A stretch of 32,469 bases of DNA from positions 1-32,469 of the IMG/VR virus record IMGVR_UViG_3300017721_000660; one strand, 5' to 3'. Source of the DNA: a virus (Duplodnaviria > Caudoviricetes). The notes beneath the pieces are model-generated. The model did no database searches. It was given only the letters and a program-made list of their open reading frames with translations, and was not told where the DNA came from. Positions 1-32,469 of this stretch are shown piece after piece (positions within the stretch are counted from its first letter, which is position 1; each line of letters begins with the position of its first letter). A program made the translations under genes and the position numbers.

Positions 1-660
1 ACCGTGCCAGTAGACTAACTGGCCCGCCTCATAGTCGCGGCTAGTGGCCCACGTAGTAGGGAGATCCGCAGACTTGAAGGTGCGCAGATACCCAGTCCCA
101 GTGCTCGTGAGAGACACCAGACCCGTAGGCCCAGAGCTGCTGAACAGCTGGAACCGGCGCGTCGTGAACTCGTCGGTCCCGCCCACAAAATAAGTGTTGC
201 TGCCGCTCACCCCAGCGGGCCAGTCCGTGCCATCTTTATCGACCAGCATCCTGACTTCTGTGTTCGACACGTAGCCGTGGTGTTCTCTACCCACGAAAGC
301 GTCGTTAGCTACGTCAACGGCTAGCGGCGCGTCACCCAGATCAAAAGGGACTGCCCACTTCAGCGCGGCACCTTGCGTGAAGAAGCGCGCCACTGACTGA
401 CCGGCCGCATTGCGGCTGACCTCAACGACCAGACTCTGCCCTGTCGAGTAGATGAAAGGCACGAGCCTCGGCGCCGCTGTCGCTGTCGACGTGGCGACGT
501 GGCGCAGCCCCGGCCGTGTGCGAGCAGGTCCCTGGGGCTTTACGACCCAGTTCTTTAGCTGCGCCGCCCCTGTGCGATACTGCACCGCGTCGGGCCTGCC
601 ATATAGCTCGGGGGCTATCTCGCCCCCTGCAAAAGAGAGCTGCACGGTGCGCGTGTTCAT
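1..660 (-). CDS. Tail tubular protein B / nozzle (BPP-1-like), N-terminal part; runs off the left edge
   Basis: Not in the ORF track. ATG at 660 overlaps the TGA of the upstream gene (ATGA). Translates MNTRTVQLSFAGGEIAPELYGRPDAVQYRTGAAQLKNWVVKPQGPARTRPG with no stop to base 1. QxSFxGGEIxP...N....QG...RPG is the typical N-terminus of podophage nozzle proteins, and the gene follows the adaptor gene. Confidence 0.85.
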   Translation of the reverse strand, partial: MNTRTVQLSFAGGEIAPELYGRPDAVQYRTGAAQLKNWVVKPQGPARTRPGLRHVATSTATAAPRLVPFIYSTGQSLVVEVSRNAAGQSVARFFTQGAALKWAVPFDLGDAPLAVDVANDAFVGREHHGYVSNTEVRMLVDKDGTDWPAGVSGSNTYFVGGTDEFTTRRFQLFSSSGPTGLVSLTSTGTGYLRTFKSADLPTTWATSRDYEAGQLVYWHG

Positions 661-3600
661 CGGCGGTAGGACCCTGGGTTGCTGCGGTGCCGCAAGAAGG
701 TCGGCACGTGATTACTTATGTCGACATCACGCTTGGTGTCGCCGTCGTGCTTGGTCGCGGTGCGGAGTGCGCGCTCGGCCATCCCGGCCGCAGCCACTGC
801 TTTCTTCGACCCCTCTTCGCCCTTAATGACGGCGCCGGCCATGTGGAACACCAAGCGCCAAGCAAGCGCCGACGTGAACGTCGTGCTCCACTTAGTCGGG
901 TCCGTGACTTTGGCCACGTAAAGCATCAGCGCATCGTCGAGGTCAGTCAGCAACACCCGGTCACCGTTGTCGTCGAGCTCGACCGTATACTCATACTGTC
1001 CCGTCGTGCCCATCGTCTTGTAGTTGTAGTCGACATCGGAGCGAACCAAGCCCAGCACTGACGCGACGCCTTCGGGGTAGTCGTATGCGTATTTGTAGTC
1101 TACGCGCGGAGATGCCGAACGCTTAGTCGGCCTCACCGAACGAAGCGCAAAGTCCCACGGGTGGCGCTCGATAAGCTCGTCGCGCGCGAGGGGCAAGAAC
1201 TGCCGGCACAGTTCGGCTTCTCTCGTCGTGTCAGTGTCGACGTTAGTTAAGCGCCCAGGCTCACCCAGGTAAGACAGTGCCATGTTGCAGACTTCCGTCT
1301 CGGTGTAGCCGCTGCGTTCGAGCGCTTTGTATGCAGTGAACGCGCGCTTGCCTAACGTGTCCATCTCTGCCCCGTGGTAGTGGAACCCGTCAGCGTCGGA
1401 GTTGCCGGCGAAGGTGTCTCGTTCGGCGTGCACCTCCAAGTCAGTGCCCACCAACGCGCGGCTGTATGGGTCCGCGGCCGCTTCTGCGTCGATAGCCGCG
1501 TTCACGGTCGCCGCATACGGCCACGCAGTCAGCGTCTCTTTGATCGTGGCGTGTAGCCATTTGATACGCGCGGCCTTGACGGGCGCCAGACCGCGGTCGT
1601 AGAGCGCCTGCCGCACAGACTGCTTGAGACGGTTGAGATTCTGCCGGTAAGTCGAAGCGGTGTATTCGGCCATGGCATCTGCTTCGCCCTGGTTGAAGTG
1701 CACGACCACGTCTTTGATCGTCGAGCCTTCCTCCGTTAGTGCTAGTTTGACCCCGTCGAGGGTGTCTTCCAACCTAGCGAAACACCCGTTCTCTTCGCCC
1801 GGCGCCCAGCTGATCTGTTGGTTCTCATCAAGCCAGCCAAACGTGGAGGCCGTGCCTGTCGGGTGCACTTCTCTGTGGCTGATTGACGTGCCACCAAAAG
1901 CTAACGGGACGAACAGCGTTCGGCGGCCGGTGTAGTTGTATAGGTCGAACGACAACTGTAGCCCGGCTGTTACTCCGGCGGACTGCTGCGACGTTTCTTC
2001 GCCATAGAAGGACCCTACGACGTAGCCGTCGAACGGCATGTAGCGACGCGGTGTCCCGAACTGACTCGGGTAGTTGAAGCCCGGCGGGTGGGGGTTGAAC
2101 CCATTATCGTTGTCGACCGTCTGAGCGTAGTGGGTGCCGCTCCCTGCGGCTGATGTCTGTAGTAGGCTAGGGCCCCCATACGTCTCAGCGATGAATATCG
2201 CGTTGCCCGCAGCTTTTGCTGAGTAGTAAGTCTTGCCGGGGATCAGCCCGTTGGGGAGCTCGCCGGTAGTGAAGAACTGCACCGATGTCTTGAGCGGAGC
2301 GTTGAGGCCAGTGGACACTATCTCGGTCGTCGAGCCCGACGAGATGGTGACAGCGACAGTCCCCGAAGAACGCGCGCCGCGGGCTTTCCCCTCGAAGGGC
2401 GACCAAGGTAACAGCTGGCAGAACTTCTCGAACGGGCGCTCCTGGTCACCTACTGGAGTAGGCTCCAGCACGAACACGTCGTTTCGTTCAGGCGTGCTCG
2501 CCCAGCTACCGTCAAAGTGGACCTGGGACAGGAAGGGAGTGACATCGAAAGTCACGTGCGTTCCGTGCTTCCACTGCCCGAGGTTGGCGCCGGAGACGCA
2601 GCGCAATCTCAAGCCGCTGATTGACCCGTTAAACCGGGCAGTGGTCTGCCATTGCACTGTGCGTGACGCTACTTCGGGTGTCGTCCGGTCGATCTCGTCA
2701 CCCCCACGGACATCAGACACGAACCACATCGTGTATGCGTCAAGACGCTCGACCACCGGCTGCTCCCCGCCCCACGTGTAAGTAGTTGCGGCGCCGCCGA
2801 GCTCCGTCAACGTCAATACTTCCGCACCGGCAGCGAATGCCACTGCGCTCACAAGGTAGTCACCTGCGGGGAGCCCCGCCGGCGCGCTCGAACTCGGGTA
2901 ACTGACCCTGATCTTTTCACCTTGCGTGAACTCAACCGCGACGATGACAGACAGAAAATTATTTACTGCCTGTGAGGCAGTCAACAAAGACGGCACCTCA
3001 ACAGTTGGCTGTCGCGTAGGCCAGCGAACCAGAGCGCCGGCCGCGAACGTGAGCAAGAACGTCTCCCCTGTCCCGGCGAACGAAATCGGAGTGCCGCCAA
3101 GAGTCGCCGCTATCCCCAGCGCGCTGCCGCTAACGCTGACCACGTAGTAGGTCTGTCCTATTGTGATCTCGGCAGGGGTCGAGCCGGGACCCCCCGTAAC
3201 CGGGATCACGGCATCGCCTAGCGCCCAGTAGTTGTCCGCACCAGGGTATCCAACGAGAGACACACCTCCGGTAGTGCAGATTGAAGTGGTGCCACCTCCC
3301 GGCAAGTTAGAGTTTTGGTTGGTCGACTGAATTGCCCGGCCAGCACGTAGCGGCCGTTCGACAGAGTGGAGAACTAGCTTACCGCTCGACTTAGCGAAGC
3401 GCTCAGTCGCTGCCACCAACTCATACTTGCCTTCTACTTGACCACCGAAAAAAGCGTCAAACGACAGCGGCGAAGATGCACTCCCTGCGTCTTTCTGCAA
3501 CCTCATGTCGACGGTAAACTCTTCGTCGTCACTCTGCGCGGGGACGAACGGCGGGTCGACGACTAGGCGTGACCCACCAGTGTTACCCAACCCAGTGGGT

Positions 3601-4343
3601 GCGTATGTGTGAGTTGACCCGGTGCGCTTGCGCGTGATTAAGAACGGCACAGCTGTGTTGTTGACCTTCCACACAGAGACAGTCTGCCCCGTAACCGTGA
3701 GGTCGACGGCCGCGCCTTCCGGCCACGTCTGGATGTCAAAGTCCGCGCCGGCAACGGCAGTGACTTTGAACGGGCCGCGGTTGGCTAGCCCCAGTGCGGC
3801 AAAGTCCGCGCTGAACACTACGATGTCGTTGACCGCGAATGTGGCGGACCCTGTTGACGTAATAGTGTCGCCGCTGATCGACGTAGCAACTCTATGCTCT
3901 CGACCTTGCTGGACAATAAAATTGGTCGCGAACTCTCTCGCCGTGTTCGGAGTCAACGCGTTGGCTGTCGGCACGACATTGTATGTGCCGGGCCAACTCC
4001 GCGCGTAGCCGCCTGTTGTCTGCAACGTGCCGATAGGGTTGTAGAACGTCGCGACGCGGACAGCGTCGACAGCTACACCTCGGAGATTGACTGTCTGCCA
4101 CGTGCCGTTGATGGCGGCGCCATACACCACGCCTGTGTCGCCAACCTGGGGGCCGCCCTTGAACGTAGCCGCGAGAGTGAAGTCATCGCGGTATGAGCCA
4201 GTGCTGAACTGCTTTACTTGCGAGCGCGCGGTGTTAGGTGACCGAATAGCGAGCTCGGGGTGTTTGTCTTCCCACCCTTGGATGTCGCCAACCGGCGAAG
4301 CGTTCGACTGACCAATCTCAAGAACAAGCGTATATTCAACCAT
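657..4343 (-). CDS. Fusion protein: split SGNH/SASA-type esterase with beta-rich repeats plus C-terminal tail tubular protein A (adaptor)
   Basis: 1228 aa. SGNH blocks: IGQSNA (aa 10-15), AFGGTSI (about aa 815-821), HFNQGEADA (about aa 882-890), DGFH (aa 985-988). From aa 1013, EVCNMALSYLGE...ARDELIERHPWDFA...YAYDYP...LYVAKVTD...FTSALAWRL matches podophage tail adaptor proteins. Confidence 0.8.
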   Translation of the reverse strand: MVEYTLVLEIGQSNASPVGDIQGWEDKHPELAIRSPNTARSQVKQFSTGSYRDDFTLAATFKGGPQVGDTGVVYGAAINGTWQTVNLRGVAVDAVRVATFYNPIGTLQTTGGYARSWPGTYNVVPTANALTPNTAREFATNFIVQQGREHRVATSISGDTITSTGSATFAVNDIVVFSADFAALGLANRGPFKVTAVAGADFDIQTWPEGAAVDLTVTGQTVSVWKVNNTAVPFLITRKRTGSTHTYAPTGLGNTGGSRLVVDPPFVPAQSDDEEFTVDMRLQKDAGSASSPLSFDAFFGGQVEGKYELVAATERFAKSSGKLVLHSVERPLRAGRAIQSTNQNSNLPGGGTTSICTTGGVSLVGYPGADNYWALGDAVIPVTGGPGSTPAEITIGQTYYVVSVSGSALGIAATLGGTPISFAGTGETFLLTFAAGALVRWPTRQPTVEVPSLLTASQAVNNFLSVIVAVEFTQGEKIRVSYPSSSAPAGLPAGDYLVSAVAFAAGAEVLTLTELGGAATTYTWGGEQPVVERLDAYTMWFVSDVRGGDEIDRTTPEVASRTVQWQTTARFNGSISGLRLRCVSGANLGQWKHGTHVTFDVTPFLSQVHFDGSWASTPERNDVFVLEPTPVGDQERPFEKFCQLLPWSPFEGKARGARSSGTVAVTISSGSTTEIVSTGLNAPLKTSVQFFTTGELPNGLIPGKTYYSAKAAGNAIFIAETYGGPSLLQTSAAGSGTHYAQTVDNDNGFNPHPPGFNYPSQFGTPRRYMPFDGYVVGSFYGEETSQQSAGVTAGLQLSFDLYNYTGRRTLFVPLAFGGTSISHREVHPTGTASTFGWLDENQQISWAPGEENGCFARLEDTLDGVKLALTEEGSTIKDVVVHFNQGEADAMAEYTASTYRQNLNRLKQSVRQALYDRGLAPVKAARIKWLHATIKETLTAWPYAATVNAAIDAEAAADPYSRALVGTDLEVHAERDTFAGNSDADGFHYHGAEMDTLGKRAFTAYKALERSGYTETEVCNMALSYLGEPGRLTNVDTDTTREAELCRQFLPLARDELIERHPWDFALRSVRPTKRSASPRVDYKYAYDYPEGVASVLGLVRSDVDYNYKTMGTTGQYEYTVELDDNGDRVLLTDLDDALMLYVAKVTDPTKWSTTFTSALAWRLVFHMAGAVIKGEEGSKKAVAAAGMAERALRTATKHDGDTKRDVDISNHVPTFLRHRSNPGSYRR

Positions 4344-4352
4344 TGTGCTCTC

Positions 4353-4391
4353 TATATAAAAGCCCCACCTCCGCGTGTGCGGTGGCGGGGC
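4353..4391 (-). terminator. Intrinsic terminator ending the head-gene transcript
   Basis: Minus strand reads GCCCCGCCACCGC-ACAC-GCGGAGGTGGGGC followed by TTTTATATA, downstream of the 71-aa gene. Confidence 0.7.
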
Positions 4392-4428
4392 ATCGACCTA
4401 CTCTCGTCCCTCTCTAAGACTGCTTCTG

Positions 4429-4644
4429 CTAAAGCAAGTCGTCGATGTCATCGCCTACCGTTAGCTCCACTTCACGGGGCACGTTCGATTGGACGGGCGA
4501 CGTGTCGCCCGCGTCCAACTCCAGAAACACGTTTGCGTTGGCTTCGCCGGAATACATGAACTCATCACCTTCTTTGCGGACGATGTGGTTCACGTAGGCT
4601 TTGCGAAGTGCGCGCACGCGGCGCTGAGGTTGGGGGGTATCCAT
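4429..4644 (-). CDS. Small conserved phage protein following the capsid/cement genes
   Basis: 71 aa containing VRALRKAYVNHIVRKEGDEF. Sits in operon order after the cement gene, as in BPP-1-like phages. Confidence 0.65.
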   Translation of the reverse strand: MDTPQPQRRVRALRKAYVNHIVRKEGDEFMYSGEANANVFLELDAGDTSPVQSNVPREVELTVGDDIDDLL

Positions 4645-4648
4645 ACGA

Positions 4649-5143
4649 TTAAGTGCTCGTGCTTGCGGGGTAGATGCGCGGCGTGGTGCTCGTGTCGAGC
4701 GTCAGTTTGGTCGTGACTTTACCGTTACTGAACGCGCCTTCGCCGCCCGTGACGGTGTATTTCAGCCCGAAGTATCGGCGGCCGTTCAATACGCTCGTCG
4801 GGGTGCCGTCGTGCGCGTAGATCGTGAAGTCTTCACCCCAACGGTAGAAACCGAGAGCAAAGAAATACTGCGAGTGAAGCGTCAGATTGGCTGCCAGCAA
4901 CCCAGGAGCTACGACGATCTCTTGCGCGTTCGTCGTCAGCGCGGCGTTGTCTGCGACAACCCCCGTGACGGTGAGCGTTTCGCCACCGGCAAAGTCCACG
5001 CTCACGACCTGCATTTGCAGGAAGAGGGGCGTCCCTTCTCCGAGGTCGCGAACGTCCTCTAAGTCGATCACGTTCGTCGAGTTGGCGGTAGCCGTGATTG
5101 CTTGCGCTTCTGATAAGCGCCAGTTGTGTTCAATGTATGCCAT
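4649..5143 (-). CDS. Capsid cement/decoration protein, Bbp16-like (paralog 2)
   Basis: 164 aa. LSEAQAITATANSTNVIDL...DLGEGTPLFL...RRYFGLKYTVTG...GKVT are hallmark Bbp16-family jelly-roll motifs. Confidence 0.85.
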   Translation of the reverse strand: MAYIEHNWRLSEAQAITATANSTNVIDLEDVRDLGEGTPLFLQMQVVSVDFAGGETLTVTGVVADNAALTTNAQEIVVAPGLLAANLTLHSQYFFALGFYRWGEDFTIYAHDGTPTSVLNGRRYFGLKYTVTGGEGAFSNGKVTTKLTLDTSTTPRIYPASTST

Positions 5144-5159
5144 TTGTGGATCCTATAAG

Positions 5160-5181
5160 GCGGGCTGCCGAAGCAGCCCGC
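5160..5181 (-). promoter_or_regulatory. Perfect 9-bp hairpin with a C(UUCG)G tetraloop between the two cement genes (weak terminator or RNA stabiliser)
   Basis: Minus strand reads GCGGGCTGC-TTCG-GCAGCCCGC then CTTATAGG; there is no true U-tract. Confidence 0.6.
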
Positions 5182-5187
5182 TACGGG

Positions 5188-5745
5188 TTAGACGACGAAG
5201 CCCGACCGGTGGAAGTGCTTCAGACCTTGGACACCAGTGTCCTTGCCAATCGTCAACCACGCCTGCACCTTGCCCTGCGTGAAGGCGTTGGAGCCGTCAG
5301 TGTTGGTCGCCTTCAGTGAGATGAAGTTGTGCGTTCCTGCACCGTCTAGGTCGACCTCCAGCGGCTTCAACGGGATCAAGATTGCGTTGGCGGCCGCCGG
5401 TTGCAAGATGCCGACATCGTTGGTCGCGCTGTCCGCTACGGTTAGATCCGCGCAACTGAACGCCTGCGTCTCACCGACGCGATACGGGGTCCCGCCGCCA
5501 GCGTTGTCGGTAGCCAAGAGAACGTCAAAGCGCAAGTCGGCTGCATTACCGCCGGCAGAGGTGAACGACTCGACGACGTTAATCGCCACCCACAAGTCCT
5601 GGCCGCCGCCGATGTCGTCCCACGACGTTACACCAGAAGGGAGCGTGATCGCGTCTGGTCCGTAAGCAACGCCGTCAGCCGCCAAGGCCCCGAGGTCCCA
5701 GTCGGATGACCGGGTAAAGTTTAAGTGATGGTCACGAATTGCCAT
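5188..5745 (-). CDS. Capsid cement/decoration protein, Bbp16-like (paralog 1)
   Basis: Start reassigned to ATG 5745, which has an AGGAGG RBS right after the capsid stop; 185 aa. MAIRDHHLNF...DIGGGQDLWVAINVVESFTSAG...FTQGKVQAWL. Confidence 0.8.
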   Translation of the reverse strand: MAIRDHHLNFTRSSDWDLGALAADGVAYGPDAITLPSGVTSWDDIGGGQDLWVAINVVESFTSAGGNAADLRFDVLLATDNAGGGTPYRVGETQAFSCADLTVADSATNDVGILQPAAANAILIPLKPLEVDLDGAGTHNFISLKATNTDGSNAFTQGKVQAWLTIGKDTGVQGLKHFHRSGFVV

Positions 5746-5755
5746 TTCATTCCTC

Positions 5756-6805
5756 CTAGGAAACCACGTCTTCAGTGTTGAGGATCGCGTCGCAACGACG
5801 GATCGGAATGCCCATGAAGGACAGGTATTGGCGCGCCGTGCCGTAGCTCGACAAACCCTGCTCAATCGTCAGGACTGAGGACTGCTTCTCCATCGCCATG
5901 CGCGACAGCGCGCTGTGAACCGTCCGGTTCATGTAGAACGCCGGCTTGCACATACCCAGGTTCGGGACGCGGTAGATCGCCTCCGCCATCTGGTGGATGA
6001 TGTTGGTGGTGTATGCGGTCATCGCCTGTTTGCCAGTGAAACCGGCGAGTTCGCTGACCATGATGTTGCATACGCGCGCGGCGTAGCGCCAATCCTTCAC
6101 GACCAAGCCCATCTTCCAGCAGAACCAGTCGACGAGCGCCTGCATCTTGCCGGTGTAGGTGCCAGTGCCATCAGCAGCAGAGAAGATGTCGACCGATTGC
6201 TCGCCGAGATCCTTTTGCTCCAGGCCGGCGGAGCTCCCCTTCGGGAACACAAAGTGGCAGGTCTCGTCAGACCAACCGATCAGGTAGATCGAAGTCTGCG
6301 CACCGCCGCCGGTGCCTTCGCAGTCGAAGATGTTTTGCGCGTTGCCCGCGGACAGCGAGCTGTAGCGCGGGGCGATACCCATGAACTTCTCAGGGTTAGC
6401 GGCCGTGTTCCCGTAGAACATCGTGGTCGCCATCTCTTGGTTCATGGCTTCGAGGCGCATGCGCGCTTCTGACAGGCGCAAAGCGCGCTCGTCGTCTTCA
6501 AGGCTGGCGAGCGCAATGTCGACCTCAGAACGTGACTCCAGCATGCCGATGCCTTCGTCGATCTGTGCCGTCGTGCCGTGGCTCGGGTAGACGCCTTGGT
6601 TGACTTGGCGCCAGTAAACGTCCGGCAGGCCGGTCGCGACGGTCACACGGTGTGATGTCGGGCCGTTGGCCATCTTGAAGACGCCGTCGTCGAGGATCTC
6701 GTTCGACTGCGAGAGAATGTTCGCGATGTCGGCCATGGAGCCGTTCGGGTCGCGACGCTTGGCCCAGTCGGCCAAAGTGAGATTAGTGGTTGGAAGAGTT
6801 GCCAT
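5756..6805 (-). CDS. Major capsid protein (Bbp17-like, HK97 fold)
   Basis: 349 aa. LTLADWAKRRDP...ILSQSNEILDD...TGLPDVYWRQVNQG...FYGN...GLVVKDWRYAARVCNI...FMGIPIRRCDAILNTE. Confidence 0.93.
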   Translation of the reverse strand: MATLPTTNLTLADWAKRRDPNGSMADIANILSQSNEILDDGVFKMANGPTSHRVTVATGLPDVYWRQVNQGVYPSHGTTAQIDEGIGMLESRSEVDIALASLEDDERALRLSEARMRLEAMNQEMATTMFYGNTAANPEKFMGIAPRYSSLSAGNAQNIFDCEGTGGGAQTSIYLIGWSDETCHFVFPKGSSAGLEQKDLGEQSVDIFSAADGTGTYTGKMQALVDWFCWKMGLVVKDWRYAARVCNIMVSELAGFTGKQAMTAYTTNIIHQMAEAIYRVPNLGMCKPAFYMNRTVHSALSRMAMEKQSSVLTIEQGLSSYGTARQYLSFMGIPIRRCDAILNTEDVVS

Positions 6806-6811
6806 AGCTGC

Positions 6812-7495
6812 TTACTTCTTTTTGCCGTAGAGGCGGTCCATTGTCGGGCCGGGATTGTTAAACACATCCCCTGACATGCCCTGCGTCGCGGGGGCGTCTC
6901 CGCCATCGACGACCTTGTCCTCACTCAAGCGGGACCCGAAGTAACGGAACATCCGCACCATCTCGGGGTGAACATCCAAACCGGATGTCTTTAGCAGCGA
7001 TTGCAGTTCGTTAGAGGCACCCATTCGGTATGCCTTGCGTGCGAGGCCGACGCTTTCGTCGAGCTTCGGCCCTCCGATCTCAGGATCGGACGCTACCTCA
7101 TTCGCCCACGTTTGAACTTGGGCGGCAAGAACTGCTTTCTGGCGCTCTGCAATACGCGGAGCAACAGAATCGATCAGGGTCTGCGCCTTGCTTTGAGACA
7201 AGTCGAGCTCCTTCGCAGTAGTCTCAAAAGTAGCGAGGACATCTGTATCTAACGAGTCGACACCTTCAGGTGTCGAGAATTGCTCGTAAGCGTCAGGTGC
7301 TCCTTCAGGGACTACGGCCGCTGATTCGTCAGAGCTAGGCTCTTCGGAAGGCGTCGATTGTTCGGTCGTCTGCTGGTCAGCATCACCTGCCACAAGGCTC
7401 ACCGAGCTCTGCTCAGTGGACTCTGTTTGGGTTTCTGCTGGAGCCGGCGTCCCTTCTTGAAGCTCGGGGGTAGCGGTCTCTTGGTTTTCGGTCAC
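6812..7495 (-). CDS. Capsid scaffolding/assembly protein (Bbp18-like)
   Basis: 227 aa with an acidic low-complexity N-terminus and AKELDLSQSKAQ...DPEIGG...GLDVHPEMVRMF...LSED; directly upstream of the major capsid gene. Confidence 0.85.
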   Translation of the reverse strand: MTENQETATPELQEGTPAPAETQTESTEQSSVSLVAGDADQQTTEQSTPSEEPSSDESAAVVPEGAPDAYEQFSTPEGVDSLDTDVLATFETTAKELDLSQSKAQTLIDSVAPRIAERQKAVLAAQVQTWANEVASDPEIGGPKLDESVGLARKAYRMGASNELQSLLKTSGLDVHPEMVRMFRYFGSRLSEDKVVDGGDAPATQGMSGDVFNNPGPTMDRLYGKKK

Positions 7496-7794
7496 GGGTT
7501 CTCCCGTATCATGGTGGCATACGTTTCGGGACAGAGCTCGAAGATGCGGTCAACAAGTTCCGCTTGCACGAAGTCCGCGACGCCAACGTGACGAGCCATC
7601 GTCAAGCTATGCGTATCGAAGTTCTTGGAGCGGCTGCGGCCACGTCTCAGGAGCCGCGCTACGATGCGACGGCCCCACTCTGCGCGCATGAGCCTGACAA
7701 GATCCTCGTCCTCCATAACGATGCGGGCCCGCGTTCTTCCTGAAGAAGTAGCGCGGTCAGCTTCGATCTGAGACTTGGTCTTGACTCCAGGCAC
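7492..7794 (-). CDS. Bbp19-like head-module protein
   Basis: DLVRLMRAEWGRRIVARLL...NFD...MA motif, positioned before the scaffold gene. Start placed at GTG 7794, just after the small Cys-rich ORF; the start is uncertain. Confidence 0.7.
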   Translation of the reverse strand: MPGVKTKSQIEADRATSSGRTRARIVMEDEDLVRLMRAEWGRRIVARLLRRGRSRSKNFDTHSLTMARHVGVADFVQAELVDRIFELCPETYATMIRENP

Positions 7795-7804
7795 GGGGCA
7801 AAAG

Positions 7805-7972
7805 CTAGCATGGAGACGCGGGCTTCTGGGCCCCTTGCACGCGGGGGTGGTAAACCAACACAGACCGCCGGCACTCAGGGCAGCTGAAGTTCGACTCGAA
7901 CTCCCAGTCTTCGTCATCCTCGCAGGAGTGGTCACCACCATGCGTAAGCTCGCTTCCGCAAACGCATTTCAC
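7805..7972 (-). CDS. Small Cys-rich (zinc-ribbon-like) phage protein, 55 aa
   Basis: Not in the ORF track. GTG overlaps the upstream TGA (GTGA). Sequence: MKCVCGSELTHGGDHSCEDDEDWEFESNFSCPECRRSVLVYHPRVQGAQKPASPC, with CxC and CxxC pairs. Confidence 0.75.
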   Translation of the reverse strand: MKCVCGSELTHGGDHSCEDDEDWEFESNFSCPECRRSVLVYHPRVQGAQKPASPC

Positions 7973-8073
7973 CGCTTCTTGGCCGGCTTCTTGGCCGGCT
8001 TCTTCGCGGCCTTCTTGGCTGCTTTCTTCGTGGGCGCCTTGGGGCGCGAGTAGTCACTTGATTTACGTGGCAT
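7969..8073 (-). CDS. 34-aa Lys/Ala/Pro-rich histone H1-like peptide
   Basis: ATG 8073 with an AAGGA RBS. Sequence: MPRKSSDYSRPKAPTKKAAKKAAKKPAKKPAKKR, encoded by 12-nt tandem repeats. Confidence 0.7.
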   Translation of the reverse strand: MPRKSSDYSRPKAPTKKAAKKAAKKPAKKPAKKR

Positions 8074-8081
8074 GTGTATCC

Positions 8082-8396
8082 TTACGTCTTTCCTGCCGTT
8101 AATCGGGCCACGCGTTCCGCGGCCGTAGCTGCGGGCCCGCGCCACAAGCGCACGCCTGCGACGGCGAGGCCCACTTCGAGAACGATCTTCCCTAGCTGCA
8201 TATACCAAGGTTCGCCGGTGCCGGCGAGCAGCGCTTGGCGCATCGCCTCGGCCTGCTCGCCGGTGATGGTTCCTTGCTCCGCGAGCTGGTTGATGACTGC
8301 CCGAGCAGCATCTAGCTGCTCGTTACTGAACAAGCCACAAGAACACAGCGCGCAACCCATGGCGGCCAATGCAACAAAACGAATCCAACTTCTCAT
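8082..8396 (-). CDS. Putative lipoprotein (possible spanin)
   Basis: Signal peptide MRSWIRFVALAAMGCALCS|C with a lipobox-like LCSC, and a moderately hydrophobic C-terminal segment. Confidence 0.6.
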   Translation of the reverse strand: MRSWIRFVALAAMGCALCSCGLFSNEQLDAARAVINQLAEQGTITGEQAEAMRQALLAGTGEPWYMQLGKIVLEVGLAVAGVRLWRGPAATAAERVARLTAGKT

Positions 8397-8409
8397 GTCT
8401 ACTCCAGAA

Positions 8410-8688
8410 TCACAGCTGCTTCAGAATCAAAGCGGTGCAGACAGGGAGCAGCCCCCCGACCAAACCATACACACCACACTTGAGCTTGAGTGTGTTGACA
8501 TCTAACGCCAACCGCTGCAAGTCAGCCTGCGTGGCATTCTCTACGACTTGCCTGTTGCCACGTTCGTGCTTCAGCGCGCTGTCTACTCGGTTGCCTAGTT
8601 TCTCGACGCTCTCGTCGAGGCGCCGCAGCTCGTTCAAAACCAGTTTTTGGTAGTCTCGCCACCCGTTATTACCTGTGTCGCCCGTCAT
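8410..8688 (-). CDS. Coiled-coil protein with a C-terminal membrane anchor (XhlA/holin-like)
   Basis: 92 aa. Heptad-like LNELRRLDESVEKLGNRVD, then hydrophobic GVYGLVGGLLPVCTALIL at the C-terminus. Confidence 0.6.
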   Translation of the reverse strand: MTGDTGNNGWRDYQKLVLNELRRLDESVEKLGNRVDSALKHERGNRQVVENATQADLQRLALDVNTLKLKCGVYGLVGGLLPVCTALILKQL

Positions 8689-10412
8689 CGCGCTGTTGTT
8701 CTTGTAGTTGTGAATCTGTGCCAGTCAATCCGCAGCTCACGCTCAGTAGTGCCTGCGGTCTTATCAATACGGAAACCGATACCCATACGATCAGTGTTCG
8801 TCGGGATGTTACTCTCGTGACTCGCCTTTTGCACTCCGTCGATGTAGTAAGCAATCGAGGCTCCGTCAGCAGGCACTACGATCTTGAGCACAACAAAGGT
8901 TGTGTCATTACCTACCGGTGCTGTCGTCGTGACGGTCTTAGTTTCAGTGCCATTCCTGGCCGTTGCCGCGACCCAGTAGTCACCGTCAACCGAGCGCCTG
9001 TAGATCCAGTATGCGTAATCTGTTTCTGTCCCCGCGCCTCGATTGAACTTGTTGCTGAAGCCAAACGTAGCGTTGTATTCGTCGTCTTCATCAGACAACG
9101 CTTGCAGGTTTATTCGCGATTCAAAGGTGTAGGCTGTCTCGTTGTTAAACACGAGCGAATCGTTCCACGAGAATATCGCGTAGCGACCCGACGTGCCCGT
9201 GCCTGTTCTTAACTCAACCGCACCTGTTGCGTTGCTTGTGTCGTTGATCGTCTCCCACGATGTAGCAAAGCCACCACCGCTACCGTTTTTAGACCAGCCT
9301 AACGCATCGGTGTCAGGAACTAAGTAGTCCTCGAACCACACGCTGTGTAACTCGGTGTTGCCTACGTCAATAACTTGACGCATAGCCTCGGCGGTAGTCG
9401 CCGCGATTAGCGTTCGCGCAAGTGAAGTAAGCGTGGCTTGGCTGAACGTGTCAGTGCCCGTGCTGTAGGGGACTTTATCGGCGCCGGTAGCCACGCCCGC
9501 CAGCGCAACCAAAGTCGCGTCCGCAATCTTAGCCAGGGTGACTGCGTCGTCGGCTATCTTCGCAGAGCTCACCGCATCGTCGGCTATCTTCGCGGAGCTC
9601 ACCGAATCGTCGCGGGGGACACCCAGGTCTTGAGCCAACGTGTTGAGCGCCGTTTTGACGCTCATACCAGACGATAGCGGGGCGTTCATCGTGGCCCCGA
9701 GCGTCGTGTCTGTCGTCGAGGACACACCCAGTAGCGCGACCAGTTGATTGTTCTGGTCGTTCACGCGGCCGGCGCCCATAACGACAGCCCACCCGTTGCT
9801 GTCGTGCAGGCGTGAGACAACCGCAATTTGCTGAACAAACTGCGTAGAACCTGCTGGTCGCGTCTTAGTGAATCCGCCGGCGGTGCCACTCACGTAGAGT
9901 GGGTCGCCGTCGTCGTAGGTTGCGTCAGGCAATGCGAGGTTACTCACGACGCCAGCAGCGACCACGTGCCCTTCTGCGTTATCCGCAATGTCTGCTTGCA
10001 CGAAACCGAGCGCCGGCATCTTGGCCGCGTCGTCCGCGTCGGCTAACGCGACAAGAGGCTTGCCGCTACTGTGAGATCCTGACGCATAAACGATAGCGTT
10101 CCGGTCTAGTTTGGCGCCTGTTTCGTTGCGCACTTCGACAAGCACGAGACCGCCCGCACCTGCGTCGCCGGGCACCCATGCTCCGATAGTCGCGTTATAT
10201 ACCAGCGCCTGCTCGTCGGTAGGTGCAGCCGTATCGAAGTCAACGTCCGACAAGCCGCCAAGCGACGTAGCAAAGCCGGAGCGGCGTAGGTGGCGGCGCA
10301 ACTCAGGGCCCGCTATAGGGAGCGCGCCCGCTTGGTCAATAATTGACTTGCCGCGACCTTCGTTTGGCTGGGGGATACGGCCGAAGTTACCTTCCCCATT
10401 GCGCCGACGCAT
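8685..10412 (-). CDS. Fibre/spike protein with repeats and a C-terminal beta-sandwich (lectin/LamG-like) domain
   Basis: 575 aa. LSDV...PTDEQALVYN...WVP fibre motif; VALADAD...PALG...DIAD capsid-fibre-like segment; DDxVxxAKIA repeats; Trp/Tyr/Thr-rich beta C-terminus. Confidence 0.7.
   Translation of the reverse strand: MRRRNGEGNFGRIPQPNEGRGKSIIDQAGALPIAGPELRRHLRRSGFATSLGGLSDVDFDTAAPTDEQALVYNATIGAWVPGDAGAGGLVLVEVRNETGAKLDRNAIVYASGSHSSGKPLVALADADDAAKMPALGFVQADIADNAEGHVVAAGVVSNLALPDATYDDGDPLYVSGTAGGFTKTRPAGSTQFVQQIAVVSRLHDSNGWAVVMGAGRVNDQNNQLVALLGVSSTTDTTLGATMNAPLSSGMSVKTALNTLAQDLGVPRDDSVSSAKIADDAVSSAKIADDAVTLAKIADATLVALAGVATGADKVPYSTGTDTFSQATLTSLARTLIAATTAEAMRQVIDVGNTELHSVWFEDYLVPDTDALGWSKNGSGGGFATSWETINDTSNATGAVELRTGTGTSGRYAIFSWNDSLVFNNETAYTFESRINLQALSDEDDEYNATFGFSNKFNRGAGTETDYAYWIYRRSVDGDYWVAATARNGTETKTVTTTAPVGNDTTFVVLKIVVPADGASIAYYIDGVQKASHESNIPTNTDRMGIGFRIDKTAGTTERELRIDWHRFTTTRTTAR
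9520..9612 (-). repeat. Three 30-nt tandem repeats encoding DD(S/A)V(SS/TL)AKIA
   Basis: TCGTCGGCTATCTTCGC(A/G)GAGCTCACCG occurs twice with a 30-nt period, plus a diverged third copy. Confidence 0.85.
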
Positions 10413-12106
10413 TAGCTACCCGCCACCTGCGTGAATTGCTGTTCTGGTGGTGTGGGCGCCATGGACTGGGCCGTCGCGAGCTCGCTTGCGATGCCAGCCT
10501 GCTGCTGGCCCATCTCTGTCTGCGCTTGCGCGGCTTGCATCTGGTTGCGCGCTTCGCGGAGCTCGTCCGCTTCTTCGCGAGATATGAGCATGCGTTGCGG
10601 CACGCCCAAGCGCTCGGCTAAGTCTTCGACAAACTCGTCGCTGTTGAGGCGGTCGAGAATCTCGGGCTTCATTTGCGCGGCTGCGCCGGCAGTAGCCATG
10701 AACCTGTCAATACTCTTCGCTCCGACTGCTCGCTGCGTCTGCGCCAACATCGAGACGAACTCGATCTCTACCGTGTTGCCTACGAGCTCCTCCGGGATCG
10801 GGGGCAGCTCGCCAGCTTCCAGTAAGTAGTTGAAGGTGAGGTTGACGAGCGGCTCCAGAAGTTCGTTGTGTAGTCGCTCAAGCGCCGGCCCGAGCATAAG
10901 TAGTTTCTCTTCGTGCCGCTCGGCAACCTCGGTTGCCGTCATGTTCTTGTCGGTGTTCGCGATCATCAGGAACATGTCTGCGAACCACGCGCTGTTAATG
11001 CGCTGACGCACATCTTGGATGTCCATCAGTAGTGGTTGCAGATGTTGCCCCGGTTGCCACAGCGGGCCCGCGCGGTTCGACCCGGTCGCGTCGGTGTAGT
11101 TCTTGCCTCCAGGCGCCAAGTCGGTCTCTTGGTTCTTCATGTCCGACGGCAGTAGCATGCTCGGGTCGGACGCAAAGTCGATCATCTGGCTCTTACGGAA
11201 CTGCTCTTGCTGCAACTGAAGCACGTCGCCGAGCGCGTTCATGCCCGGCCCGCTGCCGTAGTCATCGCCGGCAATCAAAGACCACCGCGGGACCACACCA
11301 GGGAAGCGGTTGAATCCAGACTCACGCAGCACGTTGCTGGTGCGGTCTGGCTGCTGCGCGACCTCCCAGTAGACCGACCGCCACGGCATGTTCTGGTTGT
11401 CACTCGCGCGGAAGTCGCGGTCCATGCGCGGCTCAATCGCGTGGCGCACGGTCACCGGCTCGTCCTGGCCGTTGTTCTCTGCCAATGTGCGAACGCGGTC
11501 GCTGACCTTCTCGATGCCGAACTCGCGCACAACCTGCGCGACCGACATCTCCATCTCGCGATACAGCGTCTGCACGTCACCGTCGGGACCTGACGCCGCG
11601 CGGAACGACCCGAACGGCAGCACGTGCATGTGCACGATCCGCTCAGGGTGCGGCACGAGAATCGCGGCCGCGGTGCCATAAAGCGGGCAGTCCGTGTATA
11701 CCTGCTGAAGTGACCGGTAGACGTTCGACCCAGAGAACGTCTTCAGGATGATCCGCGTGACATCATCAAGGAACACGCGGATGTCGTGCTTGCGCGCGAG
11801 CTCGGGGTCACGCACACCCATACGGAACCATGGCCGCGCCGGCGAGCTCGCACCCGCCGTCAGGCCCGCAGACAGAATCTGAATCGCACGCTGGGGCGAG
11901 TTGTCGATGATGTCTTCGTTACGCGCCCACCCTTCGTTGCGATCTTCAGCCCAGAACCGGCCGGACCAGGGTAGGTAGTTGCGTGCGATCTCCTGGCCGT
12001 GCGCGCGCCAAGAACTGAATATGGTGTCGAGCCGGTGCCACCTGTCCTGCATTTGCTGGACTAGTGTCTGCCCGCTCTTGTTCCGTTGCTTGGCGGCTGC
12101 TGCCAT
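10412..12106 (-). CDS. Portal (head-tail connector) protein, Bbp21-like
   Basis: 564 aa. GASSPARPWFRM...SNVYRSL...YGTAA...LRESGFNRFP..VPRW...YGSGPGMNALGDV...MTATEVAERHEEKLLMLGPALERLHNELLEPL. Confidence 0.95.
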   Translation of the reverse strand: MAAAAKQRNKSGQTLVQQMQDRWHRLDTIFSSWRAHGQEIARNYLPWSGRFWAEDRNEGWARNEDIIDNSPQRAIQILSAGLTAGASSPARPWFRMGVRDPELARKHDIRVFLDDVTRIILKTFSGSNVYRSLQQVYTDCPLYGTAAAILVPHPERIVHMHVLPFGSFRAASGPDGDVQTLYREMEMSVAQVVREFGIEKVSDRVRTLAENNGQDEPVTVRHAIEPRMDRDFRASDNQNMPWRSVYWEVAQQPDRTSNVLRESGFNRFPGVVPRWSLIAGDDYGSGPGMNALGDVLQLQQEQFRKSQMIDFASDPSMLLPSDMKNQETDLAPGGKNYTDATGSNRAGPLWQPGQHLQPLLMDIQDVRQRINSAWFADMFLMIANTDKNMTATEVAERHEEKLLMLGPALERLHNELLEPLVNLTFNYLLEAGELPPIPEELVGNTVEIEFVSMLAQTQRAVGAKSIDRFMATAGAAAQMKPEILDRLNSDEFVEDLAERLGVPQRMLISREEADELREARNQMQAAQAQTEMGQQQAGIASELATAQSMAPTPPEQQFTQVAGS

Positions 12107-12109
12107 GGG

Positions 12110-12439
12110 TTACTCTCCTAGTAGTGCTGCGGTGCCGAGACGCAAAGCCTCTGGGTCGACGCCACCGGCGCCACTCATACGGGAACGGTTCATCGTGCCG
12201 ACCGCGTCTTCTTCTGCCTGAAGAATCGCAGTGGGGTCCGCCATCTCACGATCAGCGGCCGCCGTCTCCATGGCTTCTTCACGCTTCTGCGAAACCATCG
12301 ACGATTCAGCGGCAGCCTGCTGCTCCTGTTGACGCGCACGACCACGTTTAGCCTCCGTCTGTTGCATCCGCGCCTGCCCTGCGCCTGCGCCAGCGGCGAT
12401 AACTGCTCCAATAATTGCACCTACTCCTGCACTTACCAT
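12110..12439 (-). CDS. Small virion-associated protein with a Gly/Ala-rich N-terminal helix and Gln-rich coiled coil
   Basis: 109 aa ending ...LRLGTAALLGE, like small genes that precede BPP-1-type portal genes. Confidence 0.65.
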   Translation of the reverse strand: MVSAGVGAIIGAVIAAGAGAGQARMQQTEAKRGRARQQEQQAAAESSMVSQKREEAMETAAADREMADPTAILQAEEDAVGTMNRSRMSGAGGVDPEALRLGTAALLGE

Positions 12440-12885
12440 TCGATCTGCTCCTCGTAAAACACTTCAAACTTCTTGAACCGGTCCTTGCTGTCGAGCACGC
12501 GCTCGAACGCAGTCCCTGCCTTAGCACCCCACAGCACCGACGTGGCAGTTAGTGAACGTGCGGCGCGAGAAAAAGCGCCCATCAGCTGTTCACAGGTAGC
12601 TGCGTTACGGTGGTCGGGGTCGATGTAAAAGACATCGACCTGCGCATAGCACCAGCTCTGGTGTTGTATGTGCTTGTCGATGAAAAACCCGGCGACGTAG
12701 CCAACGAGCGCTTCGCCCGCCCAGGCCCCGAACACCAGCAGCTTGTGCGCGTCCTCTGCCAAGGAATACACAGACCAGTCAATGTCGAGCTCGCGGTGGC
12801 CAGTCTCCTGCCCGTTCGCTGCCAGCAGCGCCGCGCCCTGCTCTCGCAAGTCGCAGCACCTGAGTCTGTCTACTCGGATGTCCAC
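12433..12885 (-). CDS. GNAT-fold acetyltransferase-like protein
   Basis: 150 aa. LDIDWSVY...ALVGY...VDVFYIDPDHRN...LMGAFSRAARSL resembles GNAT motif A, although the usual R-G-x-G is degenerate. Confidence 0.7.
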   Translation of the reverse strand: MDIRVDRLRCCDLREQGAALLAANGQETGHRELDIDWSVYSLAEDAHKLLVFGAWAGEALVGYVAGFFIDKHIQHQSWCYAQVDVFYIDPDHRNAATCEQLMGAFSRAARSLTATSVLWGAKAGTAFERVLDSKDRFKKFEVFYEEQIEW

Positions 12886-13121
12886 TACCAGAGGGCGATT
12901 GTGTTTACCGGGACGGTGCCCACGCCCTTGGCCTGGATCTCAAGGACGGTGCCCACAGGCACCGCGGTGAAGGCGACGGTAGTGCCATCAGTCAGCACTA
13001 CGTTTACCGTGCCGCTAGTTGCGATGTAGAGTGCCGAGCATGGGTTTGCGAATGTCGTGTCGGAAGTTGCCGCGGACGCGTGGACGTAACGAGCTCTTGT
13101 TGTGCTTGCGAAGTCAGCCAT
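12885..13121 (-). CDS. Small beta protein resembling the head spike base protein (RcGTA Rcc01079 family)
   Basis: 78 aa. SDTT...CSALYIATSGTVNV...GTTVAFTAVPVGTVLEIQAK.V...TIALW follows the family pattern as I recall it. Confidence 0.7.
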   Translation of the reverse strand: MADFASTTRARYVHASAATSDTTFANPCSALYIATSGTVNVVLTDGTTVAFTAVPVGTVLEIQAKGVGTVPVNTIALW

Positions 13122-13142
13122 GAGGTAGAGCGTGCCACAAAG

Positions 13143-13161
13143 GGGGCCCGCCCTGGGCCCC
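13143..13161 (-). terminator. GC hairpin immediately after the terminase stop codon (possible weak terminator)
   Basis: Minus strand reads GGGGCCC-AGGGC-GGGCCCC followed by CTTTGT. Confidence 0.4.
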
Positions 13162-14534
13162 TAGCGCTCTCGCCAGTGCTTCATCGGGTGGTATCCGGCC
13201 CGTCGTGCCTCGTTCCGCGGCCGCTGCGCCACCGGAGGGGCGAACGGGTGGGTCGGGTCGTAGTCGACGTGGATGTTCGGTGGCGGCAGGTCCGCGGCAA
13301 AAGTGAGGGCCAGGGCGTCACCTATGTCGGGTGAGCCCGCGTCAGGGAGCCGGGCTCGGATGTCGTCCTTGGACTCCAGCTTGTAGCGGCCGCGCACGTC
13401 GAACTCGTAGACCGGCGTGGCGAGCTCCTGCTTGAGCGTGAGCTCGTCGTAGATGGCGCCGCCAGCGTCGACCCAATCGCGCAGCTTGAACCACATCTCG
13501 GTGCGCTTGTTGATGTAGAGCTCCTCCTTGGCCGCCTTGCCCCCGAACGGCACCTCGGTGATCGAGTAGTGGAGCATGCGCAGCCGGTCGATCACGCCCG
13601 CGTCGGCCGCATCGACGAACACGGCGTGCGGCTTGTGCTGCTCAATCTCCTGCGAGACGCGCGCGGCAAGCTGCATGTTGTCCAGGCTTCGCATCACGAT
13701 AGGTGCGAACATCTGCAAGCCCTGACGGCGCACGATCACTGAGCGGTCGTTGCCGAACCGGGCGCCGTCGACGCCGAGCACGACCGGCGACGCGGCGATG
13801 TCGCCGGTCGTGTAGGAGCGGCCGCCCGATATCTGCACGTCGTTCAACGAGATCAGCTGATCGTCGCCCTGCGCGGAGAAGTCGCAGAGCATCTCGCGGG
13901 CGAACGCCTGCTCGGACATCGTGTCGCGCATCTCTTCGATCTCGCGCGACGATAGGCCCTCTGTCTCATAGCACGTCCAGAGCCCGACGAACCACTCTTC
14001 GCCCGCCGCCATACGCTCCAGGCCCACATGGTATATCTGGCTGAACAGGTCGACGCGCTTGACCGTGCCGATGAACAGCGCGCCACCTTCCCGGTCAGCG
14101 AGCGCCGGGCGGCATACCTCGAACCATAGCTCGGGCTTCATCTGCGCCACCTCGTCGAGCACTGCGAAGTCGAGACGCAATCCGCGAAGGGCGTCGGGAT
14201 TATCGGAGCCAAACAATCGCACGATTGCACCGTTGTGCTTGAACGCGACGGAGAGCTCCGACTCGTTGATCGCTACGTGCCCCGTCTGCACGAGCGGTGC
14301 GACGATCTGCTTGAGCCGCGCCCACGCCACCGCCTTCGCCTGCTTCAGCTGCGGCGCCACATAGACGAACATGCCGAGCGTCTGCGCGAACGTCATCGCG
14401 CGGTCGAGCAGCTCCATCAACGCGAGCTCTGTCTTGCCCGCGCGGCGGTGTAGGACCAGCACGTTGAAACGGCGCATGCTCTGGTGTGCGGTGCGCTGCC
14501 ACTCGCGCGGCTTGTATGGGATGGTTATCCGCAT
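13161..14534 (-). CDS. terL: Terminase large subunit
   Basis: 457 aa. Walker A HRRAGKT, Walker B AVLDE, LRG motif, RNase H-like GVDGARFGNDRS and SPDIGDALAL. Confidence 0.95.
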   Translation of the reverse strand: MRITIPYKPREWQRTAHQSMRRFNVLVLHRRAGKTELALMELLDRAMTFAQTLGMFVYVAPQLKQAKAVAWARLKQIVAPLVQTGHVAINESELSVAFKHNGAIVRLFGSDNPDALRGLRLDFAVLDEVAQMKPELWFEVCRPALADREGGALFIGTVKRVDLFSQIYHVGLERMAAGEEWFVGLWTCYETEGLSSREIEEMRDTMSEQAFAREMLCDFSAQGDDQLISLNDVQISGGRSYTTGDIAASPVVLGVDGARFGNDRSVIVRRQGLQMFAPIVMRSLDNMQLAARVSQEIEQHKPHAVFVDAADAGVIDRLRMLHYSITEVPFGGKAAKEELYINKRTEMWFKLRDWVDAGGAIYDELTLKQELATPVYEFDVRGRYKLESKDDIRARLPDAGSPDIGDALALTFAADLPPPNIHVDYDPTHPFAPPVAQRPRNEARRAGYHPMKHWRER

Positions 14535-14830
14535 TGCAGTTTGTCAATCTCCGCCTGGATGTCATGCCGTAACCATGCACGGGTCTCGCGCTCTAGCTTG
14601 TCTTGCAGATGCAGTAGCCGGTTGACGCGCGTGCACTTGACCGTCTCGTTGTCACGACGCGCCGGTGGCGGCGGCTGCGATGCCCGACGCGCCACGCGTG
14701 CGTCGCGAGCAGCGCGCATCAGGATCAACGTGCACTTCTTGCACTTGCGCCGATACTTGCCGTAGGTGTCGGTGTAGCTGTAGGTGTTCGACGGGGTCCA
14801 CTCGTGGCCGCGGTTGCATGTGTCGGTCAT
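14525..14830 (-). CDS. Small Zn-binding protein (CxRGH...NTY...CxxC module often appended to phage HNH nucleases)
   Basis: 101 aa beginning TCNRGHEWTPSNTY...RKCKKC; no HNH catalytic motif visible. Confidence 0.65.
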   Translation of the reverse strand: MTDTCNRGHEWTPSNTYSYTDTYGKYRRKCKKCTLILMRAARDARVARRASQPPPPARRDNETVKCTRVNRLLHLQDKLERETRAWLRHDIQAEIDKLQCG

Positions 14831-15003
14831 CGCGCTGCGTAGATCATGGATACCTGGGGTGCGTCGACCTCGACGAACGTGTTGCCCAACTCGCGGGCAT
14901 ACACCTTGTCGCCTGCACGGACCACGTCGACATCGTCGGCCACGACCGCGTCGCCGATGGCGTTACCTTTCTTGTCTTCAAACTGGCACGGTGAGTGGCT
15001 CAT
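14827..15003 (-). CDS. Hypothetical protein, 58 aa
   Basis: Not in the ORF track. ATGA overlaps at both ends. Sequence: MSHSPCQFEDKKGNAIGDAVVADDVDVVRAGDKVYARELGNTFVEVDAPQVSMIYAAR. Confidence 0.65.
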   Translation of the reverse strand: MSHSPCQFEDKKGNAIGDAVVADDVDVVRAGDKVYARELGNTFVEVDAPQVSMIYAAR

Positions 15004-15464
15004 AGTATGTCCTCGATGCTGTCTGCCGGTAGCACGCGGTGCTCGGCGTCCTTCACTTGTTCAGGCGCCCGCGGCACGCCAGTGACGACCTGCAACGACG
15101 TGGCGCCGCTGTGCTCGGTCTTGGTCTTTGGTTGGTAGTCGTCGAGCAGCCGTTCGGCCGCCCACTGTCGCGCCTTGATGCGCGCCTCCATCGCTCGCAC
15201 CTGCAACGCATCGGTCGCGAACTCTAGCTCGTCGGCGAGGGCGATCACCTCGTCGGCCTGCTCGCGCACGTAGTCCTCGCGCGCTTGCCGATACGCATCG
15301 AACAGGTCCGGGTGCTTGCGCAGCGCTGCGCGGAACTTCAGCTTCGTGAAGCCGCCGAAGTCGCCGACGTTCTTGCACGCCTGATCGACGCGCACACCGC
15401 GCGCCACTCGGTTGATAACGACAGATGCCGCGTCCTTCACGGCGAGTGCATACTTGCGAGTCAT
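15000..15464 (-). CDS. terS: Terminase small subunit (Sf6 gp1-like)
   Basis: Start reassigned to ATG 15464 (ATGA overlap); 154 aa. HPDLFDAYRQARE...ADEVIALADE...RIKARQWAAERL...TEHSG, upstream of terL. Confidence 0.8.
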   Translation of the reverse strand: MTRKYALAVKDAASVVINRVARGVRVDQACKNVGDFGGFTKLKFRAALRKHPDLFDAYRQAREDYVREQADEVIALADELEFATDALQVRAMEARIKARQWAAERLLDDYQPKTKTEHSGATSLQVVTGVPRAPEQVKDAEHRVLPADSIEDIL

Positions 15465-15658
15465 TTGGGTGGGATCCGCTTCAGGAATGGTCGGCGAGTG
15501 TAGCGCAACCACTTGCGCACTGTCTCGTATGGTTGGTCGACGACCTCGGCAACCTGCTTGAACGTGAGGCCGTGCCGCTCGCGCAGGTCGCGCGCATAGC
15601 GGACGAGGTCGTCGTCGACCTTGGCCCTCGGGTGGTCCTCTTGCGACTCGCTGCTCAT
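15461..15658 (-). CDS. Helix-turn-helix DNA-binding protein, 65 aa
   Basis: Start ATG 15658 (ATGA overlap). HPRAKVDDDLVRYARDLRERHGLTFKQVAEVVDQPYETVRKWL. Confidence 0.75.
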   Translation of the reverse strand: MSSESQEDHPRAKVDDDLVRYARDLRERHGLTFKQVAEVVDQPYETVRKWLRYTRRPFLKRIPPK

Positions 15659-15897
15659 CCACCTACCGCGTGCAGTAGCGGCTGCGCGCGGCAGCTCATG
15701 AGCGCCATCGCCACAGCTGCGAGAGCCACGAAGCCAGCAAGCAGCACGACCAGCCCCAGCGCCGACGAACTGCGCACAGCCTCGTCGTCGTGCTCGACGG
15801 CTTCGATGCGCTTGTCGAGCTCGTCGACAAGCGCAGGCAGGTCCTCGGCCGCGGCCCACGCGCGCAGGTTGCGCAGCTCGATCAGTAGCTGCGTCAC
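15655..15897 (-). CDS. Hypothetical membrane protein, 80 aa
   Basis: GTG 15897 (GTGA overlap); one transmembrane segment, ALGLVVLLAGFVALAAVAMALM. Confidence 0.6.
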   Translation of the reverse strand: MTQLLIELRNLRAWAAAEDLPALVDELDKRIEAVEHDDEAVRSSSALGLVVLLAGFVALAAVAMALMSCRAQPLLHAVGG

Positions 15898-16139
15898 TTG
15901 TCCGCCTCGGTGCGCGGGAACGCCAGCTGCCGATGCTCGCCGCACCAGCCCTCGCTGGTGACCTGCGGCCAATCCGCGAACCAGTATTCGGCTGCCCGGT
16001 AGCCGTCGCGGGTCGCGTTGAGCGCCAGGAGCTCGGCCAACATCACCGGCGGGTTGCGGTGGCATCTACCAATCTCCGGCGCATTGCCCTCGGCAGGTGC
16101 TTCGAGCTCGTAGAACGTGCAGGTGCGGCATCGATTCAT
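15894..16139 (-). CDS. Small Cys-rich phage protein
   Basis: 81 aa. CRTCTFY...GRCHRNPP...WPQV..EGWCGEH gives a four-Cys metal-binding pattern common in phages. Confidence 0.75.
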   Translation of the reverse strand: MNRCRTCTFYELEAPAEGNAPEIGRCHRNPPVMLAELLALNATRDGYRAAEYWFADWPQVTSEGWCGEHRQLAFPRTEADK

Positions 16140-16519
16140 GGCGCCATCCTATCACGGCAATCGTCCCATGGCTCGAAGATCGCGAGCACGCTGCCCGGCC
16201 TGCGCACCTCGCCCGACCAGCAGCCTGCGAGCAGCTGCACCTCCACGTCATCGCGGCCGTTGGCCTCGAACACGCCATCGAGCGCGCCCTTGCACGCTGC
16301 GATCAGGTTGTCGAGGTCGCGGCGCCGCTTGTCCGGCGGCGTGAACACCAGCAGCACGCGCAAGGGCCCCTGGGGCAGCGCTGCGGCCGTGATCGCAGCA
16401 CCGCCTGCCTCGCGTCGCTGCCTGCGCCGCTCGCGCGTGCGCGCGTGCACATGCGCTCCGCTGTTCGGCATGCACGCTCGCGGTGGCCAGCACAACTCAA
16501 TCTCTGCATTCTCAATCAT
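16136..16519 (-). CDS. rusA: RusA-like Holliday junction resolvase
   Basis: LCWPP...PN...FTPPDKRRRDLDNLIAACKGALDGV...DD. ATG 16519 chosen for GAGGAG spacing; TTG 16528 is an alternative start. Confidence 0.85.
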   Translation of the reverse strand: MIENAEIELCWPPRACMPNSGAHVHARTRERRRQRREAGGAAITAAALPQGPLRVLLVFTPPDKRRRDLDNLIAACKGALDGVFEANGRDDVEVQLLAGCWSGEVRRPGSVLAIFEPWDDCRDRMAP

Positions 16520-16560
16520 TGTGTCCAATCTCCTCGCATCATCTCCTGTCGTGCCCTGGT

Positions 16561-16753
16561 CGACGGTTCTGTAGAACCGTCGCCCGTTAACGGGCTACCG
16601 ACGCACAGGCCCTAAAGTAGCCCGTTGTAGCCCGTCACGGGCGACAAACCACTACCACACAAGCACTTGTAGCCTGTTGCGCATCGTCGCCCGTTGCTCG
16701 CCCGTTGGTGTCTGAAGGTGTCCAATCGTATTTGTCGCCCGTTAACGGGCGAC
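16561..16753. repeat. Iteron/palindrome cluster, putative replication origin
   Basis: Non-coding. About 10 GCCCGTT-like units in both orientations; palindromes at 16582-16595 and 16734-16753 (20 bp); 10-bp inverted repeat at 16561-16582. Confidence 0.65.
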
Positions 16754-16762
16754 GATTTTGAC

Positions 16763-18871
16763 TCATAACACTCGCTCCTCTAGCCACTTGCGACCACGAT
16801 CAGTCACCTCAATACACTGGTGTCGACCCGTGCCAGAAACCACGACAAAGTTCAGACACTCCTTGAGCTCGCGCCACAGGGCCCGCCACTGCACCTGCGT
16901 CAATTCACCTGCAGCCACAGCTTCCAGCTCCGTCGAGCGGGTGCCGCGCATGATCTCGATCAGCACCTCCTCGACCACCGCCTGCATCGGTGCGGGCACG
17001 AGCTCGGGGTCGCTGCCGTTCTTCCACGGAACGACGATGCCGCCGGTCTCGATCTCGCCGTGCCGGTCCTCGCCGAGCTCGACGCTGCAAATCTCAAACG
17101 CGATAGCTTCGAGCCTCTGCCAGTTCTTGCACTTGACCGGTTGCACCTTGACCAGATCACCGGTCCGGGTCCACGGCTCGACAGTTTGCGCGCCGAATGC
17201 TTCAGCGGCCGCTGGTTTGCCGGCGCCGCCAGGAACCTGCGAGATGCGGAACTCGGCATCGGCAGCCGCGATGAAGACACTCGAACCACGAGCGCGCGTG
17301 TCCTTGTCCTGGCCAGAGTGATGCACGAATCCAACCAAACAACGGAACGCGCGCTGCATCGCTGCCGCGTTCGCCATCGCAGCACTCATGTCCTCGGTGC
17401 TGTCCTCCGATCCGCGGCCATAGTTTGTCGCGAGCGTGTCGACGAGAACCATCACAGGCTCCTCACCGAGCGCGTCGACAATCGCTTGCGCGTGTCGCTG
17501 CATGTGCTCTGCATCGAGCAGCTGCGTCGGGCTCGTCGAGAACACCACCGGCACCGTCGCCGGATCGATGCCGCGGATCGAACACTCGGCAGCGAAGCGC
17601 GCGGCCACGCCGCTACCATCCTCGCCGACGATCACCGCGACCGGCCCGTGCAAGTGCACAGCCATGCCGTGCCAGCTGCTCTCCCCGCATGCGATTGCCA
17701 TCGCGAGAGACAGCGCGACGAGGCTCTTGCCCGCGCCGGGTTTGCCGAACAGCTGCACCAATCCGCGCCGCGGCAGGAACCCCTGGACTGCAAACTCGGC
17801 CGCGCCCATCCAGTCACGATAAGCGGCGCCGTCCATGTAGAGCGGCACGTCGGATGTTGCCGCGCGCGGCCCTGCTTCATCTGGCAACGGTGCATCGCTC
17901 CAATCTGCCGGCAATGGCGGCGGCTGCGTCGCATCGGGCGCGAGCTCGCACAATGTGCCCCACCCTGGCCGATGCTCCGGTGGATCCACAGCAAAGCTGT
18001 TCCATCGCTTCTCTGCGTCGTCTGCGCTGTAGTTTGGCGCCGTCGCGCTCCACTCGTCCCAGACCTCGAACGGCATGCCCAACTTGAAACAAGCCATGCC
18101 TGCTGCGATCCACGACTCGTGCGGCTCTGCATCGATCTGCGACAGCATGTGCTGCACCTCGCGAATCGTGCGCGGCACCTCCGATGTCGAGCTCGACTCG
18201 CGCTCGGGTCGACGCAGCAGCTCGACCATCGGCGCCGGTGGATCGTCCTCGCGCAACAGTCCCCACTCGCCTGATGTGTTGCCGATCACTTCGCCGGTCA
18301 CCGTCAGGTAGCGTCCGCTTGTGTAGCACTCAAGGTGTGCACCACTGCCGAACGCATTGCGCGACGAGCTCCGCCAACTCGCCGGCAATGTGCCGGCGTA
18401 TATTTGGTGCACGCCATCGCGGCCGGGGCTGCGTTCCGTGTAGGTCGGCGGCATGCGCCGCAACATCTCGTGCGCTGCATCGAGCAGCGTGTTGTTCGCG
18501 CCGATCACGTGATCGTAGTCGACAGCGACGAGCTCCTGGCCATCGATCATCACGCCGAGACATGCGACGCGATCATCTGCGAGCGCATACCCGCACGCCT
18601 CCTCGAACGACATCCACGTCGCGCGATCCGTCGAGCTCGCCGCGCCGCCCGAGTAGCCCTTGCTGCTCAGTGGCGCCTTGCTACTCACGGTGCGGCCGTC
18701 GGCGCGCGTGACCGGGCTGCGATCACCGCACACCCAGATCCGTCGTCGCCTCAGTTCGCCGGGCACGTTGCGCATCACGCGCGAGATGTCGTCGGCTGTG
18801 ATCCGAGGCAAAATATCGAGCCTCGGTCCTTTGCGGCCGTGCAGGCCGTCGCTATTCTTTTCAGCAGTCAT
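16763..18871 (-). CDS. Primase-polymerase/PriCT-2/AAA_25 (RepA-like SF4) primase-helicase
   Basis: Start ATG 18871 with an AGGAG RBS; 702 aa. AEP-like N-terminus (ASSTDRATW, VDYDH, YTERSPGRDGVH); PriCT-2 (WIAAGMA...WDEWS...KRWNSF); helicase motifs GKPGAGKS, VLVDTL, HHSG..RARGSS. Confidence 0.88.
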   Translation of the reverse strand: MTAEKNSDGLHGRKGPRLDILPRITADDISRVMRNVPGELRRRRIWVCGDRSPVTRADGRTVSSKAPLSSKGYSGGAASSTDRATWMSFEEACGYALADDRVACLGVMIDGQELVAVDYDHVIGANNTLLDAAHEMLRRMPPTYTERSPGRDGVHQIYAGTLPASWRSSSRNAFGSGAHLECYTSGRYLTVTGEVIGNTSGEWGLLREDDPPAPMVELLRRPERESSSTSEVPRTIREVQHMLSQIDAEPHESWIAAGMACFKLGMPFEVWDEWSATAPNYSADDAEKRWNSFAVDPPEHRPGWGTLCELAPDATQPPPLPADWSDAPLPDEAGPRAATSDVPLYMDGAAYRDWMGAAEFAVQGFLPRRGLVQLFGKPGAGKSLVALSLAMAIACGESSWHGMAVHLHGPVAVIVGEDGSGVAARFAAECSIRGIDPATVPVVFSTSPTQLLDAEHMQRHAQAIVDALGEEPVMVLVDTLATNYGRGSEDSTEDMSAAMANAAAMQRAFRCLVGFVHHSGQDKDTRARGSSVFIAAADAEFRISQVPGGAGKPAAAEAFGAQTVEPWTRTGDLVKVQPVKCKNWQRLEAIAFEICSVELGEDRHGEIETGGIVVPWKNGSDPELVPAPMQAVVEEVLIEIMRGTRSTELEAVAAGELTQVQWRALWRELKECLNFVVVSGTGRHQCIEVTDRGRKWLEERVL

Positions 18872-18897
18872 CGTTCTCCTCTGGTAAGGGGGACACT

Positions 18898-18944
18898 CGC
18901 AGGCCGCGCACGTCTTAGGCAACGTGTGCGGCCTGCGTTCTTTT
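18898..18944 (+). terminator. Intrinsic terminator-like 16-bp hairpin on the plus strand, antisense to the primase leader
   Basis: CGCAGGCCGCGCACGT-CTTAGGCA-ACGTGTGCGGCCTGCG (one G.U pair) followed by TTCTTTT. Confidence 0.65.
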
Positions 18945-19073
18945 CGGGAGGGAGAAAGCTACCGCCGGGGCGCCCAATAAAAAACTTTGGAATTAGTTCA
19001 GACACTACTGGACACCTTCCGACAGATAGTGTTGAAGAGGGGCTCGCGAAAGTCCTATACACAACCAAACACG

Positions 19074-20054
19074 ATGACTAACTCAAACTCAACCGACCGC
19101 AACACCGCCCGCAAGATCGCCAACTTCCTCGCCAGCAACATCCCGCAATGCGACATCTCTGGTTGGGATTGCGTCAACTCGCCGTTCAGCTGCGACCGTC
19201 TGCTTGAGCGGCTCGATGATCCCCGCAGGAACGACTACTACTACGTCAAGACGGAGATGGACGGCTCGCCCGTGCAGAGCACGCTCGCCGACCTCGAAGC
19301 CTCGCTCGCTGGCGACAAGAACGCCGCAATCGACACCAAAGTGCTGAAGGTGACGGTGCTGCCCGAGGACCAGCAGACCATCAAGTGCTGGCGCACCTTC
19401 GAGCTGCTGACGCTCAAGGACGCCATCGAAGAGGTCAAGCGCACCGGTCGCCACAGCATCATTGGTCGCGTCGGCCTCTGGCCGAACGGCTCACGCGAAG
19501 CTCGCAGCTACGTCGGCAACGTGATCTACGAGCAGACCGACCCCGAAGGCTACGCCAAGATGCTCGCCAAGATCGCTCCGACACCGGAATACAGCTCCGC
19601 TGAGCAACTAGCTGACGCAAGGGCTACCGAGTCGACCAGCCCGGAGGTCGTCGACGAAGTCGTCAACGAGATCCTGGGCGACGTTAACCGCGCCAAGGCC
19701 GTCGTCGACGCAGCGTTCCCGAAGCCGACCCCCAACCAACAGCTTCCACAGAACATCGCACTCGCCCTGACGCTCTCCGCAGAAGGCACTCCTGGCCGCC
19801 TTTCACTGCGCGAGATTGACCAACACATGAACGATATGGATGACGGCTGCACCATCACGGTGAATGGCTACCAGTTCATCTACTCACCCTATCGCGGCAT
19901 CTTGATTGTCTGGCAACCTGATGGCAATGGTTGGTCAACTCTGATTGGTTACGCCAGCAACTACGAAGCGGAGCGTGTTTACGAGATGGCTTCTGCTGTC
20001 GGCTTCAGTGATCGGCGCGGCAGCAAAGGCACGGGTCGCTACTCGATGCAGTAG
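19074..20054 (+). CDS. Hypothetical early protein, 326 aa
   Basis: ATG 19074 in an AAACACGATG context similar to neighbouring starts; strong C/G third-position bias over most of the ORF. No family recognised. Confidence 0.75.
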   Translation: MTNSNSTDRNTARKIANFLASNIPQCDISGWDCVNSPFSCDRLLERLDDPRRNDYYYVKTEMDGSPVQSTLADLEASLAGDKNAAIDTKVLKVTVLPEDQQTIKCWRTFELLTLKDAIEEVKRTGRHSIIGRVGLWPNGSREARSYVGNVIYEQTDPEGYAKMLAKIAPTPEYSSAEQLADARATESTSPEVVDEVVNEILGDVNRAKAVVDAAFPKPTPNQQLPQNIALALTLSAEGTPGRLSLREIDQHMNDMDDGCTITVNGYQFIYSPYRGILIVWQPDGNGWSTLIGYASNYEAERVYEMASAVGFSDRRGSKGTGRYSMQ

Positions 20055-20060
20055 CTGACC

Positions 20061-20123
20061 GGGAGGTCCGGTGCTACTTCGCATCGCTGACGATGACCGC
20101 AGCAACGGTCGAAACCTCACCCC
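20061..20123 (+). ncRNA. Type III hammerhead ribozyme
   Basis: GAGGUC^ (cleavage triplet GUC 20066-68); stem I CGGUGC/GCAUCG with loop UACUUC; core CUGACGA plus an extra U; stem II GACCG/CGGUC with loop CAGCAA; core GAAA; CCUC closing stem III. Fills an intergenic gap. Confidence 0.9.
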
Positions 20124-20138
20124 ACGGAGAACAGAACG

Positions 20139-20612
20139 ATGACTCAACCAACTACACTATCTGCAACGGAATCCGCCAAGTTGCTCCGCAAGGATCTGCG
20201 GAAGGCATTCCCCGGCACCAAGTTTCGCCTCACTGGTAGTCGCGGCACCGGCTACGGCTACTACGATTGCCGCTGGACCGGCGGCCCGAGCGAAGAGGAG
20301 GTGCGCGAGATCGTGCGCCCATACCAGGGCTCCTACTTCGACGGTTCACAAGACCTCGAAGTCGGCATCGCTACCGCTATCGGTATCGCCATCGCCATCT
20401 GGTCCGACGGCGGCGTGCTGCGCTCTGGCATGCGCAGCATCTCGACGCGACGCGATCCAAGCGACGCCGAGTTGGCAGCCGCTACGGACACGCTGCGGAC
20501 GCTGTGGGGCTTCACCGGCCCCGAGCACAGCCTGCGTATGGCCGCCGACATGGTAGCCCGAGGCGCCGAAGTCGGCGCCGCAATCCAATACTGGCCCCTC
20601 ACCAAAGACTAG
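20139..20612 (+). CDS. LPD29 (large polyvalent protein domain 29)-like protein
   Basis: 157 aa. AKLLRKDLRKAFPGTKF...RWTGGPSEEEVREIV..YQGSYFDG..D is the LPD29 pattern. Confidence 0.8.
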   Translation: MTQPTTLSATESAKLLRKDLRKAFPGTKFRLTGSRGTGYGYYDCRWTGGPSEEEVREIVRPYQGSYFDGSQDLEVGIATAIGIAIAIWSDGGVLRSGMRSISTRRDPSDAELAAATDTLRTLWGFTGPEHSLRMAADMVARGAEVGAAIQYWPLTKD

Positions 20613-20624
20613 GAGAACAGAACG

Positions 20625-20804
20625 ATGGACAAACACGAATACCACGAGCGTAAAGAGGAACTGAGCGACGCCGAAAAGCTTGCTTGGCTCACCAAGAACT
20701 GGATACTGCCGATCAGTTGCCAGGACGTTATTTGGCTTTGCAAGCTAGCCGCCAAAGGTCTTGAACGCGCTTCCCTCAACCAGTCAACCAGCCAGGAGAA
20801 CTAA
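20625..20804 (+). CDS. Hypothetical protein, 59 aa
   Basis: Not in the ORF track. GGAGAACAGAACGATG start motif. Sequence: MDKHEYHERKEELSDAEKLAWLTKNWILPISCQDVIWLCKLAAKGLERASLNQSTSQEN. Confidence 0.75.
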   Translation: MDKHEYHERKEELSDAEKLAWLTKNWILPISCQDVIWLCKLAAKGLERASLNQSTSQEN

Positions 20805-20807
20805 ACG

Positions 20808-21029
20808 ATGAAAGTAACGAACCAAGACGTAGCTAACCGTCTTCGCCGCCATTCAAACTTCATGAATCTGAGCATTAACGACGTTGAGTTTGCGTATGAC
20901 CAGCTCCGAGACGAAGCCGGGAACCCGCAGCGCATGCGAGGGCTAGGATTTGTTAGGGGCGTGGGAGAAAAGCGAGCCGAACAAATCTTAGATCTGCTTG
21001 AGAGCATGATTGACCGGCAGGAGAATTAA
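20808..21029 (+). CDS. Small protein with a helix-hairpin-helix-like motif
   Basis: 73 aa. LGFVRGVGEKRAEQIL fits the HhH GxGxxxA pattern; strong RBS. Confidence 0.7.
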   Translation: MKVTNQDVANRLRRHSNFMNLSINDVEFAYDQLRDEAGNPQRMRGLGFVRGVGEKRAEQILDLLESMIDRQEN

Positions 21030-21032
21030 ACG

Positions 21033-21755
21033 ATGACTACCTACACCGACGACAAGTTCAACGGGCGCAGCACCACACCGCTGCGCGTCTTCGCGAAAGA
21101 CGGCACGGCCATTCCCTTCGCCACCCCGTTCACCAGCCTGCGCGAAGTATGCGAAGTGCTGCGCGCCGAGGGCGACAGCTTCTCGATGTCGCTGGTCCGC
21201 GACATCGAATCGGTGCGCGGCCCGACGGCCAAGCAGGCGGCCTGGGCGCACAAGCTGGCGACCGACGCCATCACGCCGCGCACCGTCGAGCCGACGCTCG
21301 GCGACCTCGCGCCGGTAATCGCCATGCTCGACAAGGCAGCCTCCGCGCAGAAGCGCATGCCCAAGATCGAGCTGGTCGCACGCGACAACAACGGCCGCAC
21401 CCAGCGCGTCGTAATCAAGCGCCGCAAGGACGGCAGCGCTGCCGTCACCGACGGCCGCCCTTACGGCGACAACACTCTGTTCGGGTTCGTCGAGCTCGAC
21501 GGCAACTACCACCCGACGCGAGGCAACTCGGCAGAGGTCGAGACCGTGCTGTGCGAGCTCGCCGCCGACCCGGCCAAGGTCGCCGGCCAGCACGGTATCG
21601 CCACCGGCAACTGCTGCTTTTGCAACACGGCGCTATCTGACAAGCGCTCGCGCAGCGTCGGCTACGGCCCGACGTGCGCAGGCAAGTTCGGCCTGCCATG
21701 GGGCGACACCAGCGCCGCCGACGCCGCCGACGCAGCGGCTAGGGAGGTGCTGTGA
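21033..21755 (+). CDS. DUF6011-like Zn-ribbon protein
   Basis: 240 aa. C-terminal GNCCFCNTALSDKRSRSVGYGPTCAGK; N-terminal FSMSL...TAKQAAWA. Confidence 0.8.
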   Translation: MTTYTDDKFNGRSTTPLRVFAKDGTAIPFATPFTSLREVCEVLRAEGDSFSMSLVRDIESVRGPTAKQAAWAHKLATDAITPRTVEPTLGDLAPVIAMLDKAASAQKRMPKIELVARDNNGRTQRVVIKRRKDGSAAVTDGRPYGDNTLFGFVELDGNYHPTRGNSAEVETVLCELAADPAKVAGQHGIATGNCCFCNTALSDKRSRSVGYGPTCAGKFGLPWGDTSAADAADAAAREVL

Positions 21756-21856
21756 CGTTCTCTCGTGCCCGCTTTGCGCGCGAGCTCTACAGTGCTTGCG
21801 TCTTTATCGTTGTTGTAATTATCGGCGGCCTCGCTGCCATCTGCTTGATCAAATGA
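21752..21856 (+). CDS. Small membrane peptide, 34 aa
   Basis: GTGA overlap upstream and ATGA overlap downstream; GGAGG RBS. Sequence: MTFSRARFARELYSACVFIVVVIIGGLAAICLIK. Confidence 0.6.
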   Translation: MTFSRARFARELYSACVFIVVVIIGGLAAICLIK

Positions 21857-22080
21857 TGAACCTCTACGAAGTCACCGGCATGGAGGCGCGCGACCGCGCC
21901 ATCATCGCCGCGCCGCACCCTACGTCTGCCGACGAGCTCTGCCCGTTCTACGTTAGCACCATCGAGCAGGTCGGCACTGTCGACACCGAGCCCGCGCGCG
22001 TGCTGCTCGCTGTGCACACGCACGCCCACGGCTCTGACGAGGAGCTCGACGTGCTCGACAGCGAGGGGCTGGTCGAGTGA
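21853..22080 (+). CDS. Hypothetical acidic protein, 75 aa
   Basis: ATG 21853 is coupled to the preceding stop, and its TGA overlaps the helicase start. Confidence 0.6.
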   Translation: MMNLYEVTGMEARDRAIIAAPHPTSADELCPFYVSTIEQVGTVDTEPARVLLAVHTHAHGSDEELDVLDSEGLVE

Positions 22081-23405
22081 TCCCCTTCTCCTACCAACGC
22101 GTCGGTATCGACTTCTTGGTCGACAACAAACGCGCGGCCCTGCTCGACGAGCCAGGGCTGGGCAAGACCGGCCAAGCGCTCGAAGCGATCAACCGGATGC
22201 AGGCCAAGCGCACGCTGCTGATCGTGCCGCTGGTCGTCGTCCCCAACTGGGAGCGCGAGCTCGGCATGTGGTCGCCCTGGGCCAGCTACCAGCGGCTCAA
22301 GACCGGCAGCGCCAAGGTCGACGCGGACGCGTCTGTCGTGATCTGTCCAACTTCGCTGCTGAGTCGACGCAACAAAGTCGTCGAGCAGCTGGCCAGTCAG
22401 GACTGGGACGTGGTCGTCGTCGACGAGGCGCACCACTACAAGAACCACGAGTCGACGCGCACAGTGAATCTCTACGGCCGCGCAGGCATCGCCGTGCGCG
22501 CCGAGCACCTCTGGCTGCTGACAGGCACGCTGGTGCCGAACAACCCATCCGAGGTCTGGACGCACCTGCTGCATCTGGCGCCGGAGGAGATGACGCACAA
22601 CGGGCGCCCGATGTCGCACTACGCATTCGTGCAACGCTACTGCGAGTTTGAAGAGACGCGCTTCGGCCGCAAGATTGTCGGCGCCAAGAACACGGCCGAG
22701 CTCCGCGACATCATCGACAGCTGCTCGCTGCGGCGCCTACAGCGCACCGTGCTGGCGGACCTGCCGGCAATGCGCCGGTCGACCGTCGACCTGCCCAAGC
22801 CCACCAGGAAGCAGATGGCGCCGTTGTCGGATCTGCTGGACAGGATGTCCGAGGAGCTACGCACCGACGTGCGCAAGCTCGACGGCGCCGAGCTGTTGCA
22901 GGTGTTCCAGCAGTCTGACAGCTTCAGCACCTACCGCCGCCTGTGTGGCGAGCTCAAGACCGAGCTAGCCGCCGAGTGGCTGCGCGAGGAGCTCGACTCT
23001 GGCCTAGCCAAGGTCGTTGTGTTCGCGCAGCACCGTGGCGTCATCGAGGAGCTCGCCGGTGCGCTGACAGACTACGGCGTCGAGCAGATCCACGGTGGCG
23101 TCGGGACCGACGCGCGACAGGCGGCCGTCGACCGGTTCCAGCAATCGACGGCGTCGCGTGTGATCATCTGCCAGCTGACGGCCGCGTCCGTTGGCATCAC
23201 GCTCACTGCGAGCACCAACGCCGTATTCATCGAAGCCGACTGGGTGCCCGGCACCAACATACAAGCCGAGAAGCGCATCCACCGTATCGGGCAGCAGCAC
23301 CCAGTGCTGGTCCGCTACTTACAGTTGGCCGACTCTATCGACCAGATCATCACAGAGGCGCTGGTCGTCAAGACCAGCATGATCGCGGCCCTTGAAACGG
23401 CCTAG
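22077..23405 (+). CDS. SNF2-related superfamily 2 helicase/translocase
   Basis: 442 aa. Q motif FSYQ, Walker A DEPGLGKT, DEAH, LTGT..PN, VGITLT, QAEKRIHRIGQ. Confidence 0.92.
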   Translation: MIPFSYQRVGIDFLVDNKRAALLDEPGLGKTGQALEAINRMQAKRTLLIVPLVVVPNWERELGMWSPWASYQRLKTGSAKVDADASVVICPTSLLSRRNKVVEQLASQDWDVVVVDEAHHYKNHESTRTVNLYGRAGIAVRAEHLWLLTGTLVPNNPSEVWTHLLHLAPEEMTHNGRPMSHYAFVQRYCEFEETRFGRKIVGAKNTAELRDIIDSCSLRRLQRTVLADLPAMRRSTVDLPKPTRKQMAPLSDLLDRMSEELRTDVRKLDGAELLQVFQQSDSFSTYRRLCGELKTELAAEWLREELDSGLAKVVVFAQHRGVIEELAGALTDYGVEQIHGGVGTDARQAAVDRFQQSTASRVIICQLTAASVGITLTASTNAVFIEADWVPGTNIQAEKRIHRIGQQHPVLVRYLQLADSIDQIITEALVVKTSMIAALETA

Positions 23406-23414
23406 CCTTATTAC

Positions 23415-23442
23415 TTGACACCACTGGGCAGGTCCTTACAGT
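23415..23442 (+). promoter_or_regulatory. Sigma70-like promoter for the replication operon
   Basis: TTGACA (23415-20), 16-nt spacer, TACAGT (23437-42), in the intergenic gap before 23468. Confidence 0.55.
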
Positions 23443-23467
23443 CCTGCGCTCAACCCACTAGACAATC

Positions 23468-23917
23468 ATGAAGATCTCAATCAACGTCACGCCCGAATCA
23501 CCCGAAGAACTGGCTCGCCTGTTCGCTTTTATCTCTGGCCGCGACGGTATCGAGCTGCCGCCTCTGGCCGCCGCTGATGTCGCGAAGGCATCCGCCGAAG
23601 AGAACGCGCTAGCTGACGCCGAAGAGGCGAAGAAGCCAGCGAAGAAGCCAGCGAAGAAGGCAGCGAAGAAGGCGCCCAAGAAAGCGAAGAGCGCCGACAC
23701 GAAGGAAGCACGGCAGGTAGAAGCTACGGCCGACACACGCAAGCAGGTCGAGCTCGACTTGCGCGCGTTCGCTGCCGAGCACGGCATGCCCGAGCTGCGC
23801 GACGCGCTCAAGGCCGCCGAGCTGCCGCGTCTGCAAGACGCAGCCGACGCTGACCTTCCCAAGTTTCGCGCAGTTATCGATGGCCTGCGTGCGTCGCAGC
23901 AAGGGGACCTGCTCTAA
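23468..23917 (+). CDS. Hypothetical protein with a KKPA/KKAA-repeat linker
   Basis: 149 aa containing AKKPAKKPAKKAAKKAPKKAK, at the usual position upstream of DUF2800. Confidence 0.75.
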   Translation: MKISINVTPESPEELARLFAFISGRDGIELPPLAAADVAKASAEENALADAEEAKKPAKKPAKKAAKKAPKKAKSADTKEARQVEATADTRKQVELDLRAFAAEHGMPELRDALKAAELPRLQDAADADLPKFRAVIDGLRASQQGDLL

Positions 23918-25047
23918 TGGCTGCGCACGCCAAGCTCTCACCATCTAGCGCGAGTCGCTGGATGGCCTGCACCGCCGCGCCGCAGGCATGCGCTGGCGTG
24001 CGCGACGAATCGTCAGAGGCCGCCGACTTTGGTAGCTTCTGCCACGACATTGCAGCCCGCGCTTTGTCGGGCGGTAAGGACGCGACCTCCTGGCTAGGCC
24101 GGAGCTCAGACTGCGGCCGCTTCGAGATTGACGCCGAGACCGCCGACCACATACAGACATACCTAGACGCGGTGCGGTTCGCGCTCGACGTGCACGGCGG
24201 CGAGCTGCTCGTCGAGCAGAAGGTCAAGTTGTCCGATGAGATATGGGGGACTGCCGACGCCGTCATCCTGCCCGCCAAGAACGGCGGCGAACACCTGATC
24301 GTGATCGACCTGAAAATGGGAGCCGGTGTCTACGTCGAGGCGTCGTCGGTGCAGCTGGCGATCTACGCAGGCGCCGCAGTCCGCACCCACGGTCTCGATC
24401 CGAAAACGATTACGGCCGCGGTCGTGCAGCCGCGCCACCACCAGGGCGAGGCGTGGCGCGAGCACATCTACACTCGTGACGAGCTCGACCATGTAGTTCG
24501 CAGCGTCGAGGCCGCCGCAGTAGCGGTGGTGACAACGCCTAAGTTCCAGGCTGGCGACCACTGCATGTTCTGCCCGGTCAAGGCGACGTGCGCCGCACGG
24601 CGTCAGACGCGACTGGCCGAGGCGCAGGAGGCGTTCTCTGAGAGGCCCGCACCAGACACGCTGACAGACGAACGCGTCGCAGAGCTCATCCTGGCGGCGC
24701 CTGATGTGAAGCGCTGGCTCGATGACCTGGAGACCTACGCCCGCAAACGAGCGGAGATGGGCTCCGGCTACCCAGGGCTGAAGCTAGTCCAGAAAGTCGG
24801 GCTGCGCACGTTCTCTGACGAGGCACGCGCCGAGACTTACTTGCGCGACCTCGGCATCGACCCCCTGGTGACTAAGCTAGCCTCGCCTGCTGAAGCGGAG
24901 CGCAGGTTGGCTGCTGGTGGGCTGACGAAGAAACAAGCTAAAGCCTCGACAGGCCCTATAACACACAAGCCAGTGCGCGGTGCGCTCCTGGTCCCCGTCT
25001 CTGATCGCAGGCCAGAGTTTAAGCCTGCAACATTCCCAACCAACTGA
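23917..25047 (+). CDS. DUF2800 family PD-(D/E)xK (Cas4-like) exonuclease
   Basis: 376 aa. HAKLSPSSASRWMAC, WGTADAV, VIDLKMGAG, QLAIY, GDHCMFCPVKATC. Confidence 0.9.
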   Translation: MAAHAKLSPSSASRWMACTAAPQACAGVRDESSEAADFGSFCHDIAARALSGGKDATSWLGRSSDCGRFEIDAETADHIQTYLDAVRFALDVHGGELLVEQKVKLSDEIWGTADAVILPAKNGGEHLIVIDLKMGAGVYVEASSVQLAIYAGAAVRTHGLDPKTITAAVVQPRHHQGEAWREHIYTRDELDHVVRSVEAAAVAVVTTPKFQAGDHCMFCPVKATCAARRQTRLAEAQEAFSERPAPDTLTDERVAELILAAPDVKRWLDDLETYARKRAEMGSGYPGLKLVQKVGLRTFSDEARAETYLRDLGIDPLVTKLASPAEAERRLAAGGLTKKQAKASTGPITHKPVRGALLVPVSDRRPEFKPATFPTN

Positions 25048-25061
25048 AACGATACGCAGCA

Positions 25062-25691
25062 ATGGCAAAGTCAAACGAAGTTACCCGCATACAGGTAGTC
25101 ACTAACCCGGTTCGCATCTCCTTTCCTTACCTGTTCAAGAAGCGCGAGATGAAAGACCAGGACGGCACGCGACAAGCGGATCGCGACCGCTACGAATGCG
25201 TCCTGCTCATTCCACCGAGCACGGGCGACGCCAAGAAGATCGCGGCCGCGATGTCCGAGGCGATGGTCGCGAAGTTCGGCGACGATTGGAAGTCGCAGCT
25301 CTCGGCCATGGAGATGGCGAAGCTGCCACTCAAGAAGTGCTCCGAGAACAAGTGGTTCAAGGACCAGTTCGACGGCTGGCATTTCATGAACAGCTGGTCG
25401 AAGGAACGGCCGAACGTCGTTGACAAAGACTTCAACGACATCATCGACCCGGACAAGGTCTACGCAGGCAGCTGGTGCCGTTTCCAGATTACTCTGCTCG
25501 CGTGGGAATCGAAGAAGGGTGGCAAGCTCTGCTTGGTTAGCCTTGACAACGTAATGTTCGTCGCGGACGACGAGAAGCTCGGCGGAGGCAAGAAGTCAGC
25601 GAAGGATGGCTTCGGAGACAAGCTGGAGCTCAAGCTACCCGACGAGCTCAAGGCAGCAGGTAACGCTGACGAGGGCGACGATCTGTTCTAG
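25062..25691 (+). CDS. DUF2815 family ssDNA-binding protein
   Basis: 209 aa. VRISFPYLF...YECVLLIP...PNVVD...VYAGSW...LDNVMFVADDEKLGG, with an acidic aromatic tail EGDDLF. Confidence 0.9.
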   Translation: MAKSNEVTRIQVVTNPVRISFPYLFKKREMKDQDGTRQADRDRYECVLLIPPSTGDAKKIAAAMSEAMVAKFGDDWKSQLSAMEMAKLPLKKCSENKWFKDQFDGWHFMNSWSKERPNVVDKDFNDIIDPDKVYAGSWCRFQITLLAWESKKGGKLCLVSLDNVMFVADDEKLGGGKKSAKDGFGDKLELKLPDELKAAGNADEGDDLF

Positions 25692-25699
25692 TTACACTT

Positions 25700-25785
25700 G
25701 GCGGTAGGGTTCCGGCTAGCGCCCTCTAGCTGGCGCGCACACCCCTCCCGAACCTGCGTGCTGACCGACCCTACCGCCTTTATTT
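25700..25785 (+). other. Structured intergenic RNA element (11-bp closing stem, internal hairpins, U-rich tail)
   Basis: GGCGGTAGGGT (25700-10) pairs with ACCCTACCGCC (25768-78); internal CCGGCTAG/CTAGCTGG; TTTATTT then the ATG of the polymerase. Confidence 0.55.
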
Positions 25786-27801
25786 ATGCTCGACCTGGAC
25801 CCCGTCCGCGACTGGCTTGTGCTAGATGTAGAGACAGCTTCGTTCTTGGACATCAAGAACGTGACTGCTGACGTTTACGCCGAGCACCCCAGCACACACG
25901 TCTACCTCGCGATGATGGCCGTGCACTGTGTCGGTGCAGGCTCCGACCCTGACGGAGCTGTCGAGGCGTGGCGCCCAGGCGCGCGATTACCTCGGCACAT
26001 CGACGCCTTCATTCGTGCGGGTGGTCGCGTTGTCTGCTGGAACGCAGGCTTTGAGCGTGCCATCCATCGACACATCCTCGTGCCCCGTTATGAGTGGCCC
26101 GAGATAGACAAGTCGCAGTGGCGCGATGCGCAGGCCAACTCTGTGGCGTCGGCGTTGCCTGCCAAGTTAGATCACACAATGCTCGCCATCGGGGGCAAAG
26201 ACGTGCGCAAAGATCGCGGCGGCGGCCGCTTGATGAAGCGCATGACACTGACCGAGCCGCTCCCTGACGGTGGCTGGCGTCGACCGCACGAGACACCGGC
26301 CAACATAGCTAGGTTGGAGCGTTACTGCGCCATGGATGTCATCACAACGGCCGTCGCCTATTACCGATTGCCAGCGCTGACAACTACCGAGCACCTAGTC
26401 TGGCAATGCGACCAGGACATCAACGAGCGCGGCGTGTATTTAGACACAGACCGCGCCCGTGCGATGTCGCAGCTGGCGGCGAAACGCGAACAGCAGTTGG
26501 CCGCGCGCGTGGCAGAGCTCACGGGCGGTGAGCTCACCAGCGTGAAAGGTCACCCCGCGTTCCGCCGCTGGCTTCATTCTCGCGGCTTGATCGACGCAGG
26601 CGAAAGCGTCAACAAAGACGCAATCGCAAAGTTGCTAGCGCGCGATGACCTACCGCCCGACGTGCGCGAGGTCTGCGAGATCCGCACAGAGACAGGGAAA
26701 CTGACTTCGCTGGCCAAGCTCAAGCGCCTGCCCGACGTGCTGTCCAGCGACGGCCGAGCTCGCGGCCTGTTCGCGTATCACGCGGCGCACACTGGGCGTT
26801 GGTCAAGCCGGGTGCTCCAGCTGCACAACCTGCGCAAAGACCGGCGCCCTCGCGCGGTGCAGGAGCTCTGCGGCATGGCTATCGACAGCTGCGACCTTGA
26901 GGCGCTAGACACAGTCTGGTCGCCGCTCGACGCGATGTCGCAGAGCCTGCGCTCGTTGGTATGCGCGCCCCCTGGCCATGACATGATCGCGGCCGACTAC
27001 TCGGCAATCGAAGCGCGCGTGCTACCCTGGCTCGCCGGTGACGAGGCCAAGTTAGACCTGTTCAGGCAGGGCATCGACATCTATGTGCTGGCAGCTCAGA
27101 ACATCGGCAGCGACAATCGCCAGCTGGGCAAAGTGCAGGAGCTCGCGCTCGGTTACGGCATGGGGGCGTTGAAGTTTGCCACGACCGCGGAAGCCTGGGG
27201 CGTGCCGCTCGCACTGAAGGACGCGAGACACATCCAACGCGCATGGCGCGAGGCGAACAAGCCCGTTGTCGACTTCTGGTTCAAGCTAGAATCGGCTGTC
27301 CGGGCCGCGGTAGAGCACGGCTACGGTTCGTGCGGCCGCGTGGGTAAACTTACTGTCCGTCACACCGGGTCCGCAGTGACAATCCGCCTGCCTAGTGGGC
27401 GCCACCTCTGGTATCACACGCCACACATCGAGGTGTCAGAGAAGGTGGTCCCGGTAGTTCGTGAAGACGGACGCGTCGAGAACAAGACGTTCGAGGTGCC
27501 GGCGATCAAGTTCCTGTCTGCTAGTGCGGCGGGGATGCGGGAGGAGGAAACCTACGGAGGTAAGCTGGCGGAAAACGTGACGCAGGCTGTCGCTCGCGAC
27601 TGCTTGGCGCACGCCCTGCTCGGCTTGCGTGACACGATATACAAACCGATCCTGCACGTTCACGATTCGATTGCCGCCGAGGTGCCATCTGGTGCAGGCG
27701 ACGTTGAGCAGTTCGAGCAGCTGATCTGCGAATTACCAGCTTGGGCGGAGGGCCTCCCTCTCGTAGCTGAAGGATACCGAGGCCAGAGATTCCAAGGATG
27801 A
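25786..27801 (+). CDS. Family A DNA polymerase with 3'-5' exonuclease (APSE/BPP-1 type)
   Basis: 671 aa. Exo motifs LDVET, WNAGFER, YCAMDV; TGRWSS..QLHNL; motif A ADYSAIEARV; motif B RQLGKVQELALGYG; ENVTQAVARD; motif C HVHDSI. Confidence 0.95.
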   Translation: MLDLDPVRDWLVLDVETASFLDIKNVTADVYAEHPSTHVYLAMMAVHCVGAGSDPDGAVEAWRPGARLPRHIDAFIRAGGRVVCWNAGFERAIHRHILVPRYEWPEIDKSQWRDAQANSVASALPAKLDHTMLAIGGKDVRKDRGGGRLMKRMTLTEPLPDGGWRRPHETPANIARLERYCAMDVITTAVAYYRLPALTTTEHLVWQCDQDINERGVYLDTDRARAMSQLAAKREQQLAARVAELTGGELTSVKGHPAFRRWLHSRGLIDAGESVNKDAIAKLLARDDLPPDVREVCEIRTETGKLTSLAKLKRLPDVLSSDGRARGLFAYHAAHTGRWSSRVLQLHNLRKDRRPRAVQELCGMAIDSCDLEALDTVWSPLDAMSQSLRSLVCAPPGHDMIAADYSAIEARVLPWLAGDEAKLDLFRQGIDIYVLAAQNIGSDNRQLGKVQELALGYGMGALKFATTAEAWGVPLALKDARHIQRAWREANKPVVDFWFKLESAVRAAVEHGYGSCGRVGKLTVRHTGSAVTIRLPSGRHLWYHTPHIEVSEKVVPVVREDGRVENKTFEVPAIKFLSASAAGMREEETYGGKLAENVTQAVARDCLAHALLGLRDTIYKPILHVHDSIAAEVPSGAGDVEQFEQLICELPAWAEGLPLVAEGYRGQRFQG

Positions 27802-28058
27802 ACACCACCACGAAGTTTGCAGAGCTCGTCGACCGGGCGTCTGTGTATGACCGGATCGAGACCGAACGGCCTATGCCCAAGCGCGCCGTGGCCAAAGAGC
27901 TCGGCATATCACGCGCCCACCTCTACGCTCTGATGGCGGCGAAGCATGCACCCATGCCGCACATCAAAGCGCGCTTGATTCGGGGGTTCTCTAAGATGAC
28001 GGGCCTGAAGCCGGGCACTGTCCGGCGGTGGCTCGAAGCCGACTGGGAAGTGCTCTAG
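27798..28058 (+). CDS. HTH DNA-binding protein
   Basis: 86 aa. KRAVAKELGISRAHLYALM is an Xre/Cro-like HTH; ATGA overlap with the polymerase gene. Confidence 0.75.
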   Translation: MNTTTKFAELVDRASVYDRIETERPMPKRAVAKELGISRAHLYALMAAKHAPMPHIKARLIRGFSKMTGLKPGTVRRWLEADWEVL

Positions 28059-31000
28059 CGCCGCCCCGTGAAAGCGGACATGCCCGCGGGCTCGATCTTC
28101 TCTTCGTCGAATATGTCGAATCCGCGGCGCAGGCGCTGCGTTAGCACGTGGAGCGGTATGCCGACCATCTTAGCCGCGAGCTCAAGTGAGTTGAGCACGT
28201 CGGATCTGTCGGCACCGTCTTTTATGAGGTTTGCTGCGGTGCGACCTAGCTGGTCGATGATGGCGATGGCTGCCGGCGCCGGCATACGTTGCTGGTAGGT
28301 GAGGTCGCGAGACAGTGACGGCACGACGAGCGGGATAGCTTGCGCGGCCACCGTGCCCCCGAAAGCGCCGACAGGGCCGAGCGCGCGAGGCAAGGCCAGC
28401 GCCGTCATCAGCAACGGGTCGATCAGCCACGTATCGAGCGCGTCCTTCTCTTCGTCCTCTTCGGCGCGGAAAGCCGTCGCGATGAGCTCGCCCATGAACA
28501 GCGTGAAGAAGCCGGCCATGGCCTCCTTGGACATGACCACGCGCAAGACCCACATGGCGCGGGTGCCTTCGTCTTGGCGCTTGGTGAGTGACGCGCGGCG
28601 CATTGCCGAGGCCCTCATCGAGCCGAGCGACAGGAACCAGGACAAGAACTGCGTCCACATCTTGGCGAAGCGGCCGCCCTTCTCAACCTTCGCCATCGAA
28701 GTGACTGCGGTGTCCGCTTGCGTGCGCCTGACGGCGCCGTCGGCTGCGTTGACTGCTTGGCTGTCGCCCTTACCTTCATCGAGGGCCTGCGCGTATGCGC
28801 CACGCCACACGATCAGGTCGACCGGGTGCTGGATGATCTCCTGCATCCAGTAGGTGTTCTTAGATAGCCATCGCTGGGCTTCCTTCAGCGACTGGAACTT
28901 GCCCGACTCGACAAGGTTCAGCACGCGGTTCTGCATCTCGAACGCAGAGACGCCGAGCTTGTGTCGCGTCGCCATGAACGCCGACAGCTTGTAGATGTCT
29001 GCCTTGGTGTGGCCTCCACTCATGCCCTCCATGAGATAGCGCATCTTGACCTGCCCCGACATGCTGGCGAGCATGACACCAGTCACGCCCTGCATCGAGT
29101 TGACCACGTTGGCGAACATCGCGGCCGTGCCGTAGTTCGATCGCAGCTTGTCGACGAAGTCGATACCGTCGAGCATGTCGGCGCCGCGAGCACTGACTAG
29201 CGTGCTCGACAAAGTGGCCGCGGTCTCCATGAACGGGTCGAGGATGTTCTTGTAGATGCCAGGAGACATACGCTCAAGCAATGCCTCCACGTCCCGCTGG
29301 CGGAGCAGCGTGGCCACCTTCTTATGCGCCGGGCCCATCTGCGCGAAGATGATCGACTGCCGGAAGTGCATGATTTGGTTGATCGGGTTGATGTCCAGCG
29401 GGTCCGGGTCTGGCTCATCGACGCGGTTCTTTGTGTGCCCCTTGTTGATCGTGGCGATGGATCGCTGGAAACCCAGCAGGGTGTCTTGCGCGTTGCGCTC
29501 CCCCTTCGGCGAGCGCAGATCAGCGTCGCGTCCTGCCGGCACGTAGCCCCCGCGCACGTCAACGACGGTGCCGTCGGCCATCGCACGTTGTTTGAGCACG
29601 GGCATGCCCTTGTCCACGAGCTCCATGCGGCGCCCGAGCATGCTGTAGTGTGCTTCCTGCGTCATCGGCAGGAGCTCCTCTTCGTAGATGTCCCAGACTC
29701 CTTGGCAGAACTCCCAGTCTGCGGCCGTGATCACGCCGGCTTCTTCCCATTGGCGCACCTGCTCCCACCACCGGGTCGCGTCAATGCTGCCGTCGGGGCG
29801 GAGTGTGGCCCAGCCGAAGCCGAGCAGCAGGCGCCGAAGGTTCGACTCGTTACCGCAGTGCAGGAGCATCCCGAGGATGTCCATCTTGCCGTTATCCAGC
29901 ACGTCTGGGTCTTCGGTCTTCTGCGTCCTATCGGGCAGCAGCGCGGCGCCTGTGGCGTCTGTGCCCGTAGTGATCGGCCGCGACAGCTCGGCGCTTGCGC
30001 CGACTTCGTCGCGCACCCGGCGCAGCAGGGGCTCCAGCTTCTCGATCACGGCCGCTAGGTTGAGCTCGACCTGATCCTCTGCCTTGCGGAGAGGCACGAA
30101 GATCAGCTGGGACAGCAAGCCCTGTTCGTCGCCGTCCATAGCGTAGAGCAGGGCCTCGACCCGCTGGGTCGTGTAGTTCCACTGGCGGATCTTACCCTTG
30201 ATCGTGCCCCGCATAGACTTGTCTGACTTGCGTGACTTCTCTGGTGTCGCCTCGGCCTCGACCTGCTCGCGCAGGCGCCGAAGGATCTCGTCCAACTGAG
30301 CGCTCCGACCTTCGAGCTCGAACACGCGGGCCCACTTACCCTGCTGCAATACGCCTTCCACGTATTCGAGCGACTCCATTGCCTGCTCGACAGTCTGCTG
30401 CATGAGCGCGCCGTCCGTCGAGATCACGGACTGTATGTCGCCGAGCGCCTGCTCTAGCGACTGGCGCTCGGGGTCCGCCTCGTTTAGCCCAGTCCATGGG
30501 TCTCCCTGACTGCGGAGGCCAGAGCCGACCTCTACGCCTAGCAGGTCAAGCATCAACCTTGCCGTCTCGACAGTGGCGCCTCCATAGTTCTGAGCGAGTG
30601 TGTCCTCGCGCTTGCCGTTGCCGGGTCGATACTTCAGCCGAGAGCGCAGCCGGTCCTGGTGCTTCTCTAGCACCTCGCGCATCTTCACGGCCTCGTTCGC
30701 CATGGCGCGGAAGTAGAGCGCCGTCCGTTGGTGCAGCCCGACTTGCGTAGGATCGCCGCGGTGCAGTAAGGCTTTCTTCTCTGCGCGGCGGGCCTGCTCG
30801 GTAAACTTGCGGACCACGTTCTTGCGCCCGAACAATTCGCCGGCCGTCAGCGCGCTAACATCTTGCCTCGCGATCTCCTTGGCTACGCGCACCATCTCTC
30901 GATACGACGGGGGCAGCTTCCCGAGCAGTTTGATCTCCGCGGCGCGTAGCTTAACGAGGGCCTCGTTACTGAGCGACGCGTCGATCTCGTATTGCATCTG

Positions 31001-32469
31001 CTCTGGGTTCGCTAGGTGCGGCACCTCAGCGAGCATGCGTTCGTCGGTCGCGTCGTTGACCATGTTGGTCAGCGCCGCGCCGGCCGAGTCACCCGAGAGT
31101 GTGTATTTAACGCTGCCCGCTTGAGCCTCGCGCTGCTGGCGCTCCTCGCCGACCAACGCACGGCGGAGCTCGTCGAACATGGTGTCGGCCGAGCTGTAGC
31201 CCAGGTCTTGCGCAAACTCCTCGACATCGGTGATCTCTGCTTGCTCCACGTTGTCTGTTCGGTAGCGCTCAGGCACGCGCTCGTCAGTGGTCAAGAACGC
31301 ACGCAGCCGCTTACCTTCAACGCCGGCGGCGCCCTTCTTGGCTACCGCGACGCGCTTCTCTTCCTTCTCGATAGCGGCTTCGGCCTGCTTAACTTCAGAC
31401 CGCAGGGCCTTGAGCTCGTCTTTTGCCGCAGTGCCTGTGCTCGCCAACCCCTGGATCTGCGCTTCGGTGTCCGCAAGGAAAGCTATCGTTTGGTCGACCA
31501 GCCCCTGGTTGGGTGTCGCCGCTTTACGCAGCGTGGCGAGCATCTTCTTTTCTGCCGCGAGGTCGGCACGTAGACGTGCCAGTTCAGTCTTTGTGTTAGC
31601 GACGGTGGCGTCGAGCTCAGGCTGGCGCTCAGTGAGCTCTTTGCTCCGCTCGTCCCGCTCTTCCATCGCGATGCGCAGCCGCTCCATGGCGCCGTCGAGC
31701 CGCATCTGTAGCGAGGCTTGGCTGACCGTGCCGTTCGCGTTCAGGAGCTCGCCAGAGCTCAGGAAATTGAGTATCCGCCCGATGCGGTCGGTGCGTGCGA
31801 TGCGATTCCGTTCCTCTGCCTCGCGCTTCTTGCGTTCTGCACGGCTGCTACGTTGTAGCTTGCGCGCTGCGCGGCCGCGCAGGGTTCGCAGCTTCTTGAG
31901 CTCTGTCATAAGGACGGCGCGCAGCTTCTCCTTGGCCTCGCGTTCGTGGTCGAACACGAGCTCTTGGAGCAGGATCTTGTCGAGCTCGTCTAGGTCGTCG
32001 GTATCGGTCACGCGCAGGAGCCGGCCGATTGCCTCTTCGCGAATGCGCAGTTCGATCTCTTCCTCGGCGGCTAGCCATCTGTCGAACACCTGTCGGACAT
32101 CGTCGTTGAGCTCCGGCAGCGTCTCCACCTCCTCTACCGTGATCACGAGGTTTCCGTCTTCGTCAAACTGTTCGGGTGGCGCCGGCTTGCGGCTGGCAAA
32201 CTCATCCTCGTAGTTGCGCGTTACGCTTTCGCGCACCTTCCGGTAGACCCGCAAGATCGCTTTCGACAGTCGACCAAAGACACCACTCAATTCTTCGGAT
32301 GGTGCCTTGCCCTCATACATGTATATCTCGAAGTTGTATGCGACGGCCTCGTGCATCTGCCGGCGGGCTTCTGCAGGTGCCGTGATGTAATCTTCGAGAC
32401 TACTGAACTGGTCCCCGCCGAACTCGTCGACCAGGATTGACATGTCGCGCAGCTGCTCAGGGCTGGCCA
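28055..32469 (-). CDS. Very large internal virion/DNA-ejection protein, 3' part; the frame is open to the right edge
   Basis: More than 1470 codons with no stop upstream of ATG 32443. Helical throughout. HEAVAYNFEIYMYEGKAPS..L..VF near the edge, long coiled coils, and C-terminal WRGAY...ADGAVRRTQ...WTQF typical of podophage ejection/polyvalent proteins. Confidence 0.75.
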   Translation of the reverse strand, partial: ASPEQLRDMSILVDEFGGDQFSSLEDYITAPAEARRQMHEAVAYNFEIYMYEGKAPSEELSGVFGRLSKAILRVYRKVRESVTRNYEDEFASRKPAPPEQFDEDGNLVITVEEVETLPELNDDVRQVFDRWLAAEEEIELRIREEAIGRLLRVTDTDDLDELDKILLQELVFDHEREAKEKLRAVLMTELKKLRTLRGRAARKLQRSSRAERKKREAEERNRIARTDRIGRILNFLSSGELLNANGTVSQASLQMRLDGAMERLRIAMEERDERSKELTERQPELDATVANTKTELARLRADLAAEKKMLATLRKAATPNQGLVDQTIAFLADTEAQIQGLASTGTAAKDELKALRSEVKQAEAAIEKEEKRVAVAKKGAAGVEGKRLRAFLTTDERVPERYRTDNVEQAEITDVEEFAQDLGYSSADTMFDELRRALVGEERQQREAQAGSVKYTLSGDSAGAALTNMVNDATDERMLAEVPHLANPEQMQYEIDASLSNEALVKLRAAEIKLLGKLPPSYREMVRVAKEIARQDVSALTAGELFGRKNVVRKFTEQARRAEKKALLHRGDPTQVGLHQRTALYFRAMANEAVKMREVLEKHQDRLRSRLKYRPGNGKREDTLAQNYGGATVETARLMLDLLGVEVGSGLRSQGDPWTGLNEADPERQSLEQALGDIQSVISTDGALMQQTVEQAMESLEYVEGVLQQGKWARVFELEGRSAQLDEILRRLREQVEAEATPEKSRKSDKSMRGTIKGKIRQWNYTTQRVEALLYAMDGDEQGLLSQLIFVPLRKAEDQVELNLAAVIEKLEPLLRRVRDEVGASAELSRPITTGTDATGAALLPDRTQKTEDPDVLDNGKMDILGMLLHCGNESNLRRLLLGFGWATLRPDGSIDATRWWEQVRQWEEAGVITAADWEFCQGVWDIYEEELLPMTQEAHYSMLGRRMELVDKGMPVLKQRAMADGTVVDVRGGYVPAGRDADLRSPKGERNAQDTLLGFQRSIATINKGHTKNRVDEPDPDPLDINPINQIMHFRQSIIFAQMGPAHKKVATLLRQRDVEALLERMSPGIYKNILDPFMETAATLSSTLVSARGADMLDGIDFVDKLRSNYGTAAMFANVVNSMQGVTGVMLASMSGQVKMRYLMEGMSGGHTKADIYKLSAFMATRHKLGVSAFEMQNRVLNLVESGKFQSLKEAQRWLSKNTYWMQEIIQHPVDLIVWRGAYAQALDEGKGDSQAVNAADGAVRRTQADTAVTSMAKVEKGGRFAKMWTQFLSWFLSLGSMRASAMRRASLTKRQDEGTRAMWVLRVVMSKEAMAGFFTLFMGELIATAFRAEEDEEKDALDTWLIDPLLMTALALPRALGPVGAFGGTVAAQAIPLVVPSLSRDLTYQQRMPAPAAIAIIDQLGRTAANLIKDGADRSDVLNSLELAAKMVGIPLHVLTQRLRRGFDIFDEEKIEPAGMSAFTGRR

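Follow-up and report, generated by a model that had tools for sequence, protein, structure and literature searches.

Fusion of a predicted split SASA/CE6-type esterase to the head-tail adaptor of uncultured podophages

Head-tail adaptors are usually treated as small passive rings. Known podophage adaptors comprise ∼200–220 aa and stand alone, whereas the window analyzed here (the whole 32,469-nucleotide stretch of IMG/VR record IMGVR_UViG_3300017721_000660, from an uncultured marine phage) carries an adaptor domain with 1012 aa ahead of it. Both lie in one open frame of 1228 aa (protein P0001; nt 657–4343 of the minus strand, to which all coordinates below refer). This raises the question of whether the frame is a single gene, what the added residues form, and what such a protein might do on a virion neck. 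From motifs, alignment and the start of structural superpositions, aa 1–120 (nt 3984–4343) were assigned to the first strand and block I of an esterase, with conserved flanks. Motifs, Pfam and superposition place the C-terminal half of the esterase at aa 745–1010 (nt 1314–2111), and the podophage adaptor occupies aa 1013–1228 (nt 657–1307).

The esterase-adaptor junction near nt 1310 was bridged by contigs in four of four runs, with no insertion or deletion listed at that place. Note that this evidence consists of assembled contigs rather than raw reads, that it comes from three studies, and that run X1 is possibly the window's own source. The same layout was present in 13 of 13 long adaptor-bearing proteins; of 55 viral loci, 36 have the esterase half and podophage adaptor in a single frame. 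Dozens of uncultured phages carry such a fusion. Breaks or errors do occur in the family, as at one related locus (L056) in which the frame is interrupted within the esterase half. Nevertheless, because the fusion is conserved among relatives, the reading in which assembly or sequencing joined two separate genes is already refuted, and we assign it a negligible probability. The open frame, the motifs and the junction contigs agree with an earlier note on this DNA, which had proposed an adaptor fused to an SGNH/SASA esterase with split motifs. No notable DNA repeats were found within or just upstream of the fused gene, and a tRNA search returned none.

The adaptor matched phrog_394 over aa 1014–1220 (E = 9.6e-34, profile positions 3–188 of 190) and the Carin-1 connector 8ck1_E both in sequence (E = 1.1e-11) and as a model (183 residues, 1.8 Å, Z 21.8). 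Matches to phrog_394 and to the Carin-1 and BPP-1 proteins extend over the whole domain, in agreement with the earlier claim of a complete C-terminal adaptor of ∼216 aa. Likeness to known podophage adaptors (Carin-1 connector 8CK1_E, BPP-1 Bbp14, the epsilon15/phiV10 tail protein and phrog_394) holds for sequence (E of 1e-33 to the profile and ∼29% to Bbp14), fold and gene slot. A major capsid gene and two Bbp16-like genes, assigned by Pfam and PHROG matches, lie upstream (nt 4649–6805); the next gene encodes a nozzle (phrog_376; nt 1–660, cut by the window end) and overlaps the stop of the fused gene (ATGA). Since the adaptor slot is that between the capsid genes and the nozzle, the fused gene occupies it. 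The window itself is 74% complete; in five of five complete relatives, the single phrog_394 match of each genome fell inside a long open reading frame.

All four esterase motifs were located where the earlier note had put them: GQSN at aa 11–14, GGTSI at aa 817 (GGTS, nt 1881–1895), QGE at aa 885 (nt 1683–1691) and DGFH at aa 985–988. Pfam SASA (PF03629) scored 28 bits on aa 811–928, against a curated cut-off of 24.8. In an AlphaFold2 model of aa 1–1200 (pLDDT 90.2, pTM 0.87), the N-terminal strand and residues 745–1010 join as one SASA/CE6 esterase domain. By rigid superposition, model residues 3–1009 were aligned with 1ZMB 1–228 (221 aa, 2.0 Å, Z 24.1), residues 2–1010 with 2APJ 20–260 (224 of 241 aa, 2.2 Å) and residues 1–1011 with NanS (3PT5; 259 aa, 3.1 Å), each superposition beginning at model residues 1–3. 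The Z of 24.1 to 1ZMB assigns this predicted model to the SGNH fold of SASA/CE6. The best structural matches, CAC0529 (1ZMB), At4g34215 (2APJ) and E. coli NanS (3PT5) at Z 22–24, share GQSN, GGT, QGE and DxxH with P0001, but are contiguous and lack an adaptor. Solved SASA/CE6 members form a contiguous domain of ∼230 aa, from which P0001 departs in layout and not in chemistry. Ser13, the predicted nucleophile (nt 4305–4307; Ser in 117 of 126 aligned rows), falls on 2APJ Ser31, and Asp985 and His988 of block V (nt 1380–1391; His in 122 of 126 rows) fall on Asp235 and His238, if the terminal segments are ungapped; these placements were derived from the end offsets of the superposition. Ser13, His988 and Asp985 are predicted to form the catalytic triad of one reunited domain. 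The model and superposition thus support the discontinuous esterase of the earlier note, as does the linked conservation of the triad.

Blocks I and II are separated by 806 aa in P0001 and by 92 in 2APJ, so the net insert is ∼710 aa. The ∼800 aa that the earlier note described as beta-rich repeats are not all of that kind: four repeats of ∼70 aa each are present, interspersed with segments of the esterase fold and with beta domains that are conserved but not repeated. The repeats are beta-barrels at aa 153–219 (repeat 1, nt 3687–3887), aa 369–426 (repeat 2, nt 3066–3239), aa 455–530 (repeat 3, nt 2754–2981) and aa 663–741 (repeat 4, nt 2121–2357). Repeat 3 best matched barrels of phage tail tubes, K1 lyase and endosialidase (Z 6–7). 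Repeat 4 may be E1-FCCH-like (Z 6.8 to UBA1 214–297; Atlas lead 0.79); Pfam gave E = 0.17 for this family in one of 13 proteins. Every barrel match was below Z 8 (best 7.2), and glycan binding by such a stalk, as the earlier note had it, is conjectural: the repeats resemble small beta-barrels solely at this level. Residues 1–771 gave no match in Pfam, PHROGs or NCBIfam, and a model of aa 448–750 (pTM 0.41) gave none in Foldseek at E 0.001 or better. That the two conserved insert beta domains are copies of each other gained no support (hhalign probability 0.3%). The nozzle protein carries the same barrel as the insert. Identity to 12 relatives was 21–51% across the region of repeats 1–3 versus 38–90% in the adaptor, and barrels exchange in frame between close, near-identical strains: the repeat 1 segment (joint 3691–3901) changes from 209 to 215 nt in runs X3 and X5, and the repeat 2 segment (joint 3047–3274) from 226 to 235 nt in run X3. 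The family provides a natural series in which a single loop of one esterase accepts inserts of between ∼200 and 1000 residues.

A profile of the esterase only retrieved 54 proteins of >482 aa, of which 51 carry an adaptor (36 podophage, 9 Ad1, 5 Mu-like and 1 gpW) and three are weak contiguous SASA proteins. Ad1 and lambda gpW-type adaptors likewise carry the split esterase, and a Mu gp36-like adaptor probably does as well. For the latter, the five C-termini concerned (L018, L034, P0058, P0065 and P0084) scored 0.90 in Atlas to clusters with 29% and 11% PF07030 and had no match among Pfam, PHROG or PDB profiles; at L034, considered for its place before a Neck1 gene, the fusion gene is followed by phrog_26. 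Several unrelated adaptor families have the module at their N-terminus, and it acts as a portable cassette. In many uncultured aquatic phages, the adaptor bears an enzyme arm of a thousand residues, and this arm has moved between unrelated neck types. No free-standing split esterase was found among the best 7999 candidates of 104–482 aa, which is weak evidence of absence; the four matches were a fragment on an 882-nt contig, two proteins with the esterase half plus an adaptor, and one weak contiguous SASA protein. In INPHARED, none of 117 matches covered 80% of an esterase-plus-adaptor query, and a lone match of the esterase half to deposited phages (E = 0.1) was taken as chance. The fusion was not found in 50,697 deposited phage records, in line with the earlier remark that this architecture is not known from described phages. 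Nor was an SGNH esterase fused to an adaptor found described in the literature covered, mainly the main text of papers open without subscription; supplements could list such proteins. Each ingredient has precedent; the combination was not found in the literature or deposited phage genomes searched.

Among these precedents, CE20 enzymes (XacXaeA 7KMM and Fl8CE20_II; Z 18–19) likewise have an SGNH domain that is interrupted in sequence but folds as one unit, and their variable beta insert, or ancillary domain, is proposed to shape the substrate cleft (PMC12313940). As described there, CE20 has its insert after oxyanion Gly199, a DxH motif and beta-sandwiches at both ends. P0001 falls outside CE20, with ∼700 aa inserted between blocks I and II, DxxH, and a protein that opens directly with the first strand. 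Virion-borne serine esterases proposed to de-acetylate surface polysaccharide for infection occur on SGNH fibres and spikes (G7C gp63.1, Klebsiella prophage fibres (PMC13123978) and the Pan3 tailspike 9VYH of a cyanopodophage), and phage SGNH fibres are reported as proven esterases used in host recognition (PMC13123978). Those are separate proteins, whereas the anchor of P0001 is its C-terminal neck adaptor, and no fibre-anchor family of Pfam or PHROG matched P0001. The NanS-like SASA esterase gp84 of phi24B is likewise fused to a virion-anchoring domain, but it is described as sitting on capsid hexons via DUF1737 and being proteolytically processed, not as part of the neck (bioRxiv 10.64898/2026.04.10.717836). 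Among adaptors, that of roseophage R4C has an extra N-terminal Ig domain of ∼106 non-enzymatic residues, showing that the ring tolerates an added domain (PMC10276861); gp14 of Vibrio phage VP2 (741 aa, adaptor at aa 5–144) is extended at the C-terminus rather than the N-terminus; and KP32 TTPA is credited with polysaccharide-degrading activity in the absence of an added enzyme domain (PMC5440376).

Solved adaptors form a twelve-membered ring under the portal (PMC13730344), and by analogy up to twelve copies of the enzyme arm may be present per neck, which would make the adaptor N-terminus a site that can display large domains at fixed valency. We lean, with modest confidence, towards a collar around the neck that removes O-acetyl groups from host polysaccharide and takes part in recognizing the host. 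The two ends of the N-terminal part would fold into a single SASA/CE6-type esterase beside the adaptor, the ring would display up to twelve such arms outward, and these would probably bind and de-O-acetylate host surface polysaccharide. Host recognition may depend chiefly on the collar, and the variable barrels of the block I–II loop would tune it. Occurrence of the same domain on other head-tail rings in related phages makes a collar of enzyme arms likely in these viruses. In-frame barrel swaps point to host-facing selection, as does the region behind the ejection-protein genes, which contains no fibre or spike gene in two of two complete close relatives. If the collar de-acetylates host polysaccharide, annotation of fibres and spikes only misses the receptor-binding proteins of these phages. 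A more tentative extension, which we hold possible but doubtful, is that the cassette on any adaptor (Bbp14-type, Ad1, gpW-type or Mu gp36-like) is another device for recognizing hosts, in addition to head fibres and to tail fibres or spikes, that the twelve-arm collar replaces tail fibres in these podophages, and that host range shifts by barrel swaps inside the catalytic domain.

The alignment of relatives (126 rows, 23–71% identical to P0001) bears on whether the arms are enzymes or lectins. Ser and His are both present in 117 rows and Ser never occurs without His; nine rows lack Ser and four of these also lack His, so that His is lost solely where Ser is. The Asp three residues before His is absent in 24 rows (17 beyond the nine without Ser), and catalysis is thus dispensable in some lineages. 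The Ser-less rows fall in separate parts of the tree, which came from a quick search only, yet retain the fusion, and block II is variable, reading GG in only 45 rows. These losses would suit a collar that uses the esterase fold to grip acetylated glycans, with weak or incidental catalysis. We regard this as unlikely: P0001 keeps all four blocks, and retention of Ser, His and Asp in 100 of 126 rows at such divergence would be difficult to account for unless the chemistry were under selection. Still less probable is that the enzyme is borne by some subunits only, or shed, with most of the twelve places filled by a short adaptor made from an internal start or by proteolysis. The earlier note had seen no Met in front of the adaptor, but an in-frame ATG, Met994 (nt 1362–1364), lies 19 codons ahead of the domain as a possible internal start, so that the ring may be mixed. 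Most of 31 locus-derived fusions have an ATG 25 codons ahead of the conserved Cys of the adaptor, every one of the 31 has some start codon within that stretch, and phi24B gp84 is reported to be cleaved off its capsid-binding domain (bioRxiv 10.64898/2026.04.10.717836). However, Met occurs at this position in only 50 of 126 rows and lies within the last esterase helix (aa 991–1008), in the place of 2APJ Gln244. The spacing from His to the adaptor is 30–32 aa in most long members nearest P0001, and its near constancy suggests a rigid joint. No Shine-Dalgarno-like word precedes Met994, a weak point since many of the phage's own starts lack one.

An active collar could instead be accessory: it would clear or tether to acetylated exopolysaccharide or particles or brace the neck, and recognition of the receptor would fall to the nozzle or to a separate fibre. 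The window also encodes a fibre-like gene (nt 8685–10412) and a head-spike base gene, and either of these or the barrel-bearing nozzle could be the real receptor binder. The module is also borne on the neck in phages that encode tail-tube and terminator proteins, where the tail tip is distant, and the distance of the neck from the cell in long-tailed relatives counts against a role in recognition. The N-terminal Ig domain of R4C contacts the capsid, and its authors doubted that the extra domain takes part in adsorption (PMC10276861). Against this, barrels are swapped in frame between near-identical strains and the usual late-position fibre gene is missing from both complete close relatives examined, and we rate an accessory role as improbable, on a par with the mixed ring.

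For habitat, runs with a share below 0.2 were left out. Two scans of GTDB genomes, with patterns from A1 and A5, returned no relative and thus no host. The name Ilumatobacteraceae, attached to the genome bin of P0009 (one name from 20 proteins), was not accepted, since binning of a phage contig with a genome is no proof of its host. UniProt entries A0A516LTA4 and A0A516LMG1 look like members of the family.

The window record is linear, with an estimated completeness of 74%. Its left arm carries, on the minus strand, genes for terminase, portal, scaffold, major capsid protein and two Bbp16-like proteins, then a 1228-aa ORF (657..4343; product P0001) and the nozzle gene. This gene order is that of a BPP-1-like podophage, with the 1228-aa ORF occupying the adaptor slot. 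The last 216 aa of P0001 match the podophage adaptor profile phrog_394 (E 9.6e-34) and the Carin-1 connector (E 1.1e-11), are about 29% identical to BPP-1 Bbp14, and in a structural model (residues 1013-1200) superpose on the Carin-1 connector over 183 aa (1.8 Å, Z 21.8). A single phrog_394 match, within the long ORF, was found in each of five complete relatives. The earlier note saw no methionine that could start a free adaptor; this was mistaken, as an in-frame Met994 lies 19 codons ahead of the domain.

The fusion is not an artefact, and we consider the opposite scarcely credible. The junction near nt 1310, singled out in the earlier note as a point to check, was bridged in all four runs compared (three studies), by assembled contigs rather than reads and with one run possibly the source of the window DNA. 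The window sequence is best represented in two marine metagenomes. A query with the adaptor region, limited to proteins of 675-2149 aa, retrieved 13, every one with the same layout; the 12 besides P0001 are 36-70% identical to it. When an alignment of the 13 was used as query, the esterase half and a podophage adaptor were found in one frame at 36 of 55 viral loci (one of the 36 encoding a protein identical to that of the window, and one having a frame break upstream); 14 loci had another C-terminal domain and 5 were cut by contig ends. In L056 (L056:1-350) the frame breaks directly after the motif NPxPPGFNY, which may be an assembly error or a real split. Two proteins, P0223 and P0224, go with this observation; P0224, from a second cluster, begins at the same Met.

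The motifs of the SASA esterase lie where they had been reported (GQSN at 11, GGTSI at 817, QGE at 885 and DGFH at 985), and Pfam SASA scores above cut-off on aa 811-928. Blocks I and II are thus 806 aa apart, versus 92 in 2APJ. An AlphaFold2 model of aa 1-1200, built with 75 sequences (pLDDT 90.2, pTM 0.87), predicts that the two halves form one domain. Rigid superposition placed 1ZMB 1-228 on residues 3-1009 (221 aa, 2.0 Å, Z 24.1), 2APJ 20-260 on 2-1010 (224 of 241 aa, 2.2 Å, Z 23.8) and NanS on 1-1011 (259 aa, 3.1 Å, Z 21.9). In the 2APJ sequence the GQSN serine is residue 31 and DxxH occupies 235-238; from the end offsets, and if the terminal segments are ungapped, Ser13 and Asp985/His988 would sit on these counterparts.

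Across 126 aligned rows, which share kinship and are not independent, Ser, His and Asp are all kept in 100 and Ser and His only in 17; no row has Ser without His. This agrees with the split halves evolving as one esterase, although the kinship of the rows inflates the Fisher values. The nine remaining rows lack Ser (L008, L012, L013, L014, L048, P0032, P0037, P0105 and P0118), four of them also lacking His and seven Asp. By their sequences these are probable pseudo-esterase collars, and some lineages would thus retain the fusion without catalysis.

The insert between the halves contains a repeat of about 70 aa, with four copies in P0001 by repeat profile (153-219, 369-426, 455-530 and 663-741) and 0-6 in each family member. 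The stretch between block I and a conserved NPxPPG motif measures 224 to 1023 aa (191 sequences), increasing with copy number. The modelled aa 448-750 resemble small beta-barrels, including the UBA1 FCCH (Z 6.8), phage tail-tube domains (Z 7.2 and 6.7), K1 capsule lyase (Z 6.6) and endosialidase (Z 6.0); because every match is below Z 8, this fold class is no more than plausible and glycan binding is putative. In close strains repeat 1 has been exchanged in frame (209 to 215 nt), as has repeat 2 in one strain (226 to 235 nt), the flanks being alike in both cases. Compared with 12 relatives, P0001 is 21-51% identical across repeats 1-3; the range is 37-84% for the catalytic half and 38-90% for the adaptor. 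Such swaps and low repeat identity are the pattern that would be expected of a host-facing module. The same repeat also occurs in neighbouring nozzle proteins. The nozzles (window 1-660; L004, L005, L008, L014, L017 and others) are 1000-1430 aa long, compared with 712 positions in the profile, and many of them carry it.

No free enzyme turned up among the relatives found without a podophage adaptor; other C-terminal domains take its place. Three (L019, L037 and L049) end in Ad1 (phrog_477, E 1e-30 to 1e-36), with head-closure, Neck1, terminator and tube genes downstream of the L019 fusion. A gpW-type adaptor (phrog_2545) forms the C-terminus of L042 (E 4e-8) and of P0059 (E 1.5e-4). The L042 fusion lies between lambda gpA terminase and lambda portal, a slot shared by L050, whose C-terminus matched no profile. 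L018 and L034 end in a 160-aa domain that matched nothing in Pfam, PHROGs or PDB and has Mu gp36 as its sole lead, at a high Atlas score. A search with the catalytic half only, among proteins over 482 aa, gave 54: 36 podophage-type, 9 Ad1, 5 Mu-like, 1 gpW and 3 contiguous SASA proteins, the last being weak matches. One of the four tail types is present on 215 of 225 distinct sequences collected, a pool skewed to the podophage type by earlier queries. In a tree built from 117 catalytic halves by quick search the adaptor label changes 14 times versus a minimum of 4, and a podophage-type protein pairs with a gpW-type one at 100 SH-aLRT, which indicates repeated exchange of the esterase module between adaptor types; the tree gives no direction.

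In solved podophages the adaptor forms a twelve-membered ring under the portal (PMC13730344). The adaptor part of P0001 would assemble likewise, each subunit bearing an esterase on the outside of the ring. Most of the long members close to P0001 have 30-32 aa between the catalytic His and the first adaptor helix, and more distant ones 33-45; this near-constant spacing suggests a rigid joint. In two complete close relatives no fibre or spike gene was found downstream of the ejection-protein genes, the sole fibre-like genes lying between portal and scaffold, which makes the collar the strongest candidate for the structure that first touches host polysaccharide. There it would strip O-acetyl groups, by analogy with G7C gp63.1 and two Klebsiella prophage fibres, which remove them (PMC13123978); we give this reading, contact and de-O-acetylation together, somewhat better than an even chance. 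A collar that mainly binds, to which the Ser-less lineages lend support by keeping the fusion without catalysis, is appreciably less probable. Rather less probable again is a ring that is mixed or trimmed, via Met994 or proteolysis, as has a precedent in phi24B gp84 (bioRxiv 10.64898/2026.04.10.717836); a collar that is accessory beside the nozzle or a fibre is about as doubtful.

Every ingredient of a de-O-acetylating collar is known. SGNH receptor-binding proteins have been described (PMC13123978 and bioRxiv 10.64898/2026.05.12.724579). CE20 also has a discontinuous SGNH domain, but with its insert at a different place (PMC12313940). Adaptors with an added domain include those of R4C (PMC10276861) and VP2 gp14, and polysaccharide activity has been credited to an adaptor (PMC5440376). 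Phi24B has a SASA esterase too, but on the capsid. The combination of SGNH esterase and adaptor was not found in literature searches covering listings and main-text passages or among 50,697 deposited phage records; some unnamed UniProt entries appear to be family members.

Other proteins are built on the podophage adaptor. In P0126, P0158 and P0159 an N-terminal arm of about 500 aa replaces the esterase and weakly matches dextranase (1OGM, E 0.0018), which suggests that different kinds of enzyme can fill the slot. Among the 150 best representatives, tandem phrog_394 polyproteins were found with three (P0046, P0082, P0083, P0124, P0133 and P0135), four (P0073, P0121 and P0143), five (P0063, P0134 and P0141), six (P0049 and P0107) or eight copies (P0144). 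Three-, four- or six-copy polyproteins would tile a twelve-membered ring; those with five or eight would not. In P0094 (1530 aa) and P0103 (1407 aa) a pectate-lyase-like tailspike region follows four tandem adaptor domains, from the domain order a spike joined to a pre-linked part of the ring.

Elsewhere in the window, a 78-aa gene adjoining terminase (12885-13121, minus strand) matches NF048002, the family of RcGTA head-spike bases, with a score above its cut-off, and occurs in one of five relatives; it may pair as a head fibre with a 575-aa fibre-like gene in the portal-scaffold interval (8685-10412, minus strand; phrog_2631, E 1e-13). The latter slot differs among relatives, G001 having a LamG-domain protein there. 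A GNAT acetyltransferase gene in the terminase-portal interval (12433-12885, minus strand) is kept in the relatives G001 and G002; the same phage encodes an acetyl-adding enzyme and a predicted acetyl-removing collar. The ejection protein in relatives is 3300-3600 aa long; the G001 copy (L105:3789-14066) has a polyvalent-protein ADP-ribosyltransferase domain, LPD22 and LPD23, and window 28055-32443 is homologous to its end. In the gap past the primase gene (16575-16757), a self-complementary word of 20-24 nt occurs twice, 155 nt apart, and is possibly an origin or operator.

Follow-up and report, generated by a model that had tools for sequence, protein, structure and literature searches.

A complete type III hammerhead ribozyme lies at positions 20063–20118 (+ strand) of the window, i.e., the whole 32,469-base virus record IMGVR_UViG_3300017721_000660, ahead of a gene encoding an LPD29-domain protein. 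The motif is a real type III hammerhead and is probably active. As judged from the sequence comparisons described below, the ribozyme is an accessory part that moves among gene cassettes. This analysis contributes evidence that close relatives have gained or lost it, nearly identical copies that differ in whether an extra U is present in the core, and a warning on construct design.

Sequence and Predicted Structure of the Hammerhead Motif

The core criteria for the hammerhead class were taken from Perreault et al. (2011; PMC3088659). The core was found to be complete, with C3 U4 G5 A6 N7 G8 A9, G12 A13 A14 A15, U16, and H17 located at 20067–20068, 20087–20093, and 20111–20114. The 5′ strand of stem III, including U16.1, spans 20063–20067 and is followed by C17 at 20068, with the predicted cleavage point between 20068 and 20069. 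Stem I (20069–20086, 6 bp) pairs 20069–20074 with 20081–20086 and would become the 5′-terminal hairpin of the 3′ product. C3–A9 occupies 20087–20093, with G5 at 20089, and the extra U at 20094 lies between A9 and G10.1. Stem II (20095–20110, 5 bp) pairs 20095–20099 with 20106–20110, and G12–A15.1 (20111–20114) leads into the 3′ strand of stem III (20115–20118). The stems comprise 6, 5, and 4 bp plus U16.1-A15.1, and the G10.1-C11.1 pair forms when the extra U is set aside. Loops close stems I and II and stem III is open, which is the type III topology. This sequence check bore out the positions that the first-pass annotation had given for all the core elements, including G5. Stems I and II were assigned from sequence and fold, and the motif as a whole from sequence, fold, shuffles, and covariation.

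Extended (fast) hammerheads carry the motifs UNmYN in loop 1 and RNnA in loop 2, as given in PMC2632901. Measured against these, the loops agree in part: loop 1, UACUUC, matches UN3YN and loop 2, CAGCAA, ends in A, but loop 2 begins with C instead of a purine and is thus half of RNnA; loop 2 of the Schistosoma hammerhead likewise begins with C (PMC2632901). The one-nucleotide insertion after A9 had been described as a known natural variant, which was confirmed in two systems. The (+) hammerhead of CChMVd has a natural extra A between A9 and G10.1, and a U at this site made trans-cleavage 3–4-fold faster (PMC3705267). The place of the insertion is the same in both, while in CChMVd the natural base is A and the role is in viroid replication. 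Our own reading of the Agrobacterium HH3 primers (Table S1 of PMC3088659) gave the core, a U after A9, and a three-pair stem II; as HH3 belongs to a tested array, the extra U is not new.

The minimum free energy structure of the isolated 56-nt motif was the hammerhead secondary structure (−18.6 kcal/mol, z −1.68); 9 of 200 shuffled sequences folded equally well. Both strands of the window were searched with a type III descriptor that tolerates a one-base insertion, with stems of 4, 3, and 3 pairs as the loose limits. It returned a single match in the whole window, whereas 1500 dinucleotide-shuffled versions gave no match, loose stem limits included. The Rfam search proposed earlier as a check was negative: Rfam 15 gave no hammerhead at the gathering threshold or at E ≤ 10 in the window, in 18500–24000, or in 20040–20140. 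It also gave none in 10 further loci, 8 of which carry hammerhead-like motifs, and the gathering threshold missed 20 of 20 loci of the same viral hammerhead family (see below). The motif resembles Rfam Hammerhead_3 (RF00008) in its open stem III, core nucleotides, GUC triplet, and loop–loop U/A pattern. It differs from it in falling below the threshold, in the extra U, and in its DNA-phage context, the Hammerhead_3 model having been built on sequences of plant and viroid origin. Comparison of the locus region and of the motif with annotated phages by blastn gave weak, partial matches only, and hence no cultured carrier.

Genomic Context of the Ribozyme

The gene content of the record follows a podophage plan (GP7 capsid, Bbp16, Bbp19, head–tail connector, terminase, primase, SNF2 helicase, nuclease, SSB, and family A polymerase). 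The names of the Bbp proteins presumably point to a likeness to the Bordetella phage BPP-1. Marine metagenomes, one of which may be its source, were the best matches to the record among 24 runs; no RNA run was listed among the matches, which has no bearing on expression. The primase gene is directed leftward, and a block of small genes runs rightward from 19074 into the replication genes. From this layout, the small-gene block would be early and co-transcribed. The labels “early transcript” and “first early gene” of the first-pass annotation keep the gene layout as their basis, but a sigma-70 scan gave no sigma-70-like promoter upstream of the ORF that starts at 19074; its matches lay at 20998–21026, within the cassette array, and at 23415–23442.

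The LPD29-domain gene (20139..20612, + strand) encodes 157 aa and matches Pfam PF18847 with an E-value of 1.8e-15. Its ATG at 20139 lies 15 nt past 20123, the distance annotated earlier, and is 20 nt past stem III and 70 nt past the predicted cut. It is included in the first of four copies of an RBS-start repeat (20124..20142, + strand), the copies beginning at 20124, 20610, 20793, and 21018.

The upstream ORF (19074..20054, + strand, 326 aa) had no Pfam or PHROG match and apparently joins two genes in frame that in relatives stand apart or have different ends (P0011–P0016 and P0017). Residues 1 to ~219 are common to relatives, the ends of which diverge thereafter, and residues 220–326 (107 residues) are 84% identical to P0017, a stand-alone protein of 111 aa. 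A protein search with this C-terminal module in viral contigs returned the identical contig only. The GC content of 19731–20054 is lower (0.56 vs. 0.62–0.69). In the simplest history, a cassette made up of the small gene for this C-terminal module plus the ribozyme would have entered at the RBS repeat.

Viral Hammerhead Family and Its Placement

A family pattern that fixed four pairs of stem II in addition to the core and the extra U, with stems I and III left free, returned 123 viral stretches, and ~230 were estimated for the collection. Complete hammerheads made up 103 of the 108 distinct matches listed, the corresponding value with shuffled flanks being 2.5%. Of these 108, 35 were type III hammerheads, including one that duplicates this locus exactly, 68 were of type I, and 5 fitted neither type. 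In the alignment of the type III members (35 rows, 33 distinct), 96.6% of the 528 cells were paired, with 167 double changes. The covariation score was 0.791 as against 0.167 when shuffled (0 of 500 shuffles as high) and 0.085–0.123 in slid controls. The covariation check suggested in the first-pass annotation was thus strongly positive for the type III family, in rows that had been selected for having stems and with four stem II pairs preset by the pattern; owing to this selection, the completeness of 103 out of 108 is the cleaner evidence. Under one fixed stem rule, loop 1 began with U in 21 and loop 2 ended in A in 22 of the 35 type III members.

Dropping the extra U from the pattern gave ~350 viral stretches; of 118 distinct matches listed, 12 were type III hammerheads and 100 were type I. 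The extra U is therefore common and not rare. In bacterial genomes, matches to the family pattern were mostly due to chance, a complete hammerhead being present in 20 of 120. Extra-U type III hammerheads ahead of an RBS were observed in two Patescibacteria/Saccharibacteria genomes (L228 and L299).

Of 34 type III members, 17 had a Shine–Dalgarno sequence plus start codon 5–60 nt downstream on their own strand (2 of 33 on the opposite side; 7.4% at random positions), as did 48 of 66 type I members (1 of 63 and 14.5%, respectively). A site between a stop codon and an RBS, as at this locus, is typical of the family. Downstream proteins were scanned in 28 cases (15 after type III and 13 of 48 after type I hammerheads), along with 2 extra upstream proteins. 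Most of the 28 were assigned to no family; the matches included an excisionase-like HTH protein, an Arc-like repressor, a MoxR-like ATPase, and FtsK, and one of the 28 was an anti-restriction protein (ArdC-like, L026). Four records (L013, L028, L081, and L109) contained 2–3 extra-U hammerheads each within 1.5 kb, every one preceding a gene, a layout resembling the published clustered hammerhead arrays. This reveals a practical gap: an estimated ~230 viral stretches match one pattern, and Rfam 15 detected none of the 20 loci submitted to it.

Near-Identical Copies and Absence in Relatives

A search with the stem I pattern returned 2 viral and 23 metagenome stretches, among which the L200 match, whose length and coordinates are those of the window, is not independent of this locus. 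Two near-identical copies of the motif were found. In L059 (the same as L202), a single loop position is changed, and the motif lies 9 nt past the stop codon of a short first gene and ahead of a MoxR-like ATPase gene. In L203, the motif lacks the extra U and is flanked by two small genes, the second of which belongs to no known family. Each copy lies ~9–10 nt past a stop codon and directly before the repeated RBS motif of its own record, and the flanks of the three loci share little outside the 56-nt motif. Among the other stem I matches, inspected by eye, L198 and L204 were type III and L194, L195/L208, L205/L209, and perhaps L199 were type II, and the remaining 12 had no hammerhead core. The stem I strands of the type II hammerheads L194, L195, and L205 are identical to those of the type III motif, as are the stem II strands in L205, which suggests circularly permuted relatives.

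The complete 45.8-kb genome of a relative (G001) has the primase, the intergenic region, the upstream ORF, and the downstream genes in common with this record, and its corresponding block contains neither the ribozyme nor LPD29. Two core-like matches in G001 were rejected as hammerheads, being inside long open frames and stemless by eye. In the runs X3, X4, and X6, contigs matching the start of LPD29 diverge upstream of 20126, where they run into C/A-rich sequence that is unrelated; the joint in X4 (19637/20126) rests on 24 letters on one side and was never used alone. As G001 and these relatives lack the ribozyme, it is dispensable. The comparison shows, at the level of sequence, that the ribozyme has been gained or lost independently of its neighboring genes.

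A descriptor search found no hammerhead upstream of LPD29 in any of 63 other LPD29 loci (~51 distinct), and one of the 63 (L157) had a type II hammerhead ~200 nt downstream of the gene. A link to LPD29 was rejected because of this result, the LPD29 genes of relatives without the ribozyme, and the near-identical copies before unrelated genes. The suggestion that the ribozyme serves LPD29 or other anti-defense genes was not sustained either, with a single anti-restriction protein among the 28 downstream proteins; the anti-defense role of LPD29 is itself only a prediction (PMC5512222, PMC13551039). A distant LPD29 carrier, L002, shows repeated promoter-like cassettes at 850–2800, each with a hairpin and an RBS, before small genes, and no hammerhead core was found anywhere in this complete record. 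Relative to P0003–P0005 and the runs X3–X6, a short repeat in the LPD29 gene of the present record (20380–20405) is longer by a 12-base insertion, which adds 4 residues.

Two natural comparisons are thereby available: the same LPD29 gene with and without the ribozyme in close relatives, and three settings of a single 56-nt ribozyme, with the extra U present or absent.

Competing Hairpins

Two further hairpins (+ strand) were predicted near the ribozyme. In hairpin B (20045..20086, z −3.06), C17 and stem I pair with 20045–20062, where the upstream ORF has its last codons and its stop. Hairpin C (20034..20060) would tie up the 5′ arm of hairpin B while leaving the hammerhead free to fold. When forced, the hammerhead and hairpin B states were predicted to be 1.6 kcal/mol apart. 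The full hammerhead fold was predicted at 3–21% at 37°C and 5–39% at 20°C for RNA starting at 19950–20030, at <0.5% for RNA starting at 20045, and at 32–38% for RNA starting at 20061, in a model that does not include tertiary contacts; the low values in context are predicted to result from competition by hairpin B. The minimum free energy structure of the construct 20050–20135, which the first-pass annotation had proposed for in vitro cleavage, was hairpin B. This construct is predicted to misfold and could give a false negative.

Hairpin B had a predicted probability of 0.44–0.85 in free RNA at 37°C and ≤0.05 with a ribosome footprint on the last three codons, and the stem I probability rose from 0.05 to 0.35–0.76 with the footprint (19990–20145). 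The joint hammerhead probability with the ribosome was ≤0.165, and free-RNA values for other window choices reached 0.21. At 20°C, hairpin C was predicted to outweigh hairpin B even without the ribosome. Upstream complementarity at p < 0.05 was detected in 1 of the 36 type III members tested, which was this locus, where ~2 were expected by chance. The p-value here was 0.02–0.08 in a test picked after the hairpin had been seen, and the idea that hairpin B is far beyond chance failed on it. Hairpin B is absent from L059 and L203.

Proposed Function and Alternative Explanations

Transcript processing, as a general tuning of cassette-gene expression without specificity for LPD29, is the best reading of these sequence patterns and is considered reasonably likely. 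The region would form one early transcript, as the gene layout suggests, and the accessory type III motif, placed between a stop codon and the next RBS, would cut this polycistronic RNA after 20068 without the help of a protein. The 3′ product would have a 5′-OH and a defined 70-nt leader to the LPD29 start, opening with the blunt stem I hairpin. Hairpin ends with a 5′-OH resist 5′-end-dependent decay. The 5′ product would end in a cyclic phosphate 14 nt beyond the upstream stop, and the upstream piece would decay on its own schedule. By analogy with the engineered RiboJ, the 3′ product may be more stable or better translated. RiboJ was derived from the sTRSV hammerhead, and its self-cleavage yields a standard leader that carries a terminal hairpin before the RBS, as cleavage at this locus would; it is, however, engineered, placed directly after the promoter, and provided with an added hairpin, and the analogy is functional only. 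RiboJ increased mRNA ~twofold and protein two- to tenfold (PMC6206723). Unmasking of the RBS by cleavage was not supported, since the predicted Shine–Dalgarno accessibility was unchanged (0.52 vs. 0.51).

It is unlikely that the ribozyme is an active but near-neutral passenger, which came with the preceding cassette (~19731–20125) through recombination at the RBS repeat and, whether or not it cleaves, hardly affects expression here. Such an origin would agree with the fusion-like upstream ORF and the lower GC content of 19731–20054, with G001 and the relatives at the 95% level that lack the ribozyme and whose LPD29 gene meets other DNA at 20126, and with the possible attenuation of the ribozyme by hairpin B. 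Against it, the 56-nt motif, which differs by no more than one change across three records with unrelated flanks, and the orientation and distance to start codons held by the family, point to selection on the element generally, though the identity of the copies would equally follow from recent transfer. It is hardly conceivable that the motif is a chance look-alike or dead. The missing Rfam match and the modest folding z would fit such a motif, but no shuffle of the window produced it, near-identical copies occur elsewhere, and the Rfam gathering threshold equally misses the family loci and loci with canonical cores.

A translation-coupled switch, in which hairpin B would hold the ribozyme off until a ribosome at the end of the upstream ORF melts it and allows cleavage, seems very doubtful. 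It draws on the small predicted energy difference between the two states, on the predicted loss of hairpin B and gain of stem I under the ribosome, and on the inhibitory and permissive upstream structures of the HDV ribozyme (PMC4615214), to the P(-1) hairpin of which hairpin C may be likened. Hairpin B is, however, not conserved in the family or in the two near-identical copies, its arm is a coding sequence with the protein end retained in P0017, the gain in the full fold with the ribosome is within the free-RNA spread, and at 20°C hairpin C prevails without any ribosome. That phages swap a ready-made hammerhead insulator among early cassettes and that the upstream gene end was tuned here into an off-switch hairpin is, as a combination, a long shot; if true, this would be a translation-gated self-cleaving ribozyme, cutting only once the ribosome finishes the upstream gene. 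Highly improbable, too, is a role as a decay trigger, whereby cleavage would open an entry for host exonucleases, shorten the life of one or both products, and limit early expression in time. In the glmS system, cleavage followed by RNase decay reduces expression (PMC6765202), and the 5′ product here would end 14 nt past its stop without a terminator; the 3′ product, on the other hand, would begin with a blunt 6-bp hairpin, a geometry tied to higher mRNA levels with RiboJ.

Comparison With Known Phage Hammerheads

The transcript-processing idea for phage hammerheads is already published by Perreault et al. (2011; PMC3088659). In that study, prophage hammerheads were reported to flank variable genes, and processing into gene-length mRNAs was proposed; three arrays were cleaved in vitro, cleavage of the Agrobacterium array was seen in E. 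coli as well, and 4 out of 18 hammerheads fitting the consensus were inactive. A triple array with ardA downstream was described in Agrobacterium tumefaciens C58, and the HHphage motif of the haloviruses HF1/HF2 precedes an early gene by 13 nt, a transcript 5′ end having been mapped within 3 nt of the hammerhead. Similar to these phage and prophage hammerheads, the present motif is intergenic, is located just ahead of a putative early or counter-defense gene, and has non-constant neighbors. It is a single copy, whereas the Agrobacterium array is a cluster, and it is of type III, whereas an open stem II (type II order) is apparent from the primers for Agrobacterium HH3. As compared with the set of Perreault et al., it is shown directly here that close relatives have gained or lost the element and that nearly identical copies of it occur in contexts unrelated to one another. 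A literature search, with most subscription papers outside it, returned no paper devoted to extra-U phage hammerheads, and the role of phage and bacterial hammerheads is listed as open in two reviews (PMC6155905, PMC6765202). For that question, this locus supplies natural comparisons without answering it.

Additional Features of the Record

A 16-pair hairpin with a T-rich tail (18898–18937) lies between the divergent primase gene and the rightward block; it is retained in L130 with loop-side changes and is a candidate terminator, origin, or operator. Three GACA words with 10-base spacing (18999–19025), all retained in L130, are located upstream of the rightward ORF and are followed by a conserved 24-base stretch; this arrangement could be a promoter or a regulator-binding element. 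A leftward ORF of 1462 aa (28055–32443) had PHROG 9880, to which no function is assigned, as its sole match and likely encodes a virion or ejection protein. In L130, a small early gene contains an exact 60-base tandem duplication (5869–5988).
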